Shown: piece after piece, positions 1 through 64,000 of the stretch | Layout of the letters: each line of letters begins with the position of its first letter | Numbering within the stretch: position 1 is the stretch's first letter | Source: a virus | Length of the DNA: 64,000 nucleotides | Reading direction: 5' to 3' (one strand) | Virus record (IMG/VR): IMGVR_UViG_3300045450_000145 | Location: 119,547 to 183,546 of that record | Notes under the pieces: generated by a model | What the model saw: the letters and a program-made list of their open reading frames with translations, nothing else | Database searches by the model: none | What the model was told of the DNA's origin: nothing | Position numbers and translations under genes: made by a program

Positions 1-468
1 CAAGCATACTTACTAAATACTGCATATAAAATCGCGAAAGATGAAGGGTTTAAAAATCCTGAAGTTATGCAGGCCATCTTGCTGCAAGAAACCGAAGCTG
101 GCGCCATGAAGTCCTATAAGGTCGCAAATCCTGGTAAGGATGCATACTTTGGCCCAATGCAAATTAAGCTTGGTGCAGCGAAAGATGTTTTACTCCGTCA
201 CCCAACTCTGTATAAGAAATATGATTTCCATACGCAAACGGATGACGAAGTAAAAGCGAATCTAATTTTAAATGAGAAGTTTAACATCGAGGTTGCTACT
301 AAGTATGTTAAGCTCCTGCAGACAACATATGGCTTAGCAGGCAGGGCACTAGTGAACGCCTATAATAGGGGACCTGGTGGAGTCAAGAACGTCGACGATT
401 CATTTTATTATGCCATCGAAGGCGAGAAGAAATTAGCCAACTATAAAAGAACTGTAAAATACAAATGA
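1..468 (+). CDS. Lytic transglycosylase (SLT family), 5'-truncated by window edge
   Basis: Frame is open from base 1 (QAYLLNTAYKIAKDEGFKNPEVMQAILLQETEAG); catalytic Glu in ILLQET, GPMQI motif, N-I-E-V-A-x-x-Y and AYNRGPG motifs of SLT/goose-type lysozymes. Confidence 0.8.
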   Translation, partial: QAYLLNTAYKIAKDEGFKNPEVMQAILLQETEAGAMKSYKVANPGKDAYFGPMQIKLGAAKDVLLRHPTLYKKYDFHTQTDDEVKANLILNEKFNIEVATKYVKLLQTTYGLAGRALVNAYNRGPGGVKNVDDSFYYAIEGEKKLANYKRTVKYK

Positions 469-525
469 AAGTATATTCATACAAAGAAAAGCAAACTCGA
501 CATTGTTACTTCACAGGAGAAACAT

Positions 526-792
526 ATGTCGAGAACAGTTCGCAGAAACAAAAACCGTAAAGTTCGCCTTAATATCTTCAGGCAATATCATGATTATGAC
601 GCACCTGCCTGGAGATATTATACAGATAATGGTATTGTAGACTTTGGGTATGAAGATAATTACGCTTACCCAATCCCTAATACTGAGGGCGAGATGCGTG
701 CAGAATATAAACAGCACATGTACAAAGTAAAGTATAATCTTGAGCACTATGTGCCGTATTATAAGAAGACTGGCGCATGGGAATATTACTGA
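526..792 (+). CDS. Hypothetical protein, basic N-terminus, Tyr-rich
   Basis: 88-aa ORF preceded by SD ACAGGAG. Confidence 0.7.
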   Translation: MSRTVRRNKNRKVRLNIFRQYHDYDAPAWRYYTDNGIVDFGYEDNYAYPIPNTEGEMRAEYKQHMYKVKYNLEHYVPYYKKTGAWEYY

Positions 793-805
793 TAAAGGAG
801 ACAAG

Positions 806-1564
806 ATGAAAGTAGATAGTAAAGAAATAGAAAATTATAAATCATATGTTAGATATCAAGTGCATTTAGTGTTTGATTTTTTAGTTGCAACTCAAATTTT
901 GAGAAAACTTAAAAACCTTAATTTTAGCCTATTAACAAAATACGATGGGTCCGTGACATTGCATACTCTTCAATGTACCGATGATAATGTGCAACGTGGA
1001 ATGCAGCTCATTAAAAGAATGTGCGAAAATTTCTCTGCAGTGACAGCGCATGAATTGTGGTCAGTAAATCCAAATCAGAGAAAAAATAGTGAAAGCTTCT
1101 TAGATTTTCACACTAATAAAATAAGAAGTATTGATAGCATTACAATATCTAAAGACGACATTTATCAAAAATTGCAGGAAGTAGATGCTATAAGAAATAG
1201 TTATGACAGTAATCACTGGCTAAAGACTTACAAATTAAGGCAATCCTTCGCTCATAAATTTCCTATATCGTCAAATGGTAGAAAATCTCAAGACGATATC
1301 TTTGAAAAAGATGGATCAATCAATCTTGATATTGAAATGACTAATCTGGCAACAAAGACATTTGAGGCCCTAATGCTAATTGAGCAAAATATACAAGGGC
1401 TTGAAATGTTTCAAACGTCATTAGTGGAGGTAGAAAATGAAGCTGAAGGGTACATTAAATTGTATAGAGAAAGTACTATTAACACTCTAGAAGCCGAAAA
1501 AGAAAAAATAGAAAAATTTAAATCTTTTGAAGATACCAGCCTATGGATAGATTACGTTCCTTAG
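806..1564 (+). CDS. Hypothetical protein (helical, AT-rich gene)
   Basis: ORF track start 740, but SD AAGGAG (795-800) favours the in-frame ATG at 806; no recognisable motif. Confidence 0.65.
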   Translation: MKVDSKEIENYKSYVRYQVHLVFDFLVATQILRKLKNLNFSLLTKYDGSVTLHTLQCTDDNVQRGMQLIKRMCENFSAVTAHELWSVNPNQRKNSESFLDFHTNKIRSIDSITISKDDIYQKLQEVDAIRNSYDSNHWLKTYKLRQSFAHKFPISSNGRKSQDDIFEKDGSINLDIEMTNLATKTFEALMLIEQNIQGLEMFQTSLVEVENEAEGYIKLYRESTINTLEAEKEKIEKFKSFEDTSLWIDYVP

Positions 1565-2312
1565 AAGTATCAAATCTAGTTCTTTTCATAGAAGGAACGA
1601 CTTGATTTAATTTGGCGTAAAAAGCCAATGTTGGTCTGTGTAAATTATGTAAAGCACAAAAGTCTTTGAGGACATCAAACTCAAAGACTTCTTGCATCGG
1701 GGATATTGCTTTCCATCTTTTTGGCTTATCTTCTCTCGGTAAGTATTTCCTAGCAACTCCATTTTTAGATGCCCACTTATCACGCATTTTTTGCTTAGTC
1801 TCTTCGGAATGCTTCGGGCGATTTAGGGCGGCAATTCTTCTTCGTTCGCTAGTTAATGGATTTTGATTCGCTTTTAGGGCTGCAATACGTTTCTTTTCAG
1901 AATAGCCAGGGTCTAATTTCATTCTATCGGCAGTTGCTTTTTGCCCTGCCCGATATTCTGGATCCTGCCATAATCTAATCATTCTTTCTCTTTGCTGCTC
2001 AGACATTAACTGCTTAATCATGGCAAATATTTTACTGCTAGGAATATATCTTTCCTGCCCTTTAGATGCACGTCTCATTTGTCTAATTGCAGATATTGCC
2101 TTACTTCTATTTTCACCGTCAGTCATCTTGATTAATAATAGGTGCGCAATGAAATGCTGCCTTGCAGATAATCTAACTAGGTTTTCTTTATCATCACTGC
2201 CTCCCATCCCAGCCGGAATAATGTGATGAAGCTCCGTATAAGTGGCAGTAATATCCGGATTGTTTATAATATTAAAATACCACTTTGTATATTTGTTTTG
2301 CTTAAATTGCAT
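1518..2312 (-). mobile_element. Free-standing HNH homing endonuclease with NUMOD3-like basic C-terminal repeats
   Basis: ELHHIIPAGMGGSDDKENLVRLSARQHFIAHLLL is a canonical phage HNH motif; HSEETKQKM NUMOD3-like motif; opposite strand to both neighbours and overlaps both. Confidence 0.88.
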
Positions 2313-3321
2313 GCTACCTCAAAAAAGTTTAATTGATGTGATTCGCGAAAAGGTCTGGTTACCAAATCCAGACCATAAAGGGTGGGCGAATACCAAGTGC
2401 ATGGCGTGCAATGATCATTCCCCGCGCGGCGGATTCTATCACGATGGTATTTATACTTCGTATAGCTGCTTTAATTGTGGTGTCAAGTTCAAATATGAGG
2501 AAGGCTCAGGCAAGCTTTCACGTAATGCCAAGGACATCTTAGCTGACTTTGGCATTACGCGAGAGGACCTACGCGAACTCACCTCCAGCATCTTCCTAGC
2601 ACAAAAAGAAGAAAAGAACATCACGCTTGAGAGCTTAACTAAGGTTAGCTTGTTTACTCGTGAGGTTGCTTTTCCTGACCGCACAAAGCCATTACTATCC
2701 GAGGGTAATGAGCTATTGCAGGAACCTATTCTAGAATATCTAATTAGTAGGAAAATTGACCCGCTTGAGCATCAACTCTATTATAGTTTAGATAGCAAGA
2801 TGTTAAGAAGAGTCATTATCCCATTCTGGCGAGATAATAAACTAATTTATTGGCAGGCTCGAAGCATCGATAAAGATGTCAAGCCTAGATACTTAAATTG
2901 TGTCGTCACTAAGGAAGCTGTCATGTTTAACTATGATCAGCTTTATTCATACGATGATGCTCCTCTGTTTATTACCGAAGGTGTCTTCGATGCATTGGCG
3001 GTTAATGGCATGGCAATTATGGGCGCGGGCCTGAATGAAGCTAAGATTGAAGTATTAAAAAGATCAAAGAGGCGAAAGATATTTGTCGTTGATCGGGATG
3101 AGCCAGGTGAGAAGCTCGCTAAAAGCGCACTCGATAACGGATGGGAGATTACCTTTGTTGATGTTCGAGCAAATGACATCAATGACAGCATCATTAAGTT
3201 CGGTCGGCCATTCACTGCATATAGCCTGTTAAAGAACGCCACGAGCAAGCATAATAAGTTACAATCATATACTAACATGTCAATGGGCTTTTTGGAAGCT
3301 CGTCTACGGAGAAGATATTGA
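2311..3321 (+). CDS. gp61: DNA primase, T4 gp61-like
   Basis: Zn-finger CMAC...CFNC, Toprim ITEGVFDA and DRDEPG, DIND motif; overlaps the helicase start; start codon uncertain (ATG 2311 preferred over GTG 2242). Confidence 0.88.
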   Translation: MLPQKSLIDVIREKVWLPNPDHKGWANTKCMACNDHSPRGGFYHDGIYTSYSCFNCGVKFKYEEGSGKLSRNAKDILADFGITREDLRELTSSIFLAQKEEKNITLESLTKVSLFTREVAFPDRTKPLLSEGNELLQEPILEYLISRKIDPLEHQLYYSLDSKMLRRVIIPFWRDNKLIYWQARSIDKDVKPRYLNCVVTKEAVMFNYDQLYSYDDAPLFITEGVFDALAVNGMAIMGAGLNEAKIEVLKRSKRRKIFVVDRDEPGEKLAKSALDNGWEITFVDVRANDINDSIIKFGRPFTAYSLLKNATSKHNKLQSYTNMSMGFLEARLRRRY

Positions 3322-4694
3322 ACAACAACGTGCCACTAATGGATGACGATGCTCAAAAATTATATTTGAACTCAATGATTTCAAATCCAGAGCTTTTTGC
3401 TAGAGTCAACAATCTGTTGTCACCTACCTATTTTGACCCTCAGTTTGCAAAGGGCGTTAAGTTCTTACAGGAATATTTCCAAGAAAATCGCGCCGTCCCT
3501 GCACCAAGCATCTTCACTGCCGCTACTAAGTTGTTGACAGAGAAGGTAGAATTACAGCGTCAAGACGTGCAGTATGTCGCTGAACAAATCGCCGAGTTCT
3601 GCAAATTCCAAGCGTGTATTGAAGTTATTCGTAAAGCAACGGGCAAAGATGGGTACTTTGAAACTGGCGACTTAGGTAAAATGGTCGCGCAGATGAAGGA
3701 AGCAACGCAAATTGGATTACAAACCGATTTTGGTATTGACTACTTTGATAATCCACTTGAACGTTTAGAAAGAGCAGAAACCGAAGACGCGGTTATTTCT
3801 ACTGGGTGGAAAGATGTAGACGCCGTTATTGGCGGTGGTATTGGCCGACAGGAACTGATCATGTTCCTAGCACCTTCTGGCGGTGGTAAGTCAGTGGCGA
3901 TGCTGAACTTGTCACTTAACTTATTGGCGCAGGGTTTAAAGGGCGTTTACATCTCTCTTGAAATGCGAGACAAGAAGGTCGCTTTACGTACGGACCAGAT
4001 GATTGCGAAGATCGCCGCGGGCAACATTGCTGATTCTATGACTCAAGTTGCACATGAGATTGAGAAGTTCGCAGCAGAAACAAATGCAAAGTTCTTCATT
4101 AAAAGAATGCGGGAAGGCTCAAATGCAAATGACATCATCGCATATCTACGACAACTCGAGGCACATAGCGGCTTCAAGCCCGACTTCATCGTAGTCGACT
4201 ACCTTGACATTATGACTTCAGTCCAGAAGGGCATTGGCGACAGCATGTTCTTAAAGGATAAGTACGTGTCTGAAGAAGTTCGAGCAATTGGATTTGATTA
4301 CGACTGCATCATGATCTCTGCATCTCAGCTTGAGAAAGGTGCAACTGAAAAGATCAACAATGGCGATAAGATGCACCAAGGTAACGTCCAAGGCGGCTCA
4401 TCTAAAACAAACACTGCTGACTTGATGATCGCAACCGTTAAGACAGATCAGATGCATGAGGCTGGAGAATATCGATTTGAGTTCCCTAAGTCACGTAACT
4501 CCGATGCCAACACTAAGCAAGTCATGATGGGATGGGATAAGACTTCTCTTCGCATCTTCGATCCAGGATCACAGCTAACTTTGAATAAAAAGAAGCGACC
4601 AGGTTTAGAGCTGACCTCAAATAAGCCAGGTGCAAAGAAGAATACTCTTGAAGATATGCTTTCTAAGTTTGAACCTGAAAAGCACAACGCATAA
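3318..4694 (+). CDS. gp41: Replicative DNA helicase, DnaB/T4 gp41-like
   Basis: Walker A APSGGGKS, YISLEM, Walker B IVVDYLDIM, ASQL and KSRN motifs. Confidence 0.93.
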   Translation: MNNNVPLMDDDAQKLYLNSMISNPELFARVNNLLSPTYFDPQFAKGVKFLQEYFQENRAVPAPSIFTAATKLLTEKVELQRQDVQYVAEQIAEFCKFQACIEVIRKATGKDGYFETGDLGKMVAQMKEATQIGLQTDFGIDYFDNPLERLERAETEDAVISTGWKDVDAVIGGGIGRQELIMFLAPSGGGKSVAMLNLSLNLLAQGLKGVYISLEMRDKKVALRTDQMIAKIAAGNIADSMTQVAHEIEKFAAETNAKFFIKRMREGSNANDIIAYLRQLEAHSGFKPDFIVVDYLDIMTSVQKGIGDSMFLKDKYVSEEVRAIGFDYDCIMISASQLEKGATEKINNGDKMHQGNVQGGSSKTNTADLMIATVKTDQMHEAGEYRFEFPKSRNSDANTKQVMMGWDKTSLRIFDPGSQLTLNKKKRPGLELTSNKPGAKKNTLEDMLSKFEPEKHNA

Positions 4695-4700
4695 TTAAAC

Positions 4701-4706
4701 TAAATA
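4701..4706 (+). promoter_or_regulatory. T4-like late promoter core TAAATA
   Basis: CTAAATAA about 30 nt upstream of ORF 4735. Confidence 0.55.
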
Positions 4707-4734
4707 ATTGAACTTACACTAGAGGAGAAATAAC

Positions 4735-4962
4735 ATGTCCCACATTACCGTAGACGGCACCCAACACGCCATTGAATCACTTTCACCAGCTGTTCAGCAG
4801 GCAGCTGCTATTTACCAACGTTTCCAAGGTGAGCTACAAGAAGCGCAACTTGAAGTTGTAAAGCTAAATGCGGCAATCCAACAAATTGGTAATCAGATTG
4901 CTCAAGCTATTAAGCAGGAAACTTCGCAGGAAGATAAAGCTGAAGAATATCCGGCTGAGTAA
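4735..4962 (+). CDS. Small coiled-coil hypothetical protein
   Basis: 75 aa, SD GAGGAG, Gln-rich heptads; flanked by late promoter and terminator. Confidence 0.75.
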   Translation: MSHITVDGTQHAIESLSPAVQQAAAIYQRFQGELQEAQLEVVKLNAAIQQIGNQIAQAIKQETSQEDKAEEYPAE

Positions 4963-4998
4963 TATACACCCTCAACTAGCATTAGATGCTAAATAAGG

Positions 4999-5031
4999 AA
5001 TGGGCATAGAATTAATTCTATGCCCATTTTT
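4999..5031 (+). terminator. Rho-independent terminator
   Basis: Perfect 30-bp palindrome AATGGGCATAGAATTAATTCTATGCCCATT followed by a T run. Confidence 0.8.
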
Positions 5032-5032
5032 G

Positions 5033-5039
5033 ATAAATA
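5033..5039 (+). promoter_or_regulatory. T4-like late promoter ATAAATA
   Basis: Immediately after the terminator, 25 nt upstream of GTG 5065. Confidence 0.6.
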
Positions 5040-5064
5040 GAAGTCAAAATAAATGGAATAACAC

Positions 5065-7341
5065 GTGGCAATTTCACACCTTGAAGACCTACCACTAGCT
5101 GAGTTTATTAAAGCTGTCGAAAACATTGGCTTAATGAAGGCGTCTGAAAAGCTGGACGGGGCGAATCTTTGGATGGGTTTAGATGATGACGGTAAGCTCT
5201 TTACTAACCGTTCTGGCAAGCGCAAGGGCTCCAAGAATTTCTACAGCGCTGACGAATATCCCCACTTCTCTGCATATAATGGTTTCAGAGGCGCACATGC
5301 GGCCCTCATGGAGAAGCTACCTGACATTAAGCGTATCATGCAGAACGGTCAAATTGTAGAGTTAGAAATCCTATACGGCCGGCAGCCCAATGCGATCACT
5401 TATGGCGCTGGTGATAAATCATACATCGCCTTCTTACGAGGTGTTGAGGGCACTCCTGATGTCATTGCGGATCAGCTCTCGATGAGCTTAGGCGGTCAAA
5501 CAGTTAGTGTTAGCGTTGACATTGTCGATACGTCTGATGGTGAAAACCTATCATTAGATAAAGGCAGCATCTCCTTCCAATTTACCGGTGCACAAAATAT
5601 TCCAGCTGAAAAGCTAAAGGATGTCAATCTATCAAAGCACTTAAATGAATTAAAGAAATACTTAGAGATGCCGGCGGGAGTAGATGGCGTTGAGGCGACA
5701 AACTACGACATCCTAACTAAAAACTTGACTTCATTTACAGTTGATGTTAGACCACAAGTTAAAGCGGCGCGCTCAATAATTTTGGCCTCGGTCATGAAGG
5801 ATTTTAAATTACCTATCAAGCGCGAGTTGCTTGATAATTACGTCAACAAAATTAAGCCTGCACTGGGCGCAGATAACGTTGATAAGGATGAAGACCTTGG
5901 CATTGAGGGGGTAGTTTTACGTGACCCTACTACAGGCAACATGATTAAGTTAGTTGATAAGGACACCTTTACCACCATCAACCAATTTAACCACTCTATT
6001 CGTAATCAAATTTCTGGTGTTGTCAAGAGCTTAGATCAAGATGCACCACTTGAAGCACGAGGTGGTATCTTGGGAAATATGAAGATTCAAATTGCAGATT
6101 TGTTAGGTAATAGAGAACTATCAAGAGGTGCAACTGCTAAAAAGGCATTCTTAGCAGTTAGAGGTGCTGACGCGGTAGAGACTGCTAAGAATTTCGCCGC
6201 TAACCTAGATATTCAAGACTTCCTTGGCACAAAGAGAAAAATTCTAGCATTAATCGGGGCTGCAAATAAGCAGATGAAAGATTTACTGGCTGACTTTAAA
6301 TCTAACAAAGATGAGTATCAACTTAAGCTGAAAAATGGCAAAATAATTGGCATTAGCAAGGAGATTGAAAAACGAACCCTGTTGGCATTTGCTGAATCTC
6401 TTCGCAACGTCAATGAGCTCTTTGAGAAGGTCAAAAAGTCTAAATCAATTACGCAAGTAGTTGCAATCCTATATGGGCACCTAATCAAGGATGCGCAAAA
6501 TAGCGAAAAGCTAGACGAATCCCTATTATTAGAAAAGCGGTACGACACGGATAAGGCACGATATAGTGGCAAGGATGGTTGGACCTTATTAAACATTTAC
6601 TTCGCCACCGTGTTCATGTCAGTCATTATGTTCCAAGCAGATGATGAACGTGGCATCAAGTTGCTAAGGGATAAGGCTCATTATAGAATGTCTGGCTGGA
6701 GTAAGGAGATGTCTCCTCTTAATTTCTGGGGATATCCAATCTGGAAGTCATCGACTCCTGCCGTAAAGAAGCTTATTGGTCCTAAAGCTACTGGCCAACT
6801 ATTTAAAATCACACGTCGAGTGCCACCAAATCAATCACGCTTCTTACACATGGACTTAAGCTTTGGTAAGGACGTACCTATGAATTGGGGCGATCACTAC
6901 AAAACATTGAGGGTCCTGCAGCAATTTGATGGCATGAATACTGACCGTATAAATACCCTTATGAAGAGCGTCTTCACCTTTGAAACTCAAGACCATGATG
7001 GTCAAGTTAAGACAATTTCAAAGCTATTTTATTACGCTCAACAATTTATTCCAACCTCACCTCTGTTTTCACGTATTAAGATAATTCAACAGAATTTACT
7101 AATTAACGCGAATGGAGAAAACGAGCATCTAGAAGAAATGAAACTATTAACTAGCGTTAATTCTCTAATTGAGAACGAAGAAGCTCAAGCAACAAAACAA
7201 GTTGACACTGCAGTAAAGGCTGCAGATGTAAATCCTGCGCCTGGTATTTCAGCGGAAAAGAAGGTGGAGAAGAGAAAACGAAACCCGAACATTGTTAAAA
7301 ACAAGTTCCCACGCCCAAAGAATGCAGAGGATCAAAAATGA
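5065..7341 (+). CDS. RNA/DNA-ligase-fold nucleotidyltransferase-like protein (N-half) fused to unknown helical domain; probable virion protein
   Basis: SHLEDL...EKLDG (motif I, K29), VELEILY (III), IEGVVLR (IV, E281), MIKLVDK (V); resembles the HLEDL/KxDG family of T4-like phages. Confidence 0.6.
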   Translation: MAISHLEDLPLAEFIKAVENIGLMKASEKLDGANLWMGLDDDGKLFTNRSGKRKGSKNFYSADEYPHFSAYNGFRGAHAALMEKLPDIKRIMQNGQIVELEILYGRQPNAITYGAGDKSYIAFLRGVEGTPDVIADQLSMSLGGQTVSVSVDIVDTSDGENLSLDKGSISFQFTGAQNIPAEKLKDVNLSKHLNELKKYLEMPAGVDGVEATNYDILTKNLTSFTVDVRPQVKAARSIILASVMKDFKLPIKRELLDNYVNKIKPALGADNVDKDEDLGIEGVVLRDPTTGNMIKLVDKDTFTTINQFNHSIRNQISGVVKSLDQDAPLEARGGILGNMKIQIADLLGNRELSRGATAKKAFLAVRGADAVETAKNFAANLDIQDFLGTKRKILALIGAANKQMKDLLADFKSNKDEYQLKLKNGKIIGISKEIEKRTLLAFAESLRNVNELFEKVKKSKSITQVVAILYGHLIKDAQNSEKLDESLLLEKRYDTDKARYSGKDGWTLLNIYFATVFMSVIMFQADDERGIKLLRDKAHYRMSGWSKEMSPLNFWGYPIWKSSTPAVKKLIGPKATGQLFKITRRVPPNQSRFLHMDLSFGKDVPMNWGDHYKTLRVLQQFDGMNTDRINTLMKSVFTFETQDHDGQVKTISKLFYYAQQFIPTSPLFSRIKIIQQNLLINANGENEHLEEMKLLTSVNSLIENEEAQATKQVDTAVKAADVNPAPGISAEKKVEKRKRNPNIVKNKFPRPKNAEDQK

Positions 7342-9002
7342 AAACTAGTTTGCTGAAAGAGCTTTCTAATATTCCAGTCAACATACCAGTTAATTCACCA
7401 ACTGACTTGAAAAACAGCGACAGCACTGATGCTGGTAAAAATGACGTACTGAATAAAGTCAATGCAAAAGATGTTGGCTTCTCACTTATGAGAAACACCA
7501 TCAACTCAGATGGCGAAGTTACTGGCAGCGACGTTGCAAATTATATTGAACGTGCTGAAGAACTTAATGACGAAGTCGATACCATTCCATTCGGTTTAGA
7601 AACTGACGATGGCCAAATTGTTAAGGTGTATGTAAATGCAGCAGAGGCAGATCGCTTTGAAGAAGCGATGAAGGGCATGCTTGGTATTGAAGACGACATT
7701 GAAGAAGCAATTAACAGACTAGCATCTGATTTTGACATCGTGGACGTTGTATGGCCTCGTGATCCTAATGCAGCTCCTGCAGATGGTGAAGCACCAAATC
7801 CAGATGATGATTTAAATATCGACGACTTATCTGACTTATTAGGCAACGATTTTGATACAGAAGATGATGAAGATTTTGCAGATGATCAGTATGATGTAAT
7901 TGCAGCGCAAGCTGCTCAAGAAAAGGATGATGCCGACGTTGGAGCAGATACTGATAATGACGAACCTTCAGATGACGAAGATGATCCAGACGCTGAGCCA
8001 AAAGAAGATGATGAATCTGACGGCGATGATGAAGATAATGAAGATGAATCCGACGAAGAGTCTGATGATGAATCTGAGGACGACGTTGAGTCTGAAGATA
8101 AGCCAAAGAAGAAAAAGAAAGCTAAGTCTGAAGACGACGAAGTAAAAGAATCAATTAAAACACAGGAGCACTCAATGTCAATCGGTAAGAAGTTCTTAGA
8201 AAGAATGAATGAAGCGGCGGAAGATACAGACGGCATCAATGACGGCTTTAACATTCCTCTTGATAGCCAGGCTAGAGCGTTATCCAGTAAGCTAAAGTTC
8301 CCATTAGCAAAGCGCCTAGTTGCTTTCTTCGTCATGAGTGGTATTCCTGGCCGTTATCTTAATAGCGAAGAAGCAGAAAGTGGCATTGCTGGCGCCGCAG
8401 ATATGCTAAGAAAGCGCGTTGCAGTAAGACGCGCTTTTGTTGAATTATATGAAGGTCTAGCTAATGCAAAGGGATTTAACATTCCTGCGGAAACTGCAAA
8501 TGAAAGTATTAAATCTAAAAAGATAAATGAAGCCGCAAAGCGCGGGTCATTTATCCAGAAGCTGCTAGAATCAGTCTTAATTGAATTAGGCTTACCAGGT
8601 AGCTTAGTTTCTACATCTGGCCCATCCGCTGTCGGTACTGCAGTTTATGTTACTGCTGAAACTATTGAGCAGGATTCTACTTTAGAACGTTTACTAAGAG
8701 TATTAGCTTCACGTCTAGGCATCTCAGCATCTGAAGCCAATTCACAAATTGGTGAAGCTATTGACGTTGGTAATGACGACTTCTCAACAGCGATTGTAGA
8801 ACTAATTTCTGCTTTAGGCATTGACGATGACGTGCTGCAACGCCGCAGGCCACAAGTCATTCAGCAGTTGCGCGCTAAGAAGGGCACTCTGCGTAATCGC
8901 GCGCAGATTATTACTCTTGCAAACCGCCTAAAGGACCTAGTTGGTAGAAATACCATCCCTTCTGGCTCACAAGCTGACAATGCGAACGATACTGAGCAAT
9001 AA
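7338..9002 (+). CDS. Very acidic probable prohead core/internal head protein
   Basis: Long D/E tract (about 7860-8100) followed by KPKKKKKAK; N-terminus MKTSLLKEL; several potential gp21-type sites (MNEA, INEA, IGEA). Confidence 0.55.
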   Translation: MKTSLLKELSNIPVNIPVNSPTDLKNSDSTDAGKNDVLNKVNAKDVGFSLMRNTINSDGEVTGSDVANYIERAEELNDEVDTIPFGLETDDGQIVKVYVNAAEADRFEEAMKGMLGIEDDIEEAINRLASDFDIVDVVWPRDPNAAPADGEAPNPDDDLNIDDLSDLLGNDFDTEDDEDFADDQYDVIAAQAAQEKDDADVGADTDNDEPSDDEDDPDAEPKEDDESDGDDEDNEDESDEESDDESEDDVESEDKPKKKKKAKSEDDEVKESIKTQEHSMSIGKKFLERMNEAAEDTDGINDGFNIPLDSQARALSSKLKFPLAKRLVAFFVMSGIPGRYLNSEEAESGIAGAADMLRKRVAVRRAFVELYEGLANAKGFNIPAETANESIKSKKINEAAKRGSFIQKLLESVLIELGLPGSLVSTSGPSAVGTAVYVTAETIEQDSTLERLLRVLASRLGISASEANSQIGEAIDVGNDDFSTAIVELISALGIDDDVLQRRRPQVIQQLRAKKGTLRNRAQIITLANRLKDLVGRNTIPSGSQADNANDTEQ

Positions 9003-9670
9003 TGAGCTTACTAAAAGAAATTGCTTTACAAGATCAAGAGATGGAGGTCGAGGGACCTTCTAGCCCTGGTAAGTGGAGCGTCGGCCACATGGCAAATCAT
9101 GGCATTATTTTATCCTGTGATGGCTTTGTCTTAAAGTTAGATTTGCAAGAATTAAATAAGTTTTTGGATATTGCCGAAGATGGTGAAAGCGGTGAGATTA
9201 AAGACCATAACGGCAAGCTAATTTTAGTTGAGCCAACTGATGACAGCATTGTGCTAACTCGTAATGGAGATGAAACATACCCATCTGGGGTAGTTTTAGA
9301 TTTAGAGACTCTTGAAGACCTTGGCATATACAAGGAAGAAGAGGAAGAAAATTTAGAAGAACCTGATAACGAAGTTAATCCTGAAAATGAAGATGATAAA
9401 ATCGAAGGTGTTGATGAAGCGGTGAAGGCTGCATTTAGACGTTCAGGTAATAAGATTAAAAAAGGTTTCAGGGTAACTAGCGGTATTAGAAAAGGCCGAG
9501 TTGTCGCAAATATCAAAACTGCTTATAAGCCACGAGCAAAAGCTTCAACTAGAATGAAGCTTAAGATTGCAGCGCGCAAAAAGAAAGTTATAAGAGTTTT
9601 AAAGTCAAAACGTACTCGTAAGAAATCTATCAGTAAGCGGCTTGTCCGCATGAACCAACGAAGGAAGTAA
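9002..9670 (+). CDS. Prohead core protein, gp68-like (acidic N-half, very basic C-tail)
   Basis: E/D-rich to VDEA, then about 80 aa K/R-rich tail; same late operon. Confidence 0.45.
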   Translation: MSLLKEIALQDQEMEVEGPSSPGKWSVGHMANHGIILSCDGFVLKLDLQELNKFLDIAEDGESGEIKDHNGKLILVEPTDDSIVLTRNGDETYPSGVVLDLETLEDLGIYKEEEEENLEEPDNEVNPENEDDKIEGVDEAVKAAFRRSGNKIKKGFRVTSGIRKGRVVANIKTAYKPRAKASTRMKLKIAARKKKVIRVLKSKRTRKKSISKRLVRMNQRRK

Positions 9671-9671
9671 A

Positions 9672-9974
9672 ATGCAGCTAATTAAGGAACTCTTAAACTT
9701 AGATAAAGCTAAGGATGCACAGGTAACAGAAGCTAAGGCCAATAAAGAACCTGTACAGAAAATGTTCAAAATGGAAAATGGAAAAGGCGAAGATGATAAT
9801 GTTCAGTTTAGCATGAGAAGCCGAGACGCATCAGCTGAAACTAAAAAGTTGCTTAAGGCATTAAACGTAGAAGTCTGGAACGAAGACGGTCAAACTTTCG
9901 TCAATGGCGCAAAGGGCGATGTTGCTAAAATTAAGAAAATCCTAAAGGGCGCTGGCTTTATTGCCACAAAATAA
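9672..9974 (+). CDS. Hypothetical, probable internal head protein
   Basis: 100 aa, MQLIKELL N-terminus, VTEA site, translationally coupled to neighbours. Confidence 0.6.
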   Translation: MQLIKELLNLDKAKDAQVTEAKANKEPVQKMFKMENGKGEDDNVQFSMRSRDASAETKKLLKALNVEVWNEDGQTFVNGAKGDVAKIKKILKGAGFIATK

Positions 9975-10645
9975 TGTATACATACAAAGACCTAGAGACA
10001 GAAACTAAGTTTTCAAAAAGGTACTACATCACCCCGCGTGGGTCGTACCCGTCTATTACCACCATTTTAGGCACTACACACCCGCCAGAAAAGGTGAAGG
10101 CACTTGAGGGCTGGAGAAATTCTCTAGGTCATGCCAAGGCAGACGCAGTCAGCAAGAAGGCAACTGATCATGGCACCAATGTACACTTATTAATTGAGAG
10201 GCACTTAAAAGGAGAACAGGTGGATGCACCTATTAATGGTGAGCCTGTTCCCTATAATGACTTTAAAGCCTACAGCGCCTTGAAGCTAAAATTAAAAAAC
10301 ATTACAGAAGTTTGGGGCCAAGAAGTTCCACTATATTCTGACTCTATTGAGGTCGCTGGCAGATGCGACTTTGTCGGCAAGTACAAAGATACACCCGTCA
10401 TTATCGACTTTAAGACTTCATCTAAAGTAAAGAGCGACAAGGACATCTTTGATTATAAACTGCAGCTTTCATTTTACGCAATTGCTCATAATGAAATGTT
10501 TAATACTAACATCGAGCACGGCGTTATTTTAATGGTTGCAGAAACTGGATTTCCACTCGAGTTCCATATTAAACTATCTGATTATTATGAGGACCTTGGA
10601 AAGCGAATAGAAAAGTTCAGGGAAACCTTAATAAATAAACAATGA
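9974..10645 (+). CDS. PD-(D/E)XK exonuclease (RecB/lambda-exo-like)
   Basis: YPSITTIL, GTNVH, EVPLY, AGRCD, IIDFKTS and YKLQLSFYA motifs. Confidence 0.85.
   Translation: MYTYKDLETETKFSKRYYITPRGSYPSITTILGTTHPPEKVKALEGWRNSLGHAKADAVSKKATDHGTNVHLLIERHLKGEQVDAPINGEPVPYNDFKAYSALKLKLKNITEVWGQEVPLYSDSIEVAGRCDFVGKYKDTPVIIDFKTSSKVKSDKDIFDYKLQLSFYAIAHNEMFNTNIEHGVILMVAETGFPLEFHIKLSDYYEDLGKRIEKFRETLINKQ
10631..10637 (+). promoter_or_regulatory. T4-like late promoter ATAAATA
   Basis: 26 nt upstream of ORF 10664, inside the 3' end of the exonuclease gene. Confidence 0.45.
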
Positions 10646-10663
10646 TTAAACATAGGAATTATT

Positions 10664-11236
10664 ATGGCTAAAATTGTTATTATTGCCCCAAGCGGCGCCG
10701 AAGATATTGATGACGCAGTAAAACTTTTACGCTCCGCAGGGCATGATGTAGAAATTGAAGAACCCACTGCTAAAACTCTATTGCATATCGTATTAGGTTT
10801 AATGGGCCCAAGTGCATATGGCTTCGGCGCTGGTTATGCATACAAGCCCGGCACCAAGGCTGAAGATGCAGATAAGGATGATGAAGACGAGGACGAAAAC
10901 AAGGGTGACGCAGATACTGAAGAAGATACAGATGGTGACGCCGGTGGCGATAGCGACTTTAACTTTGAGGGTGTCATGGTCGACGGTGTGCCAGTTAAAG
11001 CCATCAAGACTGATAATGAACACACTGTCTTTGAAGTAAAAGATTTAATCAAAACTAATGGCAAAGTCGTCTATACGGTCAATGAAAGCGTATTTACATT
11101 CTATCCATCAGAAGAAAACACGCTGCGCGTCTTAATTGAACAGAATCAATTCGGTTCTACTAAGTTAGTCCAAATTAAGAAGGGCAATGAGACCGTTCTT
11201 AAGATTGGCAAGGATCTTATTCAATCCTTTAAGTAA
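10664..11236 (+). CDS. Hypothetical protein with central acidic linker
   Basis: 190 aa, SD AGGA, D/E tract between two compact segments. Confidence 0.7.
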   Translation: MAKIVIIAPSGAEDIDDAVKLLRSAGHDVEIEEPTAKTLLHIVLGLMGPSAYGFGAGYAYKPGTKAEDADKDDEDEDENKGDADTEEDTDGDAGGDSDFNFEGVMVDGVPVKAIKTDNEHTVFEVKDLIKTNGKVVYTVNESVFTFYPSEENTLRVLIEQNQFGSTKLVQIKKGNETVLKIGKDLIQSFK

Positions 11237-11258
11237 TTAAAATTAGTCATAAAATATA

Positions 11259-11897
11259 ATGCAAAATACACATAGCCCGTTTGAGGTGATTGAAGATTTT
11301 ATTTCGCCCGCAAAGTGTGATAAGATTATTGAGGAATTTGGCTTATCAGCGCCAACAGTCGACGAGAAGGGTAAAGCCGATAAGAACGTTCGATTCATTT
11401 CTCAAGTTGATGCATTTACTGCAATTAAAGCTGCTTTAGCTGACAATGCTCCAGCTATTGAAGCCCGTTATAATTGCGTTATTCAATCATTTGAAACACC
11501 TGCATTTATGCAGTACTTTGAAAATCCACAGGCGCCATGTGAGCCGCATGGTTGTGAAAATTCAAAGTTTGTAAGACGAAAGTGGGTAAAGAACAAAGAC
11601 GTCGATCTAGTTGGGTATTTGTGGCTGAAGGACTATAATAATGGGGTGCCACTAGACCCACGATTTGAAGTATATGGTGGTAAGCTAGAATTTCCATCTT
11701 ATGATTTTAGCTTATTGCCACAAAAGGGAACCTTAGTTCTATTCCCGGCTGGACCACACTTTATCACTGCAATTTCACCAGTATTAGTTGGGTCTCTAGA
11801 GCTAGTAAAGATCAGCATTAAAATTAGAACTAGAGATGATCAACTTTGGTTATATCAGCCATCTAATTTTGCAGGTACGTATCAGGACTGGTTTTAA
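11259..11897 (+). CDS. 2OG-Fe(II) oxygenase-fold protein (P4H-like) with degenerate active site
   Basis: VIEDFISPAKC, YLWLKD, GGKLEFP, PQKGTLVLFP and SPVLVG match the P4Hc scaffold; HxD, distal His and Arg are altered. Confidence 0.7.
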   Translation: MQNTHSPFEVIEDFISPAKCDKIIEEFGLSAPTVDEKGKADKNVRFISQVDAFTAIKAALADNAPAIEARYNCVIQSFETPAFMQYFENPQAPCEPHGCENSKFVRRKWVKNKDVDLVGYLWLKDYNNGVPLDPRFEVYGGKLEFPSYDFSLLPQKGTLVLFPAGPHFITAISPVLVGSLELVKISIKIRTRDDQLWLYQPSNFAGTYQDWF

Positions 11898-11899
11898 TT

Positions 11900-11926
11900 A
11901 AAAAGGGAGCATAATGCTCCCTTTTT
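11900..11926. terminator. Bidirectional intrinsic terminator
   Basis: AAAAAGGGAGC-ATAAT-GCTCCCTTTTT between convergent genes. Confidence 0.9.
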
Positions 11927-12884
11927 AATATTGCTTCCAATATCCAGCATTACTAGTATCCCCAGCCCACTCATAGATTTTATTCACATTGCCCATCATA
12001 CCATTGTATTGCTCACCATAATTGATGTGGATGATGGATCGAATTGGGCCAGTGCTTTCTCCGACGGGTGTAGGTGGCAAGCCATCACCGTTCTCCAAAT
12101 AGGTATCTGAGAAAATGGATAGGAAGTCATCATCAACTTCATCATCCTGTTCGTCAAATTTAGGATTAGGAGCTTGAGGAGGTGGTTGCCCTTCAACTGC
12201 CTTAGGAATACCTGATCTCGGCATCATTTCGATCCATGGATCACTGTCATTAATTTGTTTACGTAAATCTTCAATTGACCAACCTTCAGTTGTAATTGTC
12301 GTACTCCCACCTTCACCACCATCTCCAGTAGTAGTGGTTTTACTTTCTCTTTTTAAGTCATATACTCTAACTCTAGGCTTAATAACGATGATGCTATTTG
12401 AAGTAACTTCTTCATTCTTTAATTTAAGCTTACATGCCAATTTATTCTTAACATAAAATAGCTTATTGAAAGTATACTCGCCTAGCTCTTCCTCTAGTGC
12501 CATCCCCACCGCTATTTTTAAACTAATACTGTATCTGCGCGCGATTGGCTTCGTCGTTAGGTTCTCAATAGTGTAGCGCTCATTCCAATTTAATTCCTGG
12601 TCTAATAACTCTATTTCTGCCGGTCCGTTCACATTTTCTGCATATAATGTGTTGTGATTTGTAACAATAAGCTTGCCTTTTAATTCCCCCTCTTCCCCCG
12701 GAATAGTTGAAGTAAACTCTTCCATTCTAATTGAAATCTTATTGCCTTCACCACCAGGGTCTCTAGCCCTAAAATAGGTGCCGCCAATAAACAACCGTGC
12801 TCGTCTAGTTGAACGCGTTTTAATAAATGGTTCGTCTGTTTTATTTGCCCTATATGCATAGGTTGGCATACTTCCACTTGGCAT
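11925..12884 (-). CDS. Hypothetical protein, probably structural (last gene of PAAR operon)
   Basis: 319 aa, follows PAAR gene with a 3-nt gap. Confidence 0.65.
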   Translation of the reverse strand: MPSGSMPTYAYRANKTDEPFIKTRSTRRARLFIGGTYFRARDPGGEGNKISIRMEEFTSTIPGEEGELKGKLIVTNHNTLYAENVNGPAEIELLDQELNWNERYTIENLTTKPIARRYSISLKIAVGMALEEELGEYTFNKLFYVKNKLACKLKLKNEEVTSNSIIVIKPRVRVYDLKRESKTTTTGDGGEGGSTTITTEGWSIEDLRKQINDSDPWIEMMPRSGIPKAVEGQPPPQAPNPKFDEQDDEVDDDFLSIFSDTYLENGDGLPPTPVGESTGPIRSIIHINYGEQYNGMMGNVNKIYEWAGDTSNAGYWKQY

Positions 12885-12887
12885 AAT

Positions 12888-13184
12888 TTATTCCTCAATT
12901 GAAACTGAGTCTGCTCCAGTCACTACTACTCCATCATGGATATTCTTACCACATCGATGTGGTGCAATTTTAGTTTTACCCATAATTGCAATTGGATTGT
13001 TATTTGCAAAGACTGTTGTTGACCATGAACCAATTAGCACTGTAGGTGGAAAGCAGCCATGACCCGTAGTTTTATTCTTATTTGTAGTTGCAACAGGCAT
13101 GCCACCCATAAAGACGTTGCTTGAACCTTGTGCAACGTGATCTCCACAACTGATACTATCCCCAATGCGCACAGCGTTCCCCAT
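12888..13184 (-). CDS. PAAR-type tail spike tip protein (T4 gp5.4-like)
   Basis: Start ATG 13184 with SD AGGA; AVRIGD...CGD...GSSNVF, GHGCFPP, HRCG...H Zn-binding pattern. Confidence 0.85.
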   Translation of the reverse strand: MGNAVRIGDSISCGDHVAQGSSNVFMGGMPVATTNKNKTTGHGCFPPTVLIGSWSTTVFANNNPIAIMGKTKIAPHRCGKNIHDGVVVTGADSVSIEE

Positions 13185-13188
13185 GATT

Positions 13189-13770
13189 TTATCCTGCGTC
13201 AGCGTTGATAATAAAGCTTGGCCTAATGCCCTTAGCAATCAAAATATTTCTTAGCCTCCCCGGACTTACCACAGTAGTTTCAAATTCCATACCACCATGT
13301 TGCCAACTTTTAGCTGCCATCTCACTGCATACTTGTTTGTCTGTTTCTTTCTTTTGCACACCAAAGAATTCATTTAAGCCTATAACAATCAAGTTCCAGA
13401 ATCCATATTGCTCGAAACCTATATTAGTTAGTAAGTAGTCCTCCACCTTTTCAGCATTAACATAATCTGGCCGGTGATGAACTTCCATTTTATGGTCCTT
13501 AAAGTGACTTAGCTCTACAATTCTACGGTTAGTGCCAACAGATTCAACTAGCATTAATCTCCTAATGCCTGTTTCACTTGTCATCCACAGCGCGACCCCA
13601 GTATGATAGATTTTTGAACCTGTAAAGAACATCGTTGTATATGTGGTTATGCGATGTAGGGTGGAATCTTCGTGAGACATGAAGAAGCTAATAATGTCAC
13701 CATTCTTAATTTGATCTCGTGCTTCATCATAAGTCAGCTTTATATCTGGCGGTGACGTATCAATTGACAT
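13189..13770 (-). CDS. Permuted papain-like NlpC/P60 amidase (YiiX/YaeF-like)
   Basis: GDIISF...YHTGVAL (His first), later YGF...VCSEMAA (Cys) and VSPG.L; start re-assigned to ATG 13770. Confidence 0.8.
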   Translation of the reverse strand: MSIDTSPPDIKLTYDEARDQIKNGDIISFFMSHEDSTLHRITTYTTMFFTGSKIYHTGVALWMTSETGIRRLMLVESVGTNRRIVELSHFKDHKMEVHHRPDYVNAEKVEDYLLTNIGFEQYGFWNLIVIGLNEFFGVQKKETDKQVCSEMAAKSWQHGGMEFETTVVSPGRLRNILIAKGIRPSFIINADAG

Positions 13771-13777
13771 TAGTTTT

Positions 13778-15418
13778 TCATATTGACTTAGCATAAGCTA
13801 GAAGCTCCCTTGATCTTTTTAACCAGCCGTTGATGTATTTCTGACGCTGTGGATTTTCTAAAACAATATTCTGCATGAATGCCTGTTGGGCTTGCTGTAA
13901 TGCTTCACACGCCTTTAAATCGGGTAAGTTATCAAAATCTACATTACGCTTGATAATATTTGCATTACCCACTCCGTGCAGATAGTTCATGTCAAACAAC
14001 ATAATTGCGCACCTAGGCCGTAATTTAGATAGCTGTTCAGGTCCTCTTTTCCAATAGTTATTCAAACCAGTCTTCTTGGCACTAGCATAATTCATGCTAT
14101 TAACTTTTATACTTGGGTTTGGTCCTTGCGCAATTCCAAATTTGGTCTCTCCGCCGGGATAGCCCGGCGTATTTACATATCCGGTCTTTTTACGTTGTGG
14201 TGGGGTTTCAATTAAGCCCTGCGATACTTCCGGATCATTGGGTGAGCTTAGACTCCAGTGGGGCCCAACTTCATGCTGCATCGTAAAGAACCATGCTCGT
14301 TCAAATGGATCTTCAATGTTATTTGGCGGCACATCTTCGTTTGTTTCGTTTGGGTCTTTTGGATATTCTGGCCCAAATGCTTCACAGCCATTTTCACGTG
14401 CATCTACATTGTCCTTTGTTAAAACCGCCTGTGAATTAGTTTGCGTAATAATTGTGCCAGCTTTTGCCGTATTGTCTGGATTAGTTTCTTGAGCTACATC
14501 CAGAGACCCCCGGATGTATGGCACTGGATCAACTTTAGTACCTGATGGTAAGCGGCATTCGAAGTGCAGGTGAGCCCCTGTGCCTACACCGGTATTGCCC
14601 TCTAAGCCGATTTTCTGACCAGCCGAAACTTTTTGCCCGACGCTAACGTAAATTTTATTCAAGTGCATATAGACTGTAGTGCACAAATGTTTACCTGCAC
14701 CATTAAGGTGCTTTACTTTAATGTAATTGCCGGCACCGCCATTTTGAAACCCTGTAAATTCTACTTCACCATCAGCAGCCGCTAAAATATCTCCGATCTT
14801 ACCGCCAGGTAAAGCAAAGTCTGCGCCACCATGCTGGCTTGAGGCGCCAGTAGTTGGCGGTCTTCTAGGACCAAACTTTGAAGTCACGATAGAACCAGGC
14901 AGCGGGTGAATGAATTTAATTTCATTAGAACCGGTGGCTAGTGCAGGAGAAAATGTAAAGGCGCGAGTGTCAATTTCTTCACCCTTACTATCTTTAGCGG
15001 TAATTTTGATCTTAATGCTCTTGCCAAAATACTCTTTTGCAAATTGACCTTTTAGCAAGCCACTGCTGGTAAAAGTGACTGTGGTGCCAATATTCGTAAT
15101 AATATTGTCAGCATCATCTTTCATTTCCCAACGAGATGCCTGCTTGTATTCTGGATTATTACCATTATGCGTCATCTCAAACTGAACGCCATTGCCATTA
15201 ATGCCAACTTTGGCACCTCCAGTTAATGGAATGTCAGTATTGCGAATTTTATTTGGGATTTCTTCGGTTTTGTCATCCATTCGGCCAGTGGTATTACCTG
15301 ACCTTTTCATATAGCAATCTACTGATTCGCCTTTGCGAATGTCAGTGTCTTGAGCTGGAACATCGGTGTCACCACTTGTTCCAACACTCACCTTAGTTGG
15401 AGCTGGGCAGCAACTCAT
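13778..15418 (-). CDS. Dual-domain peptidoglycan hydrolase: M23 metallopeptidase + GH108-like muramidase
   Basis: M23 HGGAD (HxxxD), VYMHL, AHLHFE (HxH); C-terminal GYVNTPGYPGGETKFGI, LFDMNYLHG and YINGWLKR of GH108/PG_binding_3. Confidence 0.85.
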   Translation of the reverse strand: MSCCPAPTKVSVGTSGDTDVPAQDTDIRKGESVDCYMKRSGNTTGRMDDKTEEIPNKIRNTDIPLTGGAKVGINGNGVQFEMTHNGNNPEYKQASRWEMKDDADNIITNIGTTVTFTSSGLLKGQFAKEYFGKSIKIKITAKDSKGEEIDTRAFTFSPALATGSNEIKFIHPLPGSIVTSKFGPRRPPTTGASSQHGGADFALPGGKIGDILAAADGEVEFTGFQNGGAGNYIKVKHLNGAGKHLCTTVYMHLNKIYVSVGQKVSAGQKIGLEGNTGVGTGAHLHFECRLPSGTKVDPVPYIRGSLDVAQETNPDNTAKAGTIITQTNSQAVLTKDNVDARENGCEAFGPEYPKDPNETNEDVPPNNIEDPFERAWFFTMQHEVGPHWSLSSPNDPEVSQGLIETPPQRKKTGYVNTPGYPGGETKFGIAQGPNPSIKVNSMNYASAKKTGLNNYWKRGPEQLSKLRPRCAIMLFDMNYLHGVGNANIIKRNVDFDNLPDLKACEALQQAQQAFMQNIVLENPQRQKYINGWLKRSRELLAYAKSI

Positions 15419-15421
15419 TTA

Positions 15422-15856
15422 TTATCTTCCTCGAATTCTAGAGATGAAGTTAGACACTGCTCCACCTGTATTTCTGGTTGATGTTGCGCCTTGACTAGTT
15501 GTTTGTGGTTGAATTACTCTAGCTGAGTTTGGAGTGGCCGTTGCGCGTGGGGTTACAGTTGCCATATCACCAGCTTCAGCTGCACTTACTGGGCTTTCAT
15601 AGAAATTAACTAAGGTCTGGATCATACCTTCCAAGTTAGCAACATATTCTTCGGTATTATTAATCCAAGTTGCAACTTGGTTGTTTGTAGGATTAGTTGT
15701 GTTGATGGTCGGTGGTAAAGGCGGTAAGGTCTTTAAAGCATCCGGTGCCGTTCTAATTACATACTGTGACCTTACTACAATTTGTGGGTTATTAAAATCA
15801 CCCCGCGCGGCGCACCCGGTCATGAGTAAAGCTAAGCTTAGAAGTATAAATTTCAT
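15422..15856 (-). CDS. o-spanin (outer-membrane lipoprotein, Rz1-like)
   Basis: Signal peptide with lipobox LMTG-C, Pro-rich mature part, downstream of i-spanin. Confidence 0.75.
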   Translation of the reverse strand: MKFILLSLALLMTGCAARGDFNNPQIVVRSQYVIRTAPDALKTLPPLPPTINTTNPTNNQVATWINNTEEYVANLEGMIQTLVNFYESPVSAAEAGDMATVTPRATATPNSARVIQPQTTSQGATSTRNTGGAVSNFISRIRGR

Positions 15857-15859
15857 ATA

Positions 15860-16282
15860 TTATCTCTCTGCTGATCTGCGTCTAACTCTATCCTCTTGAA
15901 TACTCCCAATCAAAGGCCCAAATACTGGGGCAGCTGCACCTGCATTAACCGAATTAGATGCTTGATTTTGAATAATTACCTCACGAGTAACAGTATTTTG
16001 TCTATTAGTCGCTCGATTATCATTGATTGTATTTAATGCTTTATTTGCGAGGTCCCGTTCATACTGAAGAGATTCAATCGTTCTTTGGCTTTCGGCATTG
16101 GCAGTTACTGCCTTATCTCTTTCAACTGCCACTGCATCACGTTGTGAGATGGCTGTGTCGCGCTGTAAAGTCAAATTCTTAACATCGGAGTTTTTCTTAA
16201 ATGCCCACACACCAAGGGTAGCCACTAAAACAATAATAGCAATACCCTTAATACCGCCTAATAATGTAAAAATGGCGCCCAT
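15860..16282 (-). CDS. i-spanin (Rz-like)
   Basis: N-terminal TM helix followed by periplasmic coiled coil; adjacent to lipoprotein gene. Confidence 0.75.
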   Translation of the reverse strand: MGAIFTLLGGIKGIAIIVLVATLGVWAFKKNSDVKNLTLQRDTAISQRDAVAVERDKAVTANAESQRTIESLQYERDLANKALNTINDNRATNRQNTVTREVIIQNQASNSVNAGAAAPVFGPLIGSIQEDRVRRRSAER

Positions 16283-16293
16283 CTGTATTTACC

Positions 16294-16500
16294 TTAAACC
16301 AATACCGCAGTACCTGACTGCGGTAATGAGAAGACCACCGTCATTCTATTAATAGAATCATGCACAATATCACGTGGCAAGATTTTAGTTCTTTGCCCGT
16401 TAAAATCGATAATGACGTCAATGTTGGGTGTGTGACCTAAGTTGTGATCAATTACCCAAGAAATGCTTGGGCTTGTTTGCTTATGTGTAAATGTCTTCAT
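16294..16500 (-). CDS. Small structural protein, single W-x-I-x-H-N-L module
   Basis: SWVIDHNLGHTPNIDV...ILPRDI...TVVFS...GTAVL. Confidence 0.65.
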   Translation of the reverse strand: MKTFTHKQTSPSISWVIDHNLGHTPNIDVIIDFNGQRTKILPRDIVHDSINRMTVVFSLPQSGTAVLV

Positions 16501-16721
16501 TATGAAACCCTTGCGAAACCGCTTCTTGGTTCAGTAAAAGTTACAGCGCAATTGAGTTCATCAATATACTCGATGCTTTTAGGCATGACCCGTCTAATCT
16601 CACCATTATATAAAATGAACACATCAATAATTGGATATGTGTTCAAGTTGTGATTGACGTTCCAAACCATTGCAGCATCTTCCTGTAAATGTTGGTAGGA
16701 TGTAGATACTTGCGGTGTCAT
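16500..16721 (-). CDS. Small structural protein, single W-x-V-x-H-N-L module
   Basis: VWNVNHNLNTYPIIDV...VMPKSI...AVTFT...GFARV. Confidence 0.65.
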   Translation of the reverse strand: MTPQVSTSYQHLQEDAAMVWNVNHNLNTYPIIDVFILYNGEIRRVMPKSIEYIDELNCAVTFTEPRSGFARVS

Positions 16722-16724
16722 GAT

Positions 16725-17330
16725 TTAGATTAACTTTACAATGCCAGTGAAAGCCTCAGAGAATCTCACTGTAAGTTGATTTAAAGAGTTATGAACGATA
16801 GCCAGTGGCTGAACTTCCTGGTTACCAACAAACACTCTAACGATCGGCTCTCTACCTAAACCATGGTTAATAACCCAGTCGGTAGCGGCTTCTGTTTGAT
16901 AGTGAATAAATGAGTAAGTTGGCTTGACATTTCCATCATTGTGCCCAGTTAAAACAATTGCACGACCACTTAATGGTGCGTGAGTATCAACTGTTACTGT
17001 GTTAGCATCAACGATAGTAATTTCGTCAGGAATAATTACTCTATTTGAAGTATCAAACACCTGAACTTGAACACTAGTTGTATTCAAGTTATGTTTGATT
17101 GTCCACATGCTTTGCGCTGTATTTTGTGAGTGCGTGTAAAGAGTTAGCTCTCTAGTTAACGGCACCCAAACAGGCAAGTTACCATTGGTCAAATCAACGC
17201 AGATGTAAAGAATCTTGTTTACAAACGCAAGCTGCCCAACTTTAGGAGTGGACGGGAATCTCTCTTCTATAGGTATAACTGAATTTTGCAGTTCATTCTG
17301 TTGCAGGTTTGCGTGACCGTAGAACTTCAT
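16725..17330 (-). CDS. Structural protein with two HNL/HGL modules
   Basis: MWTIKHNLN and DWVINHGLG repeats; own late promoter at 17361-17367. Confidence 0.7.
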   Translation of the reverse strand: MKFYGHANLQQNELQNSVIPIEERFPSTPKVGQLAFVNKILYICVDLTNGNLPVWVPLTRELTLYTHSQNTAQSMWTIKHNLNTTSVQVQVFDTSNRVIIPDEITIVDANTVTVDTHAPLSGRAIVLTGHNDGNVKPTYSFIHYQTEAATDWVINHGLGREPIVRVFVGNQEVQPLAIVHNSLNQLTVRFSEAFTGIVKLI

Positions 17331-17360
17331 TTGGTTTTCTCCTTGTTAGCGCTTTGACTT

Positions 17361-17367
17361 TATTTAT
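17361..17367 (-). promoter_or_regulatory. T4-like late promoter ATAAATA
   Basis: Plus-strand TATTTAT, 30 nt upstream of ORF 17330. Confidence 0.6.
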
Positions 17368-17378
17368 GGGCAAGCAAT

Positions 17379-17410
17379 AAAAAAGGACTGGCAAGAATAT
17401 TACCAGTCCT
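17379..17410 (-). terminator. Intrinsic terminator after fibre gene
   Basis: Minus strand AGGACTGG-11 nt-CCAGTCCT followed by T run. Confidence 0.75.
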
Positions 17411-17433
17411 CTAATACTAACCAGTTTAGTTTA

Positions 17434-19365
17434 TTAAACTGCTGCGAAACCCATTACAACAACGCGGCAAGCGATTGCAGAGTTGAAGGTAACGGTTAGG
17501 TTGTTGTTATCACCGAAGATAATAGCCTGTGGGATAACGACGTTGTCTGTAGAGTCGACAACTGTAACGTTACAGTACTTAACACCTAGGTTGTGGGCAA
17601 CTGCGTGAGATGCGGCAGCTGTGGAACCATCGTATAGGAAGTATAGTTTACCTAGACGTGAGTTGACACCATCAACGCGACCACCAAGTGCAGTTTCTGC
17701 TGCGGTAGCACGAGTGACTTCGTCTGCTAGATCACCTTCTACTTCAGTGATTGCAGCTTCACGAGCAGCAGCTTCTGCATCAACGCGTCCGCCAAGTGCA
17801 GTTTCAGCAGCTAGAGCACGATCACGTTCGGTTGTGACAGCTTGAGTTGCTGCAGCGTCGCCAGCTTCACGAGCGGTAACTTCTTCATCAACACGAGCAC
17901 CTAGAGCAGCTTCAGCAGCCTTTGCACGGTCTGCTTCTACCTTGATAGCCGCATCACGGGCAGTAACTTCACCGGCGATAGCATCAATGCGAGCTTGAAC
18001 TTCGTCGTCGATACGGTCGTCTAGACCAGCTTCTGCGGTTGTAGCGCGATCTTCTTCAGCTGCAATAGCTGCGGCGTTGTCGGTGATTTCCTTACGAACT
18101 GCAGCTGAAACAGCGATGTTATCAGCAGTAACGGTAATAGAACCATCGGTGTTGCCTACGTTAACTGTGTTACCAGATAGTGATAGACCGGCACCAGCGA
18201 CGAAGGAAGAAGCACCAGAGAATGGAACAACTTCGGTGCCGTTGAAGGTGTAACCGACGTCATTTGTGCGGTTGAAGAATGCGGCACCGTCAACTAGAGC
18301 TTCACCGGCATCTAGTGCGCCGTCTCTAACGGTAAAGATTCTGTTTAGGGTGGTATCGACAATACGGTAACCATCTGGCTTACCTGCGACGTTAGCTGCA
18401 GCGTCAGTAGCAATTAAGTCGACCGGGTATTCCCATGATAGACCAACTAGAGCAGAAGCTAGTTCACCACGGATTGCAGCTTCAGCAGCAGTTGCGCGGG
18501 TAACTTCATTGCCTAGAGCAGTTTCAACTGCAGTCACTGCAGTTGTACGGTCTGAGATTTCAGTTGCTAGGTTTTGCGCAACAGTGTTAACTGCAGCTGT
18601 GCGGTCAGAGACTTCAGTAGTAATACGGCCATCTAGCGCTTGTTCAGCAGCAGTAGCACGTGCTTCTTCGTCGTCGATACGATCGCCTAGAGCTTCGTCA
18701 CCAGTAATGCGAGCTTCACGTTCGGTAACAACTGCCGCGGCGTTAGCAGCTTCAGCAGCCTTTGCGCGAGTTTCTTCTGCATCAACACGTCCACCAAGTG
18801 CGGTATCAGCAGCTTCACGAGCAGCAGCTTCTGCATCAACGCGTCCGCCGAGTGCAGTTTCAGCAGCAGTAGCACGAGTTTCTTCTGCATCAACTAAACC
18901 TTCGATGCGTGTTTCTTCGCCGGTTGCGCGAGTAACTTCTGCAGTAACTAAACCTTCAATACGGGTTTCTTCACCAGTAGCGCGAGTAGTTTCAGCAGAA
19001 ATAGCAGTTGCATTAGCTGCAGCTAGAGCTTGAAGCTTTTCAAATAGGTTTGTGATGCTGGTTGAATCAGCTAGAGTGCCAGTTAGAGCAGCTGCGTTGA
19101 ATGAACCATCGGCATTAACTAGGCCACCTAGGGAAGCTTCGATGCGATTGATTTCTTCAAGGATGCTATCAGCATTACCGCCGGTAGCTAGTGAGATCCA
19201 AGATGTTGCGCCACCGAGCCACATTACCTGTGTGCCAGTGACGTAAACTAAACGACCAACGTCGGAAGAACCGAAGGTTGGAAGTGATGATAGCTTTTCT
19301 ACGCGCAGGTTTTCAATTTGTGATAAGCCTGAGTCGTCAAAGCGTAAACTACCGTTAATTTTCAT
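17434..19365 (-). CDS. Fibre/whisker-like virion protein with 18-residue coiled-coil repeats
   Basis: Ala/Glu/Arg-rich repeats such as TRATAAETALGGRVDAEE; C-terminal HNLG module; strong GCT/GCA/GAA/CGT codon bias typical of abundant proteins. Confidence 0.75.
   Translation of the reverse strand: MKINGSLRFDDSGLSQIENLRVEKLSSLPTFGSSDVGRLVYVTGTQVMWLGGATSWISLATGGNADSILEEINRIEASLGGLVNADGSFNAAALTGTLADSTSITNLFEKLQALAAANATAISAETTRATGEETRIEGLVTAEVTRATGEETRIEGLVDAEETRATAAETALGGRVDAEAAAREAADTALGGRVDAEETRAKAAEAANAAAVVTEREARITGDEALGDRIDDEEARATAAEQALDGRITTEVSDRTAAVNTVAQNLATEISDRTTAVTAVETALGNEVTRATAAEAAIRGELASALVGLSWEYPVDLIATDAAANVAGKPDGYRIVDTTLNRIFTVRDGALDAGEALVDGAAFFNRTNDVGYTFNGTEVVPFSGASSFVAGAGLSLSGNTVNVGNTDGSITVTADNIAVSAAVRKEITDNAAAIAAEEDRATTAEAGLDDRIDDEVQARIDAIAGEVTARDAAIKVEADRAKAAEAALGARVDEEVTAREAGDAAATQAVTTERDRALAAETALGGRVDAEAAAREAAITEVEGDLADEVTRATAAETALGGRVDGVNSRLGKLYFLYDGSTAAASHAVAHNLGVKYCNVTVVDSTDNVVIPQAIIFGDNNNLTVTFNSAIACRVVVMGFAAV
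17753..17811. repeat. 59-bp intragenic direct repeat, copy 1
   Basis: Matches 18809-18867 with one mismatch. Confidence 0.8.
18809..18867. repeat. 59-bp intragenic direct repeat, copy 2
   Basis: Matches 17753-17811 with one mismatch. Confidence 0.8.
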
Positions 19366-19379
19366 TATAACCCCTAGAA

Positions 19380-19607
19380 TTAAAAGATGCGTCTGGCTGC
19401 CGTAGTGAGAGCCTTAATCGCGTTGTTGAAAGAAATCGGTTCTACCGAGCTTTTACCAAGATCAAACTCATTCAGCATTGATTCGTCAACATCAGCAAAG
19501 CAGAAGATTCCTCTGTTGCCTTGCTTTTCAATCTTGTCCAGCTTGTAGCCCTTAACCTTTAGCAATGCCGCCAGAAGGATGTCACTGGTTTCAATGTGTT
19601 TTTTCAT
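19380..19607 (-). CDS. Small DUF5659-like protein
   Basis: ETSDILLAALLKVKGYKL...GIFCF...VEPISFNNAIKAL pattern. Confidence 0.55.
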   Translation of the reverse strand: MKKHIETSDILLAALLKVKGYKLDKIEKQGNRGIFCFADVDESMLNEFDLGKSSVEPISFNNAIKALTTAARRIF

Positions 19608-19643
19608 ATCTGTTCTTTCTCAATGATTTGAGATTCATGCAGG

Positions 19644-19650
19644 TATTTAT
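19644..19650 (-). promoter_or_regulatory. T4-like late promoter ATAAATA
   Basis: 36 nt upstream of ORF 19607. Confidence 0.55.
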
Positions 19651-19679
19651 CAAAATTAAAGAAAAAACAGGATAAAACA

Positions 19680-20504
19680 TTATGCTAAGTTATTGACGTG
19701 GATCATTAAGATGACGCGACCCTTGATAGGTGTGTTAAACTTGACAATGACTGTGTTCTCATCGAAGATAAAAACTGAATCGCTAAAGAGCATTTCGTTA
19801 CCTTCATCCCATACAGTTACTTGAACTCTATCTGACTTTTTGTTGTGAAAGATAGTCCATACATCCTGGCTTGTATCTTGAACGTGCTCATAGCTAATAA
19901 CATTTTCTAGAACTGTTACTTTTCCAAGTTGGCTGGCAATACTCTCAAATGCCTCTTGAACATTACTACCGACAATTGGGCTAGTTTTAGAATCATCTAC
20001 CGAAATTTGACCGGCATGGTGCTTAATTTCATTTGATGTTAAGTCTTCATGATCACTAACCGTTTGTTTTAGATCATTAAGCTCGACTTCTAATTCTTGT
20101 ACGTCAACGCCATTAATGGTGCCGCTGAGAGTTACGTCACCATCTTTAACTTGGAATTGATCTGCTTTACCTACAATTAAGCTTGATACTTCAGTAATGC
20201 CAGTATCTGCATGGAAAGTCAGCTTTGAGCCATTTACCCCATTAAGGATAAAATTCTTGCCTGCAGTTAAGTTAATAATTCCATTTGAATTATTATAAAT
20301 GTCCTGCAATGTGGCGTTAGTTGGTTCTGGGGTATCTGTATCACCAGATGACGAGCCGTCTGCAAATCTAATAGCCTTGCCATTAATGGTGAAGTTTGGA
20401 CTAACTATACCACCAATGCTGATTATCCCGCCATCTGGGATTCTCGCATATTCACCTAGCGTTTCAACTAGGTAAATTGGTTTAAAGATAGTATCACTCA
20501 TCAT
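19680..20504 (-). CDS. Virion structural/fibre protein with C-terminal HNK module
   Basis: Beta-rich middle, short coiled coil, VWTIFHNKK...VQVTVWD module. Confidence 0.65.
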   Translation of the reverse strand: MMSDTIFKPIYLVETLGEYARIPDGGIISIGGIVSPNFTINGKAIRFADGSSSGDTDTPEPTNATLQDIYNNSNGIINLTAGKNFILNGVNGSKLTFHADTGITEVSSLIVGKADQFQVKDGDVTLSGTINGVDVQELEVELNDLKQTVSDHEDLTSNEIKHHAGQISVDDSKTSPIVGSNVQEAFESIASQLGKVTVLENVISYEHVQDTSQDVWTIFHNKKSDRVQVTVWDEGNEMLFSDSVFIFDENTVIVKFNTPIKGRVILMIHVNNLA

Positions 20505-22147
20505 TTCACCTTAACTATTTGTTCAGCAGTATTATTTCCGAGTGAACTGTCAATATCTGGGCTAATTACGCCCGCCTTGATAGTAGTAGACCCGGATACG
20601 GTTGACTTCAATTTAAAGTTAACCACTTGAGTTTCTCCCTTTGCTAATGTTGATAGTATAGGAAGAGAAATAAAAGTGGATCTACCAATTCTGACTGTCT
20701 TGCTTCCTACAGGAAGACCATCTATTTCTACTGCAATGTTGTTAATATCGCTTATTGAAATGGTTCTAGTAATATTGGATGCATCTTTATTTCCACTATT
20801 AGTGACAGTGACAGAGATTGGAAACTGCTGCTTAATATTAACCTGCTCAACATTTGAAATATTGATGCCTAAGTTGGTTTTAGCATTGGCATTCACCGGG
20901 TCTGAAACGGTAATTATATTTTTCTTTAAAATTTCATTTTGCCCATAACCATTTTTAGAGACTAATCTAACGTTATATGTGCCAGCTTTACTATATGTAA
21001 AGGTAGCGTCGCGAGTAGTCGCATCGATAGTGCCATCATTATTGAAATCCCATTCAAAATTAGTTGGTGAATGCAATGACGTGTTCTTGAAATTAACAAC
21101 CAATGGTACAATACCATTGGTAACCGAGGTAGTAAAGTCAGCAACCGGTGGTAAGTTGATTGGCCCAACAGGCTGAGATGCGCTGGTTGGGAATTCACTT
21201 AAAATAGTCGGGTTCTTAATGTCGACGTAAATGCTGTCGGCATCATAAACATAACCTGCTACCTGATTCACGCCTACTGAAGGTGGGGATAATGTGACTT
21301 CACCAGTAACGCCGCAGAAGACTGGTCGACCTACAGATTCTGGCTTCCAATCCCACTGCTCATTTCTGATTAATCCACTGGTGGTAATAATGCCAACTTC
21401 ACTATTATAGAGGTCCTCCTCGACGATTCCAATAATGCGGCTCTTCCAGTCATCGCTGCGGGCTAGTACGATTCTCTTATGCGGCCTTGCCTGCACAAAG
21501 CTATATTTTGGGATATATTCTGCGGCCATACCTGAAACAATCTCGGCTTCAAACTTAACTTTTTTAGTTGCTGCGTTAATGATAGAAAGTTCGGTTGAAG
21601 ACGTTACAAAGGACCCATCTGACTGACGAAGAGGCTTATTAAATGAATCTAAAACTAAATTGCCAGTGTTAAAAGCACCGCGCTCCCCAGCTTGAGTGCC
21701 TAGGGGAAATGGTTGAATGATTGCTGACGAGGAATATGTGGCAGCAAATACTCTTAGCTTGTCAATCCACTTACTGCCATTCCAAACTTTCATCTGGCTT
21801 AAATTGGTATCAAACCAGTGTTGGTCTATAGCGGGATTTATGGGCGTGTTACCAGAGACAATTTGGGGTAACTCTGTGAAACTTCTTGTTAACGATGCAT
21901 CTAATAAATTAAGGTCCCAATATAGATATTTTGTAGTTCCTCTAGTAAAAGGACCCCATGCATTGAAGACAGTTTTAGATTCTTCTACTTCATATGTGGA
22001 TTTACGGTGTGCAAATATAATTATGGTAGGATCAGGAGACACAATCAAGTCTACGTACTCCCCGTTTTTGCTTTTTTGCAAAAAAGTTGGAGTCGCATAG
22101 ATGTCTGTCTGATACCTAGATATGCCTTGTCTAAATGTTAGTTGCAT
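20501..22147 (-). CDS. Virion structural protein with PKD and Ig-like (DUF11-like) domains
   Basis: PVADF...PLVVNFKNTS...FEWDFNNDG...TFTYSKAGTYNVRL is a PKD signature; VTVTNSG...A.N...D.NNTA Ig domain. Confidence 0.75.
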   Translation of the reverse strand: MQLTFRQGISRYQTDIYATPTFLQKSKNGEYVDLIVSPDPTIIIFAHRKSTYEVEESKTVFNAWGPFTRGTTKYLYWDLNLLDASLTRSFTELPQIVSGNTPINPAIDQHWFDTNLSQMKVWNGSKWIDKLRVFAATYSSSAIIQPFPLGTQAGERGAFNTGNLVLDSFNKPLRQSDGSFVTSSTELSIINAATKKVKFEAEIVSGMAAEYIPKYSFVQARPHKRIVLARSDDWKSRIIGIVEEDLYNSEVGIITTSGLIRNEQWDWKPESVGRPVFCGVTGEVTLSPPSVGVNQVAGYVYDADSIYVDIKNPTILSEFPTSASQPVGPINLPPVADFTTSVTNGIVPLVVNFKNTSLHSPTNFEWDFNNDGTIDATTRDATFTYSKAGTYNVRLVSKNGYGQNEILKKNIITVSDPVNANAKTNLGINISNVEQVNIKQQFPISVTVTNSGNKDASNITRTISISDINNIAVEIDGLPVGSKTVRIGRSTFISLPILSTLAKGETQVVNFKLKSTVSGSTTIKAGVISPDIDSSLGNNTAEQIVKVK

Positions 22148-22172
22148 GTTGGCCCCTTTGTAATTCCCATGA

Positions 22173-22178
22173 TATTTA
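22173..22178 (-). promoter_or_regulatory. T4-like late promoter core TAAATA
   Basis: 25 nt upstream of ORF 22147. Confidence 0.5.
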
Positions 22179-22233
22179 GGCAGGTCAAAGGTAAAACACG
22201 CGACTCTCCCCTAATCATCTAAGACCTAATTGT

Positions 22234-22914
22234 TTAGCTAACAGTAATTGTGAGGGAATACACGATAGTTAATTCTCTTGAGCCGGTGTGCTCAATTGGA
22301 GAGAATACAAGGTGTGATAGCATCAGCTCACCGGCACCATCTAGCATTGCTTGGCCTTCATTTTCCTTTGTGAATAGCCCTAATTCATCAAAAAAGAATT
22401 CGCTCTCTGGGTCTAGAGTTGCGTCAGTGTCCGCATCTGGTGTTGGAGTCGCTGATGATGCTTCATCTGATGATCTGTTTACGGCTTCATTTGCAGAAAT
22501 AACAGCAGTGATAATAACTCTAGTGCTAGTGGTACCAGGGACGGAAGAGAAGGTAACTGAATTACCGGCGCCGACGGATTGCTGTGAATCATCAACAACT
22601 TCAACGTAAGTTGGATTGTACAAATCAGCATTATCACCAGTCACATTTGGTGGCCTGAATACAATCTGTTGGGTGCTATCAATGTATGTGCCTTGGTTGC
22701 CTAACTTAAGCTTATAAATCTGATAGTTAGTGGTATTGGAAAGCCCCCGGGCGATTGCGATTGCCATATTCTTATTATGGATCGCGTTGTGCTTATCAAT
22801 TAAAACCTTGCCAGTGCTGTCTGTAATCTTAACGTGACCGTTAATGTGGGTCTTTAACGCTTCTTGCATTTCTAATTCCTTAAGATGTGATGTGTTATTT
22901 ATTAACCTAGTCAA
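22234..22914 (-). CDS. Virion structural protein (tail/baseplate associated)
   Basis: GHVKITD...N.I, ELGLF and LTIVYSLTI pattern common in myophage tail proteins; ATGA overlap with upstream gene. Confidence 0.55.
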   Translation of the reverse strand: MTRLINNTSHLKELEMQEALKTHINGHVKITDSTGKVLIDKHNAIHNKNMAIAIARGLSNTTNYQIYKLKLGNQGTYIDSTQQIVFRPPNVTGDNADLYNPTYVEVVDDSQQSVGAGNSVTFSSVPGTTSTRVIITAVISANEAVNRSSDEASSATPTPDADTDATLDPESEFFFDELGLFTKENEGQAMLDGAGELMLSHLVFSPIEHTGSRELTIVYSLTITVS

Positions 22915-25900
22915 CCCACGATAATCTTAGCAAGGGAGACTTTAGGCACACTGAATCTAAATCTATTTTTACCCAGCTTGTCAAATACTGACACGAACTG
23001 AGGCGCATCTTCTGTAGGCAGCCACACGTAAAACTTTGGATTTAGCTCATCGCTGCTGTTGAAGTAAATTTCAAATACTCTTGCAGGTAAGGCAGTTTCA
23101 AGAGGTGTTTGAAACTCGTCATATGTTTCCCCATTGAACTCATATGTTGGAATTGGTGGAAGTGAGCCAGTGTAAAAGATAGCGGTCTTCTCATCTTCTA
23201 AATCCAGCTTACCAAAGTCATATGGATTTACATCATGCTTATTACCCGCTTCATTTAGAGACATGTTCACCGCCTCTTGAATGGATGCCTTTGCTGGTGT
23301 TGGGTCTAAGTTTGTGTCAACAATGTCAATACCTAAACCTAAATTAGGGAATCCAAAATCGTCAGTTTGAATATCTGAGTTAGGGTCTTGCAATATTGCC
23401 TGACGAACTAATTCAAAATCTTCTTTTGTGACTGGCAGTTTACCTTCAAAGTAATGATTCCACTGGGATATAACATCATTCTGTTCCTGCACAGTCAAAT
23501 TGGCTTTACTTAATAATGAGAACCAATCACGAGGATAGCCCGCGTCATATCCGTCTTCATCATATGGTCTATTACCAAAGCCGGCTAGGAATCCATCAAA
23601 TGGACCGTCTTTTAATTCAGCATTAAATTGATCAAAGTTATTCTGCTTGACTTTGATTTCATTAAATGGGACAATCTTGACATTTATGGCGTCCTTAAAT
23701 AGAAAGTCTTCAAGTAAGGCACCACCGTCAATTAAGAACTTAACGCTCTCGAAGATTTGAACATTTACCTTTTCATCCCAACTATCGCTGTTAATTACTA
23801 AATTGGCTTGAGTGTTGAGAGGTAGATATTTTTCAAAGAAGTCTTTTTCCCATTCAAAGACAATAGGCTCGTTAAGATTATTTTCTTGCTGGCGCAATGT
23901 GCCTATTAGTTCGTTAGTACCAATTGCATTGAACGTATGCTTAACTGAAACATCAGAGAACTCAGCTTTAGAAATTCTACTATCAAAGTGGGTTGCCTTG
24001 AATGGAATCCAGCCTTGCAAAATAGCAGTTTCAGGGCTGGTGTTAGAAAGCGGAATGTCCTGATTTGTTTCTAAATCAATAAAGCGACGGTCGATGGTGA
24101 TAGGGTAAAGCTTAGAAATATCAGAGTTACCAGGAGTAATATTGATATTAATGCTGCCTGATTCTGTCTTCTCGACTAAAATTAAATCACCATTTTTAGG
24201 GGATTGTGATTCAACTTGAGTTTTAATATGGACAGTATTGACGGCGTTCCAAAAAGCAAAGTCAGCCGCGTTAATGTCAATTTTGACTTCATCTGCTTCT
24301 AAGTATCTAATATTAATTTTTACATTATCATCTTCAAAGAAGTTGTTATTGAAAGTGCCAATGTAGCCCTTGTCAGTTCTCCAAACGATATAATTATTAT
24401 TGGCTTTGTTTAGAATATAGGTGACAGACGGGCAGTTAGGCGTCATGGCTAAGTCAATAGTGCCTTGGTCAATTCGCCATGAGTTTGTATTAACTTGTCT
24501 AATTGCTAAGTCATTTTTATATGCAACCGCAGTTGGGGAATTAATTTTAAAACCAATCTTCCCATTCCAATAATACTTGTCGTAAGATGCAAAGCCGCTA
24601 AATCCACTGACTGAACCATAAACTAAGAATGACGGCTTGTCTTTGAATGTTTTAAATTCAAAGACATCGTCCTTAGCCAAACCTAAGCCTGTGATAATAT
24701 TGAAGTGAATGCTATTTTGCTTAAAGCTGTTACCTTCTAATAATCCCACGCCTGCAGTTTTCAAACTGGCTAAAATGGGATAACCACTAACTAACTTATT
24801 ATCTTGATAGGCTTCAACTTGATAGTCAGAATCAGATAAGAACTTTACTTTCCAGTCAGCTTCAATGCAATTATAGAAGCTGGCGCTGTGCATATCCAAA
24901 CGTGGGATACGTGAAGCCACCAAACTAACTGGCAAGTTAGTCAAATAGGGGTTATCATTTTTAACGTTAAAGCTAATTATATCGCCGCCAGTATATCCGC
25001 TATCCGTAGATACTGCGATAAATGGCTTTGTGCCGGCTGCCAATGTAAATGAAATGTCTTCTAAATCTGACTTGAATTTCTCACCAACATTTACAATGCC
25101 AAGAGAAACAGAAGTCAGGAAATTATCATCTGAATATGAAACTTGAAACTGCTTCGCGTAAAATAGTCTGATGTCGATGCTGGGATCGTCATCATTCGCC
25201 ATCGAATACAGTGGTGCGGCATCTGACTTTGGATCAGGTAAAATACCTGATGTTGCTTCTTGTAAGTCAACCGCATTAGTTGGCCCGGACTTATCTTTCT
25301 TCAGGGTGACAATTGGCTCATCACTTGGAATTGCGGATATTCTCCACTGTCTCCCGTCCTGAGCACCTTCACCAATTTTAATTTTAAGGTCATTGAGGTT
25401 AAAATCGATAAATCGGCCATCATATCCAAAGTTAATCTTTTTAAGATAATTTTGGGCAGCTTGATTGATGTTTTCATAGACGCTAACATCGTCATCGTAC
25501 GGGTCTAAATCATAACCAAAACCTAAATCGATATTCTCTGCTCTAGCTGGCGGATTGATAATTGACGCGTAGAACTTATCACCTGCATTAAACTTGTTCT
25601 TTTTGCCGGAAACAATCCTGAGCCCAATTTTCCCATCGTTAAATGGGGCATCAACGATGACTGTACCTTTGTAAGTTGAATCTGCACTGTGATAGAAATC
25701 AAAACTTTTACTATCTCTTGCAATAAAGATTAAATCACCAGATAGCATGTCCGTATCAACAAGTCTAATGGCGTTTCGAACACCTGTATCACTTTCAATG
25801 TAGCCGTAATTTTCTGATATTAAGACAGGCCGAGAGTGTGCCAGCGGGTTGGTCTTAATAATATTCCACGCCTCTAAAGGTGCAGTCTCATGAATTGAAA

Positions 25901-26996
25901 TCTTATTGCGTGGGGTAATTAGTAAGGTTTCACCAGGGTTTGCGTCGGTAATATAAGTCGTGTTAAACTTAATTCGGCTGACGTCAAATGTTTCGCCAGC
26001 GTTAAAATACCCTACTAAGCCAGATGTGCTACCAACAACCCTGTATTTTGTATCGCCTTCGGCGATAATTGACCACTCTTCATAATCGGCTTCAAAGTTA
26101 GGAGTGATATTTCTAACTCTTAAGCTTCTAGAAGAAACGTTATCGTATGCTAGTTTTCCAGATTCTCTAGATCCCATGTCAGTGTAGGTTCTAAAGAACA
26201 ATGGAGATGATAGCTTACGAAGTCTATTATAGAAGTCGTCGTAATCAATTTCTAAAATTTGATTAGCCTTGATTGCAGCGAATAGTTCCTCATATGTTTG
26301 GGGTAAGTTTGGCTCATCTAGAATTTGATAAATTAAATTGAGCTGCTTTTCTACTTCCTTATCTTTAACTAACAGGGAATCATTCTCAGCACGAATCTGA
26401 TCAATGATGTTTCTGATTTGGTTGACATTACTTGCAGAATTATCTAAGTCAAGCGCATTCTTTCTGGTGATTGCAGTTGATTCCCTAATTAAACCCTCGT
26501 CAATGCCGTTCTTCCACAGGGGAGTAAACTCACCACGGGCATCCATCGTCTGCTTAATATGGAATTCAAATGAGCCGTGATTTTCAAAATAATCAACAGA
26601 TTGAGTTAAGGGCTCAACAATATTATTAGCACGTTTAATGGAAACCTTATTAATTCCTGCGCCATCAAGCGCCTTCTTATCATAAACATAAGGCACATTT
26701 GCCATGTCTACATTTTCGCTTGCTCCAACCCTGAAGCTTTTCTGCTTAAATGACGGCTCAACTAACCTCTTTGCAGGCATAGTGCGATATAAAGAGTTGC
26801 CACTCGAGTAGAAATTATAAAGCCAAGTCGGGCTGATTTTTGCCTTAATGAAAAGGCGTTCGTCAAACTTGACGTTGACGTCATCGAAGAACTGGTATTC
26901 TTCGATGGTTTCAGTTAGCTTGCTGTGGTATGGCTTTGTGTCGAGAATGAATGAAACTAAACTCTCGATGTAAAGCGAATTTTTGTTAAATGCCAT
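22911..26996 (-). CDS. Large virion structural protein (baseplate/tail associated), 1361 aa
   Basis: Uninterrupted beta-rich ORF, GYDLDPYD-type repeats, co-transcribed with baseplate genes. Confidence 0.6.
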   Translation of the reverse strand: MAFNKNSLYIESLVSFILDTKPYHSKLTETIEEYQFFDDVNVKFDERLFIKAKISPTWLYNFYSSGNSLYRTMPAKRLVEPSFKQKSFRVGASENVDMANVPYVYDKKALDGAGINKVSIKRANNIVEPLTQSVDYFENHGSFEFHIKQTMDARGEFTPLWKNGIDEGLIRESTAITRKNALDLDNSASNVNQIRNIIDQIRAENDSLLVKDKEVEKQLNLIYQILDEPNLPQTYEELFAAIKANQILEIDYDDFYNRLRKLSSPLFFRTYTDMGSRESGKLAYDNVSSRSLRVRNITPNFEADYEEWSIIAEGDTKYRVVGSTSGLVGYFNAGETFDVSRIKFNTTYITDANPGETLLITPRNKISIHETAPLEAWNIIKTNPLAHSRPVLISENYGYIESDTGVRNAIRLVDTDMLSGDLIFIARDSKSFDFYHSADSTYKGTVIVDAPFNDGKIGLRIVSGKKNKFNAGDKFYASIINPPARAENIDLGFGYDLDPYDDDVSVYENINQAAQNYLKKINFGYDGRFIDFNLNDLKIKIGEGAQDGRQWRISAIPSDEPIVTLKKDKSGPTNAVDLQEATSGILPDPKSDAAPLYSMANDDDPSIDIRLFYAKQFQVSYSDDNFLTSVSLGIVNVGEKFKSDLEDISFTLAAGTKPFIAVSTDSGYTGGDIISFNVKNDNPYLTNLPVSLVASRIPRLDMHSASFYNCIEADWKVKFLSDSDYQVEAYQDNKLVSGYPILASLKTAGVGLLEGNSFKQNSIHFNIITGLGLAKDDVFEFKTFKDKPSFLVYGSVSGFSGFASYDKYYWNGKIGFKINSPTAVAYKNDLAIRQVNTNSWRIDQGTIDLAMTPNCPSVTYILNKANNNYIVWRTDKGYIGTFNNNFFEDDNVKINIRYLEADEVKIDINAADFAFWNAVNTVHIKTQVESQSPKNGDLILVEKTESGSININITPGNSDISKLYPITIDRRFIDLETNQDIPLSNTSPETAILQGWIPFKATHFDSRISKAEFSDVSVKHTFNAIGTNELIGTLRQQENNLNEPIVFEWEKDFFEKYLPLNTQANLVINSDSWDEKVNVQIFESVKFLIDGGALLEDFLFKDAINVKIVPFNEIKVKQNNFDQFNAELKDGPFDGFLAGFGNRPYDEDGYDAGYPRDWFSLLSKANLTVQEQNDVISQWNHYFEGKLPVTKEDFELVRQAILQDPNSDIQTDDFGFPNLGLGIDIVDTNLDPTPAKASIQEAVNMSLNEAGNKHDVNPYDFGKLDLEDEKTAIFYTGSLPPIPTYEFNGETYDEFQTPLETALPARVFEIYFNSSDELNPKFYVWLPTEDAPQFVSVFDKLGKNRFRFSVPKVSLAKIIVG

Positions 26997-27020
26997 TTAT
27001 GCTTTTCCATGTAAAGACCC

Positions 27021-37734: not shown

Positions 37735-40700
37735 ACGGACTGTCTAATTGTGGTAGGAGTAAGTGCCTCGACGATTTCAATATCAGATAGCTCTGCCGCT
37801 GACTGTAAGATTTCATCAAACCCTGGTTCTACCGTAAAGAGAGAACCAAATGAGTTAGTTGAATAAACAGGCACTAACACGACAGATGCAATGTCAGCCG
37901 GCAATCTCTGGTGAATGAGAGTAATGAGCTTAGTTAGGTAGAAGGAATCTCCAAAGTCCCAATCGTCAATTTGGAAGAAAGTATTTATCACGTTAATAAT
38001 CTCTTCCTTGATTCTTTCATTGGTTAGAGTTCCAGTCTGTGATCTTACAACCTTGAATTTAGCGCGGAGCTGTGGTTCAGCGAGGGACCCAAACAACAAT
38101 CTGATTTTACCAGAATGTAAAACGACGGTGTCAGATAGCATCTTATTCTTTAGTAAGTAACCATATGAGTTTCTCAACTCAAGAGGTGTCGGTGCAGTCG
38201 GTGCGCTTTCACTGATTCCTCTAACGTAAGAAATAACGCTATCATAATAGCCGCGAGTTAATACAAACATGTCATGAATGTTGGTCGCAGATGGATCTAT
38301 AATATTTGTATATGGTGAGAAGTGCTGCCACATGAAGTCCAAACCATCATCACCTGAATTCAAAGCCGGCATGCGTTGACGTCGGCCGTAAATCTGATTA
38401 TTATCAACAAATGCGCCCGCCGCCCACGTAGATGATGCAGCCTTTGCAATTTCTTCTCTGTCAGTCGCCAGTAATGGATTAAAGGTATAAGATGCATTTG
38501 CTAAGTTAAAATACTCAAATGAGTTATTAGCAAAAGTTTCGAACTGGAGTAGACGATCTGGGATTAAATCACCACTTTCGTCCTCCTTTAGCAAGTCAGA
38601 TGGGATAATCTCCAAGCTATTAAAGTCAATAATTCCATTATCATCCTTGACCGCACCAACGACGTCATAAATTTGACTTTTCTTAATTATATTGCCAGCA
38701 GAATCAAAGTTGCTCTTTAAGATTCTAATGCGATCATAGACAACGTCTTTAGTTTCATTATCTAAAATTTGATCCGCTGAGTTATACCAGAACTTTGTAG
38801 TTGGAGACTTAATAGTCAATTTTAATTCACGGTTGTGAATTTCATAACCGATGATATTATTAGTTGGCTGCTGTCTAATTTTCTTAATAAAGATAACCCA
38901 ACTATGTTGCTTAATGTCAGCATTAATGTCTGACGTAGTAAACTTCAAGTCATGCCGGCGGCTCTCTAAGATACCGCTTTCATAATCGCGTAGCTGAGTG
39001 AAGCCCATGATTTCCCACCAGCCATTCAAGTTGATGACTTGCTTTGAATCAAAATTGCGAATATTAAACTTTTTAGTGTTAGAATTATAATCTAAAACAA
39101 ATGCATCGCCTGGCTCAAACTTAATATCACCTTGTGTTACCGTAAAGAAGTCAGTAATAATTTGCGATGATACAGGCCTAATTTGATATTTTGAATTAAC
39201 AGTCCCAGATGGGAAAGAACCTCTCAAGTTGCTTCTAACATCCAAAGTCAAACCATCAGCCTGCACTTCAATCGTGAATACCTCGCCATCTTCAGTTAAA
39301 TCAGGCGTGTTGTGAATATTGATAAACCCATTACCAATACCTGAGAGGTATGGGTTATAGCGTAAAGCGAAGTAATCCTGCTCAGCGATTGGCTGTAAGC
39401 CAGATCCAATATCTCCTGGTGGAAACTTATTAACTCCGTCAATTGTTCTTGGTGTGTTAGCTGAGTAAATCTTAGAGTCGTCTTTTGGATATTCGTCAGG
39501 GTCCAAGATTTTAGCCATGATAGAGCCAGTGACAGGGTCTTGCACATACTCAAGCGGCTCACCATACCAATGTCTATCAATTAAACCTTGAATTGCAGTT
39601 TTTTCCTTGAGTGAGCCATCACTATTACCAAGAACTGCCGCGGGATTGCCACTCTTATCGAAGTATAAATTGCCTCTATTGTCCTCAATGAACTTACGAC
39701 GGGGAGAACTAACAACGCCCCTCAATGCAGGGTCAGTTGCAGTAATATGCAAGAGAGTATTGATGACACCGCTGGTATTCAATAAAGGTTCAATGACATT
39801 GTCAATTAGGGCTTGACCAGAGACAGATGTGGTTTGAGTATTGATTCCCATCTGATAACGCATTGTGGCATCATCACCAAATAACTTGATGTTTTCATAA
39901 CTACCAGATGCGTCATTCCAATCCAGGTATTTTGGCTGCCCGGCAAAGGTTCTATTGATGCCCTTCAGACGTAAGATTGACGGGTCTTTTAATGGGTAGG
40001 TGTTGTAATCCTGGCCATTAACCATTCTATTTTGAGAATAGTAAGTCGAAGGCGCGGCGCGGCGGATGTGCTCAATACTTTCTGTTCCAGACCCGTTCTG
40101 CAGAGTCGTAGTCAGGCTGAATGTTAACGCACAAGTTTCACTATTACCCAAACTAGATGCATAACTGAAGTTCATACTTTCATTAGCAACTCTATTTTTT
40201 TGAATAACAATGCTTCTATTTGCAGACTGACGCATCCAAAAACGGAATGTTCCAACTGGAGCGTCGCTGAAGTCGCCATCACCAAACACTACCGCAATTT
40301 GATCGTTTTCACGAGTATCAATTTCAAACTTACGTCGACTGCTGCGGTCGTTATTAAAAACTAAATTCTGTTCATTGATAGTATCGACCTGATTCCACCT
40401 TTCAACCACATTGTCATTCTCAACACGCTGCACCCAAACGTCAGTGTGATTAATATTTTGAGGTTCAAAGTCAATAACTCTATCTGGCAATTGGCTTTCT
40501 AAATTTAGGTCAATCTTAGTTAAAACACCTTGCTTAACATAGCACAGGAAGCCTGTATAATCAGAGCCATCACCAATGCCATCATTTGCATAGATAATGC
40601 TCATCGGTGAAGTTGCATCTGGTTCTCTCTCAAATGGTCCATTTGCATCAATGTCAGCAGGCACAACTTCCATTGGGTATGTGTCTTGACCAGCTGATGC

Positions 40701-41294
40701 ACCAAATGCAAATACGCCATTCCTAAAGCTTGCAGTGTCATTGCGTAAAGAATACAGGTTCATTACAACGTCACCAACTTGGAATGACTTGTGTGGCTGC
40801 CCAACTCTATTTGATAAGATGCGGTTCATAACTAGAATAAATTGCTCTTTCCAGTTTGAATTATTTGGGTCATTCCAGTTAATAGTTAAACCGGCTAAGT
40901 CAGTGCCTCGACTGTCGGTTACTCTTTCTGTGGTAGAAATGCTATTAATTTTAACCAGGCCGCGAAGTGGAATATTACGAGTGGCTTTGTATGAAATTAG
41001 CTTGGCTAGATTTAAGATGCTTTGCTTGCGCTGCGCGGTGGTGATGAAGTTCTCATGAGACACCATGTCAACGCGATATGCTAATTGCTCTGCAATATAT
41101 GCAAAGATTTCCAGCATCATGATAAATTCAGACGACTCAATGTAGTCGTTGAATGCCTCAGGATAATAGGTTTTTGTGTAGTCAATGAGAGACTGCTTGA
41201 TGCTCTCGTAATCATACGACACAAAACTTACCTCGCTGAATGCGTTGTAAATCTTATCCCATGTTTCTGCACTATACGTAGTTCTTAACGCCAT
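37731..41294 (-). CDS. gp6: Baseplate wedge subunit, T4 gp6-like
   Basis: DYESIKQSLIDY...FNDY...MLEIFAY, NGSGTESIEHIRRAAP...QNRMV...DY and C-terminal DDWDFG motifs. Confidence 0.85.
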   Translation of the reverse strand: MALRTTYSAETWDKIYNAFSEVSFVSYDYESIKQSLIDYTKTYYPEAFNDYIESSEFIMMLEIFAYIAEQLAYRVDMVSHENFITTAQRKQSILNLAKLISYKATRNIPLRGLVKINSISTTERVTDSRGTDLAGLTINWNDPNNSNWKEQFILVMNRILSNRVGQPHKSFQVGDVVMNLYSLRNDTASFRNGVFAFGASAGQDTYPMEVVPADIDANGPFEREPDATSPMSIIYANDGIGDGSDYTGFLCYVKQGVLTKIDLNLESQLPDRVIDFEPQNINHTDVWVQRVENDNVVERWNQVDTINEQNLVFNNDRSSRRKFEIDTRENDQIAVVFGDGDFSDAPVGTFRFWMRQSANRSIVIQKNRVANESMNFSYASSLGNSETCALTFSLTTTLQNGSGTESIEHIRRAAPSTYYSQNRMVNGQDYNTYPLKDPSILRLKGINRTFAGQPKYLDWNDASGSYENIKLFGDDATMRYQMGINTQTTSVSGQALIDNVIEPLLNTSGVINTLLHITATDPALRGVVSSPRRKFIEDNRGNLYFDKSGNPAAVLGNSDGSLKEKTAIQGLIDRHWYGEPLEYVQDPVTGSIMAKILDPDEYPKDDSKIYSANTPRTIDGVNKFPPGDIGSGLQPIAEQDYFALRYNPYLSGIGNGFINIHNTPDLTEDGEVFTIEVQADGLTLDVRSNLRGSFPSGTVNSKYQIRPVSSQIITDFFTVTQGDIKFEPGDAFVLDYNSNTKKFNIRNFDSKQVINLNGWWEIMGFTQLRDYESGILESRRHDLKFTTSDINADIKQHSWVIFIKKIRQQPTNNIIGYEIHNRELKLTIKSPTTKFWYNSADQILDNETKDVVYDRIRILKSNFDSAGNIIKKSQIYDVVGAVKDDNGIIDFNSLEIIPSDLLKEDESGDLIPDRLLQFETFANNSFEYFNLANASYTFNPLLATDREEIAKAASSTWAAGAFVDNNQIYGRRQRMPALNSGDDGLDFMWQHFSPYTNIIDPSATNIHDMFVLTRGYYDSVISYVRGISESAPTAPTPLELRNSYGYLLKNKMLSDTVVLHSGKIRLLFGSLAEPQLRAKFKVVRSQTGTLTNERIKEEIINVINTFFQIDDWDFGDSFYLTKLITLIHQRLPADIASVVLVPVYSTNSFGSLFTVEPGFDEILQSAAELSDIEIVEALTPTTIRQSV

Positions 41295-41319
41295 ATCTCT
41301 TCCAGGTTTGTACTTTAAT

Positions 41320-41326
41320 TATTTAT
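41320..41326 (-). promoter_or_regulatory. T4-like late promoter ATAAATA
   Basis: 25 nt upstream of gp6 start. Confidence 0.6.
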
Positions 41327-41347
41327 GAGGATTAAGAATATGAATTT

Positions 41348-41707
41348 TTAATCAGTTTTAAACTCAAGGTGTAAGCTGTCAAATTCGTTAAGTGAAAGAT
41401 ATTTTAAATCTAATACTGCTGTAATCGCGTTGTTGTCTGGTAAAGCCATCACTGCAATGTCTACAAGTTCGACTCGAGGATCATAATCTACCACCCCCCG
41501 CAGGTCATCTTCAACAGCTTTTAAAGTCAGCTGATCAAGCTGCTCAAAAGCGATCATTGGGATAATGGTCCCAAAGTTTGGCATGTTGACTCTTTCGCCC
41601 TTCAATGTATAAATGTGGTTTAGAAGGTCACGATTGATAAGTTCCTTCCCACTTAAACTAAATCCCTTTTTAGTCTTATCGGCAGTTGAAAATCCTAAGT
41701 ACTTCAT
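41348..41707 (-). CDS. gp25: Baseplate wedge subunit gp25-like
   Basis: LINRDLLNHIYTLKGERVNMPNFGT...YDPRV (GPW_gp25 signature). Confidence 0.9.
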   Translation of the reverse strand: MKYLGFSTADKTKKGFSLSGKELINRDLLNHIYTLKGERVNMPNFGTIIPMIAFEQLDQLTLKAVEDDLRGVVDYDPRVELVDIAVMALPDNNAITAVLDLKYLSLNEFDSLHLEFKTD

Positions 41708-42808
41708 TTACTTCTTCCAGTTAGGGTTACGAGTGGTCTTAGATGCTGGGCGCTCCCAGGGCTCATGTCCAGGCACTAATGTAGGCAATGATGCACAAGC
41801 GGCTTCAGACGCACCAGGACCATTAAGGTGAATCTGGGACCCAGTTGCAAGTAGCGAACCTGAAGCCAAGATATTAAAGTTGCCACCAGATGTTATGCTT
41901 ACACCTTTGCCGCTTAGTGACAGATCTGCACACGCTGTGACGCGCGCAGATCCGCCCGCAGCAATGTTAATATTTTCGCCAGCGATGTTGACATTATTAT
42001 TAGCATTTAAATTTAAGTCCTCGCCCGCCGAAATGCTAACTGAGCGAGAACCAAAGACGTGAACGTGACCGTCAGAATCTAATTCAATCCAGGTGTTGCC
42101 CTTTGCAGTTGAAACATAGATACGCTCGTTGGCATCATCAAAGATAATTTGATGACCATCTGCAGTTTTAATTCGCATTCTAGAATTTTTAGGATTGTCC
42201 TGCATAATTAAAGCATGGTGTCCTGGTGTAACCATGCAATATGTCTGCGGGTCTAATCCATTTTCAACTACACCCTTCTCATACCCTTCAGCACCATCCT
42301 TCACGCTCTTATCTTGTGCAACCTGTCGTTCATATGCACCCCGGGTAATTGCTTCAGGCGCATCTAATTTATTATCAAATTGAACTGCTAAGTTTGAGGA
42401 CTGCGGCTCTACTGGGTCAAAGGTATCAGAGACCCCAGACTTATTTCCTAAATCTGGTCTATTTCTACCGGCGGGCAAGGATCGATTACCATGTTCGTTA
42501 AAATAACTACCAAGATAGAACCTGCGTGATGGGCTATTGTAAAGCAAAATTACAAGTACAGCAGCGCCTACTTTTGGAATTGCCCAGAAGCCATATGATA
42601 GCAATCCTTTAGTTTTCTTTCCTTTTGAACCTGCCGGGAAATCCCTAGTTTGGCCACCAAGAGGGGTAACAAAGCTCGTCCATGGCAATGTGTCAATGTT
42701 GTAGTTGTCTCCATCCACTGATGGACACCACACCTTCATTCGGCCCATCTGCTGCGGGTCTGATGTATCAACTACCACGCCCTCTACAATATTATAGTTT
42801 TGTCTCAT
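41708..42808 (-). CDS. gp5: Baseplate central spike, gp5/VgrG-like (OB fold + beta-helix, no lysozyme domain)
   Basis: VEGVVVDTSDPQQMGRMKVWCP, IPKVG, IKTADGHQIIFDD and IHLNG motifs. Confidence 0.85.
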   Translation of the reverse strand: MRQNYNIVEGVVVDTSDPQQMGRMKVWCPSVDGDNYNIDTLPWTSFVTPLGGQTRDFPAGSKGKKTKGLLSYGFWAIPKVGAAVLVILLYNSPSRRFYLGSYFNEHGNRSLPAGRNRPDLGNKSGVSDTFDPVEPQSSNLAVQFDNKLDAPEAITRGAYERQVAQDKSVKDGAEGYEKGVVENGLDPQTYCMVTPGHHALIMQDNPKNSRMRIKTADGHQIIFDDANERIYVSTAKGNTWIELDSDGHVHVFGSRSVSISAGEDLNLNANNNVNIAGENINIAAGGSARVTACADLSLSGKGVSITSGGNFNILASGSLLATGSQIHLNGPGASEAACASLPTLVPGHEPWERPASKTTRNPNWKK

Positions 42809-44904
42809 ATGGATTTTGCCTTCTGATCTGGTGCGATATATTTACCATTGCCAAAGACGTTATGAGAATACAACTCTAGGTCTTGGGTGAAGTTGCCACC
42901 TTCAATCTTATTACTCACCTTCATGACGACATAATAGTTATCTTGTAAAATAGTGCTAGCATATGCACCACCATTCTGAATGCCAGTCCTAAAGTCTACA
43001 TTAGGCTGGTTAATATTAATTTTTACAAAAATTGGGGTCCCAGTGTAACTTCCATTACCAAGCGTGTTGGCAACGATACTTCCATTTTCTAACCTTAGTT
43101 CGCCTCTAGGATTATCATTAACTAACGAATCTAAGAACAACTTTCGATATTCTTTTTTCACGGTGGTATTAACGTTGCTGACTTGACCACTACCTGTGCC
43201 CTGTCCAGTATTAGTGGTTCCTGCTTGATGTGGTGCAAAATCTTCGATGCAAAACTTTTGCATAATTAACGGATTGCCCCTAATTGTAATCATGGTAGTA
43301 ATAGGAGATGCAGCATAAAATAGTGATAGGTTTCGAATATAATCTTGTCGGCCGGCGATCATGTCCTTCCCACCTTCTTTTTCTAATAAGCTCGCTGCAT
43401 AGTCAGAATAGTTTTTTAACTCAGCTTCAGTATTTTTTGGTAAAATGAACGGGTCAAAGGGCCGCATTGAGATTAATTCTGACTTTTTCTTTTCATTGAC
43501 TTCCTTCTCATTAGACTGCCCATACTCAGTCACGCCCGTTAATGCACCTGCTCCTAAGTTTAGATTACTTGCTAGCATCCACTGCAAATCCTGAATTTGC
43601 ATGTCAAAGTTCAGAATGTCTGAATTCTTACCCGTAAAGATGTAGTTGTATTCAAGATAATTCTTAGGAGTTCTAACGTTAGTTTTACTATCAACGTGAT
43701 AATAATCATTCTCGAGTGCTGAAGAGTTCTTCTCCTTGAGCACTATATTAGGAATTACGAAGGGTACTACGTTAACATGCACAATCATGCTTTCATCATC
43801 GCTAGTAATACCAACAATATGCTTATAGAAGGTGACAACACCGCCTTCCCCAACAGATTTTCTACCATTTCCTAAATCTGCAATCTGTTTAACTTGCTTA
43901 AACATTAAATCTAAAACACTGGTAATCTGGATTCCATTATTAACTGAGAAGTGTGAGCTGGTTGGGGTGCCACCCGCGTCTTTATTCTCGGGCTTATCTT
44001 TAGCCTTACTATTTTCTGCTTCAGCTAGCGCAACCCTAAAGTCCTTTTCAGTTGCGCTGTTTGTCGCGGTGCCTGTAAATTCAAAGTTCTCCCACTCTTC
44101 TGGGATCGTAATCATATATCTAACTAGCCTGCCAAATTTACCAACATTATTACTGCCGCCACTTTGTTTAAGTACTTGTTGGACTTTATTGCTGGCTGAG
44201 TTATAATAAGTTAATGACGCCTTATTAAGTTGCTCTTCAAAAGAATTAACAATGCTACCTAAGGTGTTAGAGCCATTGCCGGTAAAGTACGAGGTTGCAT
44301 TATAGATGTGAAGCCACCTATCATGTTTCGTGGTATTGAAGTTGGAATTAGGCATGAACTCAATATTATAAATGCCTCGTGCATGATCTAAACCGACTCC
44401 AATCTTAAAGAGATGTGCAGGAATAGAAATTGTCTGCACCGTTTCGGTCTTACCATCCGCAGTGTGCCCTACAAATAAAACCTGAATCATGAAGATGATG
44501 CCGTCAAAGTTAGTTTGCATTTTCTCGTCCATTAACCACTGTAAGAAGTTAATGAAAGAAATGCCTGATGCATCAACTACGGTCATTTTAATTTCAGTTG
44601 ACAAGTTGGCGTGAGAGTCACCACTTGATAAACCATTAATTAGGGTTTCATATTGCATGCTCTCAACTGAAAATTGAGAAAACCTACGGGTATCCATTAC
44701 CAAAAATGCAGTATCTTTAGTGCCGTAAGGAACTGCATCGCCCAACATCTCAACCTTATTGATTGCAGCTAATGCGTTTGGGTTAACTGTTTTAGTTGAG
44801 TAGGCCTTTGCCTCTTGCGTGGTTCTACACGCGAGCATGATGTAGTGCACCGAATATGTTGCAAACTTATCAAGTGGGTTTACAGTTTTAATTAATGATT
44901 CCAT
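42805..44904 (-). CDS. Probable baseplate hub protein (gp27-like)
   Basis: Position upstream of gp5; ITIRGNP...YVVMKVSNKIEGGNFTQDLEL hub-like C-terminus. Confidence 0.5.
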   Translation of the reverse strand: MESLIKTVNPLDKFATYSVHYIMLACRTTQEAKAYSTKTVNPNALAAINKVEMLGDAVPYGTKDTAFLVMDTRRFSQFSVESMQYETLINGLSSGDSHANLSTEIKMTVVDASGISFINFLQWLMDEKMQTNFDGIIFMIQVLFVGHTADGKTETVQTISIPAHLFKIGVGLDHARGIYNIEFMPNSNFNTTKHDRWLHIYNATSYFTGNGSNTLGSIVNSFEEQLNKASLTYYNSASNKVQQVLKQSGGSNNVGKFGRLVRYMITIPEEWENFEFTGTATNSATEKDFRVALAEAENSKAKDKPENKDAGGTPTSSHFSVNNGIQITSVLDLMFKQVKQIADLGNGRKSVGEGGVVTFYKHIVGITSDDESMIVHVNVVPFVIPNIVLKEKNSSALENDYYHVDSKTNVRTPKNYLEYNYIFTGKNSDILNFDMQIQDLQWMLASNLNLGAGALTGVTEYGQSNEKEVNEKKKSELISMRPFDPFILPKNTEAELKNYSDYAASLLEKEGGKDMIAGRQDYIRNLSLFYAASPITTMITIRGNPLIMQKFCIEDFAPHQAGTTNTGQGTGSGQVSNVNTTVKKEYRKLFLDSLVNDNPRGELRLENGSIVANTLGNGSYTGTPIFVKININQPNVDFRTGIQNGGAYASTILQDNYYVVMKVSNKIEGGNFTQDLELYSHNVFGNGKYIAPDQKAKSI

Positions 44905-44910
44905 ATATTT

Positions 44911-45282
44911 TTATACTATTGGCAGAATTGAAGTTGAAATAACTCTCTTTGAATCAACTCCACCCAGTCTGCCATTTAAGATGGCATTCACCTTCTCTAA
45001 GGTGGGGATATAAATGATTGCGCCTTCCTTGACTTCATCGTGCATATCTAAGATGTTATTATACTGGGCAATAACCCATGCATATTTCGGCTCGCCCAAA
45101 AAAAGAGTCGCAATTAAATCTAAACGACCGTTAAATTTTTTCTCAACATAATAAACAATATCATCTTTTGATGACGCAATAACGTTGCGCTCCCACCATT
45201 CAATCTTATTATTCTTGAATTCAGTTGTGCCTCCGCTAACATAACGACTATCTCTACGATTTAAGCTGTTCTTTTCTGCCAT
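44911..45282 (-). CDS. gp53: Baseplate wedge LysM-like protein (gp53-like)
   Basis: GRLDLIATLFLGEPKYAWVIAQYNNILD...GAIIYIP. Confidence 0.75.
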   Translation of the reverse strand: MAEKNSLNRRDSRYVSGGTTEFKNNKIEWWERNVIASSKDDIVYYVEKKFNGRLDLIATLFLGEPKYAWVIAQYNNILDMHDEVKEGAIIYIPTLEKVNAILNGRLGGVDSKRVISTSILPIV

Positions 45283-45291
45283 GTTAATTCC

Positions 45292-46335
45292 TTAGAAGTC
45301 GTAGTTATTGTACTCGCGTTCCTGATTTGAATTGCCTCGCGCACTATCTGGTATGACAATTTGTGAAACACCATTTTTAGCACCAAACGTAGCTTGAGCC
45401 TGCGATCGAGACATGCTAAATGAATTTTCTAAATCGCCAATCTCAAATTGAGTTCTAGAAAAATTATTAAATTGTTCGATTGAGTAGCTTTCAACTAATT
45501 GAATGGCGATGTTCATAATCGCAGGGAATGGCGTTAATTTGCCATCATCTCCAGTTACGTTAGTTGGTAGCCAATCTACATCTTGTGGCCAGTTCCAGTT
45601 AAGGGAAGTAATAACTACCGGTGTAGGACCAATAATATTCTTTCTAAAGCCGTTTAAAATTAACGTTGGTGGTGGTGCACCTAATTTGTCTTCATTACCA
45701 ATATCTGAACCGAAATACGGCATAGTCCATCCACGCAGCGTCTGCATTCTAAACAAATTCTGCGTGGCTTCAAAACTAGTTCTAGAGACTAACTTGGCAT
45801 TAATTGTCCAGGTAGTGCTGTCAGTCCCTTTATACTTTTGAAAAGCCCCTAAGAATTGGGATGGGGCAACTGACTCATAACTAACTGTTCGAGACTCAAC
45901 AATTTCCGGCATTACTTCAAATACAACAGCTGCGTAAGTACCCTCTGCGGTTTTCTGCTTAAGGGTCACAAGGTGTTCGTTAGATGGTGCATTTACTCCG
46001 GCGGCGTTCTTAATGTCGGTGGCTGATGCAGAACCCATTAAGGCGCTCTGCTCTTTCTCAATTTGCAATTTAACTAGGTCACCGGTGCCGCCTACTAAAA
46101 CTGAACCTGCTTTAGTCGCGGCGGCACTAATGACGTCAAATGACGGCAGATTGGCAGCAATTTTAGAAAATGGTTCCGTTGTGCCCAATGTGCCAATAGT
46201 TGAAGACACAGCTTCTGAAACCTTTGTGGTGGCATTACCAACCGCATAGCTAACCGAAGTTTGCACCGAGTTTGTAATGCTGTTGACCGTGTTTGAGATT
46301 GCTGGTAAGTTGAATATCTTGTCGAGTAAGCCCAT
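45292..46335 (-). CDS. Baseplate/tail-tube initiator protein (gp48/gp54-like)
   Basis: FEVMPEI.ESR.V.Y, GAPPP.L.L, PVVITSLNWNWP.DVDW pattern. Confidence 0.55.
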   Translation of the reverse strand: MGLLDKIFNLPAISNTVNSITNSVQTSVSYAVGNATTKVSEAVSSTIGTLGTTEPFSKIAANLPSFDVISAAATKAGSVLVGGTGDLVKLQIEKEQSALMGSASATDIKNAAGVNAPSNEHLVTLKQKTAEGTYAAVVFEVMPEIVESRTVSYESVAPSQFLGAFQKYKGTDSTTWTINAKLVSRTSFEATQNLFRMQTLRGWTMPYFGSDIGNEDKLGAPPPTLILNGFRKNIIGPTPVVITSLNWNWPQDVDWLPTNVTGDDGKLTPFPAIMNIAIQLVESYSIEQFNNFSRTQFEIGDLENSFSMSRSQAQATFGAKNGVSQIVIPDSARGNSNQEREYNNYDF

Positions 46336-46338
46336 AAT

Positions 46339-46947
46339 TTACCCCATTGATTTTTTGATTTTGTCAAATAAGTTTTTTGACAGCTTTGGCTTTTTCTCAA
46401 GCCCGACAATTTTCGCAAATATATCCTCCTTATCAAGATCAACCGCCTTTCTTGCGAGAGAGCCTGATGCAACACTGGGATTAATGTCATCTAGTGTAAG
46501 GTGGATTAGATTTTCAGGAGAAATGTTATTTCGTTCTAAGTTTGGAATCATTTCGCAATTAGGTGAATCAAAATACTTCTCAACCATTGAAACGTACTTA
46601 TCTGCCCGATCATCACCTGCTGCAATTGCCTTAATTCTATACCCTTGGTCTTTTACCTTCTCAAAGGCGTCGAATGCGCTAGATGCAATTAAGATTTGAA
46701 TACCATTTGCCTTACCTGATGCTTCTATAAATGTTTTGCGATCCTCTGCTGATAGAGGATTCTTTTCTTTATCTTTGCTTGTTTCTTTACCCTCGACTAA
46801 AATTAAAAAAGCCTTACTAATTTTTAAGTCGTCATTCTCTCGTATGAATTTCTTCATCTCGTCAATGACTTTGTAGTGACCAATTGTTGGCGGGTTTAAT
46901 CTTCCAACCATAACGGCGGCATTCTTCATGGTTGTTTTCGCATTCAT
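46339..46947 (-). CDS. HxGH nucleotidyltransferase (cytidylyltransferase-like / NMNAT-like)
   Basis: GRLNPPTIGH, KNPLS...R, AGDDR and SGSLAR motifs. Confidence 0.8.
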   Translation of the reverse strand: MNAKTTMKNAAVMVGRLNPPTIGHYKVIDEMKKFIRENDDLKISKAFLILVEGKETSKDKEKNPLSAEDRKTFIEASGKANGIQILIASSAFDAFEKVKDQGYRIKAIAAGDDRADKYVSMVEKYFDSPNCEMIPNLERNNISPENLIHLTLDDINPSVASGSLARKAVDLDKEDIFAKIVGLEKKPKLSKNLFDKIKKSMG

Positions 46948-46963
46948 TTTAAAATTGTAGTAC

Positions 46964-46971
46964 TATTTATA
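46964..46971 (-). promoter_or_regulatory. Perfect T4 late promoter TATAAATA
   Basis: 16 nt upstream of NTase start; heads the baseplate operon. Confidence 0.75.
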
Positions 46972-47032
46972 TCTTGAGCAGTTTTCAAAAATAGGCTCAA
47001 TCAATATTTTAAGCCACAAATATATTACAGGA

Positions 47033-47041
47033 TGTTAAAAT
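47033..47041 (+). promoter_or_regulatory. Extended -10 promoter TGTTAAAAT (early/middle type)
   Basis: 36 nt upstream of gp55; same motif at 48643 and 54468. Confidence 0.45.
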
Positions 47042-47077
47042 AACCTGTGTCGTCCAATATTTCTATGAGGTACTATT

Positions 47078-47533
47078 ATGGCGACATTTAAACGAGAAAA
47101 ATCAACTACCACCAAGGGCCACTATGTTACTAGTGCCGAGTTAATGGAAGCTATTGCGGCTGATAAAGCCAACAATAACAAGTTAAGCCCTCGACTTGCA
47201 AAATATCTGAGCATGATCGCGGAACGTTATTCATACACCCATTCTTTTCGAAATTACTCATTTAGAGAAGACATGGTTGCCTTCGCGCTAGTTAATTTGG
47301 TGGCAAATTGGCACAAATTTAATCCTGAAAAATCAAACAACCCATTCTCATTTTACACAACCGCAGTCTATCGTTCTTTCTTACAATACATTGCAGACGA
47401 GAAGAAGCAACGTGACATTCGCGACCAGTTATTAGTCGAAAATGGTGCAAATCCTTCATTCTCATTCCAAGATCGTTCAAAGTCTGGCGCAACCTCTGAC
47501 GAGAACGCGTTCAGAAATTCATCATCAGATTAA
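47078..47533 (+). CDS. gp55: Late-transcription sigma factor, T4 gp55-like
   Basis: HYVTSAEL...MIAERYS...FRNYSFREDM...KFNPEKSNNPFSFYT...FLQYIADEKKQ follows the gp55 pattern; lies directly upstream of gp47/gp46 as in T4. Confidence 0.88.
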   Translation: MATFKREKSTTTKGHYVTSAELMEAIAADKANNNKLSPRLAKYLSMIAERYSYTHSFRNYSFREDMVAFALVNLVANWHKFNPEKSNNPFSFYTTAVYRSFLQYIADEKKQRDIRDQLLVENGANPSFSFQDRSKSGATSDENAFRNSSSD

Positions 47534-47538
47534 CATAC

Positions 47539-48606
47539 ATGAAAATTTCATCTTCAAAGAAGAAAGACATTGGCAAGATTAAGAAGTTAGTGCAATTTAC
47601 AGACGCACATTTTGGTGCGCGTAATAATTCTGATCAACACAACACTGATAATCTTGAATATGTTGACTGGTTAATTTCTAAAATCAAAGAAGAGAAACCA
47701 ACACACATTGCATTTTTGGGTGACTTCTTTGAAAATCGAAATGCCATTAATGTTCGAACAATGGATCGTGCTGCAGAAGCGTGCCGAAAGTTAAATGACT
47801 TAGGCATCCCAATTATCTTCTTAGTTGGAAACCATGATCTATATCATAGGTCAGATCGCAACATCTTTTCAACAGACATCTTTGGCGATTTAGAAAATAT
47901 CCACCTAATCAGTGAACCGACTGAGCTAGATAAAGATTGGTTTGTAACACCATATTTGTTTAGACATGAATATCCAGAATTAGTCAATGACATCAACAAG
48001 CATAAGTATGTGCTAGGCCATTTCGAGTTTAGGAGCTTCGTGGTCACTGGTGCTGATCGAGTTATGGATCACGGACCTGACGCAGATGACTTTGCCGGTC
48101 CAAAGTATATCTTCTCTGGCCACTTCCACAAGCGTCAAGCCAATAAAAACATCATCTACATTGGCAACATCTTTCCAACAAACTTCGGGGATGCCGGGGA
48201 TGCAGCTAGAGGGTGCTGTGTGTTTGACGTTGAGAATGACGATGTCTATTTCCATGACTGGGAGGACGCGCCACTCTTCTTTAAAACTCGACTATCTAGA
48301 GTAATCGGCGGCGAGATGGACTTCCCACCAAAGTCCAGAGTTCGATGTATCATTGACATGGACATCGGCTATTCAGATGTGCAGGCATTACGTGATGAAA
48401 TGATCAAGACCTTTGCCTTACGTGAGTTCTCAGTTGAAGAAGATTTTGCAGCAAAGAAGGAAGCGCTGAGCGAAGGGTTAGATATGGAAGGCGATGTTGA
48501 CCTATCATCCTTGGATAATACAGTTCGACAGTTAATTAGTGATGGTGTTAATCCATCCCCGACGATTGATCCGAAAATCCTAATTGAGTTATACGAAGAA
48601 CTTTAA
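47539..48606 (+). CDS. gp47: Recombination nuclease subunit gp47 (Mre11/SbcD)
   Basis: FTDAHFG, LGDFFE, GNHD, GHF, SGHFH metallophosphoesterase motifs. Confidence 0.93.
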   Translation: MKISSSKKKDIGKIKKLVQFTDAHFGARNNSDQHNTDNLEYVDWLISKIKEEKPTHIAFLGDFFENRNAINVRTMDRAAEACRKLNDLGIPIIFLVGNHDLYHRSDRNIFSTDIFGDLENIHLISEPTELDKDWFVTPYLFRHEYPELVNDINKHKYVLGHFEFRSFVVTGADRVMDHGPDADDFAGPKYIFSGHFHKRQANKNIIYIGNIFPTNFGDAGDAARGCCVFDVENDDVYFHDWEDAPLFFKTRLSRVIGGEMDFPPKSRVRCIIDMDIGYSDVQALRDEMIKTFALREFSVEEDFAAKKEALSEGLDMEGDVDLSSLDNTVRQLISDGVNPSPTIDPKILIELYEEL

Positions 48607-48623
48607 TTACCTGAAAATCCAAT

Positions 48624-48667
48624 AAACGGACCAAGTAATACATGTTACAATGTATCTTGGTCCGTTT
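48624..48667. promoter_or_regulatory. Long inverted repeat with extended -10 (TGTTACAAT) spanning its loop
   Basis: AAACGGACCAAG-TA-ATACAT[GTTACA]ATGTAT-CTTGGTCCGTTT between gp47 and gp46. Confidence 0.55.
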
Positions 48668-48687
48668 TAGTTAGGAACATTAATTTA

Positions 48688-50427
48688 ATGAGCACACCAC
48701 TTATTTTTAAATCTCTTGAGTTGAGGAACTTTTTAAGTTTCGGAAATTCTTTGCAGACAATTTATCTAGATAAGCAAGGCGCTGTCACTATCACTGGCGA
48801 GAACAATGATAAGGGCGGTTCAAATGGCGCTGGCAAAACTACCATTATCAATGCGCTCTGTTATGCGTTATACAACAAGCCATTTGACAATATCTCGTTG
48901 CAACGTCTAATCAATTCTACTAATGCGACTAAAAATACTCAAATGGAAGTCCGCCTTACCTTTGATAAGGACAACATTGAGTATGAAGTTTATCGTGCTA
49001 GAGGTGAAGGTTATAGAATTGAAGTAAAGCGTAACGGCGAGGACATTACTCCAGGTAAGGGCGTATATGAAACTGACGACCTAATTTTGGATATTATCGG
49101 CATCTCATACGAACTCTTCACAAAAACAATTATTTTTTCTGGTAACTCACCCGCATTTTTGCAGCTACCAATTGCGCAGCAGCGTAATCAAATCGAAGAG
49201 CTCTTCAATATTACGATCTTGAGCGAGAAGGCAAAACAGCTTAAAGAAAAGTTGCGTTTAACTGAGGGCGACATTAAAGTTGCTGAGGCGGTTTTGCGGC
49301 AACAGGAAGTTGCAGTTGAATTGCATAAGAAGCACATTAAGGAAGCAGAGCAGCGTATCAATCGATGGGAAGCAAATAGAATAGCCGAGATTAATGAGAT
49401 TGAAGAAACTCTAATTAAAATTTCTGAAATTGACTTTGCAGCTGAGCAAGTACTGCATGACGAGAAAAGTCTATTGCAGCAGCGTGGAACTTACTTAGCG
49501 GCAACTTTAGCGCCGGCGCGCAGGGACTTAAAAAACTTAACTGGTGAAGTTGGTAAGTTGCTCAAGGAGCAGGAGCACCTTGTTGACGCTAAGTGCCCAT
49601 ATTGCACTCAGCAATATGCTGATGCGCCCGCAAAGTTAGTATTATTAGAAGCCGACTTGGCAGAAAAAGGCGCTAAGCTCCTAGAAGTTGAAGCTAATCT
49701 TAATCAACTCGAGAACGAAGATACTGTTCGAAAAGAACGCATCTCAGAAGTAATGAAGCAAATTAAGCACAATGACTTGAATGAATTACTAGATGCACGA
49801 ATGAACACTACTGTTTTAATTAAAAAATTAGAAGAGTTGAAGAAGGCCGAGAATCCACACACTGAAGCATACACGCGCATCTGTGATGAAGAAACTGTGG
49901 ATGTAGATTCAAGCAAGGTGGACATGCTGAAAAGGCGCCTTGATCACCAGCAATTTTTACTTAAATTGCTAACTGACAAGAATTCATTCCTTCGCCGCAG
50001 AATTATTAACAAGACGACCCCATTCCTAAACGGGCGCCTTAACTTCTACACAAACTATTTAGGTCTGCCACACATGGTTAAGTTTGATGCTGATATGTCA
50101 TGCACGGTGGCTGAGTTTGGACGTGAGTTAGATTTTGGTAACTTGTCTGCTGGCGAAAAGAAGAGAGTAAACACTGCAATGTCACTAGCGTTTAGAGACG
50201 TGTTACACCACCTCCATGCTAAAACTAACTTGCTAATTATCGACGAGCTCGATGGCCAGCTTGACGTGCAGGGCATTGAATCAGTAGTTAGAATTCTAAA
50301 GGAAAAATCTAGAGATGAAGACCTTAGCGTGTTTGTTATTTCGCACCACCCATCTGTTCAAGGTAGACTTGACCATGACATGAGGATCGTAAAAGAAAAT
50401 GGTTTCTCGACAGTAATTATGCGATAA
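48688..50427 (+). CDS. gp46: Recombination ATPase subunit gp46 (Rad50/SbcC)
   Basis: Walker A NGAGKT, Zn hook CPYC, signature LSAGE, Walker B LLIIDE, H-loop ISHH. Confidence 0.93.
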   Translation: MSTPLIFKSLELRNFLSFGNSLQTIYLDKQGAVTITGENNDKGGSNGAGKTTIINALCYALYNKPFDNISLQRLINSTNATKNTQMEVRLTFDKDNIEYEVYRARGEGYRIEVKRNGEDITPGKGVYETDDLILDIIGISYELFTKTIIFSGNSPAFLQLPIAQQRNQIEELFNITILSEKAKQLKEKLRLTEGDIKVAEAVLRQQEVAVELHKKHIKEAEQRINRWEANRIAEINEIEETLIKISEIDFAAEQVLHDEKSLLQQRGTYLAATLAPARRDLKNLTGEVGKLLKEQEHLVDAKCPYCTQQYADAPAKLVLLEADLAEKGAKLLEVEANLNQLENEDTVRKERISEVMKQIKHNDLNELLDARMNTTVLIKKLEELKKAENPHTEAYTRICDEETVDVDSSKVDMLKRRLDHQQFLLKLLTDKNSFLRRRIINKTTPFLNGRLNFYTNYLGLPHMVKFDADMSCTVAEFGRELDFGNLSAGEKKRVNTAMSLAFRDVLHHLHAKTNLLIIDELDGQLDVQGIESVVRILKEKSRDEDLSVFVISHHPSVQGRLDHDMRIVKENGFSTVIMR

Positions 50428-50430
50428 ATA
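50424..50430 (+). promoter_or_regulatory. T4-like late promoter ATAAATA
   Basis: Overlaps the gp46 stop codon, 24 nt upstream of ATG 50455. Confidence 0.55.
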
Positions 50431-50454
50431 AGCCCATTATAGATGGGAGTTTAT

Positions 50455-50739
50455 ATGAAAGTTCAAGAACTATTTGAAGCTGAAGATAAGAAGTTTGTTA
50501 GTGGGTTAAAGGGCCAAGCAAAAGCGGCTTACAAACTCGGTAAGGTTGGTGGCACTAGCGGTAAACCTGCATTAAGCAAGTCTGCATTTTCAAAGTCTTT
50601 TGGTGATGGCGAAGAAATTTGGGGTATTTACTCTAAAGGCTATGTAGAAGGTAAGTCAATTTGGCAAGCTAAAGACGACCATGAAGCATGGCAAGAAAAG
50701 CGCGCGGCTTCATTATCTGGCAGAAAGTATCACGAATGA
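50455..50739 (+). CDS. Small probable internal head protein
   Basis: SD GGGAG favours ATG 50455; N-terminus MKVQELFEAE. Confidence 0.65.
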   Translation: MKVQELFEAEDKKFVSGLKGQAKAAYKLGKVGGTSGKPALSKSAFSKSFGDGEEIWGIYSKGYVEGKSIWQAKDDHEAWQEKRAASLSGRKYHE

Positions 50740-51203
50740 AACTTAGCGAAGTAAAATTGTTTGAAGAACCTATTCAGACCAGAACAGCACAGGAAGTCTG
50801 GTCTGAAAATGAATCTTCAGCCGTATCATACGTTATCTCAACTATCTATAATGTCAGGCCAGTTGCTGATAAAGATGATCGCTTTGAGGTAACATACGAT
50901 AAGAATGGCAAACGCACCATTTATGCCACCATGGATCAAGATGACTTAGATGCGTCTTTTGTTCCTATACGGCCAAATCAAAAGCCTGACGTTGAAGGAT
51001 ATACATCATATCGTTCAGCTGACGTGTATGATGCATTTAAATATGGTGGAGATCCAGTCAAGTTGACCTTAGATGGAGATGCCGTAGGTGCCACTGCTAA
51101 GCTTAATAAGGGAGATTATCTGTTAAGACAAGATGATGGCAATGACTTTATCTATACCGTGGAACGTGCCAATTATTTCGATAATTCCTACGTAAAGAAA
51201 TAA
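50736..51203 (+). CDS. Probable internal head protein, PGDYG-like C-terminus
   Basis: ATGA overlap gives MKLSEVKLFEE start; KGDYLLRQDDG...Y.V...F...Y. Confidence 0.55.
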   Translation: MKLSEVKLFEEPIQTRTAQEVWSENESSAVSYVISTIYNVRPVADKDDRFEVTYDKNGKRTIYATMDQDDLDASFVPIRPNQKPDVEGYTSYRSADVYDAFKYGGDPVKLTLDGDAVGATAKLNKGDYLLRQDDGNDFIYTVERANYFDNSYVKK

Positions 51204-51204
51204 A

Positions 51205-51948
51205 ATGAAAATATCTGAATTACTCAGAGAAGCGCTAGATTCAAATCAGGATAATTATCCATCTACACCAAAATTATTACCATATAAATTTGCTGTAGTT
51301 ACATCTCGACCAAAGATGTATGATGCAAATAAAAAGTTCAAAGTTGACTTTGCATTACAGGTAGATAACCAAACTGGTATGGGCTATTATGATAATCTAG
51401 TTGAGGCTGCAGAGAAGCTATTCGGCGCAGATAATTTAATATTCGCGTCTGATAGTTTACATGGGTTACTTGGTAGTAAAACTGACGATAGGACTTACAT
51501 CTTAGCGTCTTCAGAATTAAAGAACGATTTTGCAAGTGTAAGCATCAGAAAGCTATTCAAGAGCCAAGGCGAAGCTGAAAAGTTTGCAGAAGATAGTAGA
51601 GACGAATTTGATGAAAGGCGCGGGATAAAGACATTTATCATACCTATTAGTTATGAACCTAAAATGTCTTTAGATGAGTTTTTATACCATGTTAAAGGTA
51701 CAAAGCCAAAACTAGCAAAAGTACCAAAGGCAAAGCCGAAAGAAATATATAGTGAGGGCGATAAAGTAGTCTTAAAGCCTGAGGGAGAAAATCCACTAGA
51801 GGTTGGAACTGTTATTGGGGTTCAAACACGAAGCAAACCGGACAATTACGTTTACACTGTTGAATTAGATTTGAAATATATCGAAGACGATAATGATGAC
51901 GGCATGAGAGAAGTTTCTGCTGATGAAATTATAGGGTTAGTAAGTTAA
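51205..51948 (+). CDS. Probable internal head protein with C-terminal KOW/SH3-like barrel
   Basis: MKISELLREA tag; EGDKVVL...GTVIGV...YTVEL. Confidence 0.55.
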   Translation: MKISELLREALDSNQDNYPSTPKLLPYKFAVVTSRPKMYDANKKFKVDFALQVDNQTGMGYYDNLVEAAEKLFGADNLIFASDSLHGLLGSKTDDRTYILASSELKNDFASVSIRKLFKSQGEAEKFAEDSRDEFDERRGIKTFIIPISYEPKMSLDEFLYHVKGTKPKLAKVPKAKPKEIYSEGDKVVLKPEGENPLEVGTVIGVQTRSKPDNYVYTVELDLKYIEDDNDDGMREVSADEIIGLVS

Positions 51949-52358
51949 TGAAATTATCAGACTTATTTGAAGCTAAACTGCCTACTCATGATGAACTTGT
52001 TAAGCTGGCTCAAGAATTTCATGATGAAATGGACGGACCGACTGGCAAAAGAGAGTGGGGTGCAACCTTGTCAGATTGTGCTGACGAGTATGGGAACTGC
52101 TCAATGGTGTCTAATACCTTCATTGATTGGTTAGAAGCTCGTGGCATTAAAGGATCATTTATCTCAGGAGCTAATGCTACTAATCCAAAATGGGCAGCAG
52201 TTGCTAAAGGGCCGGACGATCCAGATGCCCACACAGCTGTTCGTGTTGGTTCTACGGTAATTGACTTTACAGCTCGTCAGTTTGATAAAAAGCTTCCTAA
52301 CCCAAGAATCACTGATGTTGGTGACTTCGATGAGGAGTGGGGAATTGTTGATGACTAA
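51948..52358 (+). CDS. Papain/transglutaminase-like Cys-His-Asp enzyme, probable internal head protein
   Basis: GNCSMVS (Cys), DAHTAV (His), VIDFTARQF (Asp); MKLSDLFEAK tag. Confidence 0.55.
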   Translation: MKLSDLFEAKLPTHDELVKLAQEFHDEMDGPTGKREWGATLSDCADEYGNCSMVSNTFIDWLEARGIKGSFISGANATNPKWAAVAKGPDDPDAHTAVRVGSTVIDFTARQFDKKLPNPRITDVGDFDEEWGIVDD

Positions 52359-52386
52359 TTAGGTTAGAGGTGACTCTCTAGTTTAG

Positions 52387-52392
52387 TAAATA
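52387..52392 (+). promoter_or_regulatory. T4-like late promoter core TAAATA
   Basis: 21 nt upstream of ORF 52414. Confidence 0.5.
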
Positions 52393-52413
52393 CTCCACAC
52401 AACGGAGATTTAT

Positions 52414-52980
52414 ATGACAGAGAAAGAAAAGCCGGTTGCTAAACCCAAGAGAAAGATGCGACCAGGTGGTGGTAAATCAAAAGGCAATAATTTTGAAGGC
52501 TTAATTGCAAAGAAGCTTTCCGCCGCCTTACCCTTGAATTTTATTCGTTCACCTGGCTCTGGTGCTAGAGTCGGTGGTAAGAATTACGAAAAGATCGGCA
52601 TGATGTTCGGTGAAGATGCGCTCAAGCTATTTGTCGCCGACGTAGTACCGGTCAATGAGAAGCAAGAAGGGCTCCGCTTCAACTACTCAATTGAATGTAA
52701 GTCATATGCAACCCAAGATAACTTCACCTCTTTAGTTAGTGGTAATGCTAATATTTTTAAGTGGTTTGAAGAGTCTGAAGTTGACGCTAAAAAGATTGGC
52801 AAAGCACCAATGTTAATTTTTAAATGGAATCATACTTCTATTTTTGTCATCGTGAATGGGCCTGTATTATCTGAAGTCAGCCCTAAAATCACCATTCAAA
52901 AAGATGGTAAGCACCTTGACGTTTACGAGTTTGAAGAACTTATTAAACACCCAGATTTTTGGGTTCATGAATCACACTAA
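52414..52980 (+). CDS. Holliday junction resolvase, Hjc-like PD-(D/E)XK
   Basis: KSKGNNFE, RSPGSG, ADV, SIECK, PMLIFK motifs. Confidence 0.8.
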   Translation: MTEKEKPVAKPKRKMRPGGGKSKGNNFEGLIAKKLSAALPLNFIRSPGSGARVGGKNYEKIGMMFGEDALKLFVADVVPVNEKQEGLRFNYSIECKSYATQDNFTSLVSGNANIFKWFEESEVDAKKIGKAPMLIFKWNHTSIFVIVNGPVLSEVSPKITIQKDGKHLDVYEFEELIKHPDFWVHESH

Positions 52981-53580
52981 ATGCAAGAAAATAATCTTCC
53001 ACGTTGGAGCGCAAGGCTTGACGCATTCAGGCCCTTAAAGAACTCTGGCTTTGCTGACCTAAATGCAATTGTCACGGCCCACTTCTATGCGCATGAATCT
53101 GCAACTGACTTCTTAGGCCCATATAATGCCAGACAGAGAAGTTCAACATTACCATACACCCCACCTGACAAGGAACTATTATCTCAAAATGTCAAGCAGG
53201 GTAAGATGAATGACATCTCATATAATGCATTGCTAAATTCAATCATTAAGTTTTGCCAACAACATAAGGGGCTTCGTGCGCTACCGACTCCACACCCGTC
53301 CGTCATTCACTCAATTCAATTGCCATTCCCTGCATTTGAACTTAAGCAGAATAATTTAGATACTGAAGTCTACATTATGGGTGCTGACCATCCACTGGTA
53401 GTTAAAGGGCTGCGTGATGCTAATCAAATTAAGTTCATTATCGTTAGACCTAAATTAAGTTCACTCGGTACTGCGTCCGCGCTAAAGTGGGAAGTTCTCT
53501 TCTTCAAACATGCTCTCGGCTATATTCCAGATTGGGTCGACAGTAATATTAATCCTCGCTGGTCTGGAATTTATTCATAA
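52981..53580 (+). CDS. Hypothetical protein, weak resemblance to TnpB WED/REC half
   Basis: 199 aa, abuts resolvase stop (TAAATG); resemblance by eye only. Confidence 0.6.
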   Translation: MQENNLPRWSARLDAFRPLKNSGFADLNAIVTAHFYAHESATDFLGPYNARQRSSTLPYTPPDKELLSQNVKQGKMNDISYNALLNSIIKFCQQHKGLRALPTPHPSVIHSIQLPFPAFELKQNNLDTEVYIMGADHPLVVKGLRDANQIKFIIVRPKLSSLGTASALKWEVLFFKHALGYIPDWVDSNINPRWSGIYS

Positions 53581-53593
53581 TAAGGAAACTACG

Positions 53594-53800
53594 ATGCTAG
53601 TACAATCAACTCCAATTTCATCTCTTACTCAACAAGAGCTACAGCAGCTTAAGATGCAAGTTAATGGCATGCGCCTTGAATCTTCTCAAGCATATTATAA
53701 TTTCAATGGTAAAACAATTAGCATGAACGAACTACAAGCCCATCAAAGAATGTGGGAAAGCGACGCTCGTAAAGCTGGTGGTCAGCCGCTATTCGGATAA
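53594..53800 (+). CDS. Small hypothetical protein
   Basis: SD AAGGA favours ATG 53594 (68 aa). Confidence 0.65.
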   Translation: MLVQSTPISSLTQQELQQLKMQVNGMRLESSQAYYNFNGKTISMNELQAHQRMWESDARKAGGQPLFG

Positions 53801-53803
53801 ATA
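53797..53803 (+). promoter_or_regulatory. T4-like late promoter ATAAATA
   Basis: Overlaps upstream stop codon, 28 nt before ATG 53832. Confidence 0.55.
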
Positions 53804-53831
53804 AAGCTCCATAATTATTTTAAAGTTAGTC

Positions 53832-54440
53832 ATGAAGCCAATTACATTCAAGGAACACCTTTTCCTATCTGAGTCACGTCGCAGTGATTTGACATATACT
53901 GAAAAGCAAGTTAAGGGAAATCTAGATAGAGTTTCTACTGCTCTAGCTGGGCATGAAGCTGGCAACATGACTAAATTAGCGAAGCGCTACGCTAGATTAG
54001 AAGTTAGTTTAAAAAATCTAGCTGAAAAGCGCGAAGCTTTAAATGAAAGGCTGAAGGAAGATGTTGGCAATCTATTTGACGCTGAAGATGCGGTGCTAAC
54101 TAGAGTCGTCTCCACAGCCCAATTCACTGTCACGTTAGCTAAAGAAATTAAGAAGACCACCCCGACTAAATCAGTTGATTATGAGTCTATTGTTAAGGCA
54201 TTAACATCTTTGATTCCTGAAGAGCTTCAAAGCAAGGTAGATGAAATTACGCAGCAATATACAAAGCTTATTCCACCTAAGGACCCCGTCAAGAAGGTGT
54301 CAGTAAGCAAGGAAATTACTGAAGCTTTTAATTTTAGTAAAATTAAAATTATGATTAGTTCATTTGTCAAGAAGATTACTTCATGGGCGAGCCGCTTTGA
54401 CGACAAGCTAGATTACTTAAAAGCTAAAGCTGATCTTTAA
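53832..54440 (+). CDS. Probable internal head protein, coiled-coil
   Basis: MKPITFKEHLFLSES N-terminus resembles T4 IP capsid-targeting sequence; internal ITEA site. Confidence 0.6.
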   Translation: MKPITFKEHLFLSESRRSDLTYTEKQVKGNLDRVSTALAGHEAGNMTKLAKRYARLEVSLKNLAEKREALNERLKEDVGNLFDAEDAVLTRVVSTAQFTVTLAKEIKKTTPTKSVDYESIVKALTSLIPEELQSKVDEITQQYTKLIPPKDPVKKVSVSKEITEAFNFSKIKIMISSFVKKITSWASRFDDKLDYLKAKADL

Positions 54441-54467
54441 TTAGTTTAACATATAAATTTTGCTGTG

Positions 54468-54476
54468 TGTTATAAT
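54468..54476 (+). promoter_or_regulatory. Extended -10 promoter TGTTATAAT
   Basis: Perfect TGn-TATAAT 20 nt upstream of ORF 54497. Confidence 0.65.
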
Positions 54477-54496
54477 GATCTTTTTACGAGGTCATT

Positions 54497-54751
54497 ATGA
54501 ACGGCAAACAAGCAAAGCGGCTCCGACGTATAGCCATGGGTCTAGCAGTTACGCTAGATGAGAAGGGCACAAAAATCCATGAAAACGGCTACGTGTTGCA
54601 AGACAACGGCGTTGCACTTAAGATTGGTGAGACCGAACTGAAAAAGAAACCATCTGTAAAAGTTCGACACGATTCCCTCAAAGGCATCTATAATACTCTG
54701 AAGAAGGGTATTAACAAGCAACACATCGAAAAGCCACCAGCAGAACTGTGA
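54497..54751 (+). CDS. Small basic hypothetical protein
   Basis: SD GAGG; MNGKQAKRLRR start; GTGA overlap with next gene. Confidence 0.7.
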   Translation: MNGKQAKRLRRIAMGLAVTLDEKGTKIHENGYVLQDNGVALKIGETELKKKPSVKVRHDSLKGIYNTLKKGINKQHIEKPPAEL

Positions 54752-55992
54752 CCGCAATCTACAAAGTAGCATCTAAGAGAAGACTTCACTTCTCTGATCC
54801 TCTACATGTGGGGCGTTTCTACCCACATGTAGAGCGTCGCCATCCAAAAATTATGCAGAAGAGGCAGGACTTGATCCTGTACTTGGCAAACATTCACGCC
54901 GCGGCGTTAAAGTCTGGGATGCCACTTGGATTCTGCGAAATCCCAATGCGACTCATGTCACTTCGTGAATGGGTCTATGACTATCGGAATGTCTTCGATT
55001 ATTTCTTTGACGTTAAGCAGACTGGTTATAACTTGGGTGATAAGCATGAAATCTCCATTGTCACCCCAAAAAAGCTAAGTATTACTCAAACTAATGACGC
55101 TAAAACCATCACAAATCAATTAATGTATGTTCCTCCACCCATCCCAAAAGATGGTGTTGTATCAAAGGTATACATTCAATTGCATAAGAAGGAAGAAATC
55201 CTAGATAAATTGGCGCAAGCTAATAGGTTGGATCTGCATGCTCCAGTTACGTGGCTGCTTAGTCAAAAAACTGACGAGATGAACTTTTACTTCTCTAGAG
55301 CTGGCAAGCTACAGCTTCGTGACACGTCAACATGGCCTATTCAGGCGGTGGAAACATGGCCAAGCTGGTTAAGAGAGGCACTGTTTGGGCCGGGTATTGA
55401 CATTGAGTCTGCATACACGCAATTTTTACTCGATCATGTAAAACAGGCATATAAGGGCCGGGAAAACCTGGTGGGTATTTTATATCCAGACTTAGTGAGG
55501 TCCTTAGATGATAAAGTGCAATGGCGCAATGAGCTGTGTAAGGACCTGCTTGGCATGGAAATCAACGAAGAAAATATCTCCATCGTTAAGAAAATCTGCA
55601 TGAGCTTGGCAAATGGCTCTAAAGTTTCGCCAGCAATTATGATCGGGAACGGCGGCTTCTCAGTTACCAGAGATATTGTCATTCAGTCAACTCAAGATAT
55701 ATCGCCAACTAATCTAATTAGAATTGGAGAGCGGTTATCTAGAATTTCAAAGCAGTATGCACAGGCGCGGAAGGTAGTGTGCACACTAGACATTAAAATT
55801 AGTCCGTCTAGAATTAACCAGAAGAAAGTATTTCAATCCTACTTTGAGTGGGAACGTGAAGCTCGTTATGAAATATGGGAAGCTGTTGGCAGGCACGGCA
55901 TTATGGTGCATGACGGGCTTGATGGTATCCCGCAGCAATACATTGAAGACCTACCAAACATCATTAAGACTCTCAACATTAAAATCAGCTAA
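54748..55992 (+). CDS. Minimal PolA/T7-RNAP-superfamily polymerase-like protein
   Basis: AGKL...P...R..LF...D218 (motif A), K281KICMSLANGSK (motif B-like), MVH388D389G (motif C). Confidence 0.55.
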   Translation: MTAIYKVASKRRLHFSDPLHVGRFYPHVERRHPKIMQKRQDLILYLANIHAAALKSGMPLGFCEIPMRLMSLREWVYDYRNVFDYFFDVKQTGYNLGDKHEISIVTPKKLSITQTNDAKTITNQLMYVPPPIPKDGVVSKVYIQLHKKEEILDKLAQANRLDLHAPVTWLLSQKTDEMNFYFSRAGKLQLRDTSTWPIQAVETWPSWLREALFGPGIDIESAYTQFLLDHVKQAYKGRENLVGILYPDLVRSLDDKVQWRNELCKDLLGMEINEENISIVKKICMSLANGSKVSPAIMIGNGGFSVTRDIVIQSTQDISPTNLIRIGERLSRISKQYAQARKVVCTLDIKISPSRINQKKVFQSYFEWEREARYEIWEAVGRHGIMVHDGLDGIPQQYIEDLPNIIKTLNIKIS

Positions 55993-56025
55993 TATTAATA
56001 GCATTAGTTAGCAAATAGCGGTTAC

Positions 56026-56054
56026 AAAAAGGGGACTTATAAAGTCCCCTTTTT
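56026..56054. terminator. Bidirectional intrinsic terminator
   Basis: AAAAAGGGGACTT-ATA-AAGTCCCCTTTTT between convergent genes. Confidence 0.9.
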
Positions 56055-56061
56055 ATTTTTC

Positions 56062-56490
56062 TCAGTCTAAAAATACTATTCGTGCAGTTCCATTCTGGGC
56101 ACTACTAAAAGTTAACTTAACTGTGTTTTCGTCTACGATCTGAATTGTGTTAGGAATAATAACAAACTTATCATCGTCAAATGCCTGCACGATTACATTC
56201 TCACTATCTAGATTATGTTGAATAGTCCAGACGCTGACGTTAGTCGTTGATCGGAAGACTGCGCTTCTTAATCCACTGTTGCCGCCAATTGACGGGTCTG
56301 AAACTGCAACACCTTGCAGTTTGCCATTAACTAACGCTAGGATTTCTCCCTCTTGTAATTCAATCGCGTCAAATTGACGTGGTCCCGGACCACGTCTGAC
56401 AATGATGGTTTCTTGGCTAACGTCGTTATTTAAGTAGCCACGCTTAGGTAGTTCTTGCTGAACAAACGACTCAAATGCTGATGCGGCCAT
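56062..56490 (-). CDS. Structural protein with C-terminal HNL module
   Basis: VWTIQHNLDSENVIVQAFD...IIPNTI...VKLTFS...GTARI. Confidence 0.65.
   Translation of the reverse strand: MAASAFESFVQQELPKRGYLNNDVSQETIIVRRGPGPRQFDAIELQEGEILALVNGKLQGVAVSDPSIGGNSGLRSAVFRSTTNVSVWTIQHNLDSENVIVQAFDDDKFVIIPNTIQIVDENTVKLTFSSAQNGTARIVFLD

Positions 56491-64000: not shown

Follow-up and report, generated by a model that had tools for sequence, protein, structure and literature searches.

A conserved minimal superfamily-A polymerase with altered motifs and a fixed gene context in RsoM2USA-like jumbo phages

PolB, a DnaG-type primase and the host RNA polymerase are believed to suffice for T4-like phages. Why, then, should a T4-like jumbo phage encode an additional 414-aa protein with the catalytic motifs shared by Pol I and T7 RNA polymerase (RNAP), and what would this protein do? 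The gene lies in the window, the whole stretch of 64,000 nucleotides that was analysed, within a 183-kb contig that was a fragment (51% complete) of a T4-like jumbo phage. PolB, a 5'-3' exonuclease-like gene, DnaB, gp47 and gp46 were found in the contig together with the gp61-type primase and gp55 on which the sequence-only reading had let the phage rely. The closest cultured phage, as judged by the baseplate hub (48%), was Ralstonia phage RsoM2USA, and the genomes of relatives reached up to 310-376 kb. Both open reading frames of the unit, its motifs, the promoter-like site and the terminator lay where the sequence-only reading had placed them, and the features of the locus were as follows.

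47539-50427, plus strand: gp47/gp46 pair (SbcD/SbcC, Mre11/Rad50-like; PHROG 100 and 77), head of a conserved block
52414-52980, plus strand: PD-(D/E)XK Holliday-junction-resolvase-like nuclease (Pfam PF24608, E 5e-22; PHROG 244, E 8e-15)
52981-53580, plus strand: 199-aa conserved upstream neighbour with a predicted TnpB/Cas12f-like WED+REC fold without RuvC (AlphaFold and structural search)
54466-54476, plus strand: extended -10 promoter-like site, a perfect TRTGnTATAAT (sequence, motif strand bias, motif position)
54497-54751, plus strand: 84-aa basic protein, a conserved neighbour, with a GAGG ribosome-binding site at 54488-54491
54748-55992, plus strand: 414-aa minimal superfamily-A polymerase (fold, conserved residues)
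Within the polymerase, from structure and sequence: N-domain, about residues 1-130; reduced thumb, about 135-185; hairpin R191
Within the polymerase, from sequence register: motif A D218 (gate Y223); fingers K256/R260/K281; motif C H388-D389
56026-56054, no strand assigned: intrinsic-terminator-like hairpin of 13 pairs with A/T runs on both sides (sequence)

Homologues of the polymerase were numerous and without annotation. A word search recovered 248 of them and an exhaustive profile search 51 clusters, none annotated; neither the polymerase nor its 107 aligned homologues matched a Pfam or PHROG family, no sequence match was present in the PDB, and no paralogue was found within the contig. 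A tblastn search of 50,697 phage records with the query and four distant homologues returned nothing, no homologue was found in a cultured phage, and the polymerase was not described in the replication-enzyme passages of the jumbo-phage survey PMC7824862. A weak search for longer fused forms, covering 889-2535 aa only, found none. Three matches from prokaryotic genome bins, considered as cellular genes, proved to lie on phage contigs of short length that share the gene order. Conservation was counted over 157 non-redundant full-length homologues, in which G93, R191, P197, P205, R209, D218, R260, K281, G290, E369, G384, H388 and D389 were each retained in at least 156. Both aspartates proposed as catalytic were confirmed as conserved (D218 in 157/157, D389 in 156/157 with one gap), and R191 and K281 were invariant. 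Such a pattern suggested an active enzyme under selection. Taken with the predicted fold below, it indicated that the polymerase is real, conserved and very probably active.

The AlphaFold model of the polymerase (pLDDT 91, pTM 0.85) was compared with 48,161 chains, and the best 20 structural matches were all family-A DNA polymerases or T7-type RNAPs. Pol theta was aligned over residues 136-414 (Z 10.5, rmsd 4.2, 243 aligned), T7 RNAP reached Z 8.3 and mitochondrial RNAP Z 8.4, and after the top 20 came domains of family B and of the RRM type, for which the alignment covered 214-414. A second structural comparison gave Pol theta Z 11.7 (rmsd 4.5, 246 aligned), KlenTaq 10.8 and T7 DNAP 10.3. 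Among predicted viral structures, the best matches were uncharacterised phage proteins and virophage/giant-virus polymerase-helicases, the Atlas matches being D5-associated Preplasmiviricota (virophage/PLV) proteins. The model contained an RRM palm with the fingers inserted after strand 1, and the two catalytic Asp, the hairpin Arg and the motif-B Lys of superfamily A were all present. The PolA/T7 RNAP palm claimed from sequence was therefore supported by fold matches and conservation, and the predicted adjacency of D218 and D389 in it was borne out indirectly, by the palm/RRM alignments spanning 214-414.

Structural alignments began at residues 127-139, and residues 1 to about 130 matched no polymerase, so that the separate N-domain of the sequence-only reading stood but its length was closer to 130 than to the proposed 150 residues. 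Its helix-helix-hairpin order suggested a winged helix in the model, and an Atlas feature search with residues 1-130 returned nothing above 0.82. Since only one acidic residue was conserved in residues 1-180, the polymerase has neither a 3'-5' nor a 5'-3' exonuclease domain, active or dead; with only about 130 residues before the matched region, it is a stand-alone enzyme, as had been described.

Active-site equivalences were read from the sequence, placed in register with those of Pol I and T7 RNAP, and not from a superposed active site. The elements A185-GKL, P205, R209, L212-F213, D218, K281-S291 and H388-D389-G390 were all located at these residues, and R191, D218, K281 and D389 corresponded to R668/R425, D705/D537, K758/K631 and D882/D812 (Pol I/T7 RNAP). 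The proposed register of the K281 motif with T7 RNAP motif B held: the BLOSUM score of K281-K292 against K631-K642 was matched by 0.04% of protein shuffles, an optimistic figure as the motif was picked after the fact. The Arg and Tyr of motif B are regarded as near-universal. Here they were indeed replaced, by I277 and N289; the K-4 position was I/L/V in 126/157 homologues and Arg in only 10/157, and the Tyr position was Asn in 150/157. The lost Arg may be replaced by K256 (144/157) and R260 (156/157), both on the helix preceding motif B (helix N). The fingers Asp, D255, was kept in 113/157. The sugar-gate position (D218+5) was Tyr or Phe in 147/157 and Y223 in this phage; it is E710 in Pol I, G542 in T7 RNAP, and Tyr in family B, including the phage's own PolB (DINSLY). 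The role of this motif-A gate has been described for RB69 Y416 (PMC3424534), and T7 RNAP Y639F accepts dNTPs (PMC9533422). Based on the aromatic gate residue and the lack of a Tyr639 equivalent, dNTPs are most likely favoured over rNTPs. Neither class signature was complete: the RxxxKxxxFxxxYG and gate Glu of Pol I/T7 DNAP were altered at I277, M285, N289 and Y223, and the G542, R627 and Y639 of T7-like RNAPs at Y223, I277 and N289.

These residues bear on whether the protein could be a minimal single-subunit RNAP, producing primers or R-loop transcripts at origins, or else short RNAs, with a start site recognised by the N-domain. Motif B was closest to that of T7 RNAP (M285/L287/A288/G290/S291), M285, S291 and Q225 matching T7 RNAP M635, S641 and Q544 and not Pol I; the thumb-end spacing was RNAP-like, RNAPs were among the fold matches (Z 8.3-8.4), and RNA synthesis was considered for the divPolA2 proteins by Yutin et al. 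(PMC11348598). On the other hand, the T7-like motif B does not speak for RNA synthesis, because the residues for rNTP use, G542 and Y639, were replaced by an aromatic residue (Y223) and Asn (N289). Moreover, DNA polymerases scored higher (Z 10-11.7 vs 8.4), the alignments to T7 and mitochondrial RNAP began at residue 127 with no T7-type promoter-binding N-domain aligned, and the phage shows promoters of the sigma70 and gp55 types. An RNAP was thus considered unlikely, while being the strongest of the alternatives. A template-independent nucleotidyltransferase, adding tails to ends or producing a short signal or decoy polymer, would fit the replacement of the motif-B Arg and Tyr and the Pol I N845/Q849 segment, for which no evident match was found. 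Against it stands the invariance of R209 and of the hairpin Arg R191 (= R668/R425), which contacts template or primer, and the Asn in motif B ceased to be an oddity, as most divPolA2 proteins have it too, while the distant 669-752 aa relatives P0162 and P0165 (L056-L058) keep K-x7-YG there. We regard such a transferase as improbable.

The end of the thumb suggested how synthesis might start. The spacing E202-R209 was 7 residues in 157/157 homologues; the corresponding distance is 6 in T7 RNAP and 13 in Pol I (Q677-R690). For RNAPs and the DNA primase CcPol, a short final thumb helix has been connected with space for the initiating triphosphate (Bebel et al., PMC7581432). By this precedent, the short spacing suggests that primer-free starts may be possible for the phage polymerase as well.

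The neighbourhoods of about 80 distinct loci were compared, and the polymerase was found at a fixed locus in the RsoM2USA-like jumbo clade. The order was gp55, gp47, gp46, (inserts), resolvase, 199-aa gene, 84-aa gene and polymerase, followed on the opposite strand by a 74-aa gene and the baseplate hub. It was retained at 28% identity and in members only about 20% identical (L154, L155), with the hub downstream of the polymerase in 50/58 loci. In 10 loci, about one fifth of the relatives (L010, L023-L026, L029, L030, L032 and L051 included), the PD-(D/E)XK resolvase was replaced in place by an endonuclease-VII-like gene.

The reading preferred here, with a probability of roughly one half, is that of a proofreading-free, dNTP-using and possibly self-priming helper DNA polymerase for recombination-linked synthesis. 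The enzyme would be an active, template-directed member of superfamily A without proofreading and most likely supplied with dNTPs. The gp46/47 nuclease and the junction resolvase would generate DNA ends, gaps or forks during recombination-dependent replication; the polymerase, whose N-domain may bind DNA, would make short DNA tracts there, probably without needing a primer, and PolB would then carry out the bulk synthesis. The link to recombination is drawn from gene order only (resolvase upstream in 43/47 loci, gp46 within 6 kb upstream in 41/47), and it calls for caution: a handful of loci are relocated (L107, L145-148), and genes of jumbo phages may stay in order even when their functions are not coupled. 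The helper reading itself is tempered by the absent motif-B Arg and Tyr, by the RNAP-like M285, S291 and Q225, by the primase that the phage already has, by the apparent lack of a linked SSB/OB partner and of a helicase as in CcPol-MP (no helicase was linked to the polymerase in the neighbourhoods examined), and by the absence of the polymerase gene from RsoM2USA, which shows that the gene is dispensable in the clade.

The immediate surroundings of the gene were then set against those of its relatives. The 84-aa basic ORF (18 K/R vs 9 D/E) precedes the polymerase as claimed, and the polymerase GTG start, at a position common to the homologues (consensus MTxIY), overlaps its TGA stop. As a partner, the 84-aa gene proved a frequent neighbour, within 1.6 kb upstream in 51/61 loci and abutting in 23, but not an obligate one, because it is kept in two relatives without the polymerase, RsoM2USA and L092; its product is short, basic and poorly conserved in the middle. 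The perfect extended -10 was confirmed as TGTGTTATAAT at 54466-54476 (TG at 54468-69, TATAAT at 54471-76), with no -35 consensus found before it; a sequence scanner did not list the site. The pattern TGnTA(C/T)AAT was not enriched in the 183-kb contig (29 copies vs 26 +/- 6 in shuffles). It was strongly biased in strand (26/29 on one strand, p = 1.5e-5), with many copies directly 5' of start codons, one of them before gp46. Given this bias and these positions, the putative promoter is read as the phage's generic early signal of the host sigma70 type, nothing special to the polymerase gene. The strong terminator held to close the unit corresponds to the 13-pair hairpin, the longest within 10 kb, which probably acts in both directions and would also end the convergent gene at 56062-56490.

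An operon of its own, as proposed for the polymerase, is found in this genome but is not general among the relatives. The 84-aa gene starts at most 25 nt from the upstream 199-aa gene in 25/47 relatives, and a -10-like hexamer preceded it in 6/11 loci with long inserts, compared with 4/25 abutting loci. The separate operon is best read as secondary, following the insertion of genes with late-type TAAATA signals. Inserted genes starting with MK(L/V/I/P) after such signals occupy 50443-52358 and 53832-54440 of the window and break the recombination block. Where the locus has moved, the 84-aa gene and a polymerase of 371 aa were relocated together in L145-148.

The 199-aa neighbour raised another alternative. 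Its AlphaFold model had a pLDDT of 92, and its best 29 structural matches were all Cas12, TnpB or Fanzor proteins (Z 11.0, rmsd 4.9, 168 aligned), so that its predicted fold is the WED+REC lobe of TnpB/Cas12f without RuvC. Similar folds were seen in proteins of Erwinia phage Yoloswag and Dickeya phage JA11. The gene is a core gene of the jumbo clade (gp373 in cultured RsoM2USA). The polymerase might work with this lobe, which would open or bind target DNA, whether guided by an RNA or not, for the polymerase to start there. The gene lay upstream of the polymerase in 35/47 loci, the polymerase was present in 39 of 41 informative loci recovered with the 199-aa gene, the relocated locus L107 keeps the two together, and WED is OB-like, as is the SSB partner of CcPol (10.1101/2022.12.02.518924). 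Nevertheless, each is lost without the other: a complete 358-kb genome with the polymerase had no match to the 199-aa family, and RsoM2USA has the 199-aa gene without the polymerase, so the 199-aa gene is not an obligate partner. No guide RNA was found for the 199-aa protein, and many loci have no room for one beside the two genes. Such a partnership is accordingly judged very improbable. The same low standing is given to its fullest form, a self-priming polymerase with a rebuilt nucleotide site, aimed by a domesticated, nuclease-free and possibly RNA-guided TnpB/Cas12f-like lobe and replaced by a structured RNA where it was lost. If true, it would give jumbo phages a targeted start of DNA synthesis.

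Three kinds of minimal polymerase were compared with the jumbo-phage protein. The TV-Pol family (Iyer, Abhiman and Aravind 2008, PMC2579912), e.g. the D5-fused polymerase domains of virophages, shares the minimal superfamily-A core with thumb and without nuclease domains, the hairpin Arg, the two catalytic Asp and the fingers Lys, as well as coexistence with normal replication enzymes; D5-associated virophage/PLV proteins were also the nearest predicted structures. In contrast, the TV-Pol RxxxK and conserved fingers Asp were not general here (Arg 10/157; D255 113/157), and linkage to a D5 helicase, TV-PolN, integrase, gamma-delta-type resolvase or transposase was absent from the roughly 80 loci. 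The polymerase is passed on at a constant place in the jumbo-phage core and not on a mobile element, and TV-PolN is all-helical whereas the N-domain here is predicted to be alpha/beta. The divPolA2 proteins of barbaviruses and ICP1-like phages (Yutin et al. 2024, PMC11348598) likewise combine a novel N-domain with a PolA palm in about 430 aa, without exonuclease and in addition to PolB. Whole-length Foldseek matches to them were weak (E 0.02-0.04), and tblastn with the polymerase gave no match in phages. Membership in divPolA2 was rejected, as a single-sequence hhalign match (E 0.004) was lost with the profile (probability 0.1%). Moreover, divPolA2 proteins keep RxxxK, mostly have His at the gate and occur in variable contexts, which the polymerase here does not. 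The PolA-SSB primases (CcPol-MP) of SCCmec and Firmicute elements (PMC7581432; 10.1101/2022.12.02.518924), of which CcPol is the model for primer-free DNA synthesis by a PolA fold (PMC7581432), have in common with it the PolA core, the short last thumb helix and a small adjoining gene. CcPol, however, keeps Pol I-type E710/F762 equivalents, and its partner is an OB-fold SSB beside a helicase; here the small neighbour is the 84-aa basic protein, and the WED domain, which is OB-like and encoded two to three genes before the polymerase, is lost independently of it. With Pol I, T7 DNAP, Pol theta and T7-type RNAPs, the protein shares the predicted palm-fingers fold and the equivalents of R191, D218, K281 and D389, but at 10-15% identity, with a reduced thumb, without exonuclease, without the motif-B Arg and Tyr and with Tyr at the sugar gate; it is not half as large as T7 RNAP.

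By its predicted fold and residues, and not by sequence profile, the polymerase is assigned to the TV-Pol-like kind. It is a new sequence family inside a kind of minimal polymerase already described; what is new lies in the family itself, in the changes to its motifs and in the constancy of its context. Among the TV-Pol, divPolA2 and CcPol types, an assay was reported in the cited literature for CcPol only. A conserved extra enzyme of 414 aa with mixed features of RNA and DNA polymerases would be small, easy to express and well suited to testing what governs sugar choice and primer-free initiation in the PolA fold, and what 'extra' phage polymerases such as TV-Pol and divPolA2 do; a compact self-priming DNA polymerase would also have technical use.

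The two relatives without the polymerase bear on a further possibility, namely a site-specific initiator or self-priming enzyme at the phage origin or genome end, its position in the gp46/47 block reflecting shared early expression only. No decayed polymerase was detected in the gap of RsoM2USA or L092 by six-frame profile matching. Each site was instead occupied by a long stretch that lacked any sizeable ORF and folded better than shuffles. In RsoM2USA it spans 1.1 kb (L059:15650-16790; MG752970 about 251650-252790) in the place of the polymerase; a terminator-like hairpin flanks it on either side, and it has long-range inverted repeats and a low folding energy (z -2.4 to -5.0; one coding control also gave -3.9). 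It matched no Rfam family, was unique among phage records, and is a candidate long structured RNA or origin. The 0.7-kb non-coding stretch of L092 (L092:2893-3590, z -4.3), at the same site and ending in a terminator, showed no similarity to it and matched no Rfam family. If these stretches were alternative priming devices, they would speak for an initiator, as would the separate N-domain with its winged-helix-like order of helices and strands and the promoter-like site of its own here and in some relatives. Yet the two stretches are mutually unrelated and may be mere other insertions, no phage origin was identified, and the N-domain lacks an Atlas feature above 0.82. An initiator at origin or end is thus held to be rather improbable, a little less so than the transferase, and the helper DNA polymerase is preferred.

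Two minor observations were made in the relatives. The gene of the distant homologue P0162 directly precedes a T4-type large terminase. RsoM2USA, as seen by eye in translation, apparently has an unannotated homologue of the 74-aa gene beside the baseplate hub (L059 about 16820-17030, minus strand).
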